64,000 bases of DNA from Deltaproteobacteria bacterium. GTDB lineage: Bacteria; Myxococcota_A; Bradymonadia; REDH01. Below the pieces are notes generated by a model. That model searched no databases, was not told where the DNA came from, and was given only the letters and a program-made list of their open reading frames with translations. The stretch lies in NCBI GenBank assembly GCA_007693585.1, contig REDH01000113.1, positions 2,500 through 66,499 on the forward strand, read 5' to 3'. This document shows, piece by piece, positions 1 to 64,000 of the stretch. Numbering within the stretch: the first letter of the stretch is position 1; each line of letters begins with the position of its first letter. A program made the position numbers and the translations under genes.

Positions 1-669
1 CGATTCGTCCTCGTCTCGTCCGTGGCAGCCCAGGGCCCAAGCCCGGATGGCCAACCGCTCCCGTCCGACCGGCCTCCCGCCCCGAGAAGTCACTATGGAC
101 GCGCCAAGGCCGAGGCCGAGGCGCTGGTGCTCGCCGACGAGAACGCGTTCGCCGGCACGGTGCTCCGCCCACCGACGATCCACGGTCCGGGGGACGACCG
201 ACTCCTGCCCCTGTTCCGGGCCATCCAGCGCATCGGGGTGGCCACACTCCCCCGCCCGGCCATGGGAAGCTCCTGGATCCACGTGGCGGATTGCGCGGAC
301 GCCATTGTCCGTCTCGCGGACACGGACCACGACGAGCGCGCGGTCTTCGGTGTCGCGGACGGCCCCCCGCGAGCCTGGCCGCAGGTGATCGCCACCATCG
401 GTACAGCCTTGGGCAGGAAGGCCCGGACCATACGCATTCCCGTCCCCGTGCTCCATGGCGCAGCGACCGCAGCGGAGTGGATGGGACGCCTCCGATCCCG
501 GCCCGTGCTCTTCACCAGGGACAAGGTCTCGGACATGCAGCAGGCGTGGTGGGTGAGCTGTCCGCTCGCACTGGAGTCCGCCATCGGCTGGCAGTCCCGA
601 CAGGACTTCGACTCGGCGATCCACGCCATGGCGCAGTCCTGGCGAGACGCCGGGCAGCTCCGCGACTGA
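1..669 (+). CDS. NAD-dependent epimerase/dehydratase family protein, C-terminal part (gene continues upstream of window)
   Basis: Frame is open from nt 1 (RFVLVSSVAAQGP...). Contains YGRAKAEAE (SDR YxxxK), IHGPGD and WIHVADCADA, typical of extended SDR epimerases. Stop at 667-669. Confidence 0.7.
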   Translation, partial: RFVLVSSVAAQGPSPDGQPLPSDRPPAPRSHYGRAKAEAEALVLADENAFAGTVLRPPTIHGPGDDRLLPLFRAIQRIGVATLPRPAMGSSWIHVADCADAIVRLADTDHDERAVFGVADGPPRAWPQVIATIGTALGRKARTIRIPVPVLHGAATAAEWMGRLRSRPVLFTRDKVSDMQQAWWVSCPLALESAIGWQSRQDFDSAIHAMAQSWRDAGQLRD

Positions 670-881
670 GCGCAGCCCGACCGACATCCTTCGCTGTGCT
701 GTCACGAACCGATCCGCACGCGTCACGATCGTTGCACGCCACACACGGCAAGGTTGCCACAAGACCCGCGGAATGTCGGGGAGATGCCATCCACGATCGT
801 CATACTTGGACCGTCCCGTCGGCGCACGCCACGTGCGCCCTGCCGACCCCGTGGCCACCTCGACGAGTCCTGGAGGATGCG

Positions 882-2096
882 ATGCAGATGCCGATCATGA
901 TGGAGGGTGTCTCCGCCCGGTTGCGCCAGCCCGTGTCCCGGGCCCGGATATCCCTGAACAGGCACCTCTTCGCACGGGTCCATGGCTCCCAGCTCATCTA
1001 CAACACATGCTGGGAGGACCCGCGGCTCGACCGGGAGGCCATGGCCCTCGACCCCACCTCGCGGGTGCTCATGATCACGAGCGCAGGCTGCAACGCACTC
1101 GACTACCTGCTCGACGACCCGGCGGCGATCGACTGCGTCGACCTGAACCCTCGCCAGAACGCGCTTCTCGAGCTCAAGGTCGCCGCTCTGCGGGTCCTGG
1201 AGCACGACGACTTCTTCCAGCTCTTCGGACGGGGCTGGCACAGCCGGTTCCCGGGCCTGTACCACGGTCGTCTGCGCCCGCTTCTCTCCCGCAGTGCGCA
1301 GCGCTTCTGGGACGAAGCCGGTTCGGCCTTCCTTCCCGACGGTCGGCGACGATCGTTCTACTATCACGGCACGAGCGGCACCGTCGCCTGGGCCGTGACG
1401 CGGATGCTCCGGGTGCGGCCGCACCTTCGGCAGGCCCTCGACGCCCTCCTCGACAGCAGGTCGCCGGAAGCCCAGCGCTACTGGTTCGGCATCATCGAAG
1501 AGGCCCTCTGGAACGAGCCGTTCAAGTGGGTCTGCCGACGGAACGCCACCCTCTCCATGCTCGGCGTACCCCAGGCCCAGCGCGCACTCGTGGAACAGAC
1601 CGGAGGTCTCGTCGACTTCATGCAGCAGTCACTTCGCCGGGTCTTCCTCGACCTCCCCGTGGCCGACAACTACTTCTGGCGCGTCTACCTCACCGGAAGC
1701 TACACCCGGTCGTGCTGCCCCAACTACCTTCGACCCGAACACTTCGACACGCTGCGCGATCGCGTGGACCGCCTCCGCATCCACACCCGCTCGCTCGGTG
1801 ATCACATGCGGCTCCACGACAACGAGTGGTCGCACTTCGTGCTGCTGGACCATCAGGACTGGCTCGCCCACGAAGCCCCGGACCAGCTCGTGGATGAGTG
1901 GGTCCAGCTCCTCTCGCACGCCACGCCCCGCGCCACCTGGCTGCTCCGCACCGGCGGACACCACATCGATTTCCTCCCCTCGTTCGTGCACAGCCGCGTG
2001 GCCTTCTCCGCAGCCGACGACCTTCACGCCCGGGATCGCGTCGGCACCTACGGGCGATTCTTCGTCGGACGACGTGCCGCGCGCCCCGACGCCTGA
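882..2096 (+). CDS. btaA: S-adenosylmethionine:diacylglycerol 3-amino-3-carboxypropyl transferase-like protein (BtaA / DUF3419 family)
   Basis: ATG at 882 inside ORF 291..2096. N-terminus YNTCWEDPRLDREAMALDP..VLMITSAGCNALDYLLDDP..IDCVDLNPRQNALLELK is the hallmark DUF3419/BtaA block. The upstream part of the ORF overlaps the epimerase gene and is Arg/Pro junk. Confidence 0.8.
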   Translation: MQMPIMMEGVSARLRQPVSRARISLNRHLFARVHGSQLIYNTCWEDPRLDREAMALDPTSRVLMITSAGCNALDYLLDDPAAIDCVDLNPRQNALLELKVAALRVLEHDDFFQLFGRGWHSRFPGLYHGRLRPLLSRSAQRFWDEAGSAFLPDGRRRSFYYHGTSGTVAWAVTRMLRVRPHLRQALDALLDSRSPEAQRYWFGIIEEALWNEPFKWVCRRNATLSMLGVPQAQRALVEQTGGLVDFMQQSLRRVFLDLPVADNYFWRVYLTGSYTRSCCPNYLRPEHFDTLRDRVDRLRIHTRSLGDHMRLHDNEWSHFVLLDHQDWLAHEAPDQLVDEWVQLLSHATPRATWLLRTGGHHIDFLPSFVHSRVAFSAADDLHARDRVGTYGRFFVGRRAARPDA

Positions 2097-2133
2097 GCAG
2101 CCCTCACCCATGGCCCGCCGAGCCCATCACCCT

Positions 2134-2197
2134 GCCGGGCAACACGCCGGCCGGGCAACACGCCGGCCGGGCAACACGCCGGCCGGGCAACACGCAC
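2134..2197. repeat. Perfect tandem repeat, 16-bp unit GCCGGGCAACACGCCG x3 plus a fourth unit differing only at its end (GCCGGGCAACACGCAC)
   Basis: Read directly from the sequence. Lies in the 204-nt btaA-btaB spacer and is followed by the small hairpin GCACGC-GGA-GCGTGC (2194-2208). Confidence 0.95.
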
Positions 2198-2300
2198 GCG
2201 GAGCGTGCACCATCGCCCTTGCCACCGGGACGCCCCTGCCCCAGTTCTCCGAACACGGGGCCCCCACACGACGCACCCCTCCCCGCACCGGATCCCCACG

Positions 2301-2915
2301 ATGAGCCGAGCCGACCATGTCGCGGGCTACTACCGCTTCCATGCCCCCATCTACGACCTCACGCGCTGGACCTTCCTCTTTCACCGCCGGCGCGCCGTCG
2401 AGTGGACCGGCCTCGACGGTCCCCCCCGACGCGTGCTCGAGGTCGGCTGCGGGACCGGCATCAACCTCGTCCGTCTCGCGCACCTGTGGCCGCACGCCGA
2501 GATCGTCGGCGTCGATCTCTCGGGGGCCATGCTCGCCCGCGCCAGAGCGCGTCTCGCTCCCTTCGGCGACCGCGTCCGCCTGCACGAGGGCGCCTACGGC
2601 GTCGACGACACGTTCACCGGCTGGCCGGACGCCCTCCTCTTCTCGTACAGCCTCACCATGATGGGCGAGGCGTTGCCATCGGTCCTCGACGCCGCCCGAC
2701 GCGACCTCGCGGAGGGCGGCCGGGTGATCGCCGTGGACTTCGACGACACCCCCTCCCGAACCTTCCGGCACTGGATGCGCGCCAACCACGTGGATGTCGA
2801 CGGTCGCGTGCTGCGGTCGCTGCACGACCGGTTCCACACGCGACGCCAGGAGACCGGCCAGGCCTTCGGCGGGCTCTGGAGCACGTTCCTCTTCGCCGGC
2901 TCCCCCCGCAGATAA
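2301..2915 (+). CDS. btaB: Class I SAM-dependent methyltransferase, BtaB-like by context
   Basis: ATG at 2301 in ORF 2205..2915. Has the SAM-binding motif I VLEVGCGTGIN and sits directly downstream of btaA, as in known btaAB operons. Confidence 0.6.
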   Translation: MSRADHVAGYYRFHAPIYDLTRWTFLFHRRRAVEWTGLDGPPRRVLEVGCGTGINLVRLAHLWPHAEIVGVDLSGAMLARARARLAPFGDRVRLHEGAYGVDDTFTGWPDALLFSYSLTMMGEALPSVLDAARRDLAEGGRVIAVDFDDTPSRTFRHWMRANHVDVDGRVLRSLHDRFHTRRQETGQAFGGLWSTFLFAGSPRR

Positions 2916-3020
2916 CCCGCGCCTCCCCGGGAACCACGACGCCGAGTGCGCGGCGTATCCTGACCGGCGCCGTGCGAACGGCACCATGCGTCACCGGGCT
3001 CCTCGCGCATGTCCGTGGAC

Positions 3021-5291
3021 TCAGCGGCGTCCTCGGCGTCCGCGCCGGGTCGGCACCGGCGCCGGCTCCGGTGCCGAGATGAACGATGGCTCGACCCCCA
3101 TCTCGCGCAGCACGTGGTGCGCCCCGTCCACACGGTCCATGACCCAGAGCATGTAGCGCACGTCCACGTGGATGGACCGGGTGCGCACGGGATCGAAGAC
3201 CCAGTCGCTCGCCATGGCTTCGTAGTTGCCGTCAAAGAGCAGCCCGACGAGTCGACCGTTGCGATCCAGGGTCGCCGAACCGCTGTTCCCGCCGGTGGTG
3301 TCGAGGGTGGACAGGAAGTTGACCGGCACCGAACCGAGGGCATCGCAATGCCACGGGCTCGGCTCGGCGGCCCGGATGGCATCGAGCAGCTGCGGCGGAG
3401 AGGCAAAGGGCGCTTCGCCCCGCTCCTTCTCCAGAAGACCCGCGAGGGTCGTCTGCGGCCTGTACGTCACGGCGTCGGGTCCGTCGTAGCCTCGGACCTG
3501 GCCGAAGGTCACGCGCAGCGTGCCATTCGCATCCGGGTAGAGTTCCGTGCCTGCGCTCTCCTGCAGCACCGACATGAACACCGGCCTGAGACGCGACTCC
3601 GCCCCCGCCCGGGCCCGGGATCGCTCGAGAATCTCCTGCTCGAGAGAGGAAAGATCGCGGGCCAGCGCGATGAGCGGGTCGTCCGATGCGGCGAGCGACG
3701 CGCGACTGGCCTCGAACGCCTCGATCCGTGCCTCCGGACCGGTGAGCGCCGTGCCGGAGAGGACGTGGTGCGCCGCCGCCTCCGCGGGATCATCCTCCCC
3801 GGCAAAACGCTCGAGCAGCGCGTCCACCGCCTCGATCCTCGCCGTCTCGGGAAGAAGCGCCGCCTGGGCCATCCAGTAGGCCAGAAGGCGCTGGTCGGCC
3901 ACCGCATCCAGTGAGCGGTCCAGGCGCTCCATCCGCTCCCGGATACGCGGCCAGTCGCGTTCCTGAAATCCGGCGTCTCGCTCCAGGTCATCCGCCTTGT
4001 CGCGCTCGCCCGAGAGGCGCCACAGTGTCCCCGCCGCTCCGAGCATGCGCACGTTCCAGCGCATCCACGAGAACAGGCGCTCCCGCTGGTCGTCGGCCTG
4101 CCCCCGCTCGATCACCGCGGCGAGCTCGTCGAGGGCTTCGAGGGCCCGCGCGTCAGCGGTCGCCCGCAGCGCCTCGCGCATGGCCTGCTCGCGCGACACG
4201 CTGCGCGCGACCGCCCCGGACGACGTGATCCCGTCCAGGATCCCTCGACTGTACTTCTCGAAGTTGGCGAGCCCGAACCGCATGCTGTTCAGCCGGACCC
4301 GCGCCTCGTCGTCCTCGTCCATCCGCGCGTCCAGGATGGCGAGCACGTCCTGCATCCGCTCGATCTGCCACGGGGTCGACACGTCCCGCGCAAAGCGCAT
4401 CTCGTCCGCTGTCCGGTAGCGGAAGGTACGCCCGGGGTAGCCCGCGACCATGACGAAGTCACCCTCCGAGACACCCGCCGTCCCGATCTCGAGGTGATGC
4501 GCCGGCCGGTAGGGGACGTTGTCCTCGTGGTGGGGGGCCGGGACTCCGTCGGGCCCGACGTAGGCCCGAAACACCGTGAAGTCCCCGGTGTGCCGCGGCC
4601 ACCGCCAGTTGTCCTCGTCCCCGCCGTAGAAGCCGATCCCCTCGGACGGCGCATAGACGATCCGCACGTCCTCGATCTCGAGCTGGCGGATCAGAAGATA
4701 CCGCGTTCCGTTGAACATCGGGGCGACCCGACAGCGCCACGGCCCTCCTTCCTCGCACTCGGCCACCAGCGCCTTCTCCTGGCGGTCCATCGCCTCCCAG
4801 CGCGAGAGATCGTCCGCCGCGCCGTCCCGGGCCGCGAACATCGCTTCCGAGACATCCGTGCTCTCGGTCGTGACAAAGACCCGCGAGCCAGGCCCGGCCC
4901 AGCGCTCATCCGTTCGATTCGCGGCCAGAAACCCGTCCCGCCACAGGTTCTCCTCCGCCGACGAGTTCAGCGTCAGGGCACCCTCGGCGCAGTGATGGTT
5001 CGTGAGCACCAGTCCATCGCCGGAGACGAAGGCGGCGCTGCACCCACCGAGCGAGACGATCGCCCCCAGCGGCGGCGCCTCCAGATCGGCGAGTCGGTCG
5101 GCGTCCACCGTCAGTCCGGCGGCGCGGAGATCCTCGCTCACGGCGGGAAGCTGCTCGGGGAGCCACATGCCTTCGCCGGCGACGACGGGATCGGCGAGGA
5201 AGAGTGGAGCAACGGCGCAGGCGACGAGGGCCACGAGGCCGACGGGCCGCGCACGGCGCTGCAGCCGGGACGGGGATGAGTGGACAGCCAT
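3021..5291 (-). CDS. S46 family peptidase (DPP7/DPP11-like dipeptidyl-peptidase), secreted
   Basis: Signal peptide, then GEGMWLP, GGCSAAFVSGDGLVLTNHHC (catalytic His region) and TTGGNSGSATLDRNGRLVGLLFDGN (catalytic Ser). These are classic S46 signatures. Confidence 0.85.
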   Translation of the reverse strand: MAVHSSPSRLQRRARPVGLVALVACAVAPLFLADPVVAGEGMWLPEQLPAVSEDLRAAGLTVDADRLADLEAPPLGAIVSLGGCSAAFVSGDGLVLTNHHCAEGALTLNSSAEENLWRDGFLAANRTDERWAGPGSRVFVTTESTDVSEAMFAARDGAADDLSRWEAMDRQEKALVAECEEGGPWRCRVAPMFNGTRYLLIRQLEIEDVRIVYAPSEGIGFYGGDEDNWRWPRHTGDFTVFRAYVGPDGVPAPHHEDNVPYRPAHHLEIGTAGVSEGDFVMVAGYPGRTFRYRTADEMRFARDVSTPWQIERMQDVLAILDARMDEDDEARVRLNSMRFGLANFEKYSRGILDGITSSGAVARSVSREQAMREALRATADARALEALDELAAVIERGQADDQRERLFSWMRWNVRMLGAAGTLWRLSGERDKADDLERDAGFQERDWPRIRERMERLDRSLDAVADQRLLAYWMAQAALLPETARIEAVDALLERFAGEDDPAEAAAHHVLSGTALTGPEARIEAFEASRASLAASDDPLIALARDLSSLEQEILERSRARAGAESRLRPVFMSVLQESAGTELYPDANGTLRVTFGQVRGYDGPDAVTYRPQTTLAGLLEKERGEAPFASPPQLLDAIRAAEPSPWHCDALGSVPVNFLSTLDTTGGNSGSATLDRNGRLVGLLFDGNYEAMASDWVFDPVRTRSIHVDVRYMLWVMDRVDGAHHVLREMGVEPSFISAPEPAPVPTRRGRRGRR

Positions 5292-5459
5292 GGGGAGCCT
5301 CGTTCGTGTTCCTGCGGGAGGAGTGGTGGGGGCGCGGGGGTATGCGGGCCGCGGGCGTGGGATGGCTCTCGACGCGGTGGGCTGCCGGATCTGCAGGGTT
5401 CCACGGAGCGTCGGACGGTCGGTCCTCCGCGGACCGGGTCGGAGGGGTCGGGGCCTGGC

Positions 5460-6116
5460 TCAGGACTCGGTCACGCTGCGGCCGCCGTTCCTGCGGCGCC
5501 GGGCATAGTTGAGCTGCCCCACCATGCTCTCGAGCGCCGCGAGCCCGAAGGTGATCTTCTTGAAGAAGCTGGGGTTGTGGGCCACAAAGACGAACCGGGG
5601 GTGTCGGGACCACAGATCCCGCAGGCGCCGGTCCACGGCGACGGCTTCCTCGTTGGACTCGATGCGGGTCGGGTTGCCTCCCTCGATCGACATGTCCCCG
5701 ACAGCGGCGCTCTCGAAGAAGATGACCGCGTCGTAGCGGGCGAGCTCCGCGTCGAGGCTGGTGCCCATCGCGGCGAAGAAGTCGCCGTCTTCCTCGGGCC
5801 AGTAGGCGGCCCCATCGACCGTGCCGCGATCGCAGAGCAGCACGCGATCGGGGTACTGGGCGGCCTGGATGGTCTCGAGGCTGCGCTGGACGTGAAAGAT
5901 CGCACTTTGTGCGGCCCGCTGCGCCCGCGCGTCTCCGGTTCTGGGGAGCCCTCCGGAGAACAGCATGGTCGCCGACTCGGGAACGATCACGGCGCGCTCC
6001 CCGATCTCGCGCCGAAACAGATCCGCCGCGGTGGTCTTTCCTCCGCCAGGCCCTCCGGTGAGGACGATGCGATGGCATCCGTTGGGATCGAGTTCGGCCG
6101 TCTCTTGCTGGGTCAT
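5460..6116 (-). CDS. P-loop ATPase (AAA_28/NadR-C-terminal-like family)
   Basis: Walker A GGPGGGKTT near the N-terminus, then LLCDRG and AAYW motifs. Start chosen at MTQQETAEL (6116); the ORF could extend to 6188. Confidence 0.55.
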   Translation of the reverse strand: MTQQETAELDPNGCHRIVLTGGPGGGKTTAADLFRREIGERAVIVPESATMLFSGGLPRTGDARAQRAAQSAIFHVQRSLETIQAAQYPDRVLLCDRGTVDGAAYWPEEDGDFFAAMGTSLDAELARYDAVIFFESAAVGDMSIEGGNPTRIESNEEAVAVDRRLRDLWSRHPRFVFVAHNPSFFKKITFGLAALESMVGQLNYARRRRNGGRSVTES

Positions 6117-6200
6117 CGCGTCACGGGGTCCGGAAGGCAGAGGGAGCGTCGTCTCGCGGCCAGCCACGGGGCACCGGCGGTTCGACACGAAATGCGGGAG

Positions 6201-6497
6201 TCATCGGAAGCGATCGGGGCGCCAGACCCGGACCGTGGACTGCCAGACCACGAGGGACCGGTGCGCGAAGTAACGACGCGCGAGCTCGTCCACGATACGC
6301 GAGGCCGTCTCGGCGGTCACGACTGTCTCGATTCGGGCGTTGGCCCCCTCGACGACCTCGAGCTGGAATCCCTGCACCGGATCGCCCTGGGCCCGGCTGA
6401 CCGAGAAGCCCGAGGCGCCTGCCTTGCGCAAGAGATCGATCACGCGGTCCTCCAGTCCCGGCTCGCAGAGGATGGTCAGCAGTTCGCGTTCGTTCAT
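6201..6497 (-). CDS. sbtB: P-II-like signalling protein, SbtB-like partner of the upstream transporter
   Basis: 98-aa protein MNERELLTILCEPGLEDRVIDLLRKAGASGFSVSRAQG.. with a beta-alpha-beta P-II-like pattern. Its start codon overlaps the sbtA-like stop (ATGA at 6494-6497). Confidence 0.6.
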   Translation of the reverse strand: MNERELLTILCEPGLEDRVIDLLRKAGASGFSVSRAQGDPVQGFQLEVVEGANARIETVVTAETASRIVDELARRYFAHRSLVVWQSTVRVWRPDRFR

Positions 6498-7546
6498 GGG
6501 GAGCCCAGAGCAGGAGCGAGGGTCGACGTCAGCCAGATGAAGTAGGGTACCCCGATCGCGAGGTTGAAGGGAAAGGTCACGCCGAGCGACGCGCCGAGGT
6601 AGATGCCCGGGTTGGCCTCGGGAAGTGCAACTCGGCACGCCGCCGTCGCCGCGATGTAGGACGCGCTGCCGGCGAGGGTGGCCAGCAGCGCAGCCCCACC
6701 GGGCCCGAGACCGGAGAGCAGGCCGACGACGCCGCCGATCGTACCGTTCACGATGGCGGCGACCACGCCCAGGACGGCGACGAACGGCCCGGCCTTGCGG
6801 AGCCCTGCGAGCCGCCGCGCGGCGAGCATGCCCATCTCGATCATGAACAGCGCGAGCACGCCCTGAAACGGACCGACGAAGAGCGGATCCACAGCGGCGG
6901 CACGCTCGGGACCGGCCAGCCAGCCGATCGCGATGCCCCCGGCGAGGAGCAGGATGCTGCGGCCCGTGAGCACCTCGTGCAGGAGGGTACCCCACCCGTT
7001 CTCCGGCACGTCTTCATCGGCCGGGGCTCCAGAAGCCGGCCGCTCCTCGGCTCCGCTCCCCGAAGGGCCGCCGAGCGCGAGCATTCCCCGCCGGGCGAGG
7101 AACAGGCCGACGACGATCGAGGGCACCTCGAGCACGGCCATCAGCGCGGGCATGAAGCCCTCGTAGGGAATGTCCGACAGGTCGAGCACCGTCTGGCACG
7201 CGATGAAGGTGACCGCGGACACCGAGCCGTAGTGGGCGGCCAGTCCGCCCGCGTCGGCGGGCCCCATCCGACCGACCCGCCGGGACACGACGTAGATCCA
7301 CAGCGGGATGAACAGGCCGATGGCGATGCACGCGACCAGCGGCAGCCACAGGTCGGCGAGCGCGGTCTGCGAGACGGCAACACCGCCCTTCAGCCCGATG
7401 GCGAAGAGCAGGTAGATGGTCAGCGCGGAGTACAGCGCCGGCGGGATCTTGAGGTCGCTGCGGATCGCCACGGCCATGAGCCCCAGACCGAAGCACAGCA
7501 CGGGCACCGAGAGGAGATTCGTCTGGAGAATGTCGAGGGACGACAT
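6494..7546 (-). CDS. sbtA: Sodium-dependent bicarbonate transport family permease (SbtA/DUF897-like)
   Basis: Polytopic membrane protein: LLSVPVLCFGLGLMAVAIRSDLKIPPALYSALTIYLLFAIGLKGG..AAHYGSVSAVTF.. Start at MSSLDILQ (7546) within ORF 6494..7621. Confidence 0.75.
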   Translation of the reverse strand: MSSLDILQTNLLSVPVLCFGLGLMAVAIRSDLKIPPALYSALTIYLLFAIGLKGGVAVSQTALADLWLPLVACIAIGLFIPLWIYVVSRRVGRMGPADAGGLAAHYGSVSAVTFIACQTVLDLSDIPYEGFMPALMAVLEVPSIVVGLFLARRGMLALGGPSGSGAEERPASGAPADEDVPENGWGTLLHEVLTGRSILLLAGGIAIGWLAGPERAAAVDPLFVGPFQGVLALFMIEMGMLAARRLAGLRKAGPFVAVLGVVAAIVNGTIGGVVGLLSGLGPGGAALLATLAGSASYIAATAACRVALPEANPGIYLGASLGVTFPFNLAIGVPYFIWLTSTLAPALGSP

Positions 7547-7598
7547 GGACCGGGGAACAGCGAGGGGGAGCCAGCGACGTGGGTGCGTCCCTCCGTGC

Positions 7599-9287
7599 TC
7601 AGGGCACGGCGATGACGACACCCGGGCTCTCTACTCCATCCCGGCTGACCGTGGCCAGCGCCCACCGGCCCGGACCCGGATCGAAGCGATCGGCCGATGG
7701 GCCGAGAATGTCCACGAGCACCCAATCGTCATCGCCTTCATCGCGGTAGACTGTGGCCCCGCGCAGGGGGCGCGCGTCGCGGTGCGTGATGGTGTAGGGC
7801 TGCCCGTCTCCCCCCTCCAGCAGCGGGGGGAGGACCTCACGTTGTCGAGCGGCGACGAGCGGGGGCGAGAGCGCCGGTTCGGGGTGGAACTCGTCCCGGA
7901 AGACAGCGAGAATCCCCTGCCGATCCTCGAGCAGCGGACCGATCTGGTACCAGATGTTGCCGCGGGAGTTGCGGTGGCGCATCGAGCGGCTGATCCGGAG
8001 CTGCTCACGGAACTCGTCGATGGTCCAGTCGGAGTCCGAGCCAAGCTGGGACAGGTAGTTGCCCGCAAATACATGAAGCTCCACATGAACCCCCGTCCAC
8101 CACGTGAGCAGCGGCTCGTAGGCCTGCGCGGTGCGCGTGGTGGGCCAGTAGAGCTGGGGGGCCACGTAGTCCACCCAGCCCTCCTCCATCCAGCGCACCG
8201 GGTCCGCATACAGGCTGGCGTACGCATCGAGTCCGGTGATGCCGGGTGGCTGACCCGGCCGGTAGATGCCGAAGGGCGAGATCCCGAAGCGCACGGAGCT
8301 GTCCAGCTCCAGGATTCGCTCATGCACGCGCTGCACCATGGTGTGAACGTTCTCCCGACGCCAGTCTGCGAGGGAGAGCGTCCCTCCGGAGGCCTGGTAG
8401 GCCGCGAAGGTGTCGTCGTCGGGAAAGGGCACCCCCTGGACCGGATAGGGATAGAAGTAGTCGTCGAAGTGAATGCCGTCGACGTCATACCCCGTGACCA
8501 GCTCCGTGATGACGTCGAGCAGGCGCTGCTGGACCGGTTCGGCGGCCGGATCCATCCAGGTGCCGTTGCCGTACGGATAGGCGTACTGGGGGTATCGGGA
8601 CGCCATGTGGCTGGACGCGAGAGCCGAGCTTGCGGACACCCGCGCTCGATAGGGGTTGAGCCAGGCGTGCACCTCGATGCCCCGGGGGTGGGCGAGCGCG
8701 ATGAGTTCCTCGAGCGGATCGATGCCCGGGTCATCCCCCTGTCGCCCGCTGAGGAAACGGCTCCACGGGTCGTGGGACGAGCGGAAGAACGCGTCCCCCT
8801 CCGGTCGCACCTGGAAGAAGATCGCATTGAAGCCCGCCTCGGCGGACACGTCGACGAGCCGGGAGAGCTCCTCGCGGAGCTGCGCCGGCGCGCGGCCCGC
8901 AGCGCTGGGAAAGTTGATCGCCCACGCCGTGGCGATCCAGATGCCGCGCAGCTCCCGTTCGTGCGAGACGGCGACGAGTTCGCCGGGTTCCGCAGGCTCG
9001 CCCGTCACCACACCGGGCCCGGTGGACGATGGTGTCCCGGGCGGCGCTCCGGACGTCGGCGCGGAAGAAGGCCCACCGGACGACGGTGCAGGCGGCGACG
9101 CAGTCGATTCGGCTCCAGTCGCCGGTGAACCGGAGGGGTCGGAGCCCGGAGGAGGGTCGGTCGCGGCAATGCTGGAACGGGCATCGGAGGCGCGGCCCGG
9201 TCCGGCGAAGGGGTCATCGACCTCGACCTCGGAGAGGCATGCAGCGAGGAGGCTGGTGCTCAGAAGGACGAGCAGGGGGCGGCGCAT
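7599..9287 (-). CDS. Glycoside hydrolase-like family 10 (GHL10/DUF187, YngK-like) lipoprotein
   Basis: Lipobox LLAAC and a Pro/Ser-rich linker, followed by RGIWIATAWAINFPS..FNAIFFQVRPEGDAFF..GIEVHAWLNPYRA..DGIHFDDYFYP. Confidence 0.65.
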   Translation of the reverse strand: MRRPLLVLLSTSLLAACLSEVEVDDPFAGPGRASDARSSIAATDPPPGSDPSGSPATGAESTASPPAPSSGGPSSAPTSGAPPGTPSSTGPGVVTGEPAEPGELVAVSHERELRGIWIATAWAINFPSAAGRAPAQLREELSRLVDVSAEAGFNAIFFQVRPEGDAFFRSSHDPWSRFLSGRQGDDPGIDPLEELIALAHPRGIEVHAWLNPYRARVSASSALASSHMASRYPQYAYPYGNGTWMDPAAEPVQQRLLDVITELVTGYDVDGIHFDDYFYPYPVQGVPFPDDDTFAAYQASGGTLSLADWRRENVHTMVQRVHERILELDSSVRFGISPFGIYRPGQPPGITGLDAYASLYADPVRWMEEGWVDYVAPQLYWPTTRTAQAYEPLLTWWTGVHVELHVFAGNYLSQLGSDSDWTIDEFREQLRISRSMRHRNSRGNIWYQIGPLLEDRQGILAVFRDEFHPEPALSPPLVAARQREVLPPLLEGGDGQPYTITHRDARPLRGATVYRDEGDDDWVLVDILGPSADRFDPGPGRWALATVSRDGVESPGVVIAVP

Positions 9288-9386
9288 GGATGTCCTGAGG
9301 CTGACGCGATGCGGGGCGCCGCGGTGGATGTGGGACAACCGCGGTGGTGCGCAGCATAGGCCATGTGCCGGTGCTTGCGAAGGGGC

Positions 9387-9962
9387 TCAGGGCGCGAAGG
9401 CCTCGGGTCTCACGTTCACCGAGCGGTACTCGGGAGGATGCACCTGAATGTACGCGTAGCCCGTGGCGCCGTGGCAGGCGTTGCAGGTGACGGTGAACGC
9501 GGCGAACCCATCGAGAAACGTCTCGACGTCCTCGGCCGCGATCGCCTCGGCCATCGCCGGGATGGCCGTCTCGAGCCAGGGCGAGCCCGCCTCGGCGTGG
9601 TGCGGACGCCGGACGAGGGCGCGCTCGATGACCTCCTCGAGCTCCTCGAGCTGGTACGCGGCGTACGCCCAATTCTCGTCGACACCGGCCCAGTACAGCT
9701 GCGCATGGCGCTGTCCGACGGCCAGCATCGCCGTTCCCATTCCTCCCATGTGCCGAGAGAGTTGCAGGAGCTGCTCCTGCAGATCACCGCTCAGCCAGGT
9801 GTCGTCGGGCAGCGGGGAGAGGTCGGCCACGCGAGCGTCCGCCGGCGCGGGGGGTGGAGCAGGGCCCTCCGATGACGTGGGCTCCGCGGTGCATGCGAAC
9901 AGCAGCAGCGCGAACAGCGCGACAGGCAGGGGTGCGATGGTTCCGTGAGCGGGCAAGGTCAT
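9387..9962 (-). CDS. Lipoprotein with a single C-terminal CXXCH haem-binding motif (class II / cytochrome c-prime-like, tentative)
   Basis: Start MTLPAHG at 9962, lipobox LLFAC and helical composition. The only CXXCH (CNACH) lies about 30 aa from the C-terminus, as in four-helix-bundle class II cytochromes c. Confidence 0.5.
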   Translation of the reverse strand: MTLPAHGTIAPLPVALFALLLFACTAEPTSSEGPAPPPAPADARVADLSPLPDDTWLSGDLQEQLLQLSRHMGGMGTAMLAVGQRHAQLYWAGVDENWAYAAYQLEELEEVIERALVRRPHHAEAGSPWLETAIPAMAEAIAAEDVETFLDGFAAFTVTCNACHGATGYAYIQVHPPEYRSVNVRPEAFAP

Positions 9963-9988
9963 GACGGGCTCGGTTGGGGAGAATGGAA

Positions 9989-10017
9989 GGCGGCGCGGCA
10001 TCGAGTCGGGCGCCGCC
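9989..10017 (-). terminator. GC-rich hairpin between the second giant TGase-like gene and the CXXCH lipoprotein gene (possible attenuator/terminator)
   Basis: 8-bp stem GGCGGCGC / GCGCCGCC with a 13-nt loop. On the minus strand it is followed by UUCCAUUCU, a weak U tract. Confidence 0.3.
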
Positions 10018-10021
10018 GGAC

Positions 10022-13000
10022 TCAGGGGAGGTTCAGGATCCAGTGGACGCGGGTCCCGTCCTCGACGGCGTGAAGGAAGCTCGCGGCATCCGGATACGCA
10101 TCGGGCTCGATACGCTGGAGGGGGATGTGCAGCTCGCGCTCGCTGCGCAGGGTCGCTCCCTGCATGTGGTGACGGTGCAGGAAGCGGCTGGGCCCGGCCG
10201 AGAGGTCGAGGTCCGCGGGCGGCTGGGAGACCGACCAGCCCTCGGGAAGAGTCCACTCCACGTCTACCCGCTCGCTGTGCACGCGCATCACGTTCATGGC
10301 ACGCGAACGTTCGGGGAGGTCCGCCCACGCCCGGCCGACCGATCGCGGGAACAGGTCCACATCGAGGATGCGTCGTTCATCGGCGGTGCGCTCGACGTGG
10401 ACCGACCCCTCCACGCGGTAGCGAATGACGAGCGGCGCGTTCCGGTCCTGCTGGCGCTCGATGACAGCGTCGCTCACGCGCACGTCCCGCAGCGAGTCGG
10501 CAAGCCCGCGTTCCAGGGCCTGGACGAGCTCCTGGGGACCCTCGACGAACTCGAGCCATCCGCGGATCCCCGGGGCACTGCGCAAGCCGTAGGTCTCGAC
10601 GATCGTGCCGCTGACCCGGCCGTCCGGCTCGAGCGCGAGGCGGACCTGCGTGTGGTCACGCTGGGTCTCCAGGGCGTGGACGGGTGTGACGAGCGCTGCG
10701 CCGTCATCGGCACCGTGGATGACGACCGCTGGCCGGCCCTGCAGGTCCGCGGAGAGATGGCCGAACGGGGCGTGGTCCAGTCCGGTGTCGATCCACAGTC
10801 CATCCGAGCCGGGAACGGGCACATGGATCAGGGTCACGTCGTGATCCGAGAGGTCCGGCAGGACCCGCTCGACCTCGGGGGCCCCGAAGGACTTCACGAA
10901 GACGATCCGGGGCTCGAGGCCTGCGGCGCGAAGCAGCGCGTAGAGGACGGCGGTCCGATCGCCGTTCCCCAGCGCCCAGTCGTGGGCTGCCGGTTCGGAG
11001 AACCACCCGCCGCTCTCCTCGAAGTCGTCGAGCACGGTGGTATGGAGCGCCCGCGCGATCGCCTCCGGATGGCGATATCGCGCCACCGCTTCGCGGGCCA
11101 CGGCCTGCATGGCCCGATCGGGCAGGGTCATCGCGCCGATACGGTCGCGATGGATGCGCATGATGTCTTCCAGCGTGAGATCGCGGGCCACACGGACGGT
11201 CGGCAGCCACTCGAGGGGGCTGACGACGTTGCGATCAGGCTCCGGGGGGAGGGTGTTGCGGGCGGTGAACCGGAACACGCTGCGGCCATCGGCCGTGTGG
11301 ATGTGCTCCTCCACGTCGTCGAGGTTGAGGCGTTCGATCTGGAGGTCGTCGGCCCATGCTTCCGGGACATCGAGGATGTAGGCGGACTCATGGACGGGAA
11401 AGCCGAACTCGCGGAACTGGAAGCGGTCGGTCCGGAAGATGCTGCGGAGCGGCATGGCCTGGACGCGGGGCTCCACGTACTCGAACTCGATCAGGTCTCC
11501 GACCTCGAGCTCGGGAAGGCTGATGGCGTCCTTCTCCGGCATGTCCTGCGGAACCAGGAGCCGCCCGTCCGGCTTGATGGTCCGCACGGTGAGCAGGGTG
11601 GCGCCGCGGGGCAGTCCGAGCTCGCCCACCGCGTTCAGGGCGTCGCGCGTGCGCACCTCCGCGATCTGGTGGGTCACGCGAAGGCCGCTCCCGTCCTCGA
11701 AGACCACGTCGCGCACCTGGTCGAGCACGAAGACGAGGCTACCCTCGAGGCGGGCCTCCCCCTCCCGCCACGCGTCCACGAGCGCGAGACCATCCCGGCG
11801 CCATGCGGGCAGCAGGCCCTGGCCCGTCATGAGATCCCGCTGCAGGTGGAGGGCGGCGTCATTCGGTCGCTGGGCGAGCGCCCGCTCCCAGTACGCGTCG
11901 GCAGGCTGGCCCGCGCCAAGGGCGATGTCCGCCCGGAACGCCGCCATCTCTCCGCGGTCGAACGCGGTCTGCCCCACCTCGTCGAGGGCCGCGTCGATCG
12001 CATCCGCGCGACCGCTCGCGACGGCGGCATCGATCCAGCGCTCGGCCCAGTCCCGACCGTCCGGGTTGCGGAGGGCGCTGCGTCGGGCCAGCTGGAGAGA
12101 CTCCGCGAGTTCGCCGGCGGGGCGATGCACGCGGCTCGCCACCGCTTCCCAGGTCCGATCACACCAGCGCCACGGCTCGGGCAGGTCCTCGGGAAGGAAG
12201 GACTCCATGCGCGAGACCCGCAGCGCGACCAGATCGCCGACGATACCGCAGTGCTCCGGAAAGATCGTGGCGGCTCGGCGCCAGCTCAGGAGGGCGTCCT
12301 CATGCCAGCCGCGGGAGCGCTGCAAGCGACCGAGGAGCTGGTGCACGGTGGGGTGGTCGGGCCGCATGGCCGCCACTTCGGACGCCACGTGCATGGCGTC
12401 GTCCTCGCGCCCTTCCGCCTCGAGTCGCTCGGCAAGGAAGAGGGCGAGGCCGAACTGGCGCTCGTCCCGGTCGAGGGCCGCACGCAGCACCTCGACCGTT
12501 CGCGCGTCCCGGAGCGTCCGCGGGAGACCGTGGTTGGCCTGAAGAAGGTCCGCGCGGGCGAGGGTCGCCAGCGGATGGTCCCCGGCCGAGGCCCAGGCGC
12601 TCTCCAGGCGGTGCATCTGCTCGGCGTCGCGATCGAGGATCGCCAGGCGCGTCAGCAGCCAGAGGGCAAGGGCATCGGCGGGGGGGCGCCGGAAGCCGTC
12701 GAGGAGCGCCGCGGTGAGCGTCTGCGCGCCCGGCCGGCCCACCGTCGTCACCCCGTCGGCCATCATCTCCCCCGAGGGCTCGGGACCGAACGACGTGAAG
12801 GCGTCGCCCCCGTCGAGGGGCACCAGGCGAAACCAGAAGCCTCGCTCGCGGTCGCTCGCGCCGACGGTCAGCCGGACCCGGTGCGTTCCCGGTTCCAGAT
12901 GGACCCGCCGCATGGCCACTCGGCTGTCCCACGGCGTGTCGGCGGCCACGTGGATCAGGGGCTCTCCGTCGCCCAGCCGGACCTTGAGCCAGGCCGGAGC

Positions 13001-13762
13001 CTGGACGGCGAGCAGGGCATCCGTCGCCCGTTCCACCGTGACGAACGCCTCCGCCACGAACACCCCCGCGTCCTGCCCCGGAGGTTCCACGAGCCCGGTA
13101 GCCTCCGACACCGCCCGGGCGAGGAGAGTGCGGCCGGGGTTCTCGAAGGCATCCGGAACCCTCTCGTCATCCCCCAGCCAGTGGCGATCATCGCGCTCGT
13201 CCACGTGGGGGTTGTGGCTGAACGGCCCGATGACTCGCCAGCGCCAGGGCGCCCCGAAGCCGGCGCGCGACATGGGCTCCTCGTCGAGCGATCGCCGGTG
13301 GGCGCGCCAGGCGACGGTCAGCGCGATCTCGTTGCGCAGCATCGCCTCCACGGGATGGACGGCGTGATCCGCCCCGGCGAGCCACTGCGCCGTCCGCTCC
13401 CCGAAGGAGGGGACAAGGTTCACGTAGCGGTAGACGAACACGGCCTGCATCAGGCCCTCCCGGCTGTCCCGGGGGGGATGGGCCCGCACCAGGGTGTCGA
13501 GGGCCTCCGCAGGCGATCCCGACGCGTGCAGGAAGCCCGCATGGATGACCGCGTCCGGGATCAGCAGTTCCTCCGGGATGACCGGCGTGGCCGCCACGGG
13601 CGGTGCCTCCGGCAGCGTGACCGGGGTCCAGCCACCCGGCACGGCGATCACGCCGCCGCGATCCGCGGGCGCTCCGCCACAGGCCGCAAGCAGGAGCAAC
13701 AGGGCGGACATCACCACGAACGCGAAGGGGCGGAGACTTCTCGGTGCGCGGGCCATCATCAT
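10022..13762 (-). CDS. Giant secreted lipoprotein: N-terminal beta-sandwich-like region, TPR repeats, DUF3857, transglutaminase-like core lacking the catalytic Cys, DUF3858
   Basis: Start MMMARAP at 13762, lipobox LLLAAC. Same architecture as the upstream paralog. The core reads ALGNGDRTAVLYALLRAAGLEP, with Gly (codon 10961-10963) where the paralog has Cys. Confidence 0.8.
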   Translation of the reverse strand: MMMARAPRSLRPFAFVVMSALLLLLAACGGAPADRGGVIAVPGGWTPVTLPEAPPVAATPVIPEELLIPDAVIHAGFLHASGSPAEALDTLVRAHPPRDSREGLMQAVFVYRYVNLVPSFGERTAQWLAGADHAVHPVEAMLRNEIALTVAWRAHRRSLDEEPMSRAGFGAPWRWRVIGPFSHNPHVDERDDRHWLGDDERVPDAFENPGRTLLARAVSEATGLVEPPGQDAGVFVAEAFVTVERATDALLAVQAPAWLKVRLGDGEPLIHVAADTPWDSRVAMRRVHLEPGTHRVRLTVGASDRERGFWFRLVPLDGGDAFTSFGPEPSGEMMADGVTTVGRPGAQTLTAALLDGFRRPPADALALWLLTRLAILDRDAEQMHRLESAWASAGDHPLATLARADLLQANHGLPRTLRDARTVEVLRAALDRDERQFGLALFLAERLEAEGREDDAMHVASEVAAMRPDHPTVHQLLGRLQRSRGWHEDALLSWRRAATIFPEHCGIVGDLVALRVSRMESFLPEDLPEPWRWCDRTWEAVASRVHRPAGELAESLQLARRSALRNPDGRDWAERWIDAAVASGRADAIDAALDEVGQTAFDRGEMAAFRADIALGAGQPADAYWERALAQRPNDAALHLQRDLMTGQGLLPAWRRDGLALVDAWREGEARLEGSLVFVLDQVRDVVFEDGSGLRVTHQIAEVRTRDALNAVGELGLPRGATLLTVRTIKPDGRLLVPQDMPEKDAISLPELEVGDLIEFEYVEPRVQAMPLRSIFRTDRFQFREFGFPVHESAYILDVPEAWADDLQIERLNLDDVEEHIHTADGRSVFRFTARNTLPPEPDRNVVSPLEWLPTVRVARDLTLEDIMRIHRDRIGAMTLPDRAMQAVAREAVARYRHPEAIARALHTTVLDDFEESGGWFSEPAAHDWALGNGDRTAVLYALLRAAGLEPRIVFVKSFGAPEVERVLPDLSDHDVTLIHVPVPGSDGLWIDTGLDHAPFGHLSADLQGRPAVVIHGADDGAALVTPVHALETQRDHTQVRLALEPDGRVSGTIVETYGLRSAPGIRGWLEFVEGPQELVQALERGLADSLRDVRVSDAVIERQQDRNAPLVIRYRVEGSVHVERTADERRILDVDLFPRSVGRAWADLPERSRAMNVMRVHSERVDVEWTLPEGWSVSQPPADLDLSAGPSRFLHRHHMQGATLRSERELHIPLQRIEPDAYPDAASFLHAVEDGTRVHWILNLP

Positions 13763-16700
13763 GCACCTCCATCGCGCGCGATGCGCACGGGCTGGTCGAT
13801 CAGGCGATCCGCGTCCTGCAGGAACGCCCGGAAATCCGGGTACTCCTCCGGGGTGACCCGGAGCACGTCGAGTTCGATCACGAGGGTGGCCTCCAGCCCC
13901 GCCTCGCCCAACTCGACCGTGCGACGTGCGACGCCGAAGGCAGACCGCACCTCGGCCACGCCGAGCCCGGCACGTATCTCCATTCCCACGGGCAGCGAGA
14001 TCTGTCGGTGCTCTTCGATACGCCACGGGTACTCGAGCTCCAGGGGGAGCCGGCGCTCCGCCGACGCGGCGTAGCGCTGCGTCCAGGCGGACCGCAGGGG
14101 TCCGAAGGGACGGAGGGTGGCTTCGGTGTCCGAAAGGCGGACCCATTCGCCCCCCTCGACATGTGCGGTCACCGTGGCCGGAGCTTCGATGTCGTCGAGG
14201 GCGCCGAAGGTGGCGTCGATTACCCGCACGCCGGCGATGCTTCGCGAGAGCTGCTCCTGGTACCGCTCCCGGCGCCGGTCGTCGGCCTCCCAGCGGCGCC
14301 GGAAGGGCGCGGCGAACTCACCCGTGTGGGTGGAGGTCACGACGCCCGACGCTTCGCCGGTTCCGGCAAGCACGGCCGTCAGGTCCAGGTCCATCTCGCT
14401 GGTGATTCGGTTCGCCGAGGCCGGCAGGAGCGGCGCCTCGAGGAACGTCCCGCCCCGCCCGTCGTGGACGATCAGGGCGGACGCGGCCTGATTGAGCGCG
14501 GGTGTCTCCCGGGATCCCCAGTGCCCGGCGGTCCCGTCGAGGTAGAGGTCGAGCCCGGGAACGTAGAGGATGGCATGGTTGAAGACCGACAGGCTCGGTG
14601 GCTCCCCGTGGACCCGACCGAGGTCGCGTGTGCGGATGAGCACGATCTCCGACGGGATACCGGCCAGCTCGAGCATCACCTTCATCAGCGCCGCCGTGTC
14701 CTTGCAGTCCCCGAAGCGACGGTTCAGGCAGTCGCTCGTCCGGTACGGCTTGTAGCCGTGGATACCGAACGGCAGCGCCACGTAGCGGATGTTCCGCACC
14801 ACGAAGTTGTGGATGGCCGCCACCTGTTCCTCGACCGTCTCCCGCCCCTCGACCAGCCGCGCCACCTCCCGCTCCATGGTGGAGTTGGTGACGAGCTGTT
14901 CGCGGATGAGGTTCCAGTACCAATCCGCGAGGCTGTCCCAGTCCCCGAAGGTGGAGACGCTGATCATCTCGAACAGCTCCGAGGGACCGGGCGCCCAGCT
15001 CTCGCGAGGGACCCTGGGCACGTCCCGCGCAACCAGCGCGTGCAGGCGCTGGTCCCCCCGATCCTCCACCGTGAGCTCGGCGAGCCGGAGATGCTCGTCG
15101 TTGAAGTGGAAGGAGCGGCCCGCGGGCCCCAGCAGGCCGTAACGCACCAGCAGGCGCGCCGCATGGTCCTGCACCATGAAGGTGTCTCCGAAGTAGTCGT
15201 CGAAGAGGTTCCGGTAGGCGATGTCCGACACGCGATACTCGTAGACCAGGATGTCCCCCAACTCGAGGGCGGGAAACGTCAGCGAACGCGAGCGTACGTC
15301 GTAGTAGATGGCGCTGGGCCCGGTGCCCATGGCGGCGTCCCGGCTGTCGTGGGCCTCCACCACGCGCCCATCCGGGCGCAGGATGCGGACGTTGGTCACT
15401 TCCACGATCTCGGCATCGGGGGTGTACCACAGGGTAGTGGAGCGAAGGCTGTCCAGGCCCACGCGGTTGTGGACCAGCGCGGCCCGCTGATTCCACGTGG
15501 TGGCGAGACCGTTGCGGTAGACGTGCACCATGCGCTGGTCGACGAGCCAGGTGAAGTCGCCCTCCGAGACATCGGCGCGCCCGGCGAGTTCGCGGATCTC
15601 CGCATCGTCGAGCTGCCACTCGGCGTAGAACTGTTCCGTTCCGGGGTCGAGGCGGTCGCGCCACCTCCGGATGCTCGCCGCCTGAGGGGCCCGGACGAGC
15701 GCATCGTCGAAGGCCGCCGCCGCCGCCATCCGGTCGCCGCTCTCCACCAGCAGCCGTCCTCGCCGTGCGTGGATGTCCGGGTCGCCCGGCCGCAGCCTTG
15801 CTGCCTCGTCCACGGCGTGCAGGGCCGCGCCCAGGTCCCCGGAAGCACGCGCGGCGGAGGCACTCAGGAGAAGGACATCCGGGTCATCGGGGCGTTGACG
15901 GCCGAGGGCCTCGATCACCGCCCGCGCTGCATCCACATCTCCCCCTGCAAGATGGAGTTCCACAAGCAGGGCCGCTTGAGTGAGGCTCCAGGGCTGCCGG
16001 GCCATGGCGTTGCCCAGCAGCTCCGGCAGCAGCTCGTCCCGGCGAACGTCGAGCGACCACTCGTGCAGCGTGCGCTCCACGGCGGGAAGCCCGGGCGCAT
16101 CGCGATGCAGCGCGTGCAGGCGGTCCCAGGCCGTCCAGTACATGCCCGCCAGACGGAGGAGGCGTGCCTCCAGGAACCGCGCCTCGACCATCGTGGGGTG
16201 CCGGGCCAGCAGCCCGTCGAGGAGATCCCGCCCCGTCTGGACGCGCTCCGCCCCCATCTGGTCGAAGATCGCGGCGATGTGCGCGGCGAGAATCCACGGG
16301 TCCCCTTCGCGAGCAGCCTCCTCGAGCAGCGCAACACGCCGCCACTGCTCCGAGTACGTACCGGCAAGGTGCGCCCGGCCGACGGCATCGAGGTCGGGGG
16401 CCTCGATGGCGCGCTCGCGCCATCGCTCCCAGGGCTCTGCCGGATCGCGCGGCTGAAGGCGGCGCAGGACGATCGCGGCACTGACGAGCTGCTCGGCGGT
16501 GGGCGAGGCGCCTGCGGACTCGTCCTCTCCATCTTCGTCGACCGGGGGTTCGAGGTGGTCGCGGATCCGATCGGCGAGCCCACTGGGCGCCGGCCAGTCC
16601 GCGGTCTGTCGCACCGCCTCTCCGTGCGGCCGGGGCCACTCCACCCCGAGCATCGGGATGGACTGCCCCACCGTGTCGGTGATCCGGAAGTGGAACCCCG

Positions 16701-17466
16701 TCGCGCCCTCGTCGTTGCCCACCTTGAGCAGCACCCGGTTGCGCCCGCCCGCGAGGGTCACATCCACGCGATCGCGGAGCGGTCCCTCGCCGAGGTCATC
16801 GTCGCGAGCGGCCACGGGCTCTCCGTTCACCCAGAGCCTCCAGGCTCCCTCGACGGCCAGGTGGATCGTCGCCCGGATGGGACGCACGTTGACGAGGTCG
16901 GTCGCGGCGTAGAGCACGGCTGCATCGGTCGGCCGGATGCGCGTCGAGAGGTCCACATGGCCCGGCGCCGCGACCCCGTCGATCAACTGCCAGCCCACCG
17001 GAACGAACCGACCCTCCCAGGACCCGTCGGGGTCGAAGCCCTCGAGCTCGGGAGCGAGTGGCTGATCCATCGCGGCCATACCCTCGTTGGCGAAGGGGCC
17101 GAGCACCGCCCAGCGATCCACGAATCCGAGCTGACGGGCGATGCCGTGCGACACGTCCCTCCCCTGACCGGCCAGCGCATGGGCACGGAGGAGCAGCGCG
17201 AGGGTTCGCGCGTCCCCATGGGGCAACGCGGCAGCGATTGACTCGAGGAGCTCGGCCTGCGCCTCGGGGGTCATCCAGCGCGCTCGCTCCGAGAGCCCGA
17301 CGACCGCGGCGAGCGCCACCACGGGGTCGCCGGAGTCGATCGCGGAATCGGCCAGGCGCGCCTCCGGGGACTGCATCAGCGCAGACGCCGGAGCGGGCAC
17401 GACGAGCGCAGCGACGAGGAGAATGGCTGGCCGGAGGGCGGCCAGCCGCAGACGGGCTGGAGTCAT
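13759..17466 (-). CDS. Giant secreted protein: N-terminal beta-sandwich-like region, TPR repeats, DUF3857, transglutaminase-like cysteine protease core (Cys/His/Asp present), DUF3858
   Basis: Start MTPARLRL at 17466 with a signal peptide. RWAVLGPFANEG and AWRLWVNGEPV form jelly-roll-like motifs. Core FGDCKDTAALMKVMLELAGIP...FNHAILYVPGLDLYLDGT, with the Cys codon at 14704-14706. Its stop overlaps the start of the next gene (ATGA 13759-13762). Confidence 0.8.
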   Translation of the reverse strand: MTPARLRLAALRPAILLVAALVVPAPASALMQSPEARLADSAIDSGDPVVALAAVVGLSERARWMTPEAQAELLESIAAALPHGDARTLALLLRAHALAGQGRDVSHGIARQLGFVDRWAVLGPFANEGMAAMDQPLAPELEGFDPDGSWEGRFVPVGWQLIDGVAAPGHVDLSTRIRPTDAAVLYAATDLVNVRPIRATIHLAVEGAWRLWVNGEPVAARDDDLGEGPLRDRVDVTLAGGRNRVLLKVGNDEGATGFHFRITDTVGQSIPMLGVEWPRPHGEAVRQTADWPAPSGLADRIRDHLEPPVDEDGEDESAGASPTAEQLVSAAIVLRRLQPRDPAEPWERWRERAIEAPDLDAVGRAHLAGTYSEQWRRVALLEEAAREGDPWILAAHIAAIFDQMGAERVQTGRDLLDGLLARHPTMVEARFLEARLLRLAGMYWTAWDRLHALHRDAPGLPAVERTLHEWSLDVRRDELLPELLGNAMARQPWSLTQAALLVELHLAGGDVDAARAVIEALGRQRPDDPDVLLLSASAARASGDLGAALHAVDEAARLRPGDPDIHARRGRLLVESGDRMAAAAAFDDALVRAPQAASIRRWRDRLDPGTEQFYAEWQLDDAEIRELAGRADVSEGDFTWLVDQRMVHVYRNGLATTWNQRAALVHNRVGLDSLRSTTLWYTPDAEIVEVTNVRILRPDGRVVEAHDSRDAAMGTGPSAIYYDVRSRSLTFPALELGDILVYEYRVSDIAYRNLFDDYFGDTFMVQDHAARLLVRYGLLGPAGRSFHFNDEHLRLAELTVEDRGDQRLHALVARDVPRVPRESWAPGPSELFEMISVSTFGDWDSLADWYWNLIREQLVTNSTMEREVARLVEGRETVEEQVAAIHNFVVRNIRYVALPFGIHGYKPYRTSDCLNRRFGDCKDTAALMKVMLELAGIPSEIVLIRTRDLGRVHGEPPSLSVFNHAILYVPGLDLYLDGTAGHWGSRETPALNQAASALIVHDGRGGTFLEAPLLPASANRITSEMDLDLTAVLAGTGEASGVVTSTHTGEFAAPFRRRWEADDRRRERYQEQLSRSIAGVRVIDATFGALDDIEAPATVTAHVEGGEWVRLSDTEATLRPFGPLRSAWTQRYAASAERRLPLELEYPWRIEEHRQISLPVGMEIRAGLGVAEVRSAFGVARRTVELGEAGLEATLVIELDVLRVTPEEYPDFRAFLQDADRLIDQPVRIARDGGA

Positions 17467-17688
17467 CGGGACGCCGGGGAAGGAGAGGCGGAGCGACGGC
17501 GGGGAAGGTCCGCGGTACGCGGCCGGGAAGTGAACCATCGCGCACCGCAAATGGTTCCCGGACCACGAAACCGGCAAGAGCCTGTCCGGCCTGCAGGGAA
17601 CCCCGTGAGGGACCGAAATGCAATGCCGTCGTAGTCCCCGGGACCGTCCTTCCGCCCGGCTCGGCCCCGAACGCGGGCGGTCCTCGCG

Positions 17689-17717
17689 TTGACTTCACTC
17701 CGCCACGGGTCTACCTT
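17689..17717 (+). promoter_or_regulatory. Candidate sigma-70-type promoter TTGACT-N17-TACCTT for the 17810 lipoprotein gene
   Basis: Read in the 343-nt divergent intergenic region. The -35 matches 5 of 6 positions and the -10 fits TAnnnT. No experimental support. Confidence 0.3.
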
Positions 17718-17809
17718 CCGCACACCCGGCGGGCGCGCGCCGCGTGGTCGCCCCGAGCGCGGATCGACGCGGGCCCGGCCCTCCGGGCGACCTCATCCAG
17801 GACCGTGCC

Positions 17810-19837
17810 ATGTCGCGCCCCCGGCTCTCCTCCCTCCCCCCATTCCTGACGTGCGCCCTGCTCCTCGCCCTGGCGGCCTGCAGCGGACTCGACGAACGGG
17901 ACCCTCCCCAGATGCAGCTCTCGCCGGGCTCGATCCTCTTCGAGCCCACCAATCTGGGCGACGAGACCAGCCGCACCCTCATCATCCGGAACGTCGGCTC
18001 CAGCCCGCTGCGCATCGAACGCATCGAGACCGCGCTGACCACGGACCATGTCCGGACCGACTTCGACGGGCCCCGCTCCCTTCAGGCCGACGAGGAGATC
18101 CCCGTCCGCGTCTTCTACGCCCCCACCAGCGTCGAGGAGACGAGCGGAACGATCAACGTCTTCTCCAATGACCCGTTCAACAACCCCGGCCAGGTCGCCG
18201 TCACCCGCATCGGACCCACGCCCCAGCTTCAGGTGTTCCCGGATCCCGCGAGTTTCGGGACCGTCGCCGAAGGAAGCAGCGCCACCCTGACCCTCCAGCT
18301 CGACAACGTCGGCACCGCACCCCTCATCATCTGCCGCGCCTTCACCGAGGTGGGCGGACAGTTCGAGACCGATCTCGATGCGCGCATCGAACAGGACGAT
18401 CGAACGCAGGACGGCCGCCTCATCCTGCCTCCGACCGAAGGCGAGAACGGCATCCCGTTCGAGGCCACCTTCCGCCCGATCCGCCTCGGCCCCGCCACCG
18501 GAAGCCTCGTCGTCCAGTACGACCGGATCGGCGATCCGGAGAACCCCTGCGAGGAAGCCAACACCGCCTCGAGAATCGTCGAACTCAACGGCAACGGCGC
18601 CACCTCAGAACTCACCATCGACCCCTGCGCGCCGTTCATCGACTTCGGCGAGACCCCCTTCGACGCCACCGCACGCCGAACCATCCGTCTGCGAAACGAC
18701 CAGGAACTCGACCTCCGGGTCTTCGGCGCCGCGCTCGTCCCCGGGGTCTCCGACCCCGCCTTCACCATCGGCGCTCGTCCCGACTTCCCCGCAGACCTTG
18801 CGCCCGGGGCCGAACGCACCCTCGAGCTGCAGTTCCAGCCACGTCGAGTCGGCGAGGAACAGAGCCGCGCCATGGCCGCCATCCTCGAAGTCGAACACAC
18901 CGACGTCGAGGGTGAGCGCACCACCACGCGCTGCGACATCGCCGGGCTCGGCGTGGATCGCGCGTGCCCGGTGGCCGTGGGCCGCGCCTTCGTCCTCGAG
19001 GACCCGCAGGTACGGCGCTCAGACCAGATCAGCTGGGCGGTGCCGCTCCAGACCCTGGTCCTCGACGCGTCGGACAGTTTCTCCTCCGACGGACTCGCCC
19101 TCGAGTACGAATGGAGCATCGTCGACCAACCCAACAGCGCCTTCGCCGGTCTGCGCCCCTACACCATCCAGCCGGAGAACGACGCCTTCCGACAGTTCTT
19201 CATGCCCATTGCCGGAGAGTACATCTTCGCCTTGCGCGTCTTCGATGCCGACGGTTTCGAGTCCTGCGAGGAGGCGCGCGTCGTCGTCGACGCCACCCCG
19301 GACCGAACCATCTCCGTCGAGCTCACCTGGCGAAACCCTGCAGACCCGGACGAGAACAACAACGACGGCTCCGACCTGGACCTCCATTTCCTCAAGGTCG
19401 GACCCGGCCAGTGGTTCCGCGCCCCCTACGACGTCTACTTCGCCAACCGGAGCCCCGACTGGCTCCCCGAGAACCCGTCCCTCGACATCGACGTCCGAAA
19501 CGGCCTCGGGCCCGAAACCATCACCCTCGACAACCCGGTTGACTGCCAGTTCTACGCCATCGGCGTGCACTACTTCGACGAAGCCTGGGGAGAGGCCATC
19601 GCCACCATCCGCGTCTACGTCGACGGCCAGCTCGCCCACGAACAGTCCCCCGGGCTCCTCCGCGCCCAGAACGACTTCTGGGATGTCGGACGGCTCCACT
19701 GGCCGTCCGGCGAGTTCTTCGAGGTCAACGAAGTCATCCGCAATTTCGACGGGGCCAACGCTGCGCCCGTGTCGCCTCCGTCCACCGCGGAAATCGACGC
19801 CCTCGGCGAGCAGAATCCCTGCTTCGCCTACCCCTGA
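17810..19837 (+). CDS. Large lipoprotein with repeated Ig-like (choice-of-anchor-D/ASH-like) modules, a PKD-like domain and a DUF2135-like C-terminal domain
   Basis: Lipobox LALAAC. Repeated FG.V..G.....L.L.N.G..PL modules. C-terminus ISVELTWRNP..GSDLDLHFL...SLDIDVRNGLGPETITLDNP...YAIGVHYF resembles the TW..DLDLH..GyGPE signature I recall for DUF2135. Confidence 0.75.
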   Translation: MSRPRLSSLPPFLTCALLLALAACSGLDERDPPQMQLSPGSILFEPTNLGDETSRTLIIRNVGSSPLRIERIETALTTDHVRTDFDGPRSLQADEEIPVRVFYAPTSVEETSGTINVFSNDPFNNPGQVAVTRIGPTPQLQVFPDPASFGTVAEGSSATLTLQLDNVGTAPLIICRAFTEVGGQFETDLDARIEQDDRTQDGRLILPPTEGENGIPFEATFRPIRLGPATGSLVVQYDRIGDPENPCEEANTASRIVELNGNGATSELTIDPCAPFIDFGETPFDATARRTIRLRNDQELDLRVFGAALVPGVSDPAFTIGARPDFPADLAPGAERTLELQFQPRRVGEEQSRAMAAILEVEHTDVEGERTTTRCDIAGLGVDRACPVAVGRAFVLEDPQVRRSDQISWAVPLQTLVLDASDSFSSDGLALEYEWSIVDQPNSAFAGLRPYTIQPENDAFRQFFMPIAGEYIFALRVFDADGFESCEEARVVVDATPDRTISVELTWRNPADPDENNNDGSDLDLHFLKVGPGQWFRAPYDVYFANRSPDWLPENPSLDIDVRNGLGPETITLDNPVDCQFYAIGVHYFDEAWGEAIATIRVYVDGQLAHEQSPGLLRAQNDFWDVGRLHWPSGEFFEVNEVIRNFDGANAAPVSPPSTAEIDALGEQNPCFAYP

Positions 19838-19857
19838 GCGCCGCGAAGCGCCCTGCC

Positions 19858-20565
19858 CTACACGCTGAGGTTGCGCGCGACCGCCATGGTCGCCGAGTGC
19901 TGGGTCTGCAGCATGTTCGTCATCATCGTGGTGAGCTGCTGGATCATCTGCATCTCGCGCTGGAGCTGCATCATCGCCATCTGGCGGTCGGAGTCGTTCA
20001 TCCCCTTCCACGCCTCCTGGAACGCCGCGGGGTTCTCCTCGAACAGGCGGTAGAGCCCCTGCCCGTCCGTCGCCGATGGCGCGCCCTGCGACGTGGACGA
20101 GGAAGCGGCGCCCCCGGACGTGGGCGCCGCCGCCGGGGAGCCGAGCGCGCCGGCTTCGCGCGGCCCGCCGGCCGCCGTCGAACCTGCCGCTCCGACGGCC
20201 CCGGCCACGATCCCGGTGCCGCAGATGCCGGCGCCCTGAAGCGCGGCCGAATCCAGAATCCTGAGCTGCGTCCCGGACAGCACGGGGAGCGCCTGCTGCA
20301 GCACCCCGTGCCCCACGAACTCCGGGCGCAGGAGCTGGCCCGGCTTCGCCTGCAGCATGCCCTCCAGTCCCGGCGTGCGGGCGTTCCGCTCGAAAAGCGC
20401 CTGCACCGCCTGATCGAGCTTGCTCGCCAGCCGGACGGTGTCCCGCAGCGCGCGCGCTCCGTTGCGCGCCATGCCGGAAACGTTGCCGGTGGCCACAGAC
20501 ACCTTGAACTGCACCGCCGATGTGACCGCTCGCTTCATCGCTCGTCCCAGTCTTCTCAGGCTCAT
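19858..20565 (-). CDS. Hypothetical 235-aa protein: basic helical N-terminus, Gly/Ala/Ser-rich centre, Met/Gln-rich C-terminal helical hairpin with a W-x-G turn
   Basis: ATG at 20565 preceded by AAGGAGGAGTGACG. No signal peptide. C-terminus LYRLFEENPAAFQEAWKGMNDSDRQMAMMQLQREMQMIQQLTTMMTNMLQTQHSATMAVARNLSV. Confidence 0.6.
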   Translation of the reverse strand: MSLRRLGRAMKRAVTSAVQFKVSVATGNVSGMARNGARALRDTVRLASKLDQAVQALFERNARTPGLEGMLQAKPGQLLRPEFVGHGVLQQALPVLSGTQLRILDSAALQGAGICGTGIVAGAVGAAGSTAAGGPREAGALGSPAAAPTSGGAASSSTSQGAPSATDGQGLYRLFEENPAAFQEAWKGMNDSDRQMAMMQLQREMQMIQQLTTMMTNMLQTQHSATMAVARNLSV

Positions 20566-20659
20566 CGTCACTCCTCCTTCCTGTTCGCTCGTGAACACTC
20601 CGGCGCGCTGCGCATCGCACCGGCACCAGGTTCCTCTCCTCCAGCACGACACCGACCGC

Positions 20660-20953
20660 CTACGACGCGGCCACCTCCTGCGTCTGCTCCACCTGCATCG
20701 CCTCCACCTGCTCGACGAACGGCAGGAGGTGCTCCCGCGCCGGGTCGAGGGCGAGCACCCCGCGCGCGATGACCAGCGCACGCTCCAGGAGGCGCTCCCT
20801 CGCGTGAAGCGCAGCCAGCACCTCCAGCCGGTCGAGCTGTTCGGGCGCGTAGCCGAAGAAGTCCGCCAGCCGCCCGTCTCGCGATGCGTGCGCCAGAGAC
20901 ACGAGCTCCGCCGTGTCCGGCGAGGCGTTGCTTGTGGTCGAAGGGGTCGTCAT
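20660..20953 (-). CDS. Hypothetical 97-aa acidic protein with a TPR-like helical repeat (chaperone-like)
   Basis: ATG at 20953 preceded by GGAG. LEVLAALHARERLLERALVIARGVLALDPAREHLLPFV resembles a TPR unit. Lies immediately upstream of, and co-oriented with, the 235-aa gene. Confidence 0.55.
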   Translation of the reverse strand: MTTPSTTSNASPDTAELVSLAHASRDGRLADFFGYAPEQLDRLEVLAALHARERLLERALVIARGVLALDPAREHLLPFVEQVEAMQVEQTQEVAAS

Positions 20954-21151
20954 GATTCACTCCGGGACAGGGGTCATGGCTGCAGGCGCCCGCCTGCGCA
21001 GCCCACATCGTCTCCGATGTCCTCTCGTTGCACCCCGACCGCGGACGCCCCAATTCCCTCCCGGCCCGACAGGCACCCCACCGGGCACCCGAGCCGGCGG
21101 CGACCCTCCGCGACGACCCGCCTGCCCCATTCCCGCATCGATGGCCCACCG

Positions 21152-23152
21152 ATGGCCCGCACCTACACCCTCCGCGACACCGGCTCCTCACCACGCCGCA
21201 CCCTCGACCTCGAGGCGCGCCTCAACCCGCAGCAGCGTCAGGTCGTCGAGGCCCCCGGCGGGCCGATGCTCGTCATCGCCGGCGCGGGAACGGGCAAGAC
21301 CCACACCATCACCTGGCGGGTCGCGCGACTGATCGAGGACGGCGTCGCACCGGAGCGCATCCTGTTGCTCACCTTCACGAACCGCGCCGCGCGGGAGATG
21401 CTCGGCCGCGTCGAGGACCTCCTCGGCGTGCGCGCGCGGGCCGTCTGGGGAGGAACGTTTCACGGCATCGCGCGGCGACTGCTGCGGGAGCACGCGACCT
21501 CCCTCGGCTACCCGGAGAACTTCACCATCCTCGACAGCGAGGACGCCGCGTCGCTGATGAAGGCCTGCATTCACGCGCGCACCCCGCGGCGCTCCGACCT
21601 CCGGTTCCCGCGCGCCGAGCTGGTGCTGCGGCTGTTCAGCGCAACGATCAACACCGGTCGCCCGCTCGGCGACCTGCTGCTCGATCAGGCCCCTCAATTC
21701 GAGCCCCACCTGGAAGACCTCGAGACGCTGCACGCCGAGTTCACCGCGCGCAAGGTAGAACTCGGCATGGTCGACTTCGACGATCTCCTGCTCCTGTGGG
21801 CCCGGCTTCTCGACGAGCATCCCGAGCTGGCCACGCGGGCCCGGCAGCGGTTCGACCACGTGCTCGTGGACGAGTATCAGGACACCAACCGGCTGCAGGC
21901 TCACATCATCGACGAGATGGTGCGCGATCACCGCAACCTCGCCGTCGTCGGCGACGACGCCCAGAGCATCTACGCGTTCCGTGGGGCCGAGTACACGAAC
22001 ATCCTGCGCTTCGAGGAGCGGTACCCCGACGCCACCCGGTACCTGCTCGAGATCAACTACCGCTCTTCACCCGAAGTCCTCGACCTCGCCAACCGGTCGA
22101 TCGCGCACAACGCGCGCCAGTTCCCGAAGACCCTCCGCTCCGAGCAGCCCCACGGCCCCACCCCGGCCCTCGTCGAGTGCACGGACGAGCACCAGCAGTC
22201 CCAGTTCGTGGCACAGCGCATCCTCGAGCTGCGCGACGAGGACATCCCGCTGGAGCGCATCGCTGTCCTCTACCGGGCCCACCGCCACGCGATGGAGCTG
22301 CAGCTCGAGCTCAGCCGCCGAAACATCCCGTTCATCGTGCGCTCGGGAATGCGCTTCTTCGAGCAACGCCACATCAAGGACGTGCTCGCCTTCCTGCGGT
22401 GGGTCGAGAACCCGCGGGACGAGCTCGCGTTCCGGCGCGTGGCCACGCTCGCCGAGGGCGTCGGGGACCGAACCGCCGAGAAGCTCTTCCTCTTCCTGTC
22501 CGCGTTCGACGACCCGGCGGCCGCCCTCGCGGACCCGCGGGTCGAGCGCATCGTGCCCAGCCGCGGACGCCGACCATGGCGCAACCTCTCCGCCGTGCTC
22601 CAGCACCTCGCCACACCGCTCGTGCGCAGCCAGGCCAGCGCCGCCATCGATCACGTCCGCGACGCCTTCTACGACGCATGGGCACGCCAGGCCTTCGACA
22701 GCTCCACCAACCGGATCACCGAGCTACAGACCCTCGCCGCCTACGCCGAGCAGCACGGCGACGTCGCCGAATTCCTCGACAACCTGAGCCTCGCCGGCGT
22801 GCTCACCGGAGAGGACGCCACCGCCGGCCCGCGCGCCGACGAGTACGTCGTCCTCTCGTCCATCCACCAGGCCAAGGGCCTCGAATTCAACGCCGTCTTC
22901 GTGCTCTGGCTTGCGGAAGACCGGTTCCCGTCCGCCCGCGCCCTGCTCAACGAGGACGACCTCGAGGAGGAGCGTCGCCTCTTCTACGTGGCCGTCACGC
23001 GAGCGCAGCGCGACCTGTACCTCACGCGGCCGATGATCGCGTGGGAGCGGGAGCACGGCCGGGTTGTTCTCCGACCCAGTCCGTTTCTGCGCGAACTGAC
23101 CCGCGAGCCGTCCCCGCCCCCCTGGGAGCGCTGGACCCTCGCGAGCGACTGA
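21152..23152 (+). CDS. ATP-dependent DNA helicase, UvrD/Rep/PcrA family
   Basis: LNPQQRQVVEAPGGPMLVIAGAGTGKTHTIT (motifs Q/I), LLLTFTNRAAREM, VLVDEYQDTN, VGDDAQSIYAFRGA, INYRS, TIHQAKGLEF-like SIHQAKGLEFNAVF, and YVAVTRAQ. Confidence 0.9.
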   Translation: MARTYTLRDTGSSPRRTLDLEARLNPQQRQVVEAPGGPMLVIAGAGTGKTHTITWRVARLIEDGVAPERILLLTFTNRAAREMLGRVEDLLGVRARAVWGGTFHGIARRLLREHATSLGYPENFTILDSEDAASLMKACIHARTPRRSDLRFPRAELVLRLFSATINTGRPLGDLLLDQAPQFEPHLEDLETLHAEFTARKVELGMVDFDDLLLLWARLLDEHPELATRARQRFDHVLVDEYQDTNRLQAHIIDEMVRDHRNLAVVGDDAQSIYAFRGAEYTNILRFEERYPDATRYLLEINYRSSPEVLDLANRSIAHNARQFPKTLRSEQPHGPTPALVECTDEHQQSQFVAQRILELRDEDIPLERIAVLYRAHRHAMELQLELSRRNIPFIVRSGMRFFEQRHIKDVLAFLRWVENPRDELAFRRVATLAEGVGDRTAEKLFLFLSAFDDPAAALADPRVERIVPSRGRRPWRNLSAVLQHLATPLVRSQASAAIDHVRDAFYDAWARQAFDSSTNRITELQTLAAYAEQHGDVAEFLDNLSLAGVLTGEDATAGPRADEYVVLSSIHQAKGLEFNAVFVLWLAEDRFPSARALLNEDDLEEERRLFYVAVTRAQRDLYLTRPMIAWEREHGRVVLRPSPFLRELTREPSPPPWERWTLASD

Positions 23153-23164
23153 ACGAGCACCGGA

Positions 23165-23269
23165 TCAGCGGATGCGACGCGGGACGGCCTGCACGACGAG
23201 CCGCACGGCACCGGCGCTCAATCCCAGACAGAGCAGCATTCCCCCGATCATCGCCACGATTGCGCTCAT
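23165..23269 (-). CDS. Possible 34-aa hydrophobic small protein
   Basis: MSAIVAMIGGMLLCLGLSAGAVRLVVQAVPRRIR forms one TM helix plus a basic tail. ATG is preceded by GAGGTCGGAAC. No homology recognised, so this could be spurious. Confidence 0.25.
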   Translation of the reverse strand: MSAIVAMIGGMLLCLGLSAGAVRLVVQAVPRRIR

Positions 23270-23501
23270 GTTCCGACCTCGATTCCCGTACAGATGACTG
23301 GCGACGCACCGTCGCGCCGTCCGGGCGGGTCTCTGCCCCCTCTGCCGCGGCGTGTCAACCACGAAAGGAGGCCACCGCACCCGCGCGTCACCGGTTCGTC
23401 TCGCGCCGGCAACGCTTCACAAGCGCCCTCCGATGATGCTACGCGTCACGCGCGCGGCGCAAATTTCCGGCGCCGACGACCGCGAGCCCCAGGAGAACGC
23501 G

Positions 23502-24386
23502 ATGCAACCGACCGGCTGCCTCACCGCCATCGTCACCCCCTTCCGCGACGGCCGCATCGACGAAGAGGCCATGGCACGCCACGCCAACTGGCTCATCGAC
23601 AACGGCATGCAGGGCATCGTCGTCTGCGGCACCACCGGCGAATCGGCCACCATGAGCGACGACGAGAAGCTCCGCGCCATCGAGCTCATGCGCGAAGTCG
23701 TCGGCTCCCGCGCCACCCTCATCGCCGGCGCCGGCAACAACTCCACCTCGGAATCCCTCGCGTTCATCGACCGGCTGCACGACAGCGGGACCGCGGTCGA
23801 CGCCATCATGAGCGTCGTGCCCTACTACAACAAGCCCAACCAGGACGGCCTCGTCGGCCACTTCACCGCCATCTGCGACCGCAGCCGCTTCCCCGTCGTC
23901 CTCTACAACGTCCCCGCCCGAACCATCGTCGGCATGACCGTCGACACCCTCGCCACCCTCGCCGCACACAGCAACGTGTGCGCCATCAAGGAAGCGAGCG
24001 CCAACCTCCACTTCGACGCCCTCCTCCTCGACGCCCTGCCCCGGCCCGTCTCGGTCCTCTCCGGCGACGACGCCACCGCCATGCCCCTCATGAGCATCGG
24101 CGGAAGCGGCGTCATCTCCGTCATCGGCAACATCGCTCCCCGCCTCATGCGCGACCTGTGCGATGCCACCCTCGCCGGCGACCTTGAGCGCGCGCGGTCC
24201 CTCAACGGACGCATCGCCACCCTCCAGTCCCTCCTCTTCGCCGTCAGCAACCCCATCCCCGTCAAGGCCGCCTGCGCATGGCTCGGCTTCGGCAACGGCG
24301 ACGTCCGCCTTCCCCTCGCCCGCGTCAGCCCCCAGGCCGAAGAGGCCCTCTTCGAACAACTCTCCGCCCTCGGGATCGCCCGATGA
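23502..24386 (+). CDS. dapA: 4-hydroxy-tetrahydrodipicolinate synthase
   Basis: TAIVTPF, GIVVCGTTGES, VVPYYNKP, LYNVPARTI and AIKEAS motifs. AGGAG lies 6 nt upstream of the ATG at 23502. Confidence 0.95.
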   Translation: MQPTGCLTAIVTPFRDGRIDEEAMARHANWLIDNGMQGIVVCGTTGESATMSDDEKLRAIELMREVVGSRATLIAGAGNNSTSESLAFIDRLHDSGTAVDAIMSVVPYYNKPNQDGLVGHFTAICDRSRFPVVLYNVPARTIVGMTVDTLATLAAHSNVCAIKEASANLHFDALLLDALPRPVSVLSGDDATAMPLMSIGGSGVISVIGNIAPRLMRDLCDATLAGDLERARSLNGRIATLQSLLFAVSNPIPVKAACAWLGFGNGDVRLPLARVSPQAEEALFEQLSALGIAR

Positions 24387-25114
24387 CCACGCCCCACCTC
24401 CTGCTCTTCGGCGCACGCGGGCGGATGGGCACCTCCATCGCGCAGATCGCCTCCGAACGCGGCATCCCCTGTACCTCCGCACCCGCCGGCGACCTCCCCC
24501 ACCCACCCCATGACTCCGCCCCCGTCGTCGTCGACTTCAGCGGACCCGGCGAAGCCGAACGCGCCCTGCAGACCGCCGTCGACCTCGGCGTCCCGTTCGT
24601 CGGCGGCACCACCGGGCTCGGCGAGGCGTTCGAAGATGCTCTGGACGACGCCGCCCGCACAGTCCCCGTCCTCTGGGCCAGCAACATGAGCCTCGGCATC
24701 GCCGTCCTCCACCGACTCGTCCGCGAAGCTGCACGGATGCTGCCGACGAGCTACGACGTCGAGCTCGTCGAACTCCACCACCGCCGAAAGAAGGACGCCC
24801 CGTCCGGAACGGCCCTCACGCTGGCCGAGGCCGCTCGGGACATGCGCGGCGGCAACCTGCGCACCGCTCGGGAAGGCCTCACGGGCCCCCGTGATCGCGA
24901 CGAGATCGGTGCCTTCGGCGTCCGCGGGGGCGAGGTCGTCGGAGAACACACCGTCTACTTCCTGGGAGACGCGGATCGGATCGAGCTCACCCATCGCGCC
25001 CGCGACCGGTCGCTCTTCGCCTCCGGCGCCGTGGAAGCGGCGCGCTGGATCGTCGGACAGCGCCCAGGACGCTTCACCATCGACGACGTGCTCGACAGTC
25101 CCACCGGTCCCTGA
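24383..25114 (+). CDS. dapB: 4-hydroxy-tetrahydrodipicolinate reductase
   Basis: GARGRMG NAD(P) loop, VELVELHHRRKKDAPSGTAL and GEHTVYF motifs. ATG overlaps the dapA stop (ATGA 24383-24386). Confidence 0.9.
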   Translation: MTTPHLLLFGARGRMGTSIAQIASERGIPCTSAPAGDLPHPPHDSAPVVVDFSGPGEAERALQTAVDLGVPFVGGTTGLGEAFEDALDDAARTVPVLWASNMSLGIAVLHRLVREAARMLPTSYDVELVELHHRRKKDAPSGTALTLAEAARDMRGGNLRTAREGLTGPRDRDEIGAFGVRGGEVVGEHTVYFLGDADRIELTHRARDRSLFASGAVEAARWIVGQRPGRFTIDDVLDSPTGP

Positions 25115-25406
25115 GCGATCCCCCGGGGCGAGGCGCCACACTGCCGAGATCGGGTCCGCGCCGAGACACCCGGCGACACACGCGAGGACCTCCGTGTCGC
25201 GTCAACCCGGCGAAGCGCGCGACCACCTCCGCGTCGAGACGCAAGACAAGGCACACATGTTCCGGACTTGGTCGCCACCGCACCCGGGAGAGGGTCGACA
25301 CCCTTGACCCCGTACCACGGGCTGAAGCAATGTAGTGAGCGCACACTCACCTGCATCCGGGACGGCCCGGAGCGCCTTCGTTATGCGAAACCCGGGAGAA
25401 GCTGCC

Positions 25407-26189
25407 ATGGAAGAGCGTGTCCTGCTGAACACCCTGGACGACGGCGTCCGGACGTTGACCCTGAACCGACCCGACCGGCGCAACGCGCTGAGTGGCGAGC
25501 TCGTGCGCGCGCTGATGGAAGCGTTCACCGACGTGCGCGGCGACGCCGAGACCCGGGTAGTTGTCCTCACCGGGTCCGGAGACCGCTCGTTCTGCAGCGG
25601 AGCCGACCTCAACCCCATGGCCGCCGCCGGTGGACCGCTGGCGATGCACGAGGAGCGGCGGACCTTCGTCCGGCTCCTCCAGGCGATGCGCGCGTGCGGC
25701 AGGCCCGTGATCGCCCGCGTGGGCGGCCACGTGGCCGCCGGAGGGATGGGTCTGCTCGTCGCCTGCGATCTGGCCGTGGCCGCCGACGATGTGCACTTCT
25801 CCACCCCCGAGGTCAACGTCGGGCTCTTTCCCATGATGATCATGACGCTGATTCGCCGACTGATCGGCCCGCGCCGCACACTCGAGCTGCTGCTCACGGC
25901 ACAGCGGCTTCCGGCGAAGACGGCGGCGGAGTGGGGGCTCGTGAACCACGCGGTGCCCCGGGGCGAGCTGGACACGTCCGTGAACGATCTGGCGCGACGT
26001 CTCGCGGGCCTCAGCCCGGCGGTCCTTCGGCTGGGCCGGGACGCCTTCTACCGGATGGAGGACATGACGGTGGACGATGCCCTCGAGTACCTCTGCGGCC
26101 AACTGACGCTGAACACCCTCACCGAGGATGCCGCCGAGGGCGTCATGGCCTTTGTCCAGAAGAGGGCTCCGGAGTGGAAGGGCCGCTGA
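25407..26189 (+). CDS. Enoyl-CoA hydratase/isomerase (crotonase) family protein
   Basis: LTLNRPDRRNAL, VVVLTGSGDRSFCSGADL and VGGHVAAGGMGLLVACDLAVA motifs. SD GGGAGAA lies before the ATG at 25407. Confidence 0.85.
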   Translation: MEERVLLNTLDDGVRTLTLNRPDRRNALSGELVRALMEAFTDVRGDAETRVVVLTGSGDRSFCSGADLNPMAAAGGPLAMHEERRTFVRLLQAMRACGRPVIARVGGHVAAGGMGLLVACDLAVAADDVHFSTPEVNVGLFPMMIMTLIRRLIGPRRTLELLLTAQRLPAKTAAEWGLVNHAVPRGELDTSVNDLARRLAGLSPAVLRLGRDAFYRMEDMTVDDALEYLCGQLTLNTLTEDAAEGVMAFVQKRAPEWKGR

Positions 26190-26273
26190 CGGGCCGCAGC
26201 GCCGCGCCTCGACCCGCGGGTCTCGATCGAGCCTCACGCGGGTCCGCGCGGGACACGTGCGGCCGCGACGCCC

Positions 26274-27029
26274 TCATACTCCCTCCGACTCCACCAGCGC
26301 GGACCAGCGGGCGGTCAGCACGAGCGCCGCGGTCTCGGCCCGCAGGAGGCGGCGTCCGAGCCCCACACGGAGAACGCGGGGGTGCGCGGCGAAGCACGCA
26401 CGCTCGTGCTCGGTGAACCCGCCCTCCGGACCGGTGAGCAGCACCCACGGTCCCTTCGGTGCATCCGCGGCCGGGAACGCCGAGGAGCGGAGCGCCTCGT
26501 CGGCCACCACGAGGCACTCCCCGGCTCCCGCGACCGCCGCGAGGGCGCTCTGGATGCCCTGCGTCGGCCGCAGGACGTGCGGGCGCCACAGCCGCTCGCA
26601 CTGACGGCTCGCGCCGTCCATGATCGCCTGCCAGCGGGATGTGCGCTCGTCGTCCCTCCGATCACCGAGCCGCACCACGGAACGCTCGGCCTCCCAGGGA
26701 AGCAGGACGTCCACGCCCGCCTCGGCCACCTTCTCGACGAGCCAGTCCATCCGCTTGCCCTTGATCACCGCGGCCGCCAGCGTAATCGGCGGGCGCGGTG
26801 CCTCGCGCGCCAGCAACTTCAGCTCATCCACGAATGCACCGCCACGCGACGTCAGGGACAGGAGTCCCGCGAGGAGACGACCGTCTCCGGGGACGATCTC
26901 GAGCGGGTCGCCGTCCGACGCCCGGAGCACCTTCAGAAGATGACGACGCGCGGCCTCGTCCACCTCGTGGCGCCCGGCGAGGTCATCGCGACCGGCCAGC
27001 GCCGGCATCAGAAGCCTTCGCGCGCTCAT
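26274..27029 (-). CDS. rsmE: 16S rRNA (uracil1498-N3)-methyltransferase
   Basis: 251 aa with HLLKVLR, AAAVIKGKRMDWLVEKVAEAGV and LLTGPEGGFTEHE motifs. Start overlaps the prmA stop (ATGA 27026-27029). Confidence 0.85.
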   Translation of the reverse strand: MSARRLLMPALAGRDDLAGRHEVDEAARRHLLKVLRASDGDPLEIVPGDGRLLAGLLSLTSRGGAFVDELKLLAREAPRPPITLAAAVIKGKRMDWLVEKVAEAGVDVLLPWEAERSVVRLGDRRDDERTSRWQAIMDGASRQCERLWRPHVLRPTQGIQSALAAVAGAGECLVVADEALRSSAFPAADAPKGPWVLLTGPEGGFTEHERACFAAHPRVLRVGLGRRLLRAETAALVLTARWSALVESEGV

Positions 27030-27934
27030 TCGGCAGGCCTCTGGAACACGAGGGCGCACCACTCGCCCATCACCGGCGCGTCCACGAGCTCCATCCCCCG
27101 GCCCGCGAACGCATCCTCCACCCCGGCTCGTTCGGTGACGAGGATCCCGCTCAGAACGAGGTGCCCTCCGGGCATGACGAGCCGATACAGATGCTCCCGA
27201 ATCGCCAGGAGGACGTGTGGAAGGATGTTGGCGAGCACGAGCTCGGCCGGCTCGTCGAGGTCCGAGACCTGCGTGTCGGGAAAGGAGATCGACGACGCGA
27301 CGCCATTCAGCCGGGCGTTCTCCCGCGCGATGACGAGCGCGTGCGGATCGTTCTCGACCCCGACCACGCGCTGCGCGCCGAGATGCGCTGCAGCAATGGC
27401 CAGGATGCCGCTTCCTGTGCCGACATCGAGGACCGACCGCGTCCTCTCCTTCAGTCGCTCGTCGAGCGCGCGGATGCAGAGCCGCGTCGTCTCGTGGGTC
27501 CCCGTCCCGAACGCCATGCCTGGCTCGACCATCACGAGGCGGACACGCTCGGGCGCCTCGGGCACATCCCACGGAGGGTGCACGATGATGCGGGGCGAGA
27601 CCCGGGCCGGCCGGAAGAACTCCTTCCAGGTGTGCATGAAGGAGAGGTCGTCGATCTCCCAGGCCGCGATGTGGAGTCCGTCGAGGGAGGGCAGCACCCG
27701 CCGCACGTCCTCTTCGAAGGCAGGCGCCGATGTCCCGGACCGATGGATTCGCCAGCGCACCGCGCCGGCCGCCCGCGGTCGCGGGTCCTCCACCAGCTCG
27801 CTCCAGGTCTCGTCGTCCTGCCGCTCCACGCCCTGGGGCTCCAGCGCCCAGAGTGCGCTCTCGACAAGGGCCTCCCCGAGTTCGTCGCCCTGATCGAGCG
27901 TGATCTGCACGCAGCTGAGTGAGTCGAGGGTCAT
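27026..27934 (-). CDS. prmA: Ribosomal protein L11 methyltransferase
   Basis: WKEFFRPARVSPRIIVHPPW, EPGMAFGTGTHETTRLC and VLDVGTGSGILAIAA motifs. Start at MTLDSL (27934). Confidence 0.85.
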   Translation of the reverse strand: MTLDSLSCVQITLDQGDELGEALVESALWALEPQGVERQDDETWSELVEDPRPRAAGAVRWRIHRSGTSAPAFEEDVRRVLPSLDGLHIAAWEIDDLSFMHTWKEFFRPARVSPRIIVHPPWDVPEAPERVRLVMVEPGMAFGTGTHETTRLCIRALDERLKERTRSVLDVGTGSGILAIAAAHLGAQRVVGVENDPHALVIARENARLNGVASSISFPDTQVSDLDEPAELVLANILPHVLLAIREHLYRLVMPGGHLVLSGILVTERAGVEDAFAGRGMELVDAPVMGEWCALVFQRPAE

Positions 27935-28038
27935 CGCGGACGAGCTCCGGTCCAGGGGGTGGGGCACACGGCACGCGGGAGGCATGCCGGTTCAACGCGT
28001 CGGAAGCGTACCGGTGTGGCTGCGCATCGCGCAAGCAA

Positions 28039-28054
28039 TGCGAGTTCCGTGCCA
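28039..28054 (-). promoter_or_regulatory. Sigma-54 (-24/-12)-like element TGGCACGGAACTCGCA on the minus strand
   Basis: Matches TGGCACG-N4-TTGCW with one mismatch and correct GG/GC spacing. Lies about 105 nt upstream of the prmA start and points toward it. Confidence 0.3.
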
Positions 28055-28405
28055 CTTTTGGACCCCACAGGGGAACGTCCCCGCACGGTGCGCGGAAGCA
28101 CGAAACGAAGAAGTTCGACAACATTGACTTTGCCAGACTTTTGTTTTCCCTGCAGTTTCGACGCCATTACAGGACATTCAGCCCCACGGCCGCAATGAAT
28201 GGCCCGTGCGACCCCTCTTCGGCGCTTCGGTGCCGACGAACCATCACATGCTGCCTCTCATGCACGCTCATGCTACCGGTTCTCCTGCCTTTTCATCGCC
28301 CCAAAGCTTCTCGCGAACGGGCTCGAATGCATTCACCGAGAACGAATCACGCGGTTTCGTCAAGATATTTTTCGCCCCAATTCGGGCCGGGAAATTCCCG
28401 CTTGA

Positions 28406-28816
<411 letters not shown>

Positions 28817-28907
28817 CCCCTCGCGGCGCCGCGCACGTCCGGCGGTGTCGAGCCCCCTATCTGTTCCTCGCGGCTGCGGCCGCTCACCTTCTCATGGAGT
28901 ACCCGCC

Positions 28908-30338
28908 ATGTCGTTCAAGAATGCAAAGACCCCCAAGGACATCGTCTCCCTCGCCAAGAAGGAGGGGGTCGAGATGGTCGACCTCAAATTCCTCGACATC
29001 CCCGGCACCTGGCAGCACACCGGCATGCCGGCCGACCAGCTCGACGAGGACGTCTTCGAGGACGGTGTGGGCTTCGACGGCTCCTCCATCCGCGGGTGGA
29101 AGAGCATCGAGTCCTCCGACATGGTCATCAAGCCCGATCCCGGCACCGCGCACATCGATCCATTCTACGCGCGGAAGACCCTCAGCCTCACGTGCAACAT
29201 CTTCGACCCGATCACCGGCCAGGCCTACGAGCGTGACCCGCGTGGCGTGGCCATCCGGGCCGAGAAGTACCTTGAGGCGAGCGGCATCGCCGAGACTGCG
29301 TACTTCGGACCCGAAGCCGAGTTCTTCCTCTTCGACGACGTGCGCTTCGACCAGACCGCCAACGCCGGCTTCTACAAGGTCGACTCGGTGGAAGGCCGCT
29401 GGAACTCCGGCCGCGACGAGGCACCCAACCTCGGCTACAAGCCCCGCATGAAGGGCGGCTACTTCCCTGCACCCCCCTTCGACCACCATGGCGACATCCG
29501 GCACGACATGGTCGCCGAGATGAAGAAGGTCGGCATGACCGTCGAAGCCGAGCACCACGAGGTCGCCAGCGGCGGACAGTGCGAAATCGACATCCGCTTC
29601 GATACGCTCCTGACGACCGCCGACCACCTCCAGTGGTTCAAGTACATCGTCAAGAACGTCGCGCACCGCCACAACAAGGCCGCCACCTTCATGCCCAAGC
29701 CCCTCTTCGGGGACAACGGATCCGGCATGCACACCCACATCAGCCTGTGGAAGGAGGGCAAGCCCCTCTTCGCCGGCGACAAGTACGCCGGACTGAGCGA
29801 CATGGCGCTGCACTTCATCGCCGGTATCCTGCACCACGGCAAGGCCCTCGTCGCCATCACCAACCCCACCACCAACTCCTACCGACGGCTGGTGCCCGGA
29901 TACGAGGCCCCCATCAGCCTCGCCTACTCCTCCCGCAACCGCTCGGCCTCCATCCGCATCCCCATGTACAACGCCTCCCCGAAGGCGAAGCGCATCGAGT
30001 TCCGGACCCCCGACCCGTCCTGCAACGGCTACCTCGCCTTCTCTGCCCTGCTCATGGCGGGCCTCGACGGCGTCGAGCGCAGGCTCGACCCGGGTGACCC
30101 GATGGACAAGGACATCTACTCCCTCTCCCCCGAGGAGCGGGCCGGCATCCCCGCCGTCCCCGGAACCCTCGAGGAGGCCCTCGACGCCCTCGACGCCGAC
30201 CACGACTTCCTCCTGAAGGGTGACGTCTTCAGCGAAGACCTCATCGAGTCCTACCTCGCGTACAAGTACGACAATGAGGTCCAGGCGGCCCGCCTGCGCC
30301 CCACTCCGGTCGAGTTTGACCTCTACTTCGACTGCTGA
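28908..30338 (+). CDS. glnA: Glutamine synthetase, type I
   Basis: [68 protein letters not shown] and SASIRIP motifs. GGAG precedes the ATG at 28908. Confidence 0.95.
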
Positions 30339-30367
30339 GCTTCGACACAGCGACCGCCGTTCGACAT

Positions 30368-30410
30368 GCGCCGCCCCGGGCTCGACCCGAGGCGGCGCTT
30401 CGCATTTCTT
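30368..30410 (+). terminator. Intrinsic terminator-like hairpin downstream of glnA
   Basis: Stem GCGCCGCC (30368-30375) / GGCGGCGC (30391-30398), followed by TTCGCATTTCTT. Starts 30 nt after the glnA stop. Confidence 0.55.
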
Positions 30411-30568
30411 CGGCCCCCTCCCGCATCCATGCCATCGCGCCCACGGCACCACCACGGCTTGCGCGTTCGGAACGAGGCGCTCCGGCGCCTTCACCTGCTC
30501 GATGACAGGAGACTCCCGGAGCGTCCCGCATCCTCGCCGAGGTCGGGAAACGAGAGAACACCGCCGAA

Positions 30569-31423
30569 TCAGTCGATGCCGAGGAACCGCTGGAGCGTCC
30601 CGCCAGCCAGCGCGCCCGTCACCTCGGTCGAAACACCGTCCGCCAGCAACAGCTCGACGAGACGCGGCACGGCCAGGACCCGCATTCCCGCCTCCGAACC
30701 GGTCGCGGCCACCACCCGCGAGAGCATGGACGGCCCAAGGCTGCGGACGAACTCCACCAGGTCCGCCGGCCGCCGTCCGCTGCCGCCGACCTGCATCATC
30801 CCGAGAATCCGCTGCCCCTCGAAGAAGCGGCGGGTTCGCCAGTCGAAGCCGCCCGCCACCACCCGCTCCGGGGCCATTCCCGCCTCCAGCAGCCGCGGAA
30901 CAACGTTCCTCAGCACCGGGAGCGGATCGGCCCCTCCCACCTCGAGGACCAGGCGTCCCTGGACCCGGCAGCAGGCACCCACAGCCTCCTCGACCCACTT
31001 GCCCGGCTGCGCCCTCCCCGCCCGCAGCACAACCAGGCCCTTCGGAGAGACGTCGACAAGTCTGGTGAACAGGTCCCCGTGCCAACGCTCGGGCAGCGTG
31101 TCCTCCGAGAGCAGCACCGCGGGGAGCACCCGAATCCCTTCGGCTTCGAGCATCGACTGCACCTTCTCCCGGTGACGCAGCGCCGAACACATCCACGCGT
31201 CCGTCGTACGGACGGGTGCGCGCGCACCCACGGGAACCACCGCCAGTCGAAGACCGAAGTGGGCCAGATCGGCCGCCCGAGCGGCATCGCTTACCCCGCC
31301 CGCCAGGATCTCCGCCCACGGATAGACGCCCACTCCTTCCGACGCCTCCCGGCCCCACTGCGATACCGGCATCACGGTCCCGAATCCCTGCAAGGCGCTG
31401 CCGACGCGGCAGCCACTGTCCAT
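30569..31423 (-). CDS. Hypothetical protein (weak TIM-barrel hydrolase-like C-terminus)
   Basis: Only plausible frame in this interval. The C-terminus ..LLADGVS..TGALAGGTLQRFLGID resembles amidohydrolase/TatD-like tails, but no HxH motif is present. Start is uncertain and an upstream GTG is possible. Confidence 0.45.
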   Translation of the reverse strand: MDSGCRVGSALQGFGTVMPVSQWGREASEGVGVYPWAEILAGGVSDAARAADLAHFGLRLAVVPVGARAPVRTTDAWMCSALRHREKVQSMLEAEGIRVLPAVLLSEDTLPERWHGDLFTRLVDVSPKGLVVLRAGRAQPGKWVEEAVGACCRVQGRLVLEVGGADPLPVLRNVVPRLLEAGMAPERVVAGGFDWRTRRFFEGQRILGMMQVGGSGRRPADLVEFVRSLGPSMLSRVVAATGSEAGMRVLAVPRLVELLLADGVSTEVTGALAGGTLQRFLGID

Positions 31424-31653
31424 CCGCGCGACGATGCGCACGCCTTCCACCGGGAGCAAGGGAGCGGAGCGGGCGCACCCCGACTGTGTCACCGCACGCT
31501 CCGCCGACCCGACTCCCGGCGCCCTGCCCCGGCGACTCCGCCCTCCGCAGCGACAGTTGACACGCCCCCCCGGCGTGGCGAGTGTTCCGGCCGCCTGCAT
31601 GCGCAGCCTCCACACGTGGACGCCCAGCCCAACCCTGCATCCCCCGGAGTACC

Positions 31654-32604
31654 ATGACCCAACCCAACCACACGCACGTGGCCATCCTCGGCTCCGGTGC
31701 GGCCGGTCTCACCGCCGCCATCTACGCCAGCCGGGCGCGCCTCGAGCCGGTGGTCTTCCACGGCCACCAGCCCGGCGGCCAGCTGACCATCACCACCGAC
31801 GTCGAGAACTTCCCGGGATTCGAGCACGGCATCATGGGTCCGGAGCTGATGCAGGTCATGACAAGGCAGGCCGAGCGGTTCGGGACACGGATGGTGCAGG
31901 CCTACGTCTCGCGCGTGGAGCTCGAGTCCTCCCCGAAGGTGCTGCACCTCGACGACGGCAGCACCTGGACCGCCGACACCGTCATCGTCGGCACCGGCGC
32001 GAGCGCCCGGCTGCTCGGGCTGGAGTCCGAATCCCACCTCATGGGGTACGGCGTATCCGCCTGCGCGACCTGTGACGGGTTCTTCTTCACCGACAAGAAG
32101 ATCGTTGTCGTCGGTGGCGGCGATTCCGCCATGGAGGAGGCCACCTTCCTCGCCAAATTCGCCTCCGAGGTGACCATCATTCACCGCCGGGACAGCTTCC
32201 GGGCATCCCAGATCATGCAGGAGCGCGCCCTGAACCACCCGAAGATCAAGGTGGTGTGGAACAAGGAAGTCACCGAGGTGCTCGGGGACCGCGAAGCGGG
32301 CGTGACCGCGGTCCGGCTGCGGGATACCGTCACCAGCGAGGTCTCGGACTTCCCCACGGAAGGCCTCTTCCTCGCCATCGGCCATGTGCCGAACACGGGC
32401 TTCCTCGGCGACACCCTGGAGAAGGACGAGTCGGGTTACCTCGTCGTCGAGCCAGGCACCACCCGGACGCGCATCCCGGGCGTCTTCGCCGCCGGTGACG
32501 TCGCCGACAAGAAGTACCGACAGGCGATCACCGCTGCGGGGACCGGCTGCATGGCCGCCCTGGACGCCGAGCACTGGCTGACCGAACACGGCCTCACGGA
32601 CTGA
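31654..32604 (+). CDS. trxB: Thioredoxin-disulfide reductase
   Basis: VAILGSGAAGLTAAIYA, redox centre CATCDG, VVGGGDSAMEEA, and FAAGDVADKKYRQAITAAGTGCMAALDAE. Confidence 0.95.
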   Translation: MTQPNHTHVAILGSGAAGLTAAIYASRARLEPVVFHGHQPGGQLTITTDVENFPGFEHGIMGPELMQVMTRQAERFGTRMVQAYVSRVELESSPKVLHLDDGSTWTADTVIVGTGASARLLGLESESHLMGYGVSACATCDGFFFTDKKIVVVGGGDSAMEEATFLAKFASEVTIIHRRDSFRASQIMQERALNHPKIKVVWNKEVTEVLGDREAGVTAVRLRDTVTSEVSDFPTEGLFLAIGHVPNTGFLGDTLEKDESGYLVVEPGTTRTRIPGVFAAGDVADKKYRQAITAAGTGCMAALDAEHWLTEHGLTD

Positions 32605-32686
32605 GCATCCAGGCCGGAACCTGCCCCGCAGCTCCACGCCGCAGTGCGCTGGCGCGCCCCCTTCCGTCCCCCCACGCACGGCGCTC

Positions 32687-34036
32687 ATGTCCCGAGACCA
32701 ACAGCACGACTCCACCCCCCTGGAGGACCCGGCCCAGCTCCGGCAGTACTTCGAGGAATCGTTCACGGCACGACACGAACGGGGCATCGGCACCGAGCAC
32801 GAGAAGTTCGGCTTCCACCGGGACACGGGACACCCCCTGGCCTACGAGGGCGAACACGGCATCGGCGCACTGTTCGACCGACTCGTCGAGCACGAGGGAT
32901 GGACCCCCATCCGCGACGGACAGCACGTGCTCGCCCTGGAACGCGACGGGGCAGCCGTCACCCTCGAACCGGGGGGGCAGCTCGAACTCAGCGGGGCTGT
33001 CACCCGCACCATTCACGAGACCGCGGCCGAGCTTCACCAGCACCTCGACGAGGTCGCACGACACGCCGAGCCACTCGGCCAGCAGTGGTGCCTCCTCGGC
33101 ATGAACCCCTGGGACGACCTCGATGATGTCCCCTGGATGCCCAAGAGCCGCTACAGCATCATGCGGCGCTATCTCCCGACGGTGGGACGACTCGCCCACT
33201 GGATGATGAAGATGACCTGCACCGTGCAGGCCAACTACGACTTCACGGACGAAGCCGATGCCATGGACATCCTGCGCACCGGCCTTCGACTCTCCCCCCT
33301 CGTCAGCGCCCTGTTCGCCAACTCCCCCGTCCAGCAGGGGCGTGCCACCGGCCTCGTCAGCAACCGGATGGCGATCTGGGAGGAGACGGACCCCGCGCGC
33401 TGCGGCGTGCCGCCCTTCATGCTCCGGGAGGACAGCAGCTTCGACGACTACGTCGAGTACCTCCTCGACGTGCCCATGTTCTTCATCCGCCGAAACGACG
33501 CCTACCTCGACCTGGCGGGAGAGTCGTTCCGGGCCTTCATGAAGGACGGCCTTCGCGGCCACACCGCCACGCTTGGTGACTTCGAACTTCACCTGTCCAC
33601 GGCCTTCCCCGAGGTCCGCATGAAGCGGTACATCGAGGTCCGAAGTGCGGACTGCGGGCCTGCCCCCTTCATCCTCGCGCTGCCTGCCCTGTGGAAGGGC
33701 ATCCTGTACGACGATGAAGCCCGGAGGCAGGCCGCCGCGCTCGTGCCGATGAAGAGCGCCGACGAGCTCCGCGCCCTCTTCGGCATCTGCCGGACCGAAG
33801 GCCTCTCCGGCCACTTCCGGGGACGGCCCATCAGGCACCTCGCCCTCGAACTCGTCCGGATCGCCGGCGACGGGCTCGATCGGCAGGCCGAAGGACACCC
33901 CAGCGAACGCTCCTTCCTCGACCCACTGCTCGGCGACGATGGAATGCCGCGGAACCCCGGAGACATGTTCCTGAGCGCCTGGCGCGCTCACGAGGGCGAC
34001 CGCGAGGCGATCCAGACCCACTTCTCCATCCGCTGA
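32687..34036 (+). CDS. gshA: Glutamate--cysteine ligase, plant/proteobacterial GCS2 (GSH1) type
   Basis: GTEHEKFGF, TLEPGGQLELSG, MPKSRYSIMRRYLP, TCTVQANYDF, FANSP and FPEVRMKRYIEVRSAD motifs. Confidence 0.85.
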   Translation: MSRDQQHDSTPLEDPAQLRQYFEESFTARHERGIGTEHEKFGFHRDTGHPLAYEGEHGIGALFDRLVEHEGWTPIRDGQHVLALERDGAAVTLEPGGQLELSGAVTRTIHETAAELHQHLDEVARHAEPLGQQWCLLGMNPWDDLDDVPWMPKSRYSIMRRYLPTVGRLAHWMMKMTCTVQANYDFTDEADAMDILRTGLRLSPLVSALFANSPVQQGRATGLVSNRMAIWEETDPARCGVPPFMLREDSSFDDYVEYLLDVPMFFIRRNDAYLDLAGESFRAFMKDGLRGHTATLGDFELHLSTAFPEVRMKRYIEVRSADCGPAPFILALPALWKGILYDDEARRQAAALVPMKSADELRALFGICRTEGLSGHFRGRPIRHLALELVRIAGDGLDRQAEGHPSERSFLDPLLGDDGMPRNPGDMFLSAWRAHEGDREAIQTHFSIR

Positions 34037-34042
34037 CGCATC

Positions 34043-35020
34043 ATGCCGCGCGTCCTGCTCCTGCATACCGGAGGCACACTGGGCATGCGGGGCACCCCGC
34101 TCGCACCGGACCAGTTCGCCGCCGACCTGACCAGCGACGTCCCCGAGCTCCTGCAGATCGCCGACATCGAGACCCGCATCGTCTGCAACCTCGACTCCAG
34201 CGACATCGGCCCGCCAGTGTGGGCGCAGCTTGTCGACATCATCGCCGCCGAGAGGGACCGCTGCGACGGTTTCGTGATCGTCCATGGCACCGACACCATG
34301 GCCTACACCGCGTCCGCCCTCTCCTTCGCCCTGGAGGGGCTGGACCGCCCCGTCATCCTCACGGGAGCCCAGAGGCCCCTTCGCGAGCTTCGCACCGATG
34401 CCCGGCGCAACCTTGCCGACGCCGTGGACCTCGCCTCCCGCCCCATCCCCGAGGTGGGCATCTGCTTCGATGGCCTGCTCCTGCGCGGTTGCCGCGCCAA
34501 GAAGACCCACATGCATGACTACCGGGCCTTCGACTCGCCAGGCTGCGAACCGCTCGCCCGGCTGGGAATCGATGTGCTCGTGGCACCTCACGTCCGCGAA
34601 CCCCTCGGGCCCTTCCGACCGTGTCCGGCCTTTGACCCGCATGTCCTCGTGGTGCACGTCACACCGGGCATGCCGACGAGCGCGCTGCACCCGTTGGTGC
34701 CTCCGGCGTCACTTCGCGGTGTCGTGCTCGTCACGTTCGGCGTGGGGACCGCACCCACCGCCCGGGATCCCGTTGCGCCGCTTGTCCGCGACTGGGTCGA
34801 GCACGGCATCGAGGTTCTCGTCATCACCCAGTCCGCCGGCTGGGTCGACCTGTCCCTCTACGAAAACTCGCGCGCCCTCGCGGACGCGGGCGCCATCGCA
34901 GGCGGGCGGATGACCATCGAAGCCGGCGTCACGAAGATGATGCACGCCCTCGCGCGATCGGATGATCCACAGGATCGACGCACCTGGCTCGAGCGCAACG
35001 TGGCCGGTGAACTCGGCTGA
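34043..35020 (+). CDS. ansA: L-asparaginase, type I
   Basis: N-terminal LLLHTGGTLGM, VIVHGTDTMAYTASALSF and PVILTGAQRP motifs. Confidence 0.85.
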   Translation: MPRVLLLHTGGTLGMRGTPLAPDQFAADLTSDVPELLQIADIETRIVCNLDSSDIGPPVWAQLVDIIAAERDRCDGFVIVHGTDTMAYTASALSFALEGLDRPVILTGAQRPLRELRTDARRNLADAVDLASRPIPEVGICFDGLLLRGCRAKKTHMHDYRAFDSPGCEPLARLGIDVLVAPHVREPLGPFRPCPAFDPHVLVVHVTPGMPTSALHPLVPPASLRGVVLVTFGVGTAPTARDPVAPLVRDWVEHGIEVLVITQSAGWVDLSLYENSRALADAGAIAGGRMTIEAGVTKMMHALARSDDPQDRRTWLERNVAGELG

Positions 35021-35110
35021 CAAGCCCCCAGTCTCCACGGGCCGCGCCTGGCGGGCGGACCCACCGACCGACAGGCCGGGCACCGCACACGCCCTCGCCG
35101 CGAGAACCCC

Positions 35111-35701
35111 CTAGAGGTCCGGACCCACGGGCATCCCCTCGGGAACGCACAGACCGTAGCCCGTGCGGCAGTCGCGGGTGCAGATCCCGAAACCCTCCCA
35201 GGGCGTCCCCGAGCAGTTCGACGGGCGACATGCCTCACGAATGTTCACGCAGCGATACCCGGGGTCGCAGGCGACCTCGGCATTGCACAGATGATAGCGA
35301 TAGCCAGGGGCCTCCGCGCCCTCGGAAGGACGAGCCTCCGCTGTGCCATCGCCCGCGTCGGCCGGCGGCGCCAAATGGCCCTCCTCCTCCTCGTCGCAGC
35401 GGCCCGGGCGGGCCACCTCGACATCGGCACACGCCGCTTCACACGCGTTCCCGTAGGTGCGCCCGTCCACGCCACAGACCGGCTCGTAGATCATCGGACA
35501 CACGCAGCCGTCGGCGGCTTCCATGGGCTCTGCGGGAGTCGACGGCATCTCCACGGGCTGCGAAGGCATCGGCTCCGCCTGCATCGCCTCGTCGCCGTCG
35601 GGAACCGAGGACGAACCCGGACAACCCCAGCCGCCGACCACGGCGAGCAACAACACGGACGACAGGATGGAAGTACGCTTGTGTTCCGTCAGCATGGACA
35701 T
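35111..35701 (-). CDS. Secreted/lipoprotein with a Kazal-type serine protease inhibitor domain plus a second Cys-rich module
   Basis: CVCPMIYEPVCGVDGRTYGNACEAACADVEVARPGRC fits the Kazal pattern (PVCG.DG.TY.N.C). Hydrophobic leader ends in GGWGC. Start MSML at 35701. Confidence 0.75.
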   Translation of the reverse strand: MSMLTEHKRTSILSSVLLLAVVGGWGCPGSSSVPDGDEAMQAEPMPSQPVEMPSTPAEPMEAADGCVCPMIYEPVCGVDGRTYGNACEAACADVEVARPGRCDEEEEGHLAPPADAGDGTAEARPSEGAEAPGYRYHLCNAEVACDPGYRCVNIREACRPSNCSGTPWEGFGICTRDCRTGYGLCVPEGMPVGPDL

Positions 35702-35825
35702 GGCTCCCGAGATTGAGGCGGCTTCACTCCCCGAGCGGCCGGACCGGGCCGGCGTCGGGTCATGCCGTGGGGTCGCACCCCCACCCCTGCCCGTCAATGA
35801 CGACGAAACGGTGCAGCATCTTCAC

Positions 35826-35970
35826 CCGGGGTGATCGCAAGGTCCGGAGCTCAGCCCGGCATGGCACCGATCGCCGGCCCGCATCCGAAGCAGGGACCAG
35901 TATCATGGGGGGCCACAGGGATGTGCCTCCAACCGGGAGGGGCGCATTGACGACTCTTCGACAGCCCTGC
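35826..35970. repeat. Conserved ~145-nt non-coding element, copy A (paralog of 42161-42305); possible structured RNA or cis-regulatory leader
   Basis: Direct hand alignment with copy B: long identical blocks separated by variable segments, with single-nt indels between blocks. Same position and orientation relative to a downstream minus-strand lipoprotein gene. Confidence 0.85.
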
Positions 35971-35995
35971 ACCTTCACCGCTCCCCGTTCCCCCG

Positions 35996-37147
35996 TCATT
36001 GACTGTGGGGAAGGCCCGCCGGGTCACCCCCACCACGGCCCGCACTCGTGGCCACCCACTCCTGAACACTCCCGAAGGGGGCCAGCGCAGACCGGAATCG
36101 CGCCGTCCAGCGCGCGCTCATCTGGGGCCGCACGTGCTCCACGGCGCCGACGAAGTCCCCCGGATGTCGCTCGAGATACCGAATCCAGCGGTCCTGGACC
36201 GGCCCCGCCGGAACCGCCGCATCGAGGCCACGGTCGAGCGCCTCGAGCACGTACAGCGCCGCCATCCGGATGTCCTCCCGCTTGTGGTGGACCAGCGGGT
36301 CCCGCGGACGCAATCCCATTCCCTCGAGCCTGGCGGTCTCCTCACGCGCCCAATTTCGCACGTCCCGGGCAAGCGCCGTACGCTCCGCAGGCGTCCCGCC
36401 CCGGAAGTCCGGCCCCACCGTGTCGTGCAGCCGAGCCATCAGCGCTTCGTCGCGGCCAGGCTCGAAACGCCGAACCGCTGCGATCGTTCGCTCGTTGTCC
36501 AGCATGGTCACGAACCCCGCAGCCATCCGCGCCCGACCGGACGCGTCGAGCCCATCGAACGCCGGATGTGCCGCAACGGTCCGGGCCACTGCAGCCTCCA
36601 GCTCGTCACGCCCCGCCGCATTCGGGCCGATGAGCGCCCGGTCCAGTCCGGCCTGCAGGCGCGCCCAGTCGCTTGACGTTCCATGACTGCCCGCCTGCTT
36701 CGCCCGCGCAAACTGCCCCGCCATCGCCGCCACGCTGCGCCGCGGCCGAAACCGAGCCCCCTGCTCCTGAGCCAGACTCACCCAGTCCGACAGCGTGCGA
36801 TCGAGCGCCGCGTCCGACCGCGCCGCAGCGTCCGCCACCTCCGCCAGCCCCGATGCCGCCGCCGACCGTGACTCCACGCCGGCACAGGCCGCCTCCAGCA
36901 CCGCACGACCGCACAACTCACCGCCAGAGCGCGAACGACGTGCAGCCTCCTCGGCGAGGCGCGAGCCCCCCTCGTTCACCGTCCGCGAGGAACCCTCGAA
37001 CCCCAGTCGCGACATCAACCGAGACGACCCACCCAGCACGTCATTGACCTCGCGATCGCCGGACGGCTTCGGAGCCTGCCCTTCCTTCACACCCTCCGCA
37101 GGGCCCGGGATCCGTCCCGGTGAACACGCGCCTCGCACACCGTCCAT
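35996..37147 (-). CDS. Hypothetical protein (Ala/Arg-rich, helical, no recognised domain)
   Basis: Only non-junk frame between the element and rnhC. Start set at MDGVRG (37147) because the longer ORF would overlap the rnhC start region. No motif recognised. Confidence 0.45.
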   Translation of the reverse strand: MDGVRGACSPGRIPGPAEGVKEGQAPKPSGDREVNDVLGGSSRLMSRLGFEGSSRTVNEGGSRLAEEAARRSRSGGELCGRAVLEAACAGVESRSAAASGLAEVADAAARSDAALDRTLSDWVSLAQEQGARFRPRRSVAAMAGQFARAKQAGSHGTSSDWARLQAGLDRALIGPNAAGRDELEAAVARTVAAHPAFDGLDASGRARMAAGFVTMLDNERTIAAVRRFEPGRDEALMARLHDTVGPDFRGGTPAERTALARDVRNWAREETARLEGMGLRPRDPLVHHKREDIRMAALYVLEALDRGLDAAVPAGPVQDRWIRYLERHPGDFVGAVEHVRPQMSARWTARFRSALAPFGSVQEWVATSAGRGGGDPAGLPHSQ

Positions 37148-37291
37148 GCCGTCCTCCCGATCGAGCAGCCCCCCCCGCGGACCGGAGTCGTCCTCCCCGC
37201 GGTCCCGTTGCACCACGACACTGTGCGTTGACCGTCCCCGCCCGCATCGCCTATGCCCTCGGGCGCCACGCCCCGACGCGACGAGACCCCG

Positions 37292-38296
37292 ATGCCCAGC
37301 AACACCCGCACCTACAAGCTCGCAGCCCTCGACGAACCCGCCCTGCGAAGCTTCCTGACGGGCGCAGGCTTCGCCTTCTCCGACCTCCCCTACGCCCACT
37401 GGCAGGCCCGACGCGCGGGCGCCACCGTCAGCTTCTACCGAAGCGGCAAGCTCCTCGTTCAGGGCCGCGACTGCGATCCCCTCTGCGCCGAACTCGACGC
37501 CCTGCTCCAGCACTCGGCCCCACCACAGGCGGCTACCAGGGCCGCAACCCGCACAACCGACCGGTCAGCACCACGCGATGACACCAGCGACGCCGCAGAC
37601 CGGATCCCGTCGGCGGCCCGACGCTTCCTCGTCGCCCGAAGCCGGCTCCCCGATCCGCTGCCCGACGCATGGGTCGGCATCGACGAGACCGGCAAGGGCG
37701 ACTACTTCGGACCCCTCGTGGTGGCCGCTGCGCGGGTCCACGTCGACGACCTCGGTTGGCTCGCCGAGCTCGGCGTGGGCGACTCGAAGGGCCTCACCGA
37801 CGCCCGCGCCACGCAGCTCGCCCAGACGCTCGCGCCCACCATCCCCCACCACGTCCTCGTCCTCGCACCCGACCGATACAACGAGCTGTATGCGGAGATC
37901 GGCAACCTCAACCACCTGCTCGCCTGGGCACACGCCGCCGCCGCCGATTCGCTCCTCGCCGAGACCGACGCCGAGCTCATCCTCAGCGACCAGTTCACCA
38001 GGACCGACCTGATCTCCCGCAGGCTACGCACCCGCGAGCACACCCGAAGTGTCCGCTTCACGCAGCGCACCCGCGCCGAGGACGACGCGGCGGTGGCCTG
38101 CGCCTCCATCCTCGCGCGGGCGCGCTTTCTCGCCGAGCTGCGCCGTCTGGAGCGCGCGTTCGGCGTGAAGCTCGCCAAGGGAGCCGGCTCCCCGGTACTG
38201 AAGGCGGGGCGCGCGCTCGTGCGCGATCATGGGCGCGAGCGGCTGCGCGACGTCGCCAAGCTGCACTTCAAGACCACGGGTCAGATCGGCGGCTGA
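37292..38296 (+). CDS. rnhC: Ribonuclease HIII
   Basis: N-terminal TBP-like domain (YAHWQARRAGATVSFYRSGKLLVQG). Catalytic GIDETGKGDYFGPLVVAA, GDSK and AEDDAAVACASILAR motifs. Confidence 0.85.
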   Translation: MPSNTRTYKLAALDEPALRSFLTGAGFAFSDLPYAHWQARRAGATVSFYRSGKLLVQGRDCDPLCAELDALLQHSAPPQAATRAATRTTDRSAPRDDTSDAADRIPSAARRFLVARSRLPDPLPDAWVGIDETGKGDYFGPLVVAAARVHVDDLGWLAELGVGDSKGLTDARATQLAQTLAPTIPHHVLVLAPDRYNELYAEIGNLNHLLAWAHAAAADSLLAETDAELILSDQFTRTDLISRRLRTREHTRSVRFTQRTRAEDDAAVACASILARARFLAELRRLERAFGVKLAKGAGSPVLKAGRALVRDHGRERLRDVAKLHFKTTGQIGG

Positions 38297-38483
38297 CAGG
38301 ACGCCGGCTGCCCACCCGGCGCACGTCTCTCGGCTTGAGCGGAACGCGCGGAATCATCGGCGGCGACCGCACACCCCCCCGCACAGTCGCGGCGCTCCGA
38401 ACAGGAACAGAGCACGCGGCGGATCCAGGCAACGGGGGGACGGCGCTCCGCTCCCTCTCGCCATGCGTGGTGCACATGCGCAC

Positions 38484-39122
38484 CTACCCTGTGGGCTTGC
38501 GCTCCGCCCACTGCAGGGTGAACGGACAGGTGGACGCACCCTCGGCGATCGTGTGCGGCCGCAGCAGGGTCACATCGGGCTCGATCGATCCGAAGAAGCG
38601 AGCGTCACCCTTGCAGAAGACGGGCGCGAGTTCCGGAACGCCGGTCGCTGCACACAGCGGGGGGAACCGGCAGTGGGTGACCGTGAAGCGTACGCGCTCC
38701 CCACCGATCTCCTGCCAGTCCACGGTCGCATTGAAGAACCGCTCTCCGCGCTCCTTCACGAAGGTCTCCTGACCGGCTTCGTCGAGCTGCTCCAGATCGG
38801 CTCGGCGCAGGGGTCCGATGCTCTCGCGGAGGAAGACGCAGGCCGCCTCGATCACGATCTCCTCCGTGATCCGCAGCGCCTCCTCCTGACCGATGCGCTG
38901 CCTGAGCTCCGTGTACAGGAGGATCGCCGGCCCGATCTGCTCCCGGCTGAGCCGCTCATGCTCGCCGTCGGGCGGCGCGAGGTCCGCGAATGGCTCTCCG
39001 CGACGTTGCCGGGAACGAATCGCCCGGCCCACGCGCAGGGCCGTCAGGATGCCGAGCTCGCGCAGGAGGATGGGCGTCGCAAGCCGCTCGTTGGGATCGA
39101 GCTTGAACCATGGGAACTTCAC
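38484..39122 (-). CDS. L-2-amino-thiazoline-4-carboxylic acid hydrolase (ATC hydrolase) family-like protein
   Basis: FTVTHCRFPPLCAATGVPELAPVFCKGDARFF...HTIAEGASTCPF matches the Cys pattern I recall for PF14196. GTG start at 39122 overlaps the upstream stop (GTGA 39119-39122). Confidence 0.55.
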   Translation of the reverse strand: MKFPWFKLDPNERLATPILLRELGILTALRVGRAIRSRQRRGEPFADLAPPDGEHERLSREQIGPAILLYTELRQRIGQEEALRITEEIVIEAACVFLRESIGPLRRADLEQLDEAGQETFVKERGERFFNATVDWQEIGGERVRFTVTHCRFPPLCAATGVPELAPVFCKGDARFFGSIEPDVTLLRPHTIAEGASTCPFTLQWAERKPTG

Positions 39123-40405
39123 GGGCGCTTTCCGGCGTCGGCGAGAGGGAGTTCGTAGGGACCTGCAGGAAACTGCGCGTCGAGGTCGAGGGTGCGAACA
39201 GGGACATCCGGCGGCAGCGGAATCCGCACCACCTCCGCCGTGAAGGTGTGCGTCAGCGCATGGAACTCGATGAGTTGGGTGGCGTTCGACGCGTATCCAT
39301 TGACCAGCGCCGTCAGCTCGCCCGTCCCCTCGTCGAAGGACTCCGGCTGAACACCGACACTGATCTCCCGCACATAGAAACCCGGCTCGCCGAGCTCGGT
39401 CGTACAGACGGCATCGTCCGTGCAGGTTTCGGCACGCGAGCAGTCGCGGTCGCGGTTGCATGAGCGGTCCTCGACATCGAGCACGAAATCGAAGGACCGC
39501 AACCCGACGATTCCCAGGTCCGCACCGATCGGCCCGGGCAGCGATACCCGCTGGTCCTCGAGTGGGGCCGGATCCAGCACGCTGTCGTCCAGCAGCTCGG
39601 GACGCTCGTACCGAAGGGTATAGGCGACCTCCGCGGACGAGGCCGACGGTTCCGGCACGCCGACGAGGATCACGTCCAGGGCCGCATCGATCTCCGCACG
39701 CGGCACGGCGCGGTTGTGGTTGTCGCGATCCTTGGCGAGCCCGGGCTCGAACCGCAGCCTCCAGTCCAGCACGAGCGACACCGGGTCGATCGCCGAGATG
39801 CCTACGGCGGCGCCGAACCCGCGCGATGTGTAGCCGTGTGCGGGGTCGTAGTCCTCCGGGTAGTCTTCGATGCCCGGCACGTTGGTGTCGAACTGAATCC
39901 CGCCCACGAGCGCAATGATCTCGCCGTACCCACGCAGGGCGATCTCCTCGCGGTCCAGCGTGAGGCTTCCCTCGGCGACCGCGCCTCCGGCGATGCGCAC
40001 GGGGATGCGCAGCCTGTGCGCACCGAGCACGTCGGGCGTGGTGTCCACGCGGGACACGCCCATCCGGAGGAACGCATCGTCACTGATGTTCAACGCATCG
40101 CCGGTCGTGAAGTCCCCCCCGATGATCCGGCTGCGGACGGTCTCGGGGACGCAGGCGGTCTCCGGCTCGAGGGTGGCGTCGAAGACCGAGATGCGGTGAT
40201 TCAGGTCCTCCCACGCGAAGCCGAGTCGATGCGGGACCAGGGCGGAGGCGCATGCGTTCTCGTCGTGGGCGGGCACGTCCTGGTCGGACATGACATCGCC
40301 CGTTCCGCACGCGACCACAACCAGGCACGCGGACAACCAGAGCGCAGGCGAGAGAGCGCACCCCTTCGTCCGGGCGGACGGTGCATACGACAGGTTGGTG
40401 GTCAT
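39119..40405 (-). CDS. Lipoprotein, hypothetical (contains one myxobacterial-type Cys-rich repeat)
   Basis: Start MTTNL at 40405, lipobox VVVACG. RSCNRDRDCSRAETCTDDAVC motif. No catalytic motif recognised. Confidence 0.65.
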   Translation of the reverse strand: MTTNLSYAPSARTKGCALSPALWLSACLVVVACGTGDVMSDQDVPAHDENACASALVPHRLGFAWEDLNHRISVFDATLEPETACVPETVRSRIIGGDFTTGDALNISDDAFLRMGVSRVDTTPDVLGAHRLRIPVRIAGGAVAEGSLTLDREEIALRGYGEIIALVGGIQFDTNVPGIEDYPEDYDPAHGYTSRGFGAAVGISAIDPVSLVLDWRLRFEPGLAKDRDNHNRAVPRAEIDAALDVILVGVPEPSASSAEVAYTLRYERPELLDDSVLDPAPLEDQRVSLPGPIGADLGIVGLRSFDFVLDVEDRSCNRDRDCSRAETCTDDAVCTTELGEPGFYVREISVGVQPESFDEGTGELTALVNGYASNATQLIEFHALTHTFTAEVVRIPLPPDVPVRTLDLDAQFPAGPYELPLADAGKRP

Positions 40406-40427
40406 GGGACTCCGAACTCCTCGGCTC

Positions 40428-41459
40428 TCAGGCGCGGGCGGCCACCAGCTCGTGGAGCTGGAGCGTGGCCTCCCGGTCCTCGGCGATGGTCGCCCGGAAG
40501 AACGCTTCCACCAGACGCCGGGCGTCGTCAACGGTGCGGATCCGGTTGATCTCGTGACGCAGCGCGCGGCAATTGTGCAGGTGCTTCGTGAAGTAGGCGA
40601 TCACCTGCTTCACCTTGCCCGCAGTTCGCCGATCGACCTCTCCGCCGTGCTCCGTCGTCACGCGGTCGAGATACGCCTGCAGCACGGCATGCCTCTCCTC
40701 GAGGGTCGGTTCCCGGAAGGGCACGCCGGCGACATCGTCCGCGATGCGTCGCAGGGCCCAGGGATCGTGCATCACCGCGCGTCCCACCATCACCCCATCG
40801 GCACCCGAGGCGGCGAGCGCCGCGCGCGCGGTGGCGGGGTCCACGATGTCACCGTTCACCAGCAGCGGGATCGACACGGCCCGGCGCACGGCGCCCACCT
40901 CATCCCACCGCGCGCTGCCCTTGTACCCCTGGTTCCGGGTCCTTCCGTGCACCGCCACCATGGACGCCCCCGCCTCCTCGGCCCGCGCGGCGATCTCCGG
41001 CGCGTTCAGGTTCGCGTCGCACCAGCCGAGCCGCATCTTCACGGTCATGGGCACCGTGATCGCGTCCCGAACGGCATGGAAGATGTCCCGGGCGAGCTCG
41101 GGCTCCTTCATGAGCGCCGAGCCGGAACAGCCGCTGGTCACGCGCTTGGACGGGCAGCCCAGATTGATGTCGACGATGTCTGCGCCGAGAGACTCGCAGT
41201 GCCGCGCAGCCTGGGCCATTCGGGCGGGGTCCCGGCCGTAGATCTGGATGGACACGGGGTGCTCGTCGGGGTCGAGCTCGGCCATTCGCCACGCGCTCTC
41301 GACCTCCCGGGTCAGGCCCTCCGAGCTCACGAACTCGGTCACGGCCAGGCCCACCCCGCCGAGGCTGCGGATGAGGGTCCGAAAGGCGCGGTCGGTCACG
41401 CCCTCCATGGGGGCGAGCACCACCCGCGGCTCGACGGGGATCTGCGCGATCTGGAGCAA
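40428..41459 (-). CDS. tRNA-dihydrouridine synthase (DusB-like)
   Basis: VLAPMEGVTDRAFR, DINLGCPSKRV, VKMRLGW and VHGRTR motifs. Confidence 0.9.
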   Translation of the reverse strand: MLQIAQIPVEPRVVLAPMEGVTDRAFRTLIRSLGGVGLAVTEFVSSEGLTREVESAWRMAELDPDEHPVSIQIYGRDPARMAQAARHCESLGADIVDINLGCPSKRVTSGCSGSALMKEPELARDIFHAVRDAITVPMTVKMRLGWCDANLNAPEIAARAEEAGASMVAVHGRTRNQGYKGSARWDEVGAVRRAVSIPLLVNGDIVDPATARAALAASGADGVMVGRAVMHDPWALRRIADDVAGVPFREPTLEERHAVLQAYLDRVTTEHGGEVDRRTAGKVKQVIAYFTKHLHNCRALRHEINRIRTVDDARRLVEAFFRATIAEDREATLQLHELVAARA

Positions 41460-41468
41460 GGCCGCACC

Positions 41469-42053
41469 TCAGCAGTGGCGTTGATAGCAGTCGCGCTCGA
41501 TGGCGCTGCGCAGGGACCCGGCGATGCTCTCGGTCAGCGGGGTCACCTCGTCCACGACGTCCCCGCCCGCCGTCTCGTCCACAGGCACCTCGTGCCAGGC
41601 GAATTGATCGTGCTCGTTGCACCCGGACCACAGGCTGTACCCCCAGCGCGCAGGCGCCTCGCCACGCCACAGGTCCACGTAGAGGTGACTGCGGGCGCAG
41701 AACGTGTGCTCGTCGGGATCGACCAGCGCCGCATCGTAGTCGACCCCGGTCGTCATCCCGAGCACCTCGTCGGTGGCCAGCGTCATCGCAAGCGACGCGG
41801 CGATCACCTCAAGCATCGGGTCGTCCGGGGAGGGGATCGCACGGTTCATGCCCACGTCCTTGAACGTCACCATCCGGAACGGGCCATCTCCATCGACGCT
41901 CACGTACCACGGAGAGTGGTGCTGCGGATGTACCTCCGCTTCCGCCACCTGAGGATCGGGGTCGTGCTCGACCGCGGCCCGCTGGCACCCTCCAGCCATG
42001 AGAAGCGCGGCCACCAGAAGTCCTGTCCGGCGCAGCATCTGCAGTCTGTTCAT
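41469..42053 (-). CDS. Lipoprotein, hypothetical
   Basis: Start MNRLQMLRR at 42053 preceded by AGGAGGACGGA. Lipobox LMAGGC. First gene of the lipoprotein-dus-lipoprotein-ATC hydrolase-like string. Confidence 0.6.
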   Translation of the reverse strand: MNRLQMLRRTGLLVAALLMAGGCQRAAVEHDPDPQVAEAEVHPQHHSPWYVSVDGDGPFRMVTFKDVGMNRAIPSPDDPMLEVIAASLAMTLATDEVLGMTTGVDYDAALVDPDEHTFCARSHLYVDLWRGEAPARWGYSLWSGCNEHDQFAWHEVPVDETAGGDVVDEVTPLTESIAGSLRSAIERDCYQRHC

Positions 42054-42160
42054 TCCGTCCTCCTGGCGCCTGTCCCGCGCGTGCGGGCTCGGCCCGTCCG
42101 CCCAGCGTAGCGAGCGTGGCGACGCCCGGCAAGCGCTCGTCCGCCTCCGACCCGGCGATT

Positions 42161-42305
42161 CCGGGTGGTCGCAAGGTCCGGAGTTGAACCCGGCATGGCA
42201 CCGTGCGGCGGTCCGCATCAGCCGCGAAGACTCGATTCATGGGGGGGCCAGGACGATGTGCAATCCACCGGGAGGGGCTCAGGGACGACCCTGCGATGGC
42301 CCTGC
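42161..42305. repeat. Conserved ~145-nt non-coding element, copy B (paralog of 35826-35970)
   Basis: See copy A. Lies 107 nt upstream of the ATG of the 41469-42053 lipoprotein gene and 163 nt downstream of the TonB-like gene stop. Confidence 0.85.
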
Positions 42306-42467
42306 CCGGCGAACGCGGGAACCGGACGGGGCCCGGTCCGCTCGAACCGGTCCGCAGGAAGATGCGGCCGAAGCGGCGATGCCCTCCCCCCGGCCCGCTC
42401 GTCCCGGATGGCTGTGCGACACCCCGGCGCCCGCCCCGGGCGGTTCCGGACCGCCGGGGGAGCGCCA

Positions 42468-44099
42468 TCAGCGCTCCCGGGATGCCCGATCCTGCCGCTC
42501 CGACGACTCGTCGCCCCCGTCCGCCGCCAGCAGCCGGACGTCGACCCCGAAGGTCCCGCACTGGCGCTGGTCCCGGTGGAACCTCCAGTGGATCCATGCG
42601 TTCCCGTCCGGAGACACCATCGCCTGCGGGGGCGACCGATGGGGCCCAATCGTCTGCACGATCCGGATCGCCTGGGCATCGAACGTGAGCTGCCCGGATG
42701 TGCGGATCACGTTCACCTCCACCACCTCGCCGTGCTGCGAAATCCCCATCTCCAGATGCACCCAGAGCCGCCGGTCCGAGAGCGGATGGTCCGCCGGCAC
42801 GCCGAAGTCCAGCGAACGCAGATAAGCCGGCCAGCGGGCATGGATCTTGTCGTGCAGGTAGTGAATGTAGCCGGCGAACGCGTCCGCCCGCGTGTTCAGA
42901 CTCGTCTCCCGGCCCGCCCGCGCCCGCACGTCGTGATTCTCCAGCGCGCGCCGGAGCTGCTCCCACTCCGCCTGGTGGTCCCCGAGGAAGCCCCTCGCGC
43001 GCTCCCGCGCGGCCACCCTGTCCCGCAACCCATCGTCGTCAAGCGAGAACACGTTCGCCCAGGACTCCGCGTCGAACGCCGCAGCGCTGCGCGCGATCGA
43101 GTGCACCCCCGGGTCGGGCAGGTCCTCGACCGCGTCCCGGACGATCAGGCGATCCACCATCTCCTCCGGCGAGAGCCCCTCGTCCGCCGCCGCCTCGTCA
43201 GCCCGTGCCGCCTCCTCCCGCACCGCCTGCGCCTCCTCCAGCTCTCGCTCGATCGCCCGCTGCTCGTCCTCCTCGACCTCCGCCTCGGCCGGGGCGGACT
43301 CGTCCGCGGACGTCCCGTCCTCGACCCGCTCCTGCGCACCATCCGCGGCCGGCACCTCCCCCTCCTCCACCGGCGCGGCCGCCTCGGCGGAGTCCCGCTC
43401 CTCAGGCCGGTCCGGCACATCGGCGTCCGGCACATCCGCGTCCGGCACATCGGCGTCCGGGTCCTCGACCGGCTCCTCGGCCTCACCCTCTTCGCCCCGG
43501 CCCGCCTCGGGGGCCGTCTCCTCGGCGACCGTCTCCTCCTCCGCCACGTTGTCGACCTCGGCGAGGTACTGCGGATCGTCGGGCGCGTCGGTGCCTCGAT
43601 CGGGCTGATGCACCGACCGAATCGCCTGCCGGTCCCGAAGGGCGGGCGGTTCCGTTTCCTCGGCGACCTCCGGCTCCTCCTCGATCTCCTCGACCGGCTC
43701 CTCCTCGACGTCGGCGTCGGCGACTTCGTCCGGGTCCTCCGCGGACTCTTCGCCGTCCTCCGGCCGGGGCCATGACTCCGGCGGTACGAGGGGTTCCTCT
43801 GCCGTGTCGTAGACCGACACCACCTCCATCGGGCCCTCGTCGTCCTCCACCGGGGGGCGGCTGGTGAGCCAGGCCCCGATCGCCAGCAGCAGCAGGACGT
43901 GCAACCCGATACTGGCCAGCCCCGTCGCCATCCATCGCTGTCTCCCGGGAGCTGCACTGCCCTCCCGGGACGACGAGTGACGAAGGCGAGGTGGCACGGG
44001 TGGACCGTCGGTGCGAGAGTCGTGCACGGGCCGGTGGAGGAGCCGCGGGGACGGCAGCGGCCGGCGAGGCGCGGATTGACGACGCAGGGCTGCGTGCAC
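42468..44099 (-). CDS. TonB-family protein: N-terminal TM anchor, very long acidic linker, C-terminal TonB-like domain
   Basis: TM segment ATGLASIGLHVLLLLAIGAWL, about 250 aa of Glu/Asp/Pro/Ala linker, then C-terminus ..VHLEMGISQHGEVVEVNVIRTSGQLTFDAQAIRIVQTIGPH. Alternative start at MATGL (43931). Confidence 0.65.
   Translation of the reverse strand: MHAALRRQSAPRRPLPSPRLLHRPVHDSRTDGPPVPPRLRHSSSREGSAAPGRQRWMATGLASIGLHVLLLLAIGAWLTSRPPVEDDEGPMEVVSVYDTAEEPLVPPESWPRPEDGEESAEDPDEVADADVEEEPVEEIEEEPEVAEETEPPALRDRQAIRSVHQPDRGTDAPDDPQYLAEVDNVAEEETVAEETAPEAGRGEEGEAEEPVEDPDADVPDADVPDADVPDRPEERDSAEAAAPVEEGEVPAADGAQERVEDGTSADESAPAEAEVEEDEQRAIERELEEAQAVREEAARADEAAADEGLSPEEMVDRLIVRDAVEDLPDPGVHSIARSAAAFDAESWANVFSLDDDGLRDRVAARERARGFLGDHQAEWEQLRRALENHDVRARAGRETSLNTRADAFAGYIHYLHDKIHARWPAYLRSLDFGVPADHPLSDRRLWVHLEMGISQHGEVVEVNVIRTSGQLTFDAQAIRIVQTIGPHRSPPQAMVSPDGNAWIHWRFHRDQRQCGTFGVDVRLLAADGGDESSERQDRASRER
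43411..43455. repeat. 15-bp x3 in-frame tandem repeat (encodes DADVP x3) inside the TonB-like linker
   Basis: TCCGGCACATC(G/C)GCG repeated three times on the plus strand. Confidence 0.9.
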
Positions 44100-44161
44100 T
44101 AGGCAATGGCGCCCCGGTGGAAACCGGGGTGTATCCTGACCGATTCCCGGACAAGCGTCGC

Positions 44162-44560
44162 ATGGTTTTTGCGTTTCCCCGCCGCTGGCCCCTCGCCCTC
44201 TGCGCCCTTGTGCTCATGGCCCTGGCCTCGGGCGGCTGCCAGCCGGACATCGGTGACTCCTGCCGGACCAGCCAGAACTGTCGTTCCGGACACCTGTGCG
44301 ACCGCTCCATCCCTGGGGCGGGCGGCTACTGCACCATCCTCGACTGCCGCGAGGGGGAGTGCCCCGGCGGGTCCGTGTGCGTGATCTTCGAGGAAGGTGT
44401 GAGCGCGTGCCTCGCGAAATGCGATCGCAACCGGGACTGTCGCCCGGACGACGGGATCGTGTGTCGCCGCGACGTGGGCGACACGCCGTTCTGCTACGCG
44501 CCTCCGGCCGATGACCCGGCGCCTCCGGCCGAGGATCCCGAGCCGTCCGCGGCGGACTGA
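44162..44560 (+). CDS. Cys-rich lipoprotein (myxobacterial-type Cys-rich repeats)
   Basis: Start MVFAFPRRW at 44162, lipobox LASGGC. Has 10 further Cys in C..d.dC..g..C-type spacing. Confidence 0.6.
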   Translation: MVFAFPRRWPLALCALVLMALASGGCQPDIGDSCRTSQNCRSGHLCDRSIPGAGGYCTILDCREGECPGGSVCVIFEEGVSACLAKCDRNRDCRPDDGIVCRRDVGDTPFCYAPPADDPAPPAEDPEPSAAD

Positions 44561-44585
44561 GGAGCCTGGGTTCGCCGTTCGGAGC

Positions 44586-45361
44586 TCAGCGCTCCGGGTC
44601 CGCAGGGCCGGGCGAGTCCCGTCCGTGGGTGGCGAACTTGCGGACGCGGGCGAAGAGTCCCCAGAGGGTGGCGAGCTCCTGCTCGTCCGGTTCGGCGCGC
44701 TGGACGATTCTGCGGAGGGTGCGGAGCACGTTCTCGCGCTGATCGCCGCGAAAGAAGCGGATGGCGTCGAGGGCACGCTCGGCGTCTCCCATCATGCGGT
44801 CGATCTGCTCGGCGCGGGCGGGCGGGAAGTCACGTGTGGGCGGGGGCATGGGGACCGCCCTTCCCTCGTGGGCGAAGATCCGGGCGACGACGAGGAGGAC
44901 GGCCTGCGCGAGGTTGAGGGAGGACCAGGTTCCGGTCTCGAGGGTCACGTAGCCGTCGCAGGCATCGAGGGCAGCGTTCGGGAGTCCGGAGTCCTCGCGT
45001 CCGAAGAGGAAGGCGACCCGAAGATCGGGGCGTCGCAGGAGGTCGGCGATCAGGTCGTCGAGCCTGTGGCGGCGGTGTCGCTCCTCGCGCCCGCGCGCGG
45101 TGAGGGCGTATACGCGGTGGATGCCTTCCACGGCGTCGGTCCATCGGTCGAAGCTGCGCACATGTGCCCGGAGGAAGTCCTCGCAGCGCGGCGCGGTGAT
45201 GGCAACGCGGTCCGGGTCGTTGGACGCGGGACGCAGGAGCCGGATGTCCCGGAGGTCGTGGTTCCTGCAGGCGCGGGCCACGGCGCCGATGTTGAGGTCA
45301 TCCTGCGGCTCATGGAGCAGAATGGCGTAGCGCGCGAGGCCCGCGCCCGGGGCGGGATCGT

Positions 45362-45365
<4 letters not shown>
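44586..45365 (-). CDS. SpoU/TrmH-family RNA 2'-O-methyltransferase (TrmJ-like)
   Basis: [21 protein letters not shown] and [10 protein letters not shown] motifs plus a TrmJ-like C-terminal extension. Start overlaps the ftsZ stop (ATGA 45362-45365). Confidence 0.8.
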
Positions 45366-46777
<1,412 letters not shown>

Positions 46778-47241
46778 GCCGGTATCCTCTGGGATGGGCG
46801 CGGGCCGACCGCGCCGGTACTCGAAGTCAAGGTTGCTTCAGGATGAATTGAACCGTTGGCGTACCCTGCGCAGCAACGAGTGAGGTCCCGCCCCGCTGGA
46901 GGAGGCGCCCAGAATGAACCTGACCGTCGTCGCGCACCGTGCACCGGAAACGTCGAGCCCTGGCTCCCAGTTGCCCGGGCCGATCGCCTTCAGTGTGTGC
47001 AGTGTACGACCGGCGACCGGACTTGTGCAAGCCGTTTAATAAGTGCATCCCCAACCGCCCACCATCCCACTTTACCCATGCATTTCAGACACCTGCACCC
47101 CGTCAAACATGCACCGCTGCACACATGTTCCGTGTGCGAACGACCGGTTCGGGGCCATGACACGCCGCGCCATTCCCCATTTTCGCGGGCGGTATTCTTG
47201 ACAGCAGGCCGGAGGTGGACCTCGGAGCGCCGTCGCAACGG

Positions 47242-48468
47242 TCAGAACAGGCGCTTGACGAGCGCCTGCATGCCCCGGCTGAATCGCCGGACGGGTGTAT
47301 CCCGATCGAGGCGGAGGAAGGCGTTGGGCTCGGAGCAGGTCAGCGCGTGGTGCAGCAGTCCGACCGCCGCCCCGTAGCGCGGTTGCCGCACGACCTCCAC
47401 GAGTCCGGTGATTCCGCTCGGCATGCCGGCGCGCACGGGGATGCCGAGGCATCGCCGGGCCAGCGGAGCAACGCCCTGCATGGAGGCCGTCCCGCCGGTC
47501 AGCACGGCGCTCTGGACCACCTTACCGCATCCGCTGCGCCGGATCTCCGCCTCGAGCATCTTGAACAGCTCCTCCATTCGCGGCTCGATGATCGCGGCGA
47601 GGAACTTGCGGGAACCGTGCTGCGGCCGTCCCTCCCGGGAGGACGGGAGGACGATCAGCTCGCTGGTGTCGACGAGGTCGGTCATGGCGCATCCACTGCG
47701 CTCCTTGAGCCGCTCGGCGACCTGGGCTCCCACGCGGAGGCCGACCCCGATGTCCCGGGTGACGTGGTCCCCACCGATCGAAAGCATCGAGGCGTGCACG
47801 AGCCGGCCGTTCCACCAGATGCCGAGATCGCTCGTGCTGCCGCCGAGGTCGAGGAGGGCCACGCCCTCCTCGGCTTCATCGGGCTCGATCACGTTTCGGC
47901 CGGTCGCCAGGAGGTCGAGCACGACGGACTCCACCCGAACCCCCGCGCGTTCGCACGCTCTCGCGAGGTGCAGTACCGGTGCTGCCGCGGCCTCGATCAG
48001 GTGGACATCGACCTCCAGCCGACGTCCTGCCAGTCCCACGGGGTCGCGAAGCCCGGTCTGCTCGTCGAGGCTGCAGTTCAGGGGCAGCGCGTGGAGCAGG
48101 ACATGGCCTGCTGCGGGGCCGGGGCGCGCGGCCGCTTCGACGGCGCGCTGCAGGTCGGCCCGGGTCACGGCCTCGCCGTCGATCCGGGAGATTCCCTGTG
48201 CGTGGCGAGAGTGGACGTGGGTCGAGGAGATGCCGAGGAACGCGCGCGAGGTCTCGCACCCGGCGACCAGCTCCGCTTCGTCGACCGCGGCTTCGATACA
48301 GGAGGCCATCGCCTCCATGTCCACGAGCTGCCCCTTTCGCATGCCCTCGGAGCTCTGGGTGCCGAAACCGATGACCTCAACGCGTCCCCGGCGAAGTCGT
48401 CCCGCCACCGCGCACACCTTGGAGGTGCCCACGTCCAGCGCCATCACGACTTCGCCTTCTCGCGCCAT
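47242..48468 (-). CDS. ftsA: Cell division protein FtsA
   Basis: VVMALDVGTSKVCAVAG, LLDLGGSTSDL and VLTGGTASMQG actin-fold motifs. Start at MAREGE (48468). Confidence 0.9.
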   Translation of the reverse strand: MAREGEVVMALDVGTSKVCAVAGRLRRGRVEVIGFGTQSSEGMRKGQLVDMEAMASCIEAAVDEAELVAGCETSRAFLGISSTHVHSRHAQGISRIDGEAVTRADLQRAVEAAARPGPAAGHVLLHALPLNCSLDEQTGLRDPVGLAGRRLEVDVHLIEAAAAPVLHLARACERAGVRVESVVLDLLATGRNVIEPDEAEEGVALLDLGGSTSDLGIWWNGRLVHASMLSIGGDHVTRDIGVGLRVGAQVAERLKERSGCAMTDLVDTSELIVLPSSREGRPQHGSRKFLAAIIEPRMEELFKMLEAEIRRSGCGKVVQSAVLTGGTASMQGVAPLARRCLGIPVRAGMPSGITGLVEVVRQPRYGAAVGLLHHALTCSEPNAFLRLDRDTPVRRFSRGMQALVKRLF

Positions 48469-48470
48469 CG

Positions 48471-49277
48471 TCAGTCCTCCTCGTCCCGGTCCCGTGCCAG
48501 TCTGACCGCGACCCGCTCCACCTGCTCGCCGTCGAGCAGGATCCGTTCGGCCCATCGATTCTCGCTCTCGAGCCGCTCCAGGATCCCGGCCAGCCGTTCC
48601 AGCCGAAATTCGAGATCGTCGCTGGCGAGCAGGACCTCGGTCCCGCCACGCGTGACCACACGATAGCGCGACGCGGGCAGCTTCTCCAGCTCCATGACAT
48701 CCATGCTGCTCTGCGGGAAGTGCTCCGCGATGCGGTCGAGCAGCGCGTGGGCTTCCCGGATCGCCTGGCGGTCCAGGCGAACCCGCTCATCCTGCGGATC
48801 GGACGCGTCGGCGAAACCGAAAATCAGCGGCCGCTCGATCCCGTCCGCGGGTGTCCAGCGCCGGATGGGCAGGCTATCCTCACCCACCAGCCACAGGGTT
48901 CCGTCCGCCGCGGTGGACCGCCAGCGCGTCTCCCGGACCTCGATGACCAGCCGGCGGCCGCGGGCCCGGGCCACGTGGGCCTCGCGCACCCAGTCGAGCT
49001 GCTCGACGGCGCGGGCCACCGACTCCGACCGGAGGGAGAGCACGTTTCGGGGGCGGACGAGGTCGGCGACCTCCAGCACTTCCTGGCGCTCGTGCATCAC
49101 CGCACCCACGACCTCCACCTCCCGGAGGAGGAAGGTGCTCGAGTCGAGGAACGCGTGGGTCCCGAAGTAGAGTCCCATCGGAATCAGGATCGCGGCCGCC
49201 GAGGCCAGCACCATGGCGACGGGCCCGGCTCCCCGCTCCGATTCCGCCGCGTTGTCGTCCGTGTTCCACCGCGTCAT
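48471..49277 (-). CDS. ftsQ: Cell division protein FtsQ
   Basis: Bitopic protein with a TM helix, then POTRA-like FLLREVEVVG.. Position between ddl and ftsA. Start overlaps the ddl stop (ATGA 49274-49277). Confidence 0.75.
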   Translation of the reverse strand: MTRWNTDDNAAESERGAGPVAMVLASAAAILIPMGLYFGTHAFLDSSTFLLREVEVVGAVMHERQEVLEVADLVRPRNVLSLRSESVARAVEQLDWVREAHVARARGRRLVIEVRETRWRSTAADGTLWLVGEDSLPIRRWTPADGIERPLIFGFADASDPQDERVRLDRQAIREAHALLDRIAEHFPQSSMDVMELEKLPASRYRVVTRGGTEVLLASDDLEFRLERLAGILERLESENRWAERILLDGEQVERVAVRLARDRDEED

Positions 49278-50221
49278 GCCTCGCCTCCTTCCCCATCGCG
49301 AGTGGCCGACCCGAGCATGGTCCACACGAGGTCGGCGAAGCTCCACCCCCGGTGGGCCGCCACCCGGGGCACGATGCTCGTCTCCGTGAGACCGGGGACC
49401 GTGTTGGCTTCAAGCACCCACGGGCGCGGTTCGTCCGGTCCCTCTCCCAGCATGACATCCACCCGCCCGACGCCGCGGCACCCGAGGGCGTTCCAGGCCT
49501 GTTGCGCCGCCCGTTCCACGGCGGAAGCCTCGGCGCCCGAAATCGGAGCCGGGCACAGGTACTCCGTGTCCTGGCGCACGTACTTCGCCTCGAAGTCGTA
49601 GACCCCCTCCGCGGGCCTGATCTCCACGGTTCCGAGGACCTCACCGTCGAGCAGCACGACGGACAGCTCGCGCCCGGTGATGCATCGCTCGACCAGCAGC
49701 TCCCCGTCCCCGCTGGTGCCTTCCCGGAGGGCCGCCGCCCAGTCCCGGGCGTCGTCGACGATCCGGACACCCACCGAGGACCCCTCCCGCGAGGGCTTCA
49801 CCACCCAGGGCCATCCGTTCTCCGGCGGAGGATCGTCCGGCCGGGCGATCCACCAGTCCGGCGTGGGCACGCCGCACGCCTCGAAGATCCGCTTGCTCCG
49901 GATCTTGTCCATGGCGAGCGCGCTCGCGAGCACCCCGGAGCCGGTGTACGGCACGCCCATGCATTCGAGCAGCCCCTGGACCGCGCCGTTCTCGCCGAGG
50001 CCGCCGTGCAGGGCGATGAAGACGACGTCGGGGCGAGCATCGATGAGCTCGCGGGTGGAATCCGGCCCGAAGTCGAGAGGGATGACGGTGCACGGGCGAT
50101 CGGCCAGCGCGCGGAGCACGGCCTCGCCTGTGCGGATGCTCACGGGACGCTCGTTGGACTGTCCGCCGTGGAGGACCGCGACCCGTCGTCCGGACGGATC
50201 GAAGTGCCTTGTCCGGCTCAT
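49274..50221 (-). CDS. ddl: D-alanine--D-alanine ligase
   Basis: VAVLHGGQSNERPVS, FIALHGGLGENGAVQGLLE, VVKPSREGSSVGV and EANTVPGLT motifs. Confidence 0.92.
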   Translation of the reverse strand: MSRTRHFDPSGRRVAVLHGGQSNERPVSIRTGEAVLRALADRPCTVIPLDFGPDSTRELIDARPDVVFIALHGGLGENGAVQGLLECMGVPYTGSGVLASALAMDKIRSKRIFEACGVPTPDWWIARPDDPPPENGWPWVVKPSREGSSVGVRIVDDARDWAAALREGTSGDGELLVERCITGRELSVVLLDGEVLGTVEIRPAEGVYDFEAKYVRQDTEYLCPAPISGAEASAVERAAQQAWNALGCRGVGRVDVMLGEGPDEPRPWVLEANTVPGLTETSIVPRVAAHRGWSFADLVWTMLGSATRDGEGGEA

Positions 50222-51330
50222 GATTCCTCCCGGTTCTCGTGTTCGATCTGCGCGAGCAGATCCCTCGCGATCGCCGCGCCGGCGTCCGGCCGGCCCAGAC
50301 GCTGCGCCGCGTCGCCCATCCGGCCCAGGACTTCCGGGTGCCCGAGCACGGGCAGCAGCAGGCGAATCGGCTTGTCGGTGCGGAACTCGGCGTCACTCAC
50401 CAGCAGCCCCCCTCCAGCTTCCACGACGGCGAGCGCGTTGGCCGTCTGGTGGTCATCGGCGGCGTGCGGGAACGGGACGTAGAGTGCGGGCTTTCCGATG
50501 GCGGTCAACTCCGAGATCGTGGTGGCCCCGGCGCGGGTGATGACCAGGTCCGCCCAGGCGTAGGCGGCGGCCATGTCATCGATGAAGTCGTCCACGGTGG
50601 CGGCGAGCTCGAGCGCCTCGTATCGTCGCCGAGTGTCCTCGGCGTTGCCTCGTCCTGCGGAGTGGCGAATGCGGAGCGAGACTCCCTGTCGGGTGAGGGA
50701 GCGCGCCACCGAGGGCATCTCCTCGTTGAACACCCTCGCGCCCTGACTGCCGCCCACAACGAGGATCCGCACGGGTTCGCCACGCTGCGGGGCGACCCGT
50801 TCGGCGGGGGCGAGGACGGCTCCCCGGATGGGGTTCCCGAGGGGTCGGATCTCGGCTCCGGGGAGGTGCCGTCCCGCGGCCTCGAAGACGCTGTACACGG
50901 TCCGGGCGCGGCGGGCCAGGGCTCGGGTCACCAGGCCCGGCATGGCGTTCTGCTCGAGAAGGAAGAGGGGAGTGCGCGCGAGGACGGCGGCGGCACAGCA
51001 GGGCCCGGACGCGAAGCCACCGAGCCCGATCACCGCTGCCGGGCGATGCCGGGACAGGAGCTGCATCGCCCGAGTCATGGCCCCAGGCAACCGAAGGGCG
51101 GCGCGCACGCGGTCGATCCCATGTCGTCCCTTCAGGAAGGCGACGTCGACGGTCTCGAAGGGGATCCCTGCGGCGGGCACGACCCGCGCCTCGAGTCGGT
51201 CCGCGGTTCCGACCCACACGAAGGACAGCGAGGGGTCCTCGGCGAGCAGCGCCTCGCGCAGGGCCATGCCGGGGAAGATGTGTCCCCCGGTGCCGCCGCC
51301 GGTGATGAGCAGGGTTCGTGGTGTGCTCAT
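50218..51330 (-). CDS. murG: UDP-N-acetylglucosamine--N-acetylmuramyl-(pentapeptide) pyrophosphoryl-undecaprenol N-acetylglucosamine transferase
   Basis: LLITGGGTGGHIFPG, GGSQGA, ITRAGATTISEL and HQTANA motifs. Start at MSTPRT (51330) overlaps the ftsW stop, and its stop overlaps the ddl start. Confidence 0.92.
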   Translation of the reverse strand: MSTPRTLLITGGGTGGHIFPGMALREALLAEDPSLSFVWVGTADRLEARVVPAAGIPFETVDVAFLKGRHGIDRVRAALRLPGAMTRAMQLLSRHRPAAVIGLGGFASGPCCAAAVLARTPLFLLEQNAMPGLVTRALARRARTVYSVFEAAGRHLPGAEIRPLGNPIRGAVLAPAERVAPQRGEPVRILVVGGSQGARVFNEEMPSVARSLTRQGVSLRIRHSAGRGNAEDTRRRYEALELAATVDDFIDDMAAAYAWADLVITRAGATTISELTAIGKPALYVPFPHAADDHQTANALAVVEAGGGLLVSDAEFRTDKPIRLLLPVLGHPEVLGRMGDAAQRLGRPDAGAAIARDLLAQIEHENREES

Positions 51331-52649
51331 GGTCCCTCCGCTGCGCGCCTGCGCTTGGCGCGGCGTCGGTCCTCGACCCGCCCTTCCTTCGCGCGGAGGG
51401 CCTGTTCGCGGCGCGCCTGCTCGCGTGCGGCGCGTCGCTCCTCGTGGAGGTTGGGGTTGGCCTGGCCGATGTTGATCAGGATGCCCACGGCGAAGAGCAG
51501 GAGGATGAGGCTCGTTCGTCCGTACGAGACGAACGGGAGGGTGAGCCCCTTCGTGGGCAGGGTGCCGGTGACAACGCCGAGATTCACGAGCGCCTGCAGC
51601 GCGATGAGCGCGGTGAGACCGAACGCGAGGTAGGTCCCGAACGCGTCCCGGGCGCGGAGGGCGATGGTGGTCCCCCTCCAGACGAAGACGATGTAGAGGA
51701 CGATGAGGGTGACGATGCCGAGCAGCCCGAACTCCTCGGCGATGGAGGCGGCGACGAAGTCGTTGAGCAGCTCGGGCACGAATCCCATCCGCCCGCTGCC
51801 CTCCCCGAAGCCGGTGCCGGTGAGGCCTCCCTGGGCGAAGGCCACATAGCTGTTCACGAGCTGGTACCCGCGCGTTCCGGCTTCCGCCCAGGGATCGAGC
51901 CAGGCTTCGACGCGGTCCATGCGGTAGCTGGCGCCCTGGATGGCGGTGGTCACCAGGAGCAGCCCCGCGGCGCCGAAGCCGATGAGGAAGCTCCAGCGCG
52001 CGCCACCGATGAACACGAGCAGTCCGGCCAGCACGCAGAGGATGACGGCGGAGCCGAGGTCGGGCTGAAGCAGCAGGACGAAGACGAAGGGGGCGAGGAC
52101 GATCGCGTGGGAGATGAAGGCCTCGGCGAAGCGGGACATGGCCTGTCCCTTCTTCGACACGGAGTAGGCCAGGAAGACGACGAAGGCGATCTTGGCGAAC
52201 TCGGCGGGCTGGAGGCGCATGGGGCCAAGCTGGATCCAGCGTGCGGCGCCGTTCCACGTGATGCCGATGCCGGGAACATGGGTGAGGCAGAGGAGGAAGA
52301 ACGCTGCGGCGAGGATGAGGTAGACGTGTCGCCGGTAGAGGTCGTAGTCGACTCGGCTGGCGACGAGGAGCGCGAGGGCGCCGAGGAGCGCGCCCTGCGC
52401 CTGGCGGTGGAAGAAGTGGAACTGGGCATCCGGGCCGCGGCTGAAGTAGAGGTCGAATGCCGAAGCACTGTACACGGTGACGAGGCCAATGCTGACCAGA
52501 CAGCCGACCACCGTGAGGAGGGTGACGTCGACCGGGCCACGGCGGCCGTCGCCGGGTGAGTTCGGCCTGGGGACGCTCTGCGGACCCTTCGGGGATTCGC
52601 GAAGGCTCCGTGCTCCGATCTGGAAGAATCGCGTGATGTGCTGGGCCAT
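51327..52649 (-). CDS. ftsW: SEDS-family peptidoglycan glycosyltransferase FtsW
   Basis: Polytopic protein with LQPAEFAKI, QPDLGSA, NDFVAASIAEEFG and PTKGLTLPFVSYG motifs, in dcw context. Confidence 0.9.
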   Translation of the reverse strand: MAQHITRFFQIGARSLRESPKGPQSVPRPNSPGDGRRGPVDVTLLTVVGCLVSIGLVTVYSASAFDLYFSRGPDAQFHFFHRQAQGALLGALALLVASRVDYDLYRRHVYLILAAAFFLLCLTHVPGIGITWNGAARWIQLGPMRLQPAEFAKIAFVVFLAYSVSKKGQAMSRFAEAFISHAIVLAPFVFVLLLQPDLGSAVILCVLAGLLVFIGGARWSFLIGFGAAGLLLVTTAIQGASYRMDRVEAWLDPWAEAGTRGYQLVNSYVAFAQGGLTGTGFGEGSGRMGFVPELLNDFVAASIAEEFGLLGIVTLIVLYIVFVWRGTTIALRARDAFGTYLAFGLTALIALQALVNLGVVTGTLPTKGLTLPFVSYGRTSLILLLFAVGILINIGQANPNLHEERRAAREQARREQALRAKEGRVEDRRRAKRRRAAEGP

Positions 52650-52661
52650 CGGTCGTCTCCG

Positions 52662-53801
52662 TCAGCGAAGCTTGAGGCTGGCGAGGGCCAGGACGCAGAG
52701 CAGGATCGAGAGGATCCAGAAGCGCACGGTGATCTGGGACTCCGACCAGTTCTTCTTCTCGAAGTGATGGTGGATCGGTGCCATGAGGAACACGCGCTTG
52801 CCGGTCAGTTTGTAGTAGTAGCGCTGGATGAGGACGGAGAGCGCCTCGACGACGAAGATACCGAGGATGATCGCGCTGAGCAGCTCGTTCTTGGTGAGGA
52901 CGGCGACGGTTCCGAGGGCTCCGCCGAGGGCGAGGCTTCCGACGTCACCCATGAAGACCTGTGCCGGGTAGGTGTTGTACCAGAGGAACCCGACCCCGGC
53001 GCCGACGATGGCGGCGCAGAAGATCGCGAGCTCCTGCGCGCCTTCGACCCTGGGGATGCGGAGATACTCGGCCACCTCGAAGGAGGCCCAGGTCTCCACC
53101 CCGGCAACGGCGACCGGCATGGTGATGACCGTGGCGCTCATGTAGGCGAGCAATCCGAAGGTGGCGGCCGCGACGATGGTGGGTCCGATGGCGAGGCCGT
53201 CGAGGCCGTCCGTGAGGTTCACGGCATTGGACGCTCCGGCGATGACGAACATGGAGAAGGCGATGTAGAGGACGATCGGGAGGTCGAGGGTGAAGCGATC
53301 GACGCTGACGAACGGGAAGTAGAGGGTGGTCGAGAAGGCGACGTCACTGCCCCAGAACAGCCAGGCCATCACGCCGGCGGCGATCGCGAACTGACCGAGC
53401 AGCTTTCCCTTCTCGCTGAGGCCGGCGGAGCCCCGCTGCCCGAGCTTCAGGGCATCGTCCAGGAATCCGATGGCGGCGAAGCAGAAGGTCACCGCCATGA
53501 CCATCCAGACGAGCGGGTTGCGGAGATCGGACCACATGAAGGTGGTCAGGAGCACGGCGACGACCAGCAGGATGCCGCCCATCGTGGGGGTGTTGCGCTT
53601 GGCCTGATGATTGTCGTCGAGCTCTTCGCGAATGACCTGGCCGATCTGCCGTTGCTGGAGGAGTCGGATGAACCACGGATAGAGGGCCCACGTGATGGTG
53701 AGGGACGTCACCATGGCCACCAGCACACGGAAGCTGGGGTACCGGAAGACGTTGAGCGGGCTGAACACCTCGCGCAGCTCGAACAGCAGGTGAAACAGCA
53801 T
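52662..53801 (-). CDS. mraY: Phospho-N-acetylmuramoyl-pentapeptide-transferase
   Basis: TPTMGG, NAVNLTDGLDGLA, VFMGDVGSLALGG and APIHHHFE motifs. Confidence 0.95.
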   Translation of the reverse strand: MLFHLLFELREVFSPLNVFRYPSFRVLVAMVTSLTITWALYPWFIRLLQQRQIGQVIREELDDNHQAKRNTPTMGGILLVVAVLLTTFMWSDLRNPLVWMVMAVTFCFAAIGFLDDALKLGQRGSAGLSEKGKLLGQFAIAAGVMAWLFWGSDVAFSTTLYFPFVSVDRFTLDLPIVLYIAFSMFVIAGASNAVNLTDGLDGLAIGPTIVAAATFGLLAYMSATVITMPVAVAGVETWASFEVAEYLRIPRVEGAQELAIFCAAIVGAGVGFLWYNTYPAQVFMGDVGSLALGGALGTVAVLTKNELLSAIILGIFVVEALSVLIQRYYYKLTGKRVFLMAPIHHHFEKKNWSESQITVRFWILSILLCVLALASLKLR

Positions 53802-53804
53802 GGG

Positions 53805-56786
53805 TCAGTTCTCCCTCCAGACGGCCTCGAGGGCCGGGATCAGCAACTCCAGCCGGACGGAGCGACTTGCCTTCAGCAGGATCGTCGCGCCGGGCGGCAC
53901 GTCGGCGAGCAGCCGGGCGACGCTCTCGACGGACTCTTCCCGACGGACCGCAGCGCCGGTATCGGCTGCCGCCGCGCCGTCCACCATGGCGTGCGCCTCG
54001 GCGTCCGTGCCCACCACGAGGACCCGGTCCGCCGCGCGCGCAGCGAAGGCGCCGACCTCGGTGTGAAGCCGTACCGCGGCCGGGCCGAGCTCGCGCATCG
54101 GGCCGAGAACCGCAACCCGCGGTGTGGCGGAGCGGGCGAGCAGCGCGAGGGACGCCCGCATGCTGTCGGGGTTGGCGTTGTAGGCATCGTCGATCAGCAT
54201 GCGACCGGCGATCTCGAGGTGGCGCAGCCTCCCCTCCGGAAGTGCGGGCAGCTCCCGAAGTCGTCGCGCGAGGGTCTCGGCGTCGAGGAGAAGGCTCGGG
54301 AGATCCTGCACGCGGGCGCCGTCTCCGGCGTGCGCTGCGGCCTCGGCGAGCAGTGCGGCGGCGAGGTTGGAAGCATTGTGGGGCCCGGGGAGCGGAAGGT
54401 CGACGACCGCCTGCCAGGCGCCGGCCCGCAGCGTGATCGGCCCATGCGGATCGGGTCGTGACCAGGTCAGGTCGGCGGCTCCGCCCGCGTCACCGAAGGT
54501 CCAGACCGCTGCGGGGTGCCCCTGCAGCCGGACCTGCCACCGGGCCATCTCCGAAGCCGGGAGCACGACGACATCGGGCGTGGCGCTGCGGAGAAACCCG
54601 GACTTCGCGTGACGAACATGCTCGAGGGTGCCTCCGAAGCCCTCGAGATGGGCTTCGCCGATGGAGGTGACGACCATGACCTCGGGCTGGGCCATCGCGG
54701 CGAGGTCCACGATGTCGTCGGGGGCATTGGCGCCCATCTCCAGGATGGCGCACCGGTGCCCTGCCCCGAGCCTGGAGACGGTGAGCGGGAGGCCGAGGTG
54801 GTTGTTCCAGTTGCCGGGCGTGGCGTGGGCCGGAAGACGGCTGAGATGGTGCAGCAGCTCCTTGGTGGTCGTCTTCCCGTTGGAGCCGGTGAGGCCGACG
54901 ACGCGCAGGCCGCCGGCGCGCGCGCGGGCCTCCTCGAGGATGCCGCGGGTGAGGCGACCCAGCGCGGCCACCGGATCGGCGACACGGATGACAGCGACGT
55001 CCGACGGGAGGTCGGCGACCGGGTGCTGGAGGATGATCGCACCTGCGCCCGCGGCGGCGGCGGACGGCGCGTGGGCGTGACCGTCGGAGCGTTCTCCGGG
55101 GAGGGCCACGAACACGGCGCCGTCGTCGACCTTCCGGCTGTCGGTCTGCAGCGAGCCGAGCAGCCGGCGGCCGGGACGCACGAGCGTCCCGCCGAGCGCG
55201 GTCGCCAGTCGGGACGGCGACCAGCCGGCAAGCAGCGGGCACCGGTCATGCGGGATCGAACGGAGGCGAGCGGCCTCGATGCGCCGGACTTCTTCGGCGT
55301 CATCGAAGTGAAGGGAGCGCCCTCCGATCCGCTGCTCTCGCTCGTGGCCCTTCCCGGCCACGAGCACGATGTCGGTCGGGAGCGCGATGGCACGTGCGAT
55401 GGCGGCCGTTCGATCCGGCTCCACGGCGACCCGGCCCCGAACGCCATCGGGGACTCCGGCGAGCATGTCGGCAATGATCGCGGAGGGGTCCTCGGACCTC
55501 GGGTTGTCGGAGGAGAAGAACGCGTGGCGCGCCCCGGAGGCGGCGGCGGCGCCCATGGGACCGCGCTTGCTCCGGTCGCGGTCTCCGCCGCACCCGATCA
55601 CGACGGCGGCCTCGTGTGCGCCGGCCTGTGCAAGGGTGTGGAGGGCATTGCGAAGCGCGTCGGGGGTGTGGGCGTAGTCGACGAACACCGGTCGCTCAGG
55701 GCGACCGGGCAGCGCGGGCTCCATGCGGCCGGGGACCCCGGGAAAGTCGGCGAGGGCATTGCCGAGCGCGTCCCGCTGCCCGGGGTGTCGCGCCAGGGCC
55801 ATGGCGAGAGCGACCGCGGCGTTGGCGACCTGCCAGCCCCCCACGAAGGGGGACTCGTGGCGGGAAACCTCACCGTCGAACGCGAGCTGCAGGGGCGTTC
55901 CCTGCAGGGTCCAGGCGGTGGCCGGGCGCAGGGCGAGGGCTGTGGCCCGTGAGACCGCACCGGGTGTCGGCGAGGCGCTGCCCGTGCACCACCAGATCCG
56001 GGTCCCTGCGGGGAGCGCGGCGGCGATCCGCCCGGACGCGGCGTCCTCTCCCCAGAACACGGCAGACGGGGTCTTTCCGGCCGCGCGAGCGCGCTCGACA
56101 TGCTCCGTGAACAGGGTGGTCTTGGCAGCCTCGTAGGCCTCCATGCTCCCGTGGAAGTCCAGGTGATCCCGGGACAGGTTGGTGAAGGCGACGACATCGG
56201 GAACGAGCCCATCGAGCCGACCGAGGTCGAGTCCGTGGCTGGATGCCTCGATGACGAGGGATGTCGCTCCGGCGGCCAGCGCGCGCGCGGCGAAGTCGTG
56301 GAGGGTGATGCCGTCCGGGGTGGTGTTGGCGGAGGTCTCCCGCAGGTGCTCGAAGTGATTGCCCGTGGTCCCCACCACCGCCGGCCGCTCGCCGACGGCC
56401 GCGAGCAGGTGGGCGAGGATCGCGCTCGTGGAGGTCTTGCCGTTGGTCCCGGTAATGGCGTGCACCACCAGCCTGCGCAGCGGCTCTCCGTGCAGTCGGG
56501 CGCCGAGGCGGGCGACGGAGCGGGAGTCGAGGGGCATGGTCCACACGGGCACGGCGACTTGCGGAGGTACCGCATCCTGGTCCTCCGCGATCACGGCGAC
56601 GGCGCCGCGCTCAACGGCACTGCCAATGAAGCGGTGTCCGTCGGTCCGGGCTCCGCGCCGGGCGAGGAAGGCCGTTCCCGGTCCGGCGCATCGGCTGTCG
56701 AGTGTGAGCGCGCGGATCTGCACGTCGCCGGGCACGACGCACCGCGCACCGAAGGGCTGCAGCAGATCGGAGAGCAGCCAGGTCAC
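53805..56786 (-). CDS. murE/murF: Fused MurE-MurF: UDP-MurNAc-L-Ala-D-Glu:meso-DAP ligase joined to UDP-MurNAc-tripeptide:D-Ala-D-Ala ligase in one 993-aa ORF
   Basis: N-terminal half: ITGTNGKTST, EASSHGL, DYAHTPDAL and DNPR (meso-DAP-type) motifs. C-terminal half: DSRKVDDGAVFVAL.GERSDGH, GLTGSNGKTTTKE and DDAYNANPDSM motifs. There is no stop between the halves. GTG start overlaps the ftsI stop (56783-56786). Confidence 0.85.
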   Translation of the reverse strand: MTWLLSDLLQPFGARCVVPGDVQIRALTLDSRCAGPGTAFLARRGARTDGHRFIGSAVERGAVAVIAEDQDAVPPQVAVPVWTMPLDSRSVARLGARLHGEPLRRLVVHAITGTNGKTSTSAILAHLLAAVGERPAVVGTTGNHFEHLRETSANTTPDGITLHDFAARALAAGATSLVIEASSHGLDLGRLDGLVPDVVAFTNLSRDHLDFHGSMEAYEAAKTTLFTEHVERARAAGKTPSAVFWGEDAASGRIAAALPAGTRIWWCTGSASPTPGAVSRATALALRPATAWTLQGTPLQLAFDGEVSRHESPFVGGWQVANAAVALAMALARHPGQRDALGNALADFPGVPGRMEPALPGRPERPVFVDYAHTPDALRNALHTLAQAGAHEAAVVIGCGGDRDRSKRGPMGAAAASGARHAFFSSDNPRSEDPSAIIADMLAGVPDGVRGRVAVEPDRTAAIARAIALPTDIVLVAGKGHEREQRIGGRSLHFDDAEEVRRIEAARLRSIPHDRCPLLAGWSPSRLATALGGTLVRPGRRLLGSLQTDSRKVDDGAVFVALPGERSDGHAHAPSAAAAGAGAIILQHPVADLPSDVAVIRVADPVAALGRLTRGILEEARARAGGLRVVGLTGSNGKTTTKELLHHLSRLPAHATPGNWNNHLGLPLTVSRLGAGHRCAILEMGANAPDDIVDLAAMAQPEVMVVTSIGEAHLEGFGGTLEHVRHAKSGFLRSATPDVVVLPASEMARWQVRLQGHPAAVWTFGDAGGAADLTWSRPDPHGPITLRAGAWQAVVDLPLPGPHNASNLAAALLAEAAAHAGDGARVQDLPSLLLDAETLARRLRELPALPEGRLRHLEIAGRMLIDDAYNANPDSMRASLALLARSATPRVAVLGPMRELGPAAVRLHTEVGAFAARAADRVLVVGTDAEAHAMVDGAAAADTGAAVRREESVESVARLLADVPPGATILLKASRSVRLELLIPALEAVWREN

Positions 56787-58903
56787 GGTCCGACCTCGGC
56801 GCGCGATTCGGGGGCGGCGCCCTGTGGAGAGTCATGGTCTCCGGTGAGCAGCAGCACGAGGGTGCCGGGTTCGGGGGTGCGCTCGCCGGGGGGGGGCTGC
56901 TGGGAGGCGACGCGCCCGGCTCCCTCGAGCTCGACATCCCACCCCTCGTCGGTGGCCCGCGCGACGGCCTGCCAGGCGGGCAGCCCCAGAAGATCGGGCA
57001 CTCGCATGCTTCCGCGGGGTCGCGGTGCGTCGAACACCACCGGCCCCTGCCCCTCGGCGAGCTGGTCGAGCACGTCGGCATCCGAGGGGGCGGGCTGGTC
57101 GGGAGGCTCGGCGGTGCCGGCAATGGCGCCGTCCCGGCTGGGGGGCCGGCCGGCGGCCGACGGATCGGCGGCAGGGGGGTCGGGAAAGACACCGAGGGTC
57201 CGGAGCGCCTCGGCCGTCACGCGACTGAACAGCGGGGCGGCGACCACACCGCCGAAGTATCCGATGTCGCGGTTGGGTCTGAGGATCTGGACGGTCACGA
57301 CCACCTCGGGGGATTCGGCGGGGGCAAATCCGGCGAAGGATGCGAGTACGTCCTCCTCATACTGTCCGGTCTCGGGGTTGAACAGCTCGCCGGTGCCCGT
57401 CTTTCCGGCCACGGCGAACCCCGGAATGGCGGCGCGGACGCCGGTGCCGTCGCCGCGGGTCGCGGCGATCAACGTGCGGGTGGTCTGCTCGGCCGCCTCG
57501 CGGGAGACCACGCGTACAGCCGTCTCGGGCCCGAATTCGTGGACAGGCTCCCCGGCGGTGTCGACGACGGACCGAACGAGCCATGGGCGCATGCGAACTC
57601 CACCGTTTGCGATGGCCGCCGTGGCCATGTGAAGCTGCAGGGGCGAGGCGGCGTACCCGTGTCCGAATGCGATGTTGGCGTGTTCGATGTCGCGCCACGG
57701 GGTTCGGCGCAGCAGCCCCGCGGACTCTCCAGGCAGACCCGTTCCGGGCCGCGCACCGAAGCCGAAGTCCACGAGGCCGGCCCGGAAGTCGGCGGCCGGG
57801 ATCTCCATGCCGATGCGGAGCGAGGCGATGTTCGACGACAGCGCCATGGCACGCCACGCCGGCAGAGACGGTTCCCGGCGAATGTCCCTGACCCAGTGAC
57901 CACCCACCCGCAGCCTCCCGTTGGCCGTGTCGATCTCGGTGTCGTGATCGATGATCGAGCGTTCGAAGGCCATCGCGAACGTGAAGGACTTGGCGGTGGA
58001 ACCGGGCTCGTAGACGCGCGCCACCGCGGGATGGAGCCAGGCATCCTGGGGTTCGCGCTGGCCGCGGTTCGGGTCCACCGGCGGCCAGGATGCCATGGCA
58101 AGGATCTCGCCGGTGCCGGGTCGCGACACGATGACGACACCGGACTCGGCCTCGTACTCCGCGACCGTGCGGGCGAGCTCGCGCTCCACATGGCGCTGAA
58201 GGGGGATGTCGAGGGTCAGCACCACCGTGTGGCCGGCGGCGGAGGCCAGATCGGGCGCCTCGTCACGAAGGAAGGGCCGGCGCGAGATGTCCCGCTCCAC
58301 CGTCCAGGACAGCCTGCGGCCCTGAAGATCGGCATCAAAGGTGCGCTCCATGCCGGCCAGCCCCTGCCCGCCGAGGTGCTGGGTAAATCCGACGGTGTGG
58401 CCGGCGAGCGTGCGCTGCGGGTACACCCGTCGGTACTCGGGCATCAGGTAGAGTGCGCTCACGCGCTCGGCCCGCAGGTCGGCCATCAGCTGCTCCGCCT
58501 CGATCGGCGGGACCTGGCGCTCGACGATGAACGAGCGAGGCAGCGACGCGACCTCTGCGGTCGCCCACGCAGCGAGTCGATCCGGATCAAGTCGGCCACG
58601 GCCGGCAACGATCCGCTCCAGAGCGGGAAGACGGTCCCGCTCGTGCAGGAAGAAGTGCCGCGGGTCGAGGATCAGCGAGTAGGCGAGGACGCTCTCCGCC
58701 AGCGGACGCCCATCGCGGTCGACGATTCCTCCCCGCGGCCCCTCGACGTCGACGACGGACACGGTCCGCCAGGCCCCGCGCGCGAGGTGCTCGTCGGCGA
58801 CCGTGACGGAGAGGTACTGGGCGCGAAACGCAACGACGATGAAGCCGGCCAGCATGAACAGCACGACCGTCTGCATGCGCCCTGTGGAAATCCCGCGCCT
58901 CAT
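56783..58903 (-). CDS. ftsI: Division-specific class B penicillin-binding protein (FtsI/PBP3-like) with a C-terminal PASTA-like domain
   Basis: TM anchor plus STAKSF (SxxK), SSN and KTGT motifs. C-terminal VPDLLGLPAWQAVARATDEGWDVELEGAGRVASQQPPPGE..GTLVLLLTG fits the PASTA pattern. Start MRRGIS (58903) overlaps the ftsL stop. Confidence 0.88.
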   Translation of the reverse strand: MRRGISTGRMQTVVLFMLAGFIVVAFRAQYLSVTVADEHLARGAWRTVSVVDVEGPRGGIVDRDGRPLAESVLAYSLILDPRHFFLHERDRLPALERIVAGRGRLDPDRLAAWATAEVASLPRSFIVERQVPPIEAEQLMADLRAERVSALYLMPEYRRVYPQRTLAGHTVGFTQHLGGQGLAGMERTFDADLQGRRLSWTVERDISRRPFLRDEAPDLASAAGHTVVLTLDIPLQRHVERELARTVAEYEAESGVVIVSRPGTGEILAMASWPPVDPNRGQREPQDAWLHPAVARVYEPGSTAKSFTFAMAFERSIIDHDTEIDTANGRLRVGGHWVRDIRREPSLPAWRAMALSSNIASLRIGMEIPAADFRAGLVDFGFGARPGTGLPGESAGLLRRTPWRDIEHANIAFGHGYAASPLQLHMATAAIANGGVRMRPWLVRSVVDTAGEPVHEFGPETAVRVVSREAAEQTTRTLIAATRGDGTGVRAAIPGFAVAGKTGTGELFNPETGQYEEDVLASFAGFAPAESPEVVVTVQILRPNRDIGYFGGVVAAPLFSRVTAEALRTLGVFPDPPAADPSAAGRPPSRDGAIAGTAEPPDQPAPSDADVLDQLAEGQGPVVFDAPRPRGSMRVPDLLGLPAWQAVARATDEGWDVELEGAGRVASQQPPPGERTPEPGTLVLLLTGDHDSPQGAAPESRAEVGP

Positions 58904-59250
58904 GGCTCCCCCATGCGCACGACGCGCTCGGGGGACACGGGTTCGAGCCCGAGCTCCCGTCCGAGCACCGGCAGAGCAGCGTCCCCGATCCGGACCTCCC
59001 GCTCCACCCTGAGCTGCCGTTGCTCCTGCCGGAGTCGGTCGGCCTCGGTCACCTCCACGGCGAGCTGATTGGCCAGACGCCATGCATCGAACTCGCCTCG
59101 CAGGTAGTCGGTCAGTGTCCAGGTGAAGACGGAGAACGACACCACGACGACGATCAGCCAGGCCAGATCGCCGCTTCCGCGCATCCGCCGCTCCACGGTA
59201 CCTGCAGACATCCTGTCGATCCCGCTTTCGTCACGCATGGGCCACCTCAC
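58900..59250 (-). CDS. ftsL: Cell division protein FtsL
   Basis: Small bitopic protein (LAWLIVVVVSFSVFTW) followed by a coiled coil, and C-terminal RIGDAALPVLGRELGLEP. Start is uncertain: candidates at 59250, 59238 or 59211. Confidence 0.6.
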   Translation of the reverse strand: MRWPMRDESGIDRMSAGTVERRMRGSGDLAWLIVVVVSFSVFTWTLTDYLRGEFDAWRLANQLAVEVTEADRLRQEQRQLRVEREVRIGDAALPVLGRELGLEPVSPERVVRMGEP

Positions 59251-60217
59251 CGTTCCGGCTGCGCCGCTCGAGGACGCGAAGCCTGGCGCTCCGCGCGCGG
59301 GGGTTCAGTTCGCACTCGTGCTCGGAGGGCCGAAGCAGCTTGCCGACCTCGTCGAAGTAGACCGGCCTGTCCACCTCCCGAACCGGGAGACCGCGCGGGA
59401 TGGGCGCAGGACGGGACAGGCTCCGGAAGGCGCGCTTGACGAGCCGATCCTCCAGCGAGTGAAAGCTGATGATCGCCAGACGCCCGCCCGGACGCAGCGC
59501 CCCCGGGGCCACATGAAGGAAACGCTCGAGCTCCCCCAGTTCGTCATTGACCGCGATGCGGAGCGCCTGAAACGGGAGCGTCGCCGGGTGGATTCGGGGA
59601 GGGGGACCAGGCCGCCGCAGAATCCGCTCGCACACCCGCGCCAGGTCACCGGTATCCTGCAAGGCCCCCGCCGCCATCTCGTCGAGGATGGCGCGCGCCA
59701 GTCGCCGAGACGACTTTACCTCACCGTATTCACGCAGGATACGGGCGAGCTCGCCCTCGTCCACACTCTCCAGGTACTCGCCAAGGGTCTCTCCATCCTC
59801 GCCCATCCGCATGTCGAGCGGCCCCGGACGCTGAAACGAAAAGCCCCTCTCCGGCTCGTCGAGCTGCGGCGAGGAGACCCCCGCATCCAGAACCATGCCG
59901 TCCACACACCAGGCACCGTCGGGATCGCGCTCCCCGAACGCCTCGCGCTCGAGATGAAGAAGCAGATCGCCGAACCTCCCCGGAACGAGCCGAACCCGCC
60001 CAGCCCATGGGGAGAGGCGTGACCGGACGGCATCAAGGGCACGCGGATCGCGGTCAACGGCGAGAAGCGACGCCGACGGCGCCGCACGCAGCAACGCCTC
60101 GCCATGCCCTCCCCCACCGGCCGTCGCATCCACCAGCCATCGCGGCTCGCAGGGACCGGAGAGCAACGCGGACACGATCTCGTCCGACATCACCGTGCGA
60201 TGCGTGAACGCAGCCAT
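59231..60217 (-). CDS. rsmH: 16S rRNA (cytosine1402-N4)-methyltransferase
   Basis: HRTVM, VDATAGGGGH, DAGVSSPQLD, RGFSF, LDMRM, ISFHSLEDR and NPRARSA motifs. Start at MAAFTH (60217). Confidence 0.92.
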   Translation of the reverse strand: MAAFTHRTVMSDEIVSALLSGPCEPRWLVDATAGGGGHGEALLRAAPSASLLAVDRDPRALDAVRSRLSPWAGRVRLVPGRFGDLLLHLEREAFGERDPDGAWCVDGMVLDAGVSSPQLDEPERGFSFQRPGPLDMRMGEDGETLGEYLESVDEGELARILREYGEVKSSRRLARAILDEMAAGALQDTGDLARVCERILRRPGPPPRIHPATLPFQALRIAVNDELGELERFLHVAPGALRPGGRLAIISFHSLEDRLVKRAFRSLSRPAPIPRGLPVREVDRPVYFDEVGKLLRPSEHECELNPRARSARLRVLERRSRNGEVAHA

Positions 60218-60705
60218 CAGCCCCCCTCCACCGCATCCGGACGCACGCGACGCATCCGCTCGCGAATCCCCTGCGCCTGCTCCTCCGAGAGCCGCGCAGT
60301 AAAGCGGCCGGGATCCCACAGTTCGAGCAGCGGGCCGAGACCGACCCAGTAGACCTCCTTCTCGATCCCGGCGTGGGCACGAAGGTCGGACGACAACAAC
60401 AGCCGCCCGGTTCCGTCGAGCTGCAGATCCATCGCCGAGCCGTACACGAAACGACGAAAGTCACTCTCCCCTTCGTCCAGACCGAACAGATCATCCTCGC
60501 CGAAGGCCCGATCGAACCGATCCTGCTGACGTTCCCAGAGGTCCAGCGGGAACACGCGCAGGCAAGGCTCGAACCAGGGAACCACCACAAGCTGGGACGC
60601 GCGCCGCGCCGGATAACGCTCGAACAACACCTCCCGGAACCGGGCCGGCATGCTCGTTCGCCCCTTCGCATCGACCGCGTGTCTTTCGCGCCCGCGGAAG
60701 TGCAT
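60217..60705 (-). CDS. mraZ: Division/cell wall cluster transcriptional regulator MraZ
   Basis: MHFRGRERHAVDAKGRTSMPARFRE, plus a second DGTGRLLLSSDLR SpoVT/AbrB-like repeat. First gene of the dcw cluster. Confidence 0.88.
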   Translation of the reverse strand: MHFRGRERHAVDAKGRTSMPARFREVLFERYPARRASQLVVVPWFEPCLRVFPLDLWERQQDRFDRAFGEDDLFGLDEGESDFRRFVYGSAMDLQLDGTGRLLLSSDLRAHAGIEKEVYWVGLGPLLELWDPGRFTARLSEEQAQGIRERMRRVRPDAVEGG

Positions 60706-60875
60706 GAATTCCCCTTGTCGACCACCGAAGGGCCGATCGTCCGAAAGCCCCGTCACAGCAAACCCTGCTCAGGCAACGAACGCCGGCTCCGACCCTGGGA
60801 AGCGGGAGCAACGATCTCGTCCCTGCGCACGGCATGGCAGTCACTCACGAAGCCATCACGGTTCTGGGGGCCGCG

Positions 60876-60921
60876 TCGACCTCAATCCCACGAAATGGGA
60901 CGAATCACCACCACACGACAC
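60876..60921 (-). promoter_or_regulatory. Proximal array of 10-11-nt-phased GT-initiated pentamers (MraZ-box-like)
   Basis: Minus-strand pentamers GTGTC, GTGGT, GTCCC, GTGGG and GTCGA start at 60921, 60911, 60901, 60891 and 60880. Confidence 0.4.
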
Positions 60922-60922
60922 C

Positions 60923-60952
60923 CTTATCGGCGGAAGACTCTGCCGCTGTCAA
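60923..60952 (-). promoter_or_regulatory. Candidate dcw promoter (Pmra-like): TTGACA-N18-GATAAG on the minus strand
   Basis: Perfect -35 at 60952-60947 and -10-like GATAAG at 60928-60923. Lies about 220 nt upstream of the mraZ ATG and is directly followed by phased GTnnn repeats. Confidence 0.4.
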
Positions 60953-61059
60953 CGACTTTGATCGATCAACCCGTTTCGACAACGCTTCGGAACCCTATGA
61001 ATTCAAGGCTGATCCACAGGGTTGTGCATATACTTATGGAAGAAAGACCTCCCGAATCG

Positions 61060-61084
61060 TCGACAGTTGCCCACCGTTGTCCAC
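61060..61084 (-). promoter_or_regulatory. Distal triple direct repeat GTGGA-N5-GTGGG-N5-GTCGA (MraZ-box-like)
   Basis: Exact 10-nt phasing at 61084, 61074 and 61064 on the minus strand. Shares the GTGGG-N5/6-GTCGACG module with the proximal array. Confidence 0.35.
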
Positions 61085-61436
61085 AGTCCCCGCCCGCCCC
61101 TGTGCACAACAGCGAAGCGCGGTCACTCGGCAAGAATATCCAATCCTTTCAGTGAAGAGCCCTGAACACGCAGCTCGATCAACTCGGTGGTAGAAAGTGG
61201 GAATCGAGGACTCTCCACAAGCCCGAATCCCAACATCCCGGGCAGTGGCCGCCCAATCCACAACACCAGCTCGAACAGGGGCCAACGAGCCCCTGCGAAC
61301 CCGAGGAACAGCACCCGATGCACCTGCGCAAGCAGATGGAACGGCCGAGAAATCGCAGACGGTCAGGACCGGCCCGGCATCGAGGGCGAGCACCGCAGCG
61401 CTCCGGGCGCCGAGTGGAACGGCTCGGACTGCACCG

Positions 61437-61805
61437 TCAGGACAGCAGAGGGGCGAGCAGCAGCGACAGCACAGCGGCCAGCGCAGCGGCGCCCGCCAGC
61501 AGGGCGACGCGGTCCACACGCGTCGCCCTCTGGACATGGCGTTGGGCTTCCAGCAGTTCGCCGAGAACATCCGTGTCGGCGGCTTCAGCTGCTTCCCCCG
61601 CCTGCTGCATCAGCTGTCGGGATCCGGCGGCGTTGCCAGCGAGAAGGAGGACCTGGGACGCAAGCACGCGCACCGCGACCTCGTCCAGTTCGTGCGACCC
61701 TGCCCTCACCGCGGCGGGGCTGGTCGACGGTACCGCGGACTCGTCGACACGGCTCACGGCCAGCCTCGTGCATCGCGCAGTGAACCCGCCGCGCGGGTTG
61801 GCCAT
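61437..61805 (-). CDS. Hypothetical protein with a C-terminal hydrophobic anchor (weak call)
   Basis: Ends in VALLAGAAALAAVLSLLLAPLLS. The opposite-strand frames are Arg-rich junk. No motif recognised and the start is uncertain. Confidence 0.3.
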   Translation of the reverse strand: MANPRGGFTARCTRLAVSRVDESAVPSTSPAAVRAGSHELDEVAVRVLASQVLLLAGNAAGSRQLMQQAGEAAEAADTDVLGELLEAQRHVQRATRVDRVALLAGAAALAAVLSLLLAPLLS

Positions 61806-61886
61806 GCGGGGCGATGAACGGCCCGGGGCCGCAGTCCACCTGCGCGACGATTCCACGGGCCCCGCCGACCCGGAATGCGCGTCGGC

Positions 61887-62066
61887 TCAGTACCGAATGT
61901 ACTGGGGCAGCACACGGAACTTCTTGTTGGGGCCGTAGCTGACCTCGACCGTCTCCGACATGGGCACCATCTTCTTGGAGATGTAGCACATGATCAGTTC
62001 CTGCGAGGCAGCCTCGGCGGTCTCTTCGGGCGTATCGGTCGTCGTCTCGGCAATCTCTTCGTTCAT
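61887..62066 (-). CDS. Small hypothetical protein (59 aa)
   Basis: MNEEIAETTTDTPEETAEAASQELIMCYISKKMVPMSETVEVSYGPNKKFRVLPQYIRY. Non-biased, Lys-containing composition in a locally lower-GC stretch, unlike shadow ORFs. Confidence 0.4.
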   Translation of the reverse strand: MNEEIAETTTDTPEETAEAASQELIMCYISKKMVPMSETVEVSYGPNKKFRVLPQYIRY

Positions 62067-62150
62067 GATCACTGCTCTGGAGTCGGGAACGGGCGTGGAC
62101 CCGGGCGCGGGAGGGTCTGTCATGACCGCCAGCGCGTCAAGCCCGAAGTG

Positions 62151-63944
62151 TCAGTCGTAGGTCCCGATGAACTGGAAGTCGTTGGGGTTGAAGTACTCGG
62201 AGCTGGCCACAGCGGCGAAGCCGTCGGACGCACCGCCGGACACGAGGACGAGGTGGTTGCTCAGCACCACGGACGGCGCAAAGGCCCGCGTGACGCGGAG
62301 GGTCGGGGAGACCTCGATGGCGTAATTCGCTTCTCGCGTTCGGCGCAGGCGCACCGCTCCATCGATCGGATCGCCTCCCGCACCCAGGCCACCGGCCACC
62401 AGAACGTCACGCGTCAGGGGAAGCAGAGTCACGGTGGGAAAGCCGGCCGCGACGTCCGCCGGCAGGCGCTGTTCGGCAGCGGGGTCGAAAACGAGCTGCC
62501 GCGACACGGTGTCCAGACGAAGCGTCTCGATGTTCCGTGCGGGCGACTCGCCGAGGAGAATGTCGATCCGGCCATCCACTCCGGACGGGCCCTCGCGGAA
62601 GCCGCCGATGACGAGCATGTCCTGGACGGGACTGTTCGGCTCGAAGGCGCCCAGGGTCAGGGAGGCGTGCCCGTAGCGTCCGGTGCCCATCGGAAGGAGC
62701 CCCACCGCCGCATCCCGCTCGAGCATCCCGTCTCGAAGAAAGAAGACCTCGGCGGTATCTCGCACGGCGGCATTGCTGCTGATTCCACCCGACACCACCA
62801 GCCCAACCCCCTCGAAGTCGAGGAAGCTCGCCGCATGCAGCGCACGACCCTGCTCGAGTTCCACCCCGGACGGCTGGACCTCCAGGGTGGTCCCCGGGAG
62901 CAGCTCATCGATGGGACGGGTCAGCTCCGTGCTGCCGAGCGACTGAAGACTCGTGGTGTAGTTCTGCGAGAAGCCCCCCACGAACACCACCCGCCCGTCG
63001 CTCATCCGGGTCGCGGTGTGGAAGAATCGCGGCAGGCTCAATCCTGTCGCAAGCGTCTCGATCTCGCCTTCGAATCGCTCCGGGAACACCCGCAGAACCT
63101 CGACGCTGGACAGCCCGCGGAACCCGTCTCCGTCGGGGGTCAGGCCGCCCGCGATGACGATTCGGCCGTCATCCAGCCGCGTGGCCGTGTGGAAAGCCCT
63201 CGGGGTCGAAAGACGCAGCTGACACTCCTCGAAGCTCCCCTGGCAACCCCGGATGGCGAGCGGATAGTAGAGCCCTGTCTCCTCCTCGTAGTACTCGATG
63301 GCTCCCGACACGCCGTCGAGGATGGTACGGCCCGCGCCGTCCCCGGGAGGAACGACCCCTGCTCCGCCGATCGCCACGGCACCGTTCGCGTCCTCGATCC
63401 GCGTCAGCGTGTGCCCTGCACGCGCAGAACCGAAGAAATCCGACTGCACGATCTCCTCGCCAGGCAGGGCGTCCAGGTCGAATCCGAAGGCCAGCGTGAA
63501 GCGGTCGGGGCGCGTGGTGAGAATCCGCTGGGCACCGGCCGACGACGTGGCGGACAACCGGAAGCGCGGCGTGGCCCCGGTCGCCAGAACGCGCTCGACA
63601 CCATCCTCGATCACGTAGGCCTCGACGGTCATCTGCAGGCGGTTGCCGAACCCGAACGATGGAATGCTGGGCGCACTTCCCGCCGCGTAGCTTCGATTGA
63701 CCTCGGTCAGCCGGGTCCCTCCCTCGAAGGCGCGAATGCGCACGATGCCCCCACTCTCGAGCGCGTTGAGCGCAGTGCATGGAAACCCGCTGAAGCAGTT
63801 GCTCGGGTGCGGAGGGCGAACCAGTTCAACCTCGAGAGAGACACTGTCCTCGCTCCCGCAGGCCGCGAGACCGAGGAGAGCGAACGAGAGCACCGGGAGC
63901 AGCGACCATCGGGCGCGCACGGGAATCTTCATGATCTTGGCCAT
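62151..63944 (-). CDS. Kelch-repeat (beta-propeller) lipoprotein
   Basis: Lipobox LGLAACG. Repeated FHTATRL.DGRIVIAGG-type Kelch motifs. Start at MAKIMKIP (63944) or MKIP (63932). Confidence 0.7.
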   Translation of the reverse strand: MAKIMKIPVRARWSLLPVLSFALLGLAACGSEDSVSLEVELVRPPHPSNCFSGFPCTALNALESGGIVRIRAFEGGTRLTEVNRSYAAGSAPSIPSFGFGNRLQMTVEAYVIEDGVERVLATGATPRFRLSATSSAGAQRILTTRPDRFTLAFGFDLDALPGEEIVQSDFFGSARAGHTLTRIEDANGAVAIGGAGVVPPGDGAGRTILDGVSGAIEYYEEETGLYYPLAIRGCQGSFEECQLRLSTPRAFHTATRLDDGRIVIAGGLTPDGDGFRGLSSVEVLRVFPERFEGEIETLATGLSLPRFFHTATRMSDGRVVFVGGFSQNYTTSLQSLGSTELTRPIDELLPGTTLEVQPSGVELEQGRALHAASFLDFEGVGLVVSGGISSNAAVRDTAEVFFLRDGMLERDAAVGLLPMGTGRYGHASLTLGAFEPNSPVQDMLVIGGFREGPSGVDGRIDILLGESPARNIETLRLDTVSRQLVFDPAAEQRLPADVAAGFPTVTLLPLTRDVLVAGGLGAGGDPIDGAVRLRRTREANYAIEVSPTLRVTRAFAPSVVLSNHLVLVSGGASDGFAAVASSEYFNPNDFQFIGTYD

Positions 63945-64000
63945 CCTTGTGAAACACATGCGCCGCTGACCGCGCGTGCGCGAGACTTGATTCGTCCGGG

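Follow-up and report, generated by a model that had tools for sequence, protein, structure and literature searches.

The stretch of DNA analyzed here, a window of 64 kb with a G+C content of 69.6%, contains two copies (A and B) of a short intergenic element, which lie ~6.3 kb apart in the same orientation and between minus-strand genes (Table 1). On the minus strand, copy A is preceded by the gene for a 383-aa protein and followed by that for a Kazal-domain lipoprotein; the order around copy B is the gene for a 487-aa TonB_C-like protein, copy B, the lipoprotein B gene, and Dus. Copy A starts 25 nt past the stop codon of the 383-aa gene and ends ~121-130 nt ahead of the start of the Kazal lipoprotein gene, and copy B is found 162 nt past the stop of the TonB_C-like gene and 107 nt ahead of the start of lipoprotein B. 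This placement, between the stop of one minus-strand gene and a downstream minus-strand lipoprotein gene, is as described in an earlier interpretation made from the letters alone (hereafter referred to as the sequence-only reading). The same sequence is present in the Logan assemblies of SRR7901804 and SRR7901806, and the homologues retrieved in this work carried the source labels Bradymonadaceae, Sandaracinaceae or Myxococcota.

Protein comparison agreed with the earlier view that the genes flanking A and those flanking B are unrelated, apart from a stretch of 45 aa over which the C-termini of the two upstream proteins are marginally similar (E 0.006). This similarity is located at 35996-36150 and 42700-42880 and includes the beginning of the weak TonB_C match. 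Based on sequence, the two upstream proteins may be very distant paralogues. At 42440-42480, the stop codon of the TonB-like gene is overlapped by a strong G+C hairpin, GGGAGCGC-TGAT-GGCGCTCCC, which the terminator scan reported below missed because the hairpin has no T-tract.

Table 1. Coordinates of the two putative MITE copies, their termini, their flanking direct repeats, and the neighboring genes in the 64-kb window
Feature	Position	Strand	Remarks
Kazal-domain lipoprotein gene, downstream of A	35111..35704	-	Pfam Kazal_1 E 4.8e-8; 194 aa as called in L007
Putative left target-site duplication of A, CATCTTCACC	35817..35826	.	9/10 match to right flank
Putative MITE copy A	35827..35969	.	143 bp, non-coding; ~77% identity to B; no Rfam match
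Left terminal inverted repeat of A, CGGGGTGATCGCAAGGTC	35827..35844	+	11/18 to reverse complement of right end, P=0.005
Right terminal inverted repeat of A, CAGGGCTGTCGAAGAGTCG read inward	35951..35969	-	15/19 to ISArsp11 IRL
Putative right target-site duplication of A, CACCTTCACC	35970..35979	.	
383-aa gene, upstream of A	35996..37147	-	No Pfam/NCBIfam family; not ISAs1 transposase; not at relative's L027 locus
Lipoprotein B gene, downstream of B	41469..42053	-	Lipobox visible in sequence; 33 homologues
Putative left target-site duplication of B, CCCGGCGATT	42151..42160	.	8/10 match to right flank, first 8 exact
Putative MITE copy B	42161..42304	.	144 bp, non-coding
Left terminal inverted repeat of B, CCGGGTGGTCGCAAGGTC	42161..42178	+	13/18 to reverse complement of right end, P=2e-4
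Right terminal inverted repeat of B, CAGGGCCATCGCAGGGTCG read inward	42286..42304	-	13/19 to ISArsp11 IRL
Putative right target-site duplication of B, CCCGGCGAAC	42305..42314	.	
487-aa protein gene, weak TonB_C similarity, upstream of B	42468..43931	-	

Extent and sequence character of the repeat pair

Homology between the two stretches, as proposed in the sequence-only reading, was recovered by MAFFT, blastn, and nhmmer. The copies align end to end with 76.6-77.1% identity (MAFFT; blastn over 144 nt, E ~1e-25), and in the MAFFT alignment the homology stops sharply on both sides. The repeat therefore stands as described, with its exact ends shifted from 35826-35970 and 42161-42305 to 35827-35969 (A) and 42161-42304 (B). 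A whole-window repeat scan returned the A/B pair as the sole sizeable repeat of the 64 kb. No third copy was detected in the window, either by blastn with permissive scoring or by nhmmer (--max), which hit only these two places.

Mismatches between A and B were distributed over the three codon phases as 9/12/13, and for each of the six frames in either copy GC3 was 0.63-0.71, compared with 0.81-0.91 in the genes of the window. Since the mismatches have no codon periodicity and GC3 is below that of the window's genes, the element was considered non-coding, and the earlier claim that conservation is at the nucleotide level holds. A coding element was considered and rejected: every frame yields 'conserved peptides' because the DNA itself is conserved, but GC3 and the mismatch phases argue against it.

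All of the conserved blocks listed in the sequence-only reading were found in both copies, but the proposed clustering of differences between these blocks was barely beyond chance. Thirty-four of the 145 columns of the global A/B alignment differ. These formed 23 runs, with 26.3 expected (P=0.10), and the longest perfect block, of 15 nt, was such as random placement gives (P=0.44); the number of bases in perfect blocks of 10 or more was mildly high (P=0.036). Divergence is roughly uniform along the element and compatible with neutral decay. At 77% identity, perfect blocks that alternate with variable stretches are a product of chance and are not, alone, a sign of RNA-level selection. With respect to the indels noted earlier, the one at the left end (GGGG vs GGG) can equally be read as a substitution.

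Inverted termini, flanking direct repeats and likeness to the ISAs1 family

Each copy is bracketed by its own short direct repeat, at homologous boundaries and with a different sequence for A (consensus CA(T/C)CTTCACC) and for B (consensus CCCGGCGA(TT/AC)). Significance was estimated from 50,000 random window positions at the same spacing. With fixed boundaries, the P values of the direct repeats were 7e-4 (A) and 3.6e-3 (B); because the boundaries were picked after the repeats had been seen, 81 boundary offsets were also allowed as a partial control, which gave P=0.011 for A and P=0.075 for B. A longest-common-substring test of the flanks gave P=0.026 for A and P=0.007 for B, the latter with a shared substring of 8.

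The ends of each copy form imperfect inverted repeats, with arms of 18 bp that are only 61-72% complementary and that read C(G/C)GGG... at one end and ...CCCTG at the other. The arm pairings compared were CGGGGTGATCGCAAGGTC with CAGGGCTGTCGAAGAGTC for A (11/18) and CCGGGTGGTCGCAAGGTC with CAGGGCCATCGCAGGGTC for B (13/18). Both right ends read CAGGGC inward, and the left ends, CGGGG in A and CCGGG in B, each share 4/5 positions with CAGGG. A pattern derived from the termini, CNGGGNNNTCGNANNGTC, was matched exactly at all four ends of A and B and nowhere else in the window. The same boundaries maximize the direct repeats, give the best inverted-repeat match, and coincide with the edges of the A/B homology. 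A terminus-like 18-mer, CCGGGGTGTCGCACAGCC, with one mismatch to the inverted-repeat pattern, was seen on the minus strand at 42410-42427, 105 nt from B. The spacer around it has no significant similarity to the element, and the 18-mer is probably there by chance, or else is a very decayed solo end.

In the ISAs1 family, the terminal inverted repeats are 14-22 bp long and begin with CAGGG, and the direct repeats are 10 bp (PMC11946415). For ISArsp11, which belongs to this family, the left inverted repeat (IRL) is CAGGGCTGATGCAAAGTCG and the direct repeat is 10 bp (PMC6305408, Table 3). We scanned this published 19-mer against both strands of the window (127,964 positions). The single best match was the right terminus of A, which agreed at 15/19 positions and in the correct orientation. 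For B, the right terminus (13/19) was among the 12 best positions of the window, and the left terminus matched at 12/19. The H-repeat of E. coli K-12, which encodes YhhI and thereby a match to the NCBIfam ISAs1 transposase (E 1e-123), likewise starts with CAGGG (L031:9245) and ends with CCCTG (L031:10525).

The element is thus similar to ISAs1-family insertion sequences (ISAs1 of Aeromonas salmonicida, ISArsp11 of Arthrobacter, and the E. coli H-repeat) in its CAGGG...CCCTG-type termini, in the length of its inverted repeats (within the range of 14-22 bp), and in its 10-bp target-site duplication. It differs in being 143-144 bp long and without a transposase gene, whereas family members are 1.2-1.5 kb, and in having G or C at position 2 of its left termini where the family has A. 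Of the ~35 window ORFs tested, none was identified as a transposase, of the ISAs1 or any other type, which indicates that the element is non-autonomous. A full-length parent insertion sequence was not found in the available sequence, that is, in 64 kb of this genome.

Bacterial MITEs, such as the Correia elements of Neisseria, ERIC of enterobacteria, and RUP of pneumococcus, are short, non-coding, intergenic sequences with inverted termini and a target-site duplication. They are often co-transcribed with neighboring genes, and their presence or absence differs between relatives. The element resembles bacterial MITEs generally in size, in its non-coding and intergenic nature, in its inverted termini and target-site duplication, and in being present in more than one copy. 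It differs from them in its parent family (the target duplication of Correia elements and RUP is TA, and both are associated with other IS families), in that two diverged copies are seen, and in having no strong predicted secondary structure. REPs are palindromes of 20-40 nt without target duplications. As with REP/BIME sequences, the element is an intergenic repeat of a GC-rich genome, and the closest relative found carries REP-like hairpins, GGCGGGGCATGGCCCCGCC, at the corresponding place after its TonB-like gene; unlike them, it is 143 bp long, does not form a simple palindrome, and is flanked by duplications. REPs were therefore rejected on anatomy, as were retrons and Tn3-derived TIMEs, the latter having a 5-bp duplication and GGGG ends. 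Integron attC sites carry an inverse core RYYYAAC and a core GTTRRRY at their two ends and are found behind cassette ORFs in the vicinity of an integron integrase. An attC site was also rejected, since by inspection the termini are CAGGG/CCCTG and there is no GTTRRRY core, and no integrase was found among the ORFs tested.

Closest relative and wider searches

Distribution of the element was analyzed in the closest relative that we found, which shares 84% protein identity for FtsZ and 82% for Dus (Logan SRR32456877/78/30; loci L024-L028). No copy was present in ~35 kb of unique sequence from this relative, which took in the stretch ahead of its Kazal lipoprotein gene, indicating that the element is lineage-specific. 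In locus L027, the Kazal lipoprotein gene directly follows RNase HII, without the 383-aa gene and without the element, and an 882-aa gene precedes Dus in place of lipoprotein B. No clean empty site was found in the relative, whose loci are rearranged and whose upstream regions are not alignable. Gene order in the window departs from that of the relative exactly at both element sites (35996-37147 and 41469-42314, compared with L027 9793-10000 and 14086-14311). Both copies are thus located at gene-order differences, and elements of this kind may be markers of local rearrangement or occur together with it.

A total of 33 homologues of lipoprotein B were found, and the loci examined (L006, L008, and L009) had no element upstream. 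In L006, a 25-nt sequence (GGTCGTCGGTGAGCCCCCTC..., 9936-9960) with 84% identity to part of B is found ~60 nt ahead of a distant lipoprotein B homologue. This match had an E value of 0.03 in a small database and nothing else of the element is present there, and it is probably due to chance.

Exact block patterns, consisting of two pairs of conserved blocks, were also scanned for further family members. Only chance matches were obtained in 185,579 species genomes, JGI metagenomes, and IMG/VR, the genome of the window itself being outside both large collections. A blastn comparison of the element with plasmids likewise gave chance matches only.

The TonB-like gene of the relative is followed by two REP-like hairpins, GGCGGGGCATGGCCCCGCC (L025 8549-8567 and 8609-8627; L024 14239-14253), and three independent assemblies of the relative end at or just past this hairpin. 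The hairpin, which is unrelated in sequence to the element described here, suggests a multi-copy palindromic repeat family in the relative's genome.

Alternative readings and interpretation

The sequence-only reading had proposed three candidate roles: a cis-regulatory leader or riboswitch, an sRNA, and a small repeat element. The Rfam search that it had suggested (Rfam 15) matched no family in the window at the gathering score; when hits up to E<=10 were admitted, the two copies yielded noise only, with Hammerhead_II and Guanidine-II at 15.5 bits each, far under their cut-offs. A cis-regulatory 5' leader RNA on the minus strand, riboswitch-like or protein-binding and co-transcribed with the lipoprotein genes, would fit the shared orientation of the copies and their position 107-125 nt upstream of lipoprotein start codons, and the element is similar to Rfam riboswitches and 5' leaders in this upstream position, in size, and in its alternation of conserved and variable stretches. 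RNAalifold predicted 38 pairs on the minus strand, four of them compensatory, and several are G-U pairs that would be mismatches on the plus strand and so favor the minus strand. However, compared with dinucleotide shuffles, fold z-scores were +0.83/+0.75 for the minus strand and +0.01/+0.53 for the plus strand, indicating no extra stability, and the covariation, which comes from two sequences only and from a structure derived from the same two, was reached by 29 of 500 column shuffles. Unlike a conserved leader, the element has no family match and is missing upstream of the relative's orthologous Kazal gene (L027/L028) and of three lipoprotein B homologues. It has instead the hallmarks of a transposon, and a leader would leave both the copy-specific direct repeats and the ISAs1-like termini unexplained. 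We consider a 5' leader very improbable. An sRNA transcribed independently from either strand of two paralogous genes would agree with an intergenic, conserved, non-coding element, for which ~145 nt is a typical size, but no sigma-70-like promoter or intrinsic terminator was detected in or near either copy. This role, which also finds no thermodynamic signal on either strand, no Rfam match, and no conservation in the relative, and which does not account for the target duplications and inverted termini, is extremely unlikely.

Two further readings dispense with RNA. The copies could be a DNA-level regulatory region, an operator or promoter array common to two co-regulated lipoprotein genes, given that they lie upstream of both genes and contain several perfect blocks of 12-15 nt. 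Perfect blocks of that length are, however, expected by chance at 77% identity, no sigma-70-like hexamers are present, and the element is missing from the orthologous promoter region of the relative. By inspection, the GG/GC spacing of a TGGCAC motif does not fit sigma-54 and differs between the copies. More generally, a scan for sigma-70, sigma-54, and ECF promoters was negative, and their spacing, judged by eye, was not conserved. A shared regulatory region is accordingly rated as highly improbable. Alternatively, the pair may be what is left of an intergenic region (a unit of TonB-like gene, spacer, and leader) that was copied by segmental duplication or gene conversion, with no transposition involved. 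The 45 aa shared by the C-termini of the upstream proteins (E 0.006) and the short distance and common orientation of the copies are in favor of such an event. Against it, the homology ends sharply on both sides, the downstream proteins are unrelated, and the spacer beside B is unlike both the element and the flank of A. Segmental duplication also would not make a different 10-bp repeat for each copy, nor ISAs1-type termini, and there is only a very small probability that it explains the pair.

Copies A and B are very likely non-autonomous MITEs derived from, or mobilized by, an ISAs1-family insertion sequence, as judged from their termini and flanks. The term applies because MITEs are defined as short non-coding elements that have inverted repeats at their termini and a target-site duplication that differs from copy to copy. 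The last of the three candidate roles, a small repeat element, is thus the one that agrees with the data. The sequence-only reading had itself pointed out that terminal inverted repeats and target-site duplications, the marks of a MITE, would speak against a conserved regulatory element, and these are what we found. In the proposed mechanism, an ISAs1-type DDE transposase whose gene lies, or once lay, elsewhere in the genome would act in trans and recognize the terminal inverted repeats of ~18 bp (consensus CNGGGNNNTCGNANNGTC; family hallmark CAGGG). The element would then be inserted into two unrelated intergenic targets via a 10-bp staggered cut, and repair of the cut would leave each copy flanked by a 10-bp direct repeat of its own.

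Copies A and B differ by ~23%, and their duplications carry one and two mismatches (3/20, 15%), indicating that both insertions are old. A and B are probably fossils that can no longer move, and the decay of both copies and duplications is consistent with old insertions that have decayed neutrally. We infer that the element has no dedicated cellular function. The shared orientation and the distance of ~110-125 nt to the lipoprotein genes are taken as a coincidence or, at most, as having a passive effect on the 5' UTRs; purely random insertion does not predict such a shared orientation and distance, a counter-point that is weak evidence at n=2. It is unlikely, and markedly so, that a MITE was domesticated here such that minus-strand 5' UTR hairpins (loop GCACAUC; stem ending GAUGCGG) became a shared RNA module co-regulating the lipoproteins. 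If this were the case, it would imply co-regulation of envelope lipoproteins in an uncultured Myxococcota lineage. Assignment of the copies as MITEs takes a spurious entry off the list of candidate new riboswitches and sRNAs and is otherwise mostly of value for annotation: it places on record a previously uncatalogued, probable ISAs1-type MITE in an uncultured Bradymonadia/Myxococcota-like genome.

Elsewhere in the window, a 16-nt unit, CCGGCCGGGCAACACG, is present in four tandem copies at 2131-2194, immediately ahead of a methyltransferase gene (2301-2915) or at its start. One Logan contig from the same organism (L030) starts approximately at this tandem repeat, as if the assembly had broken there.
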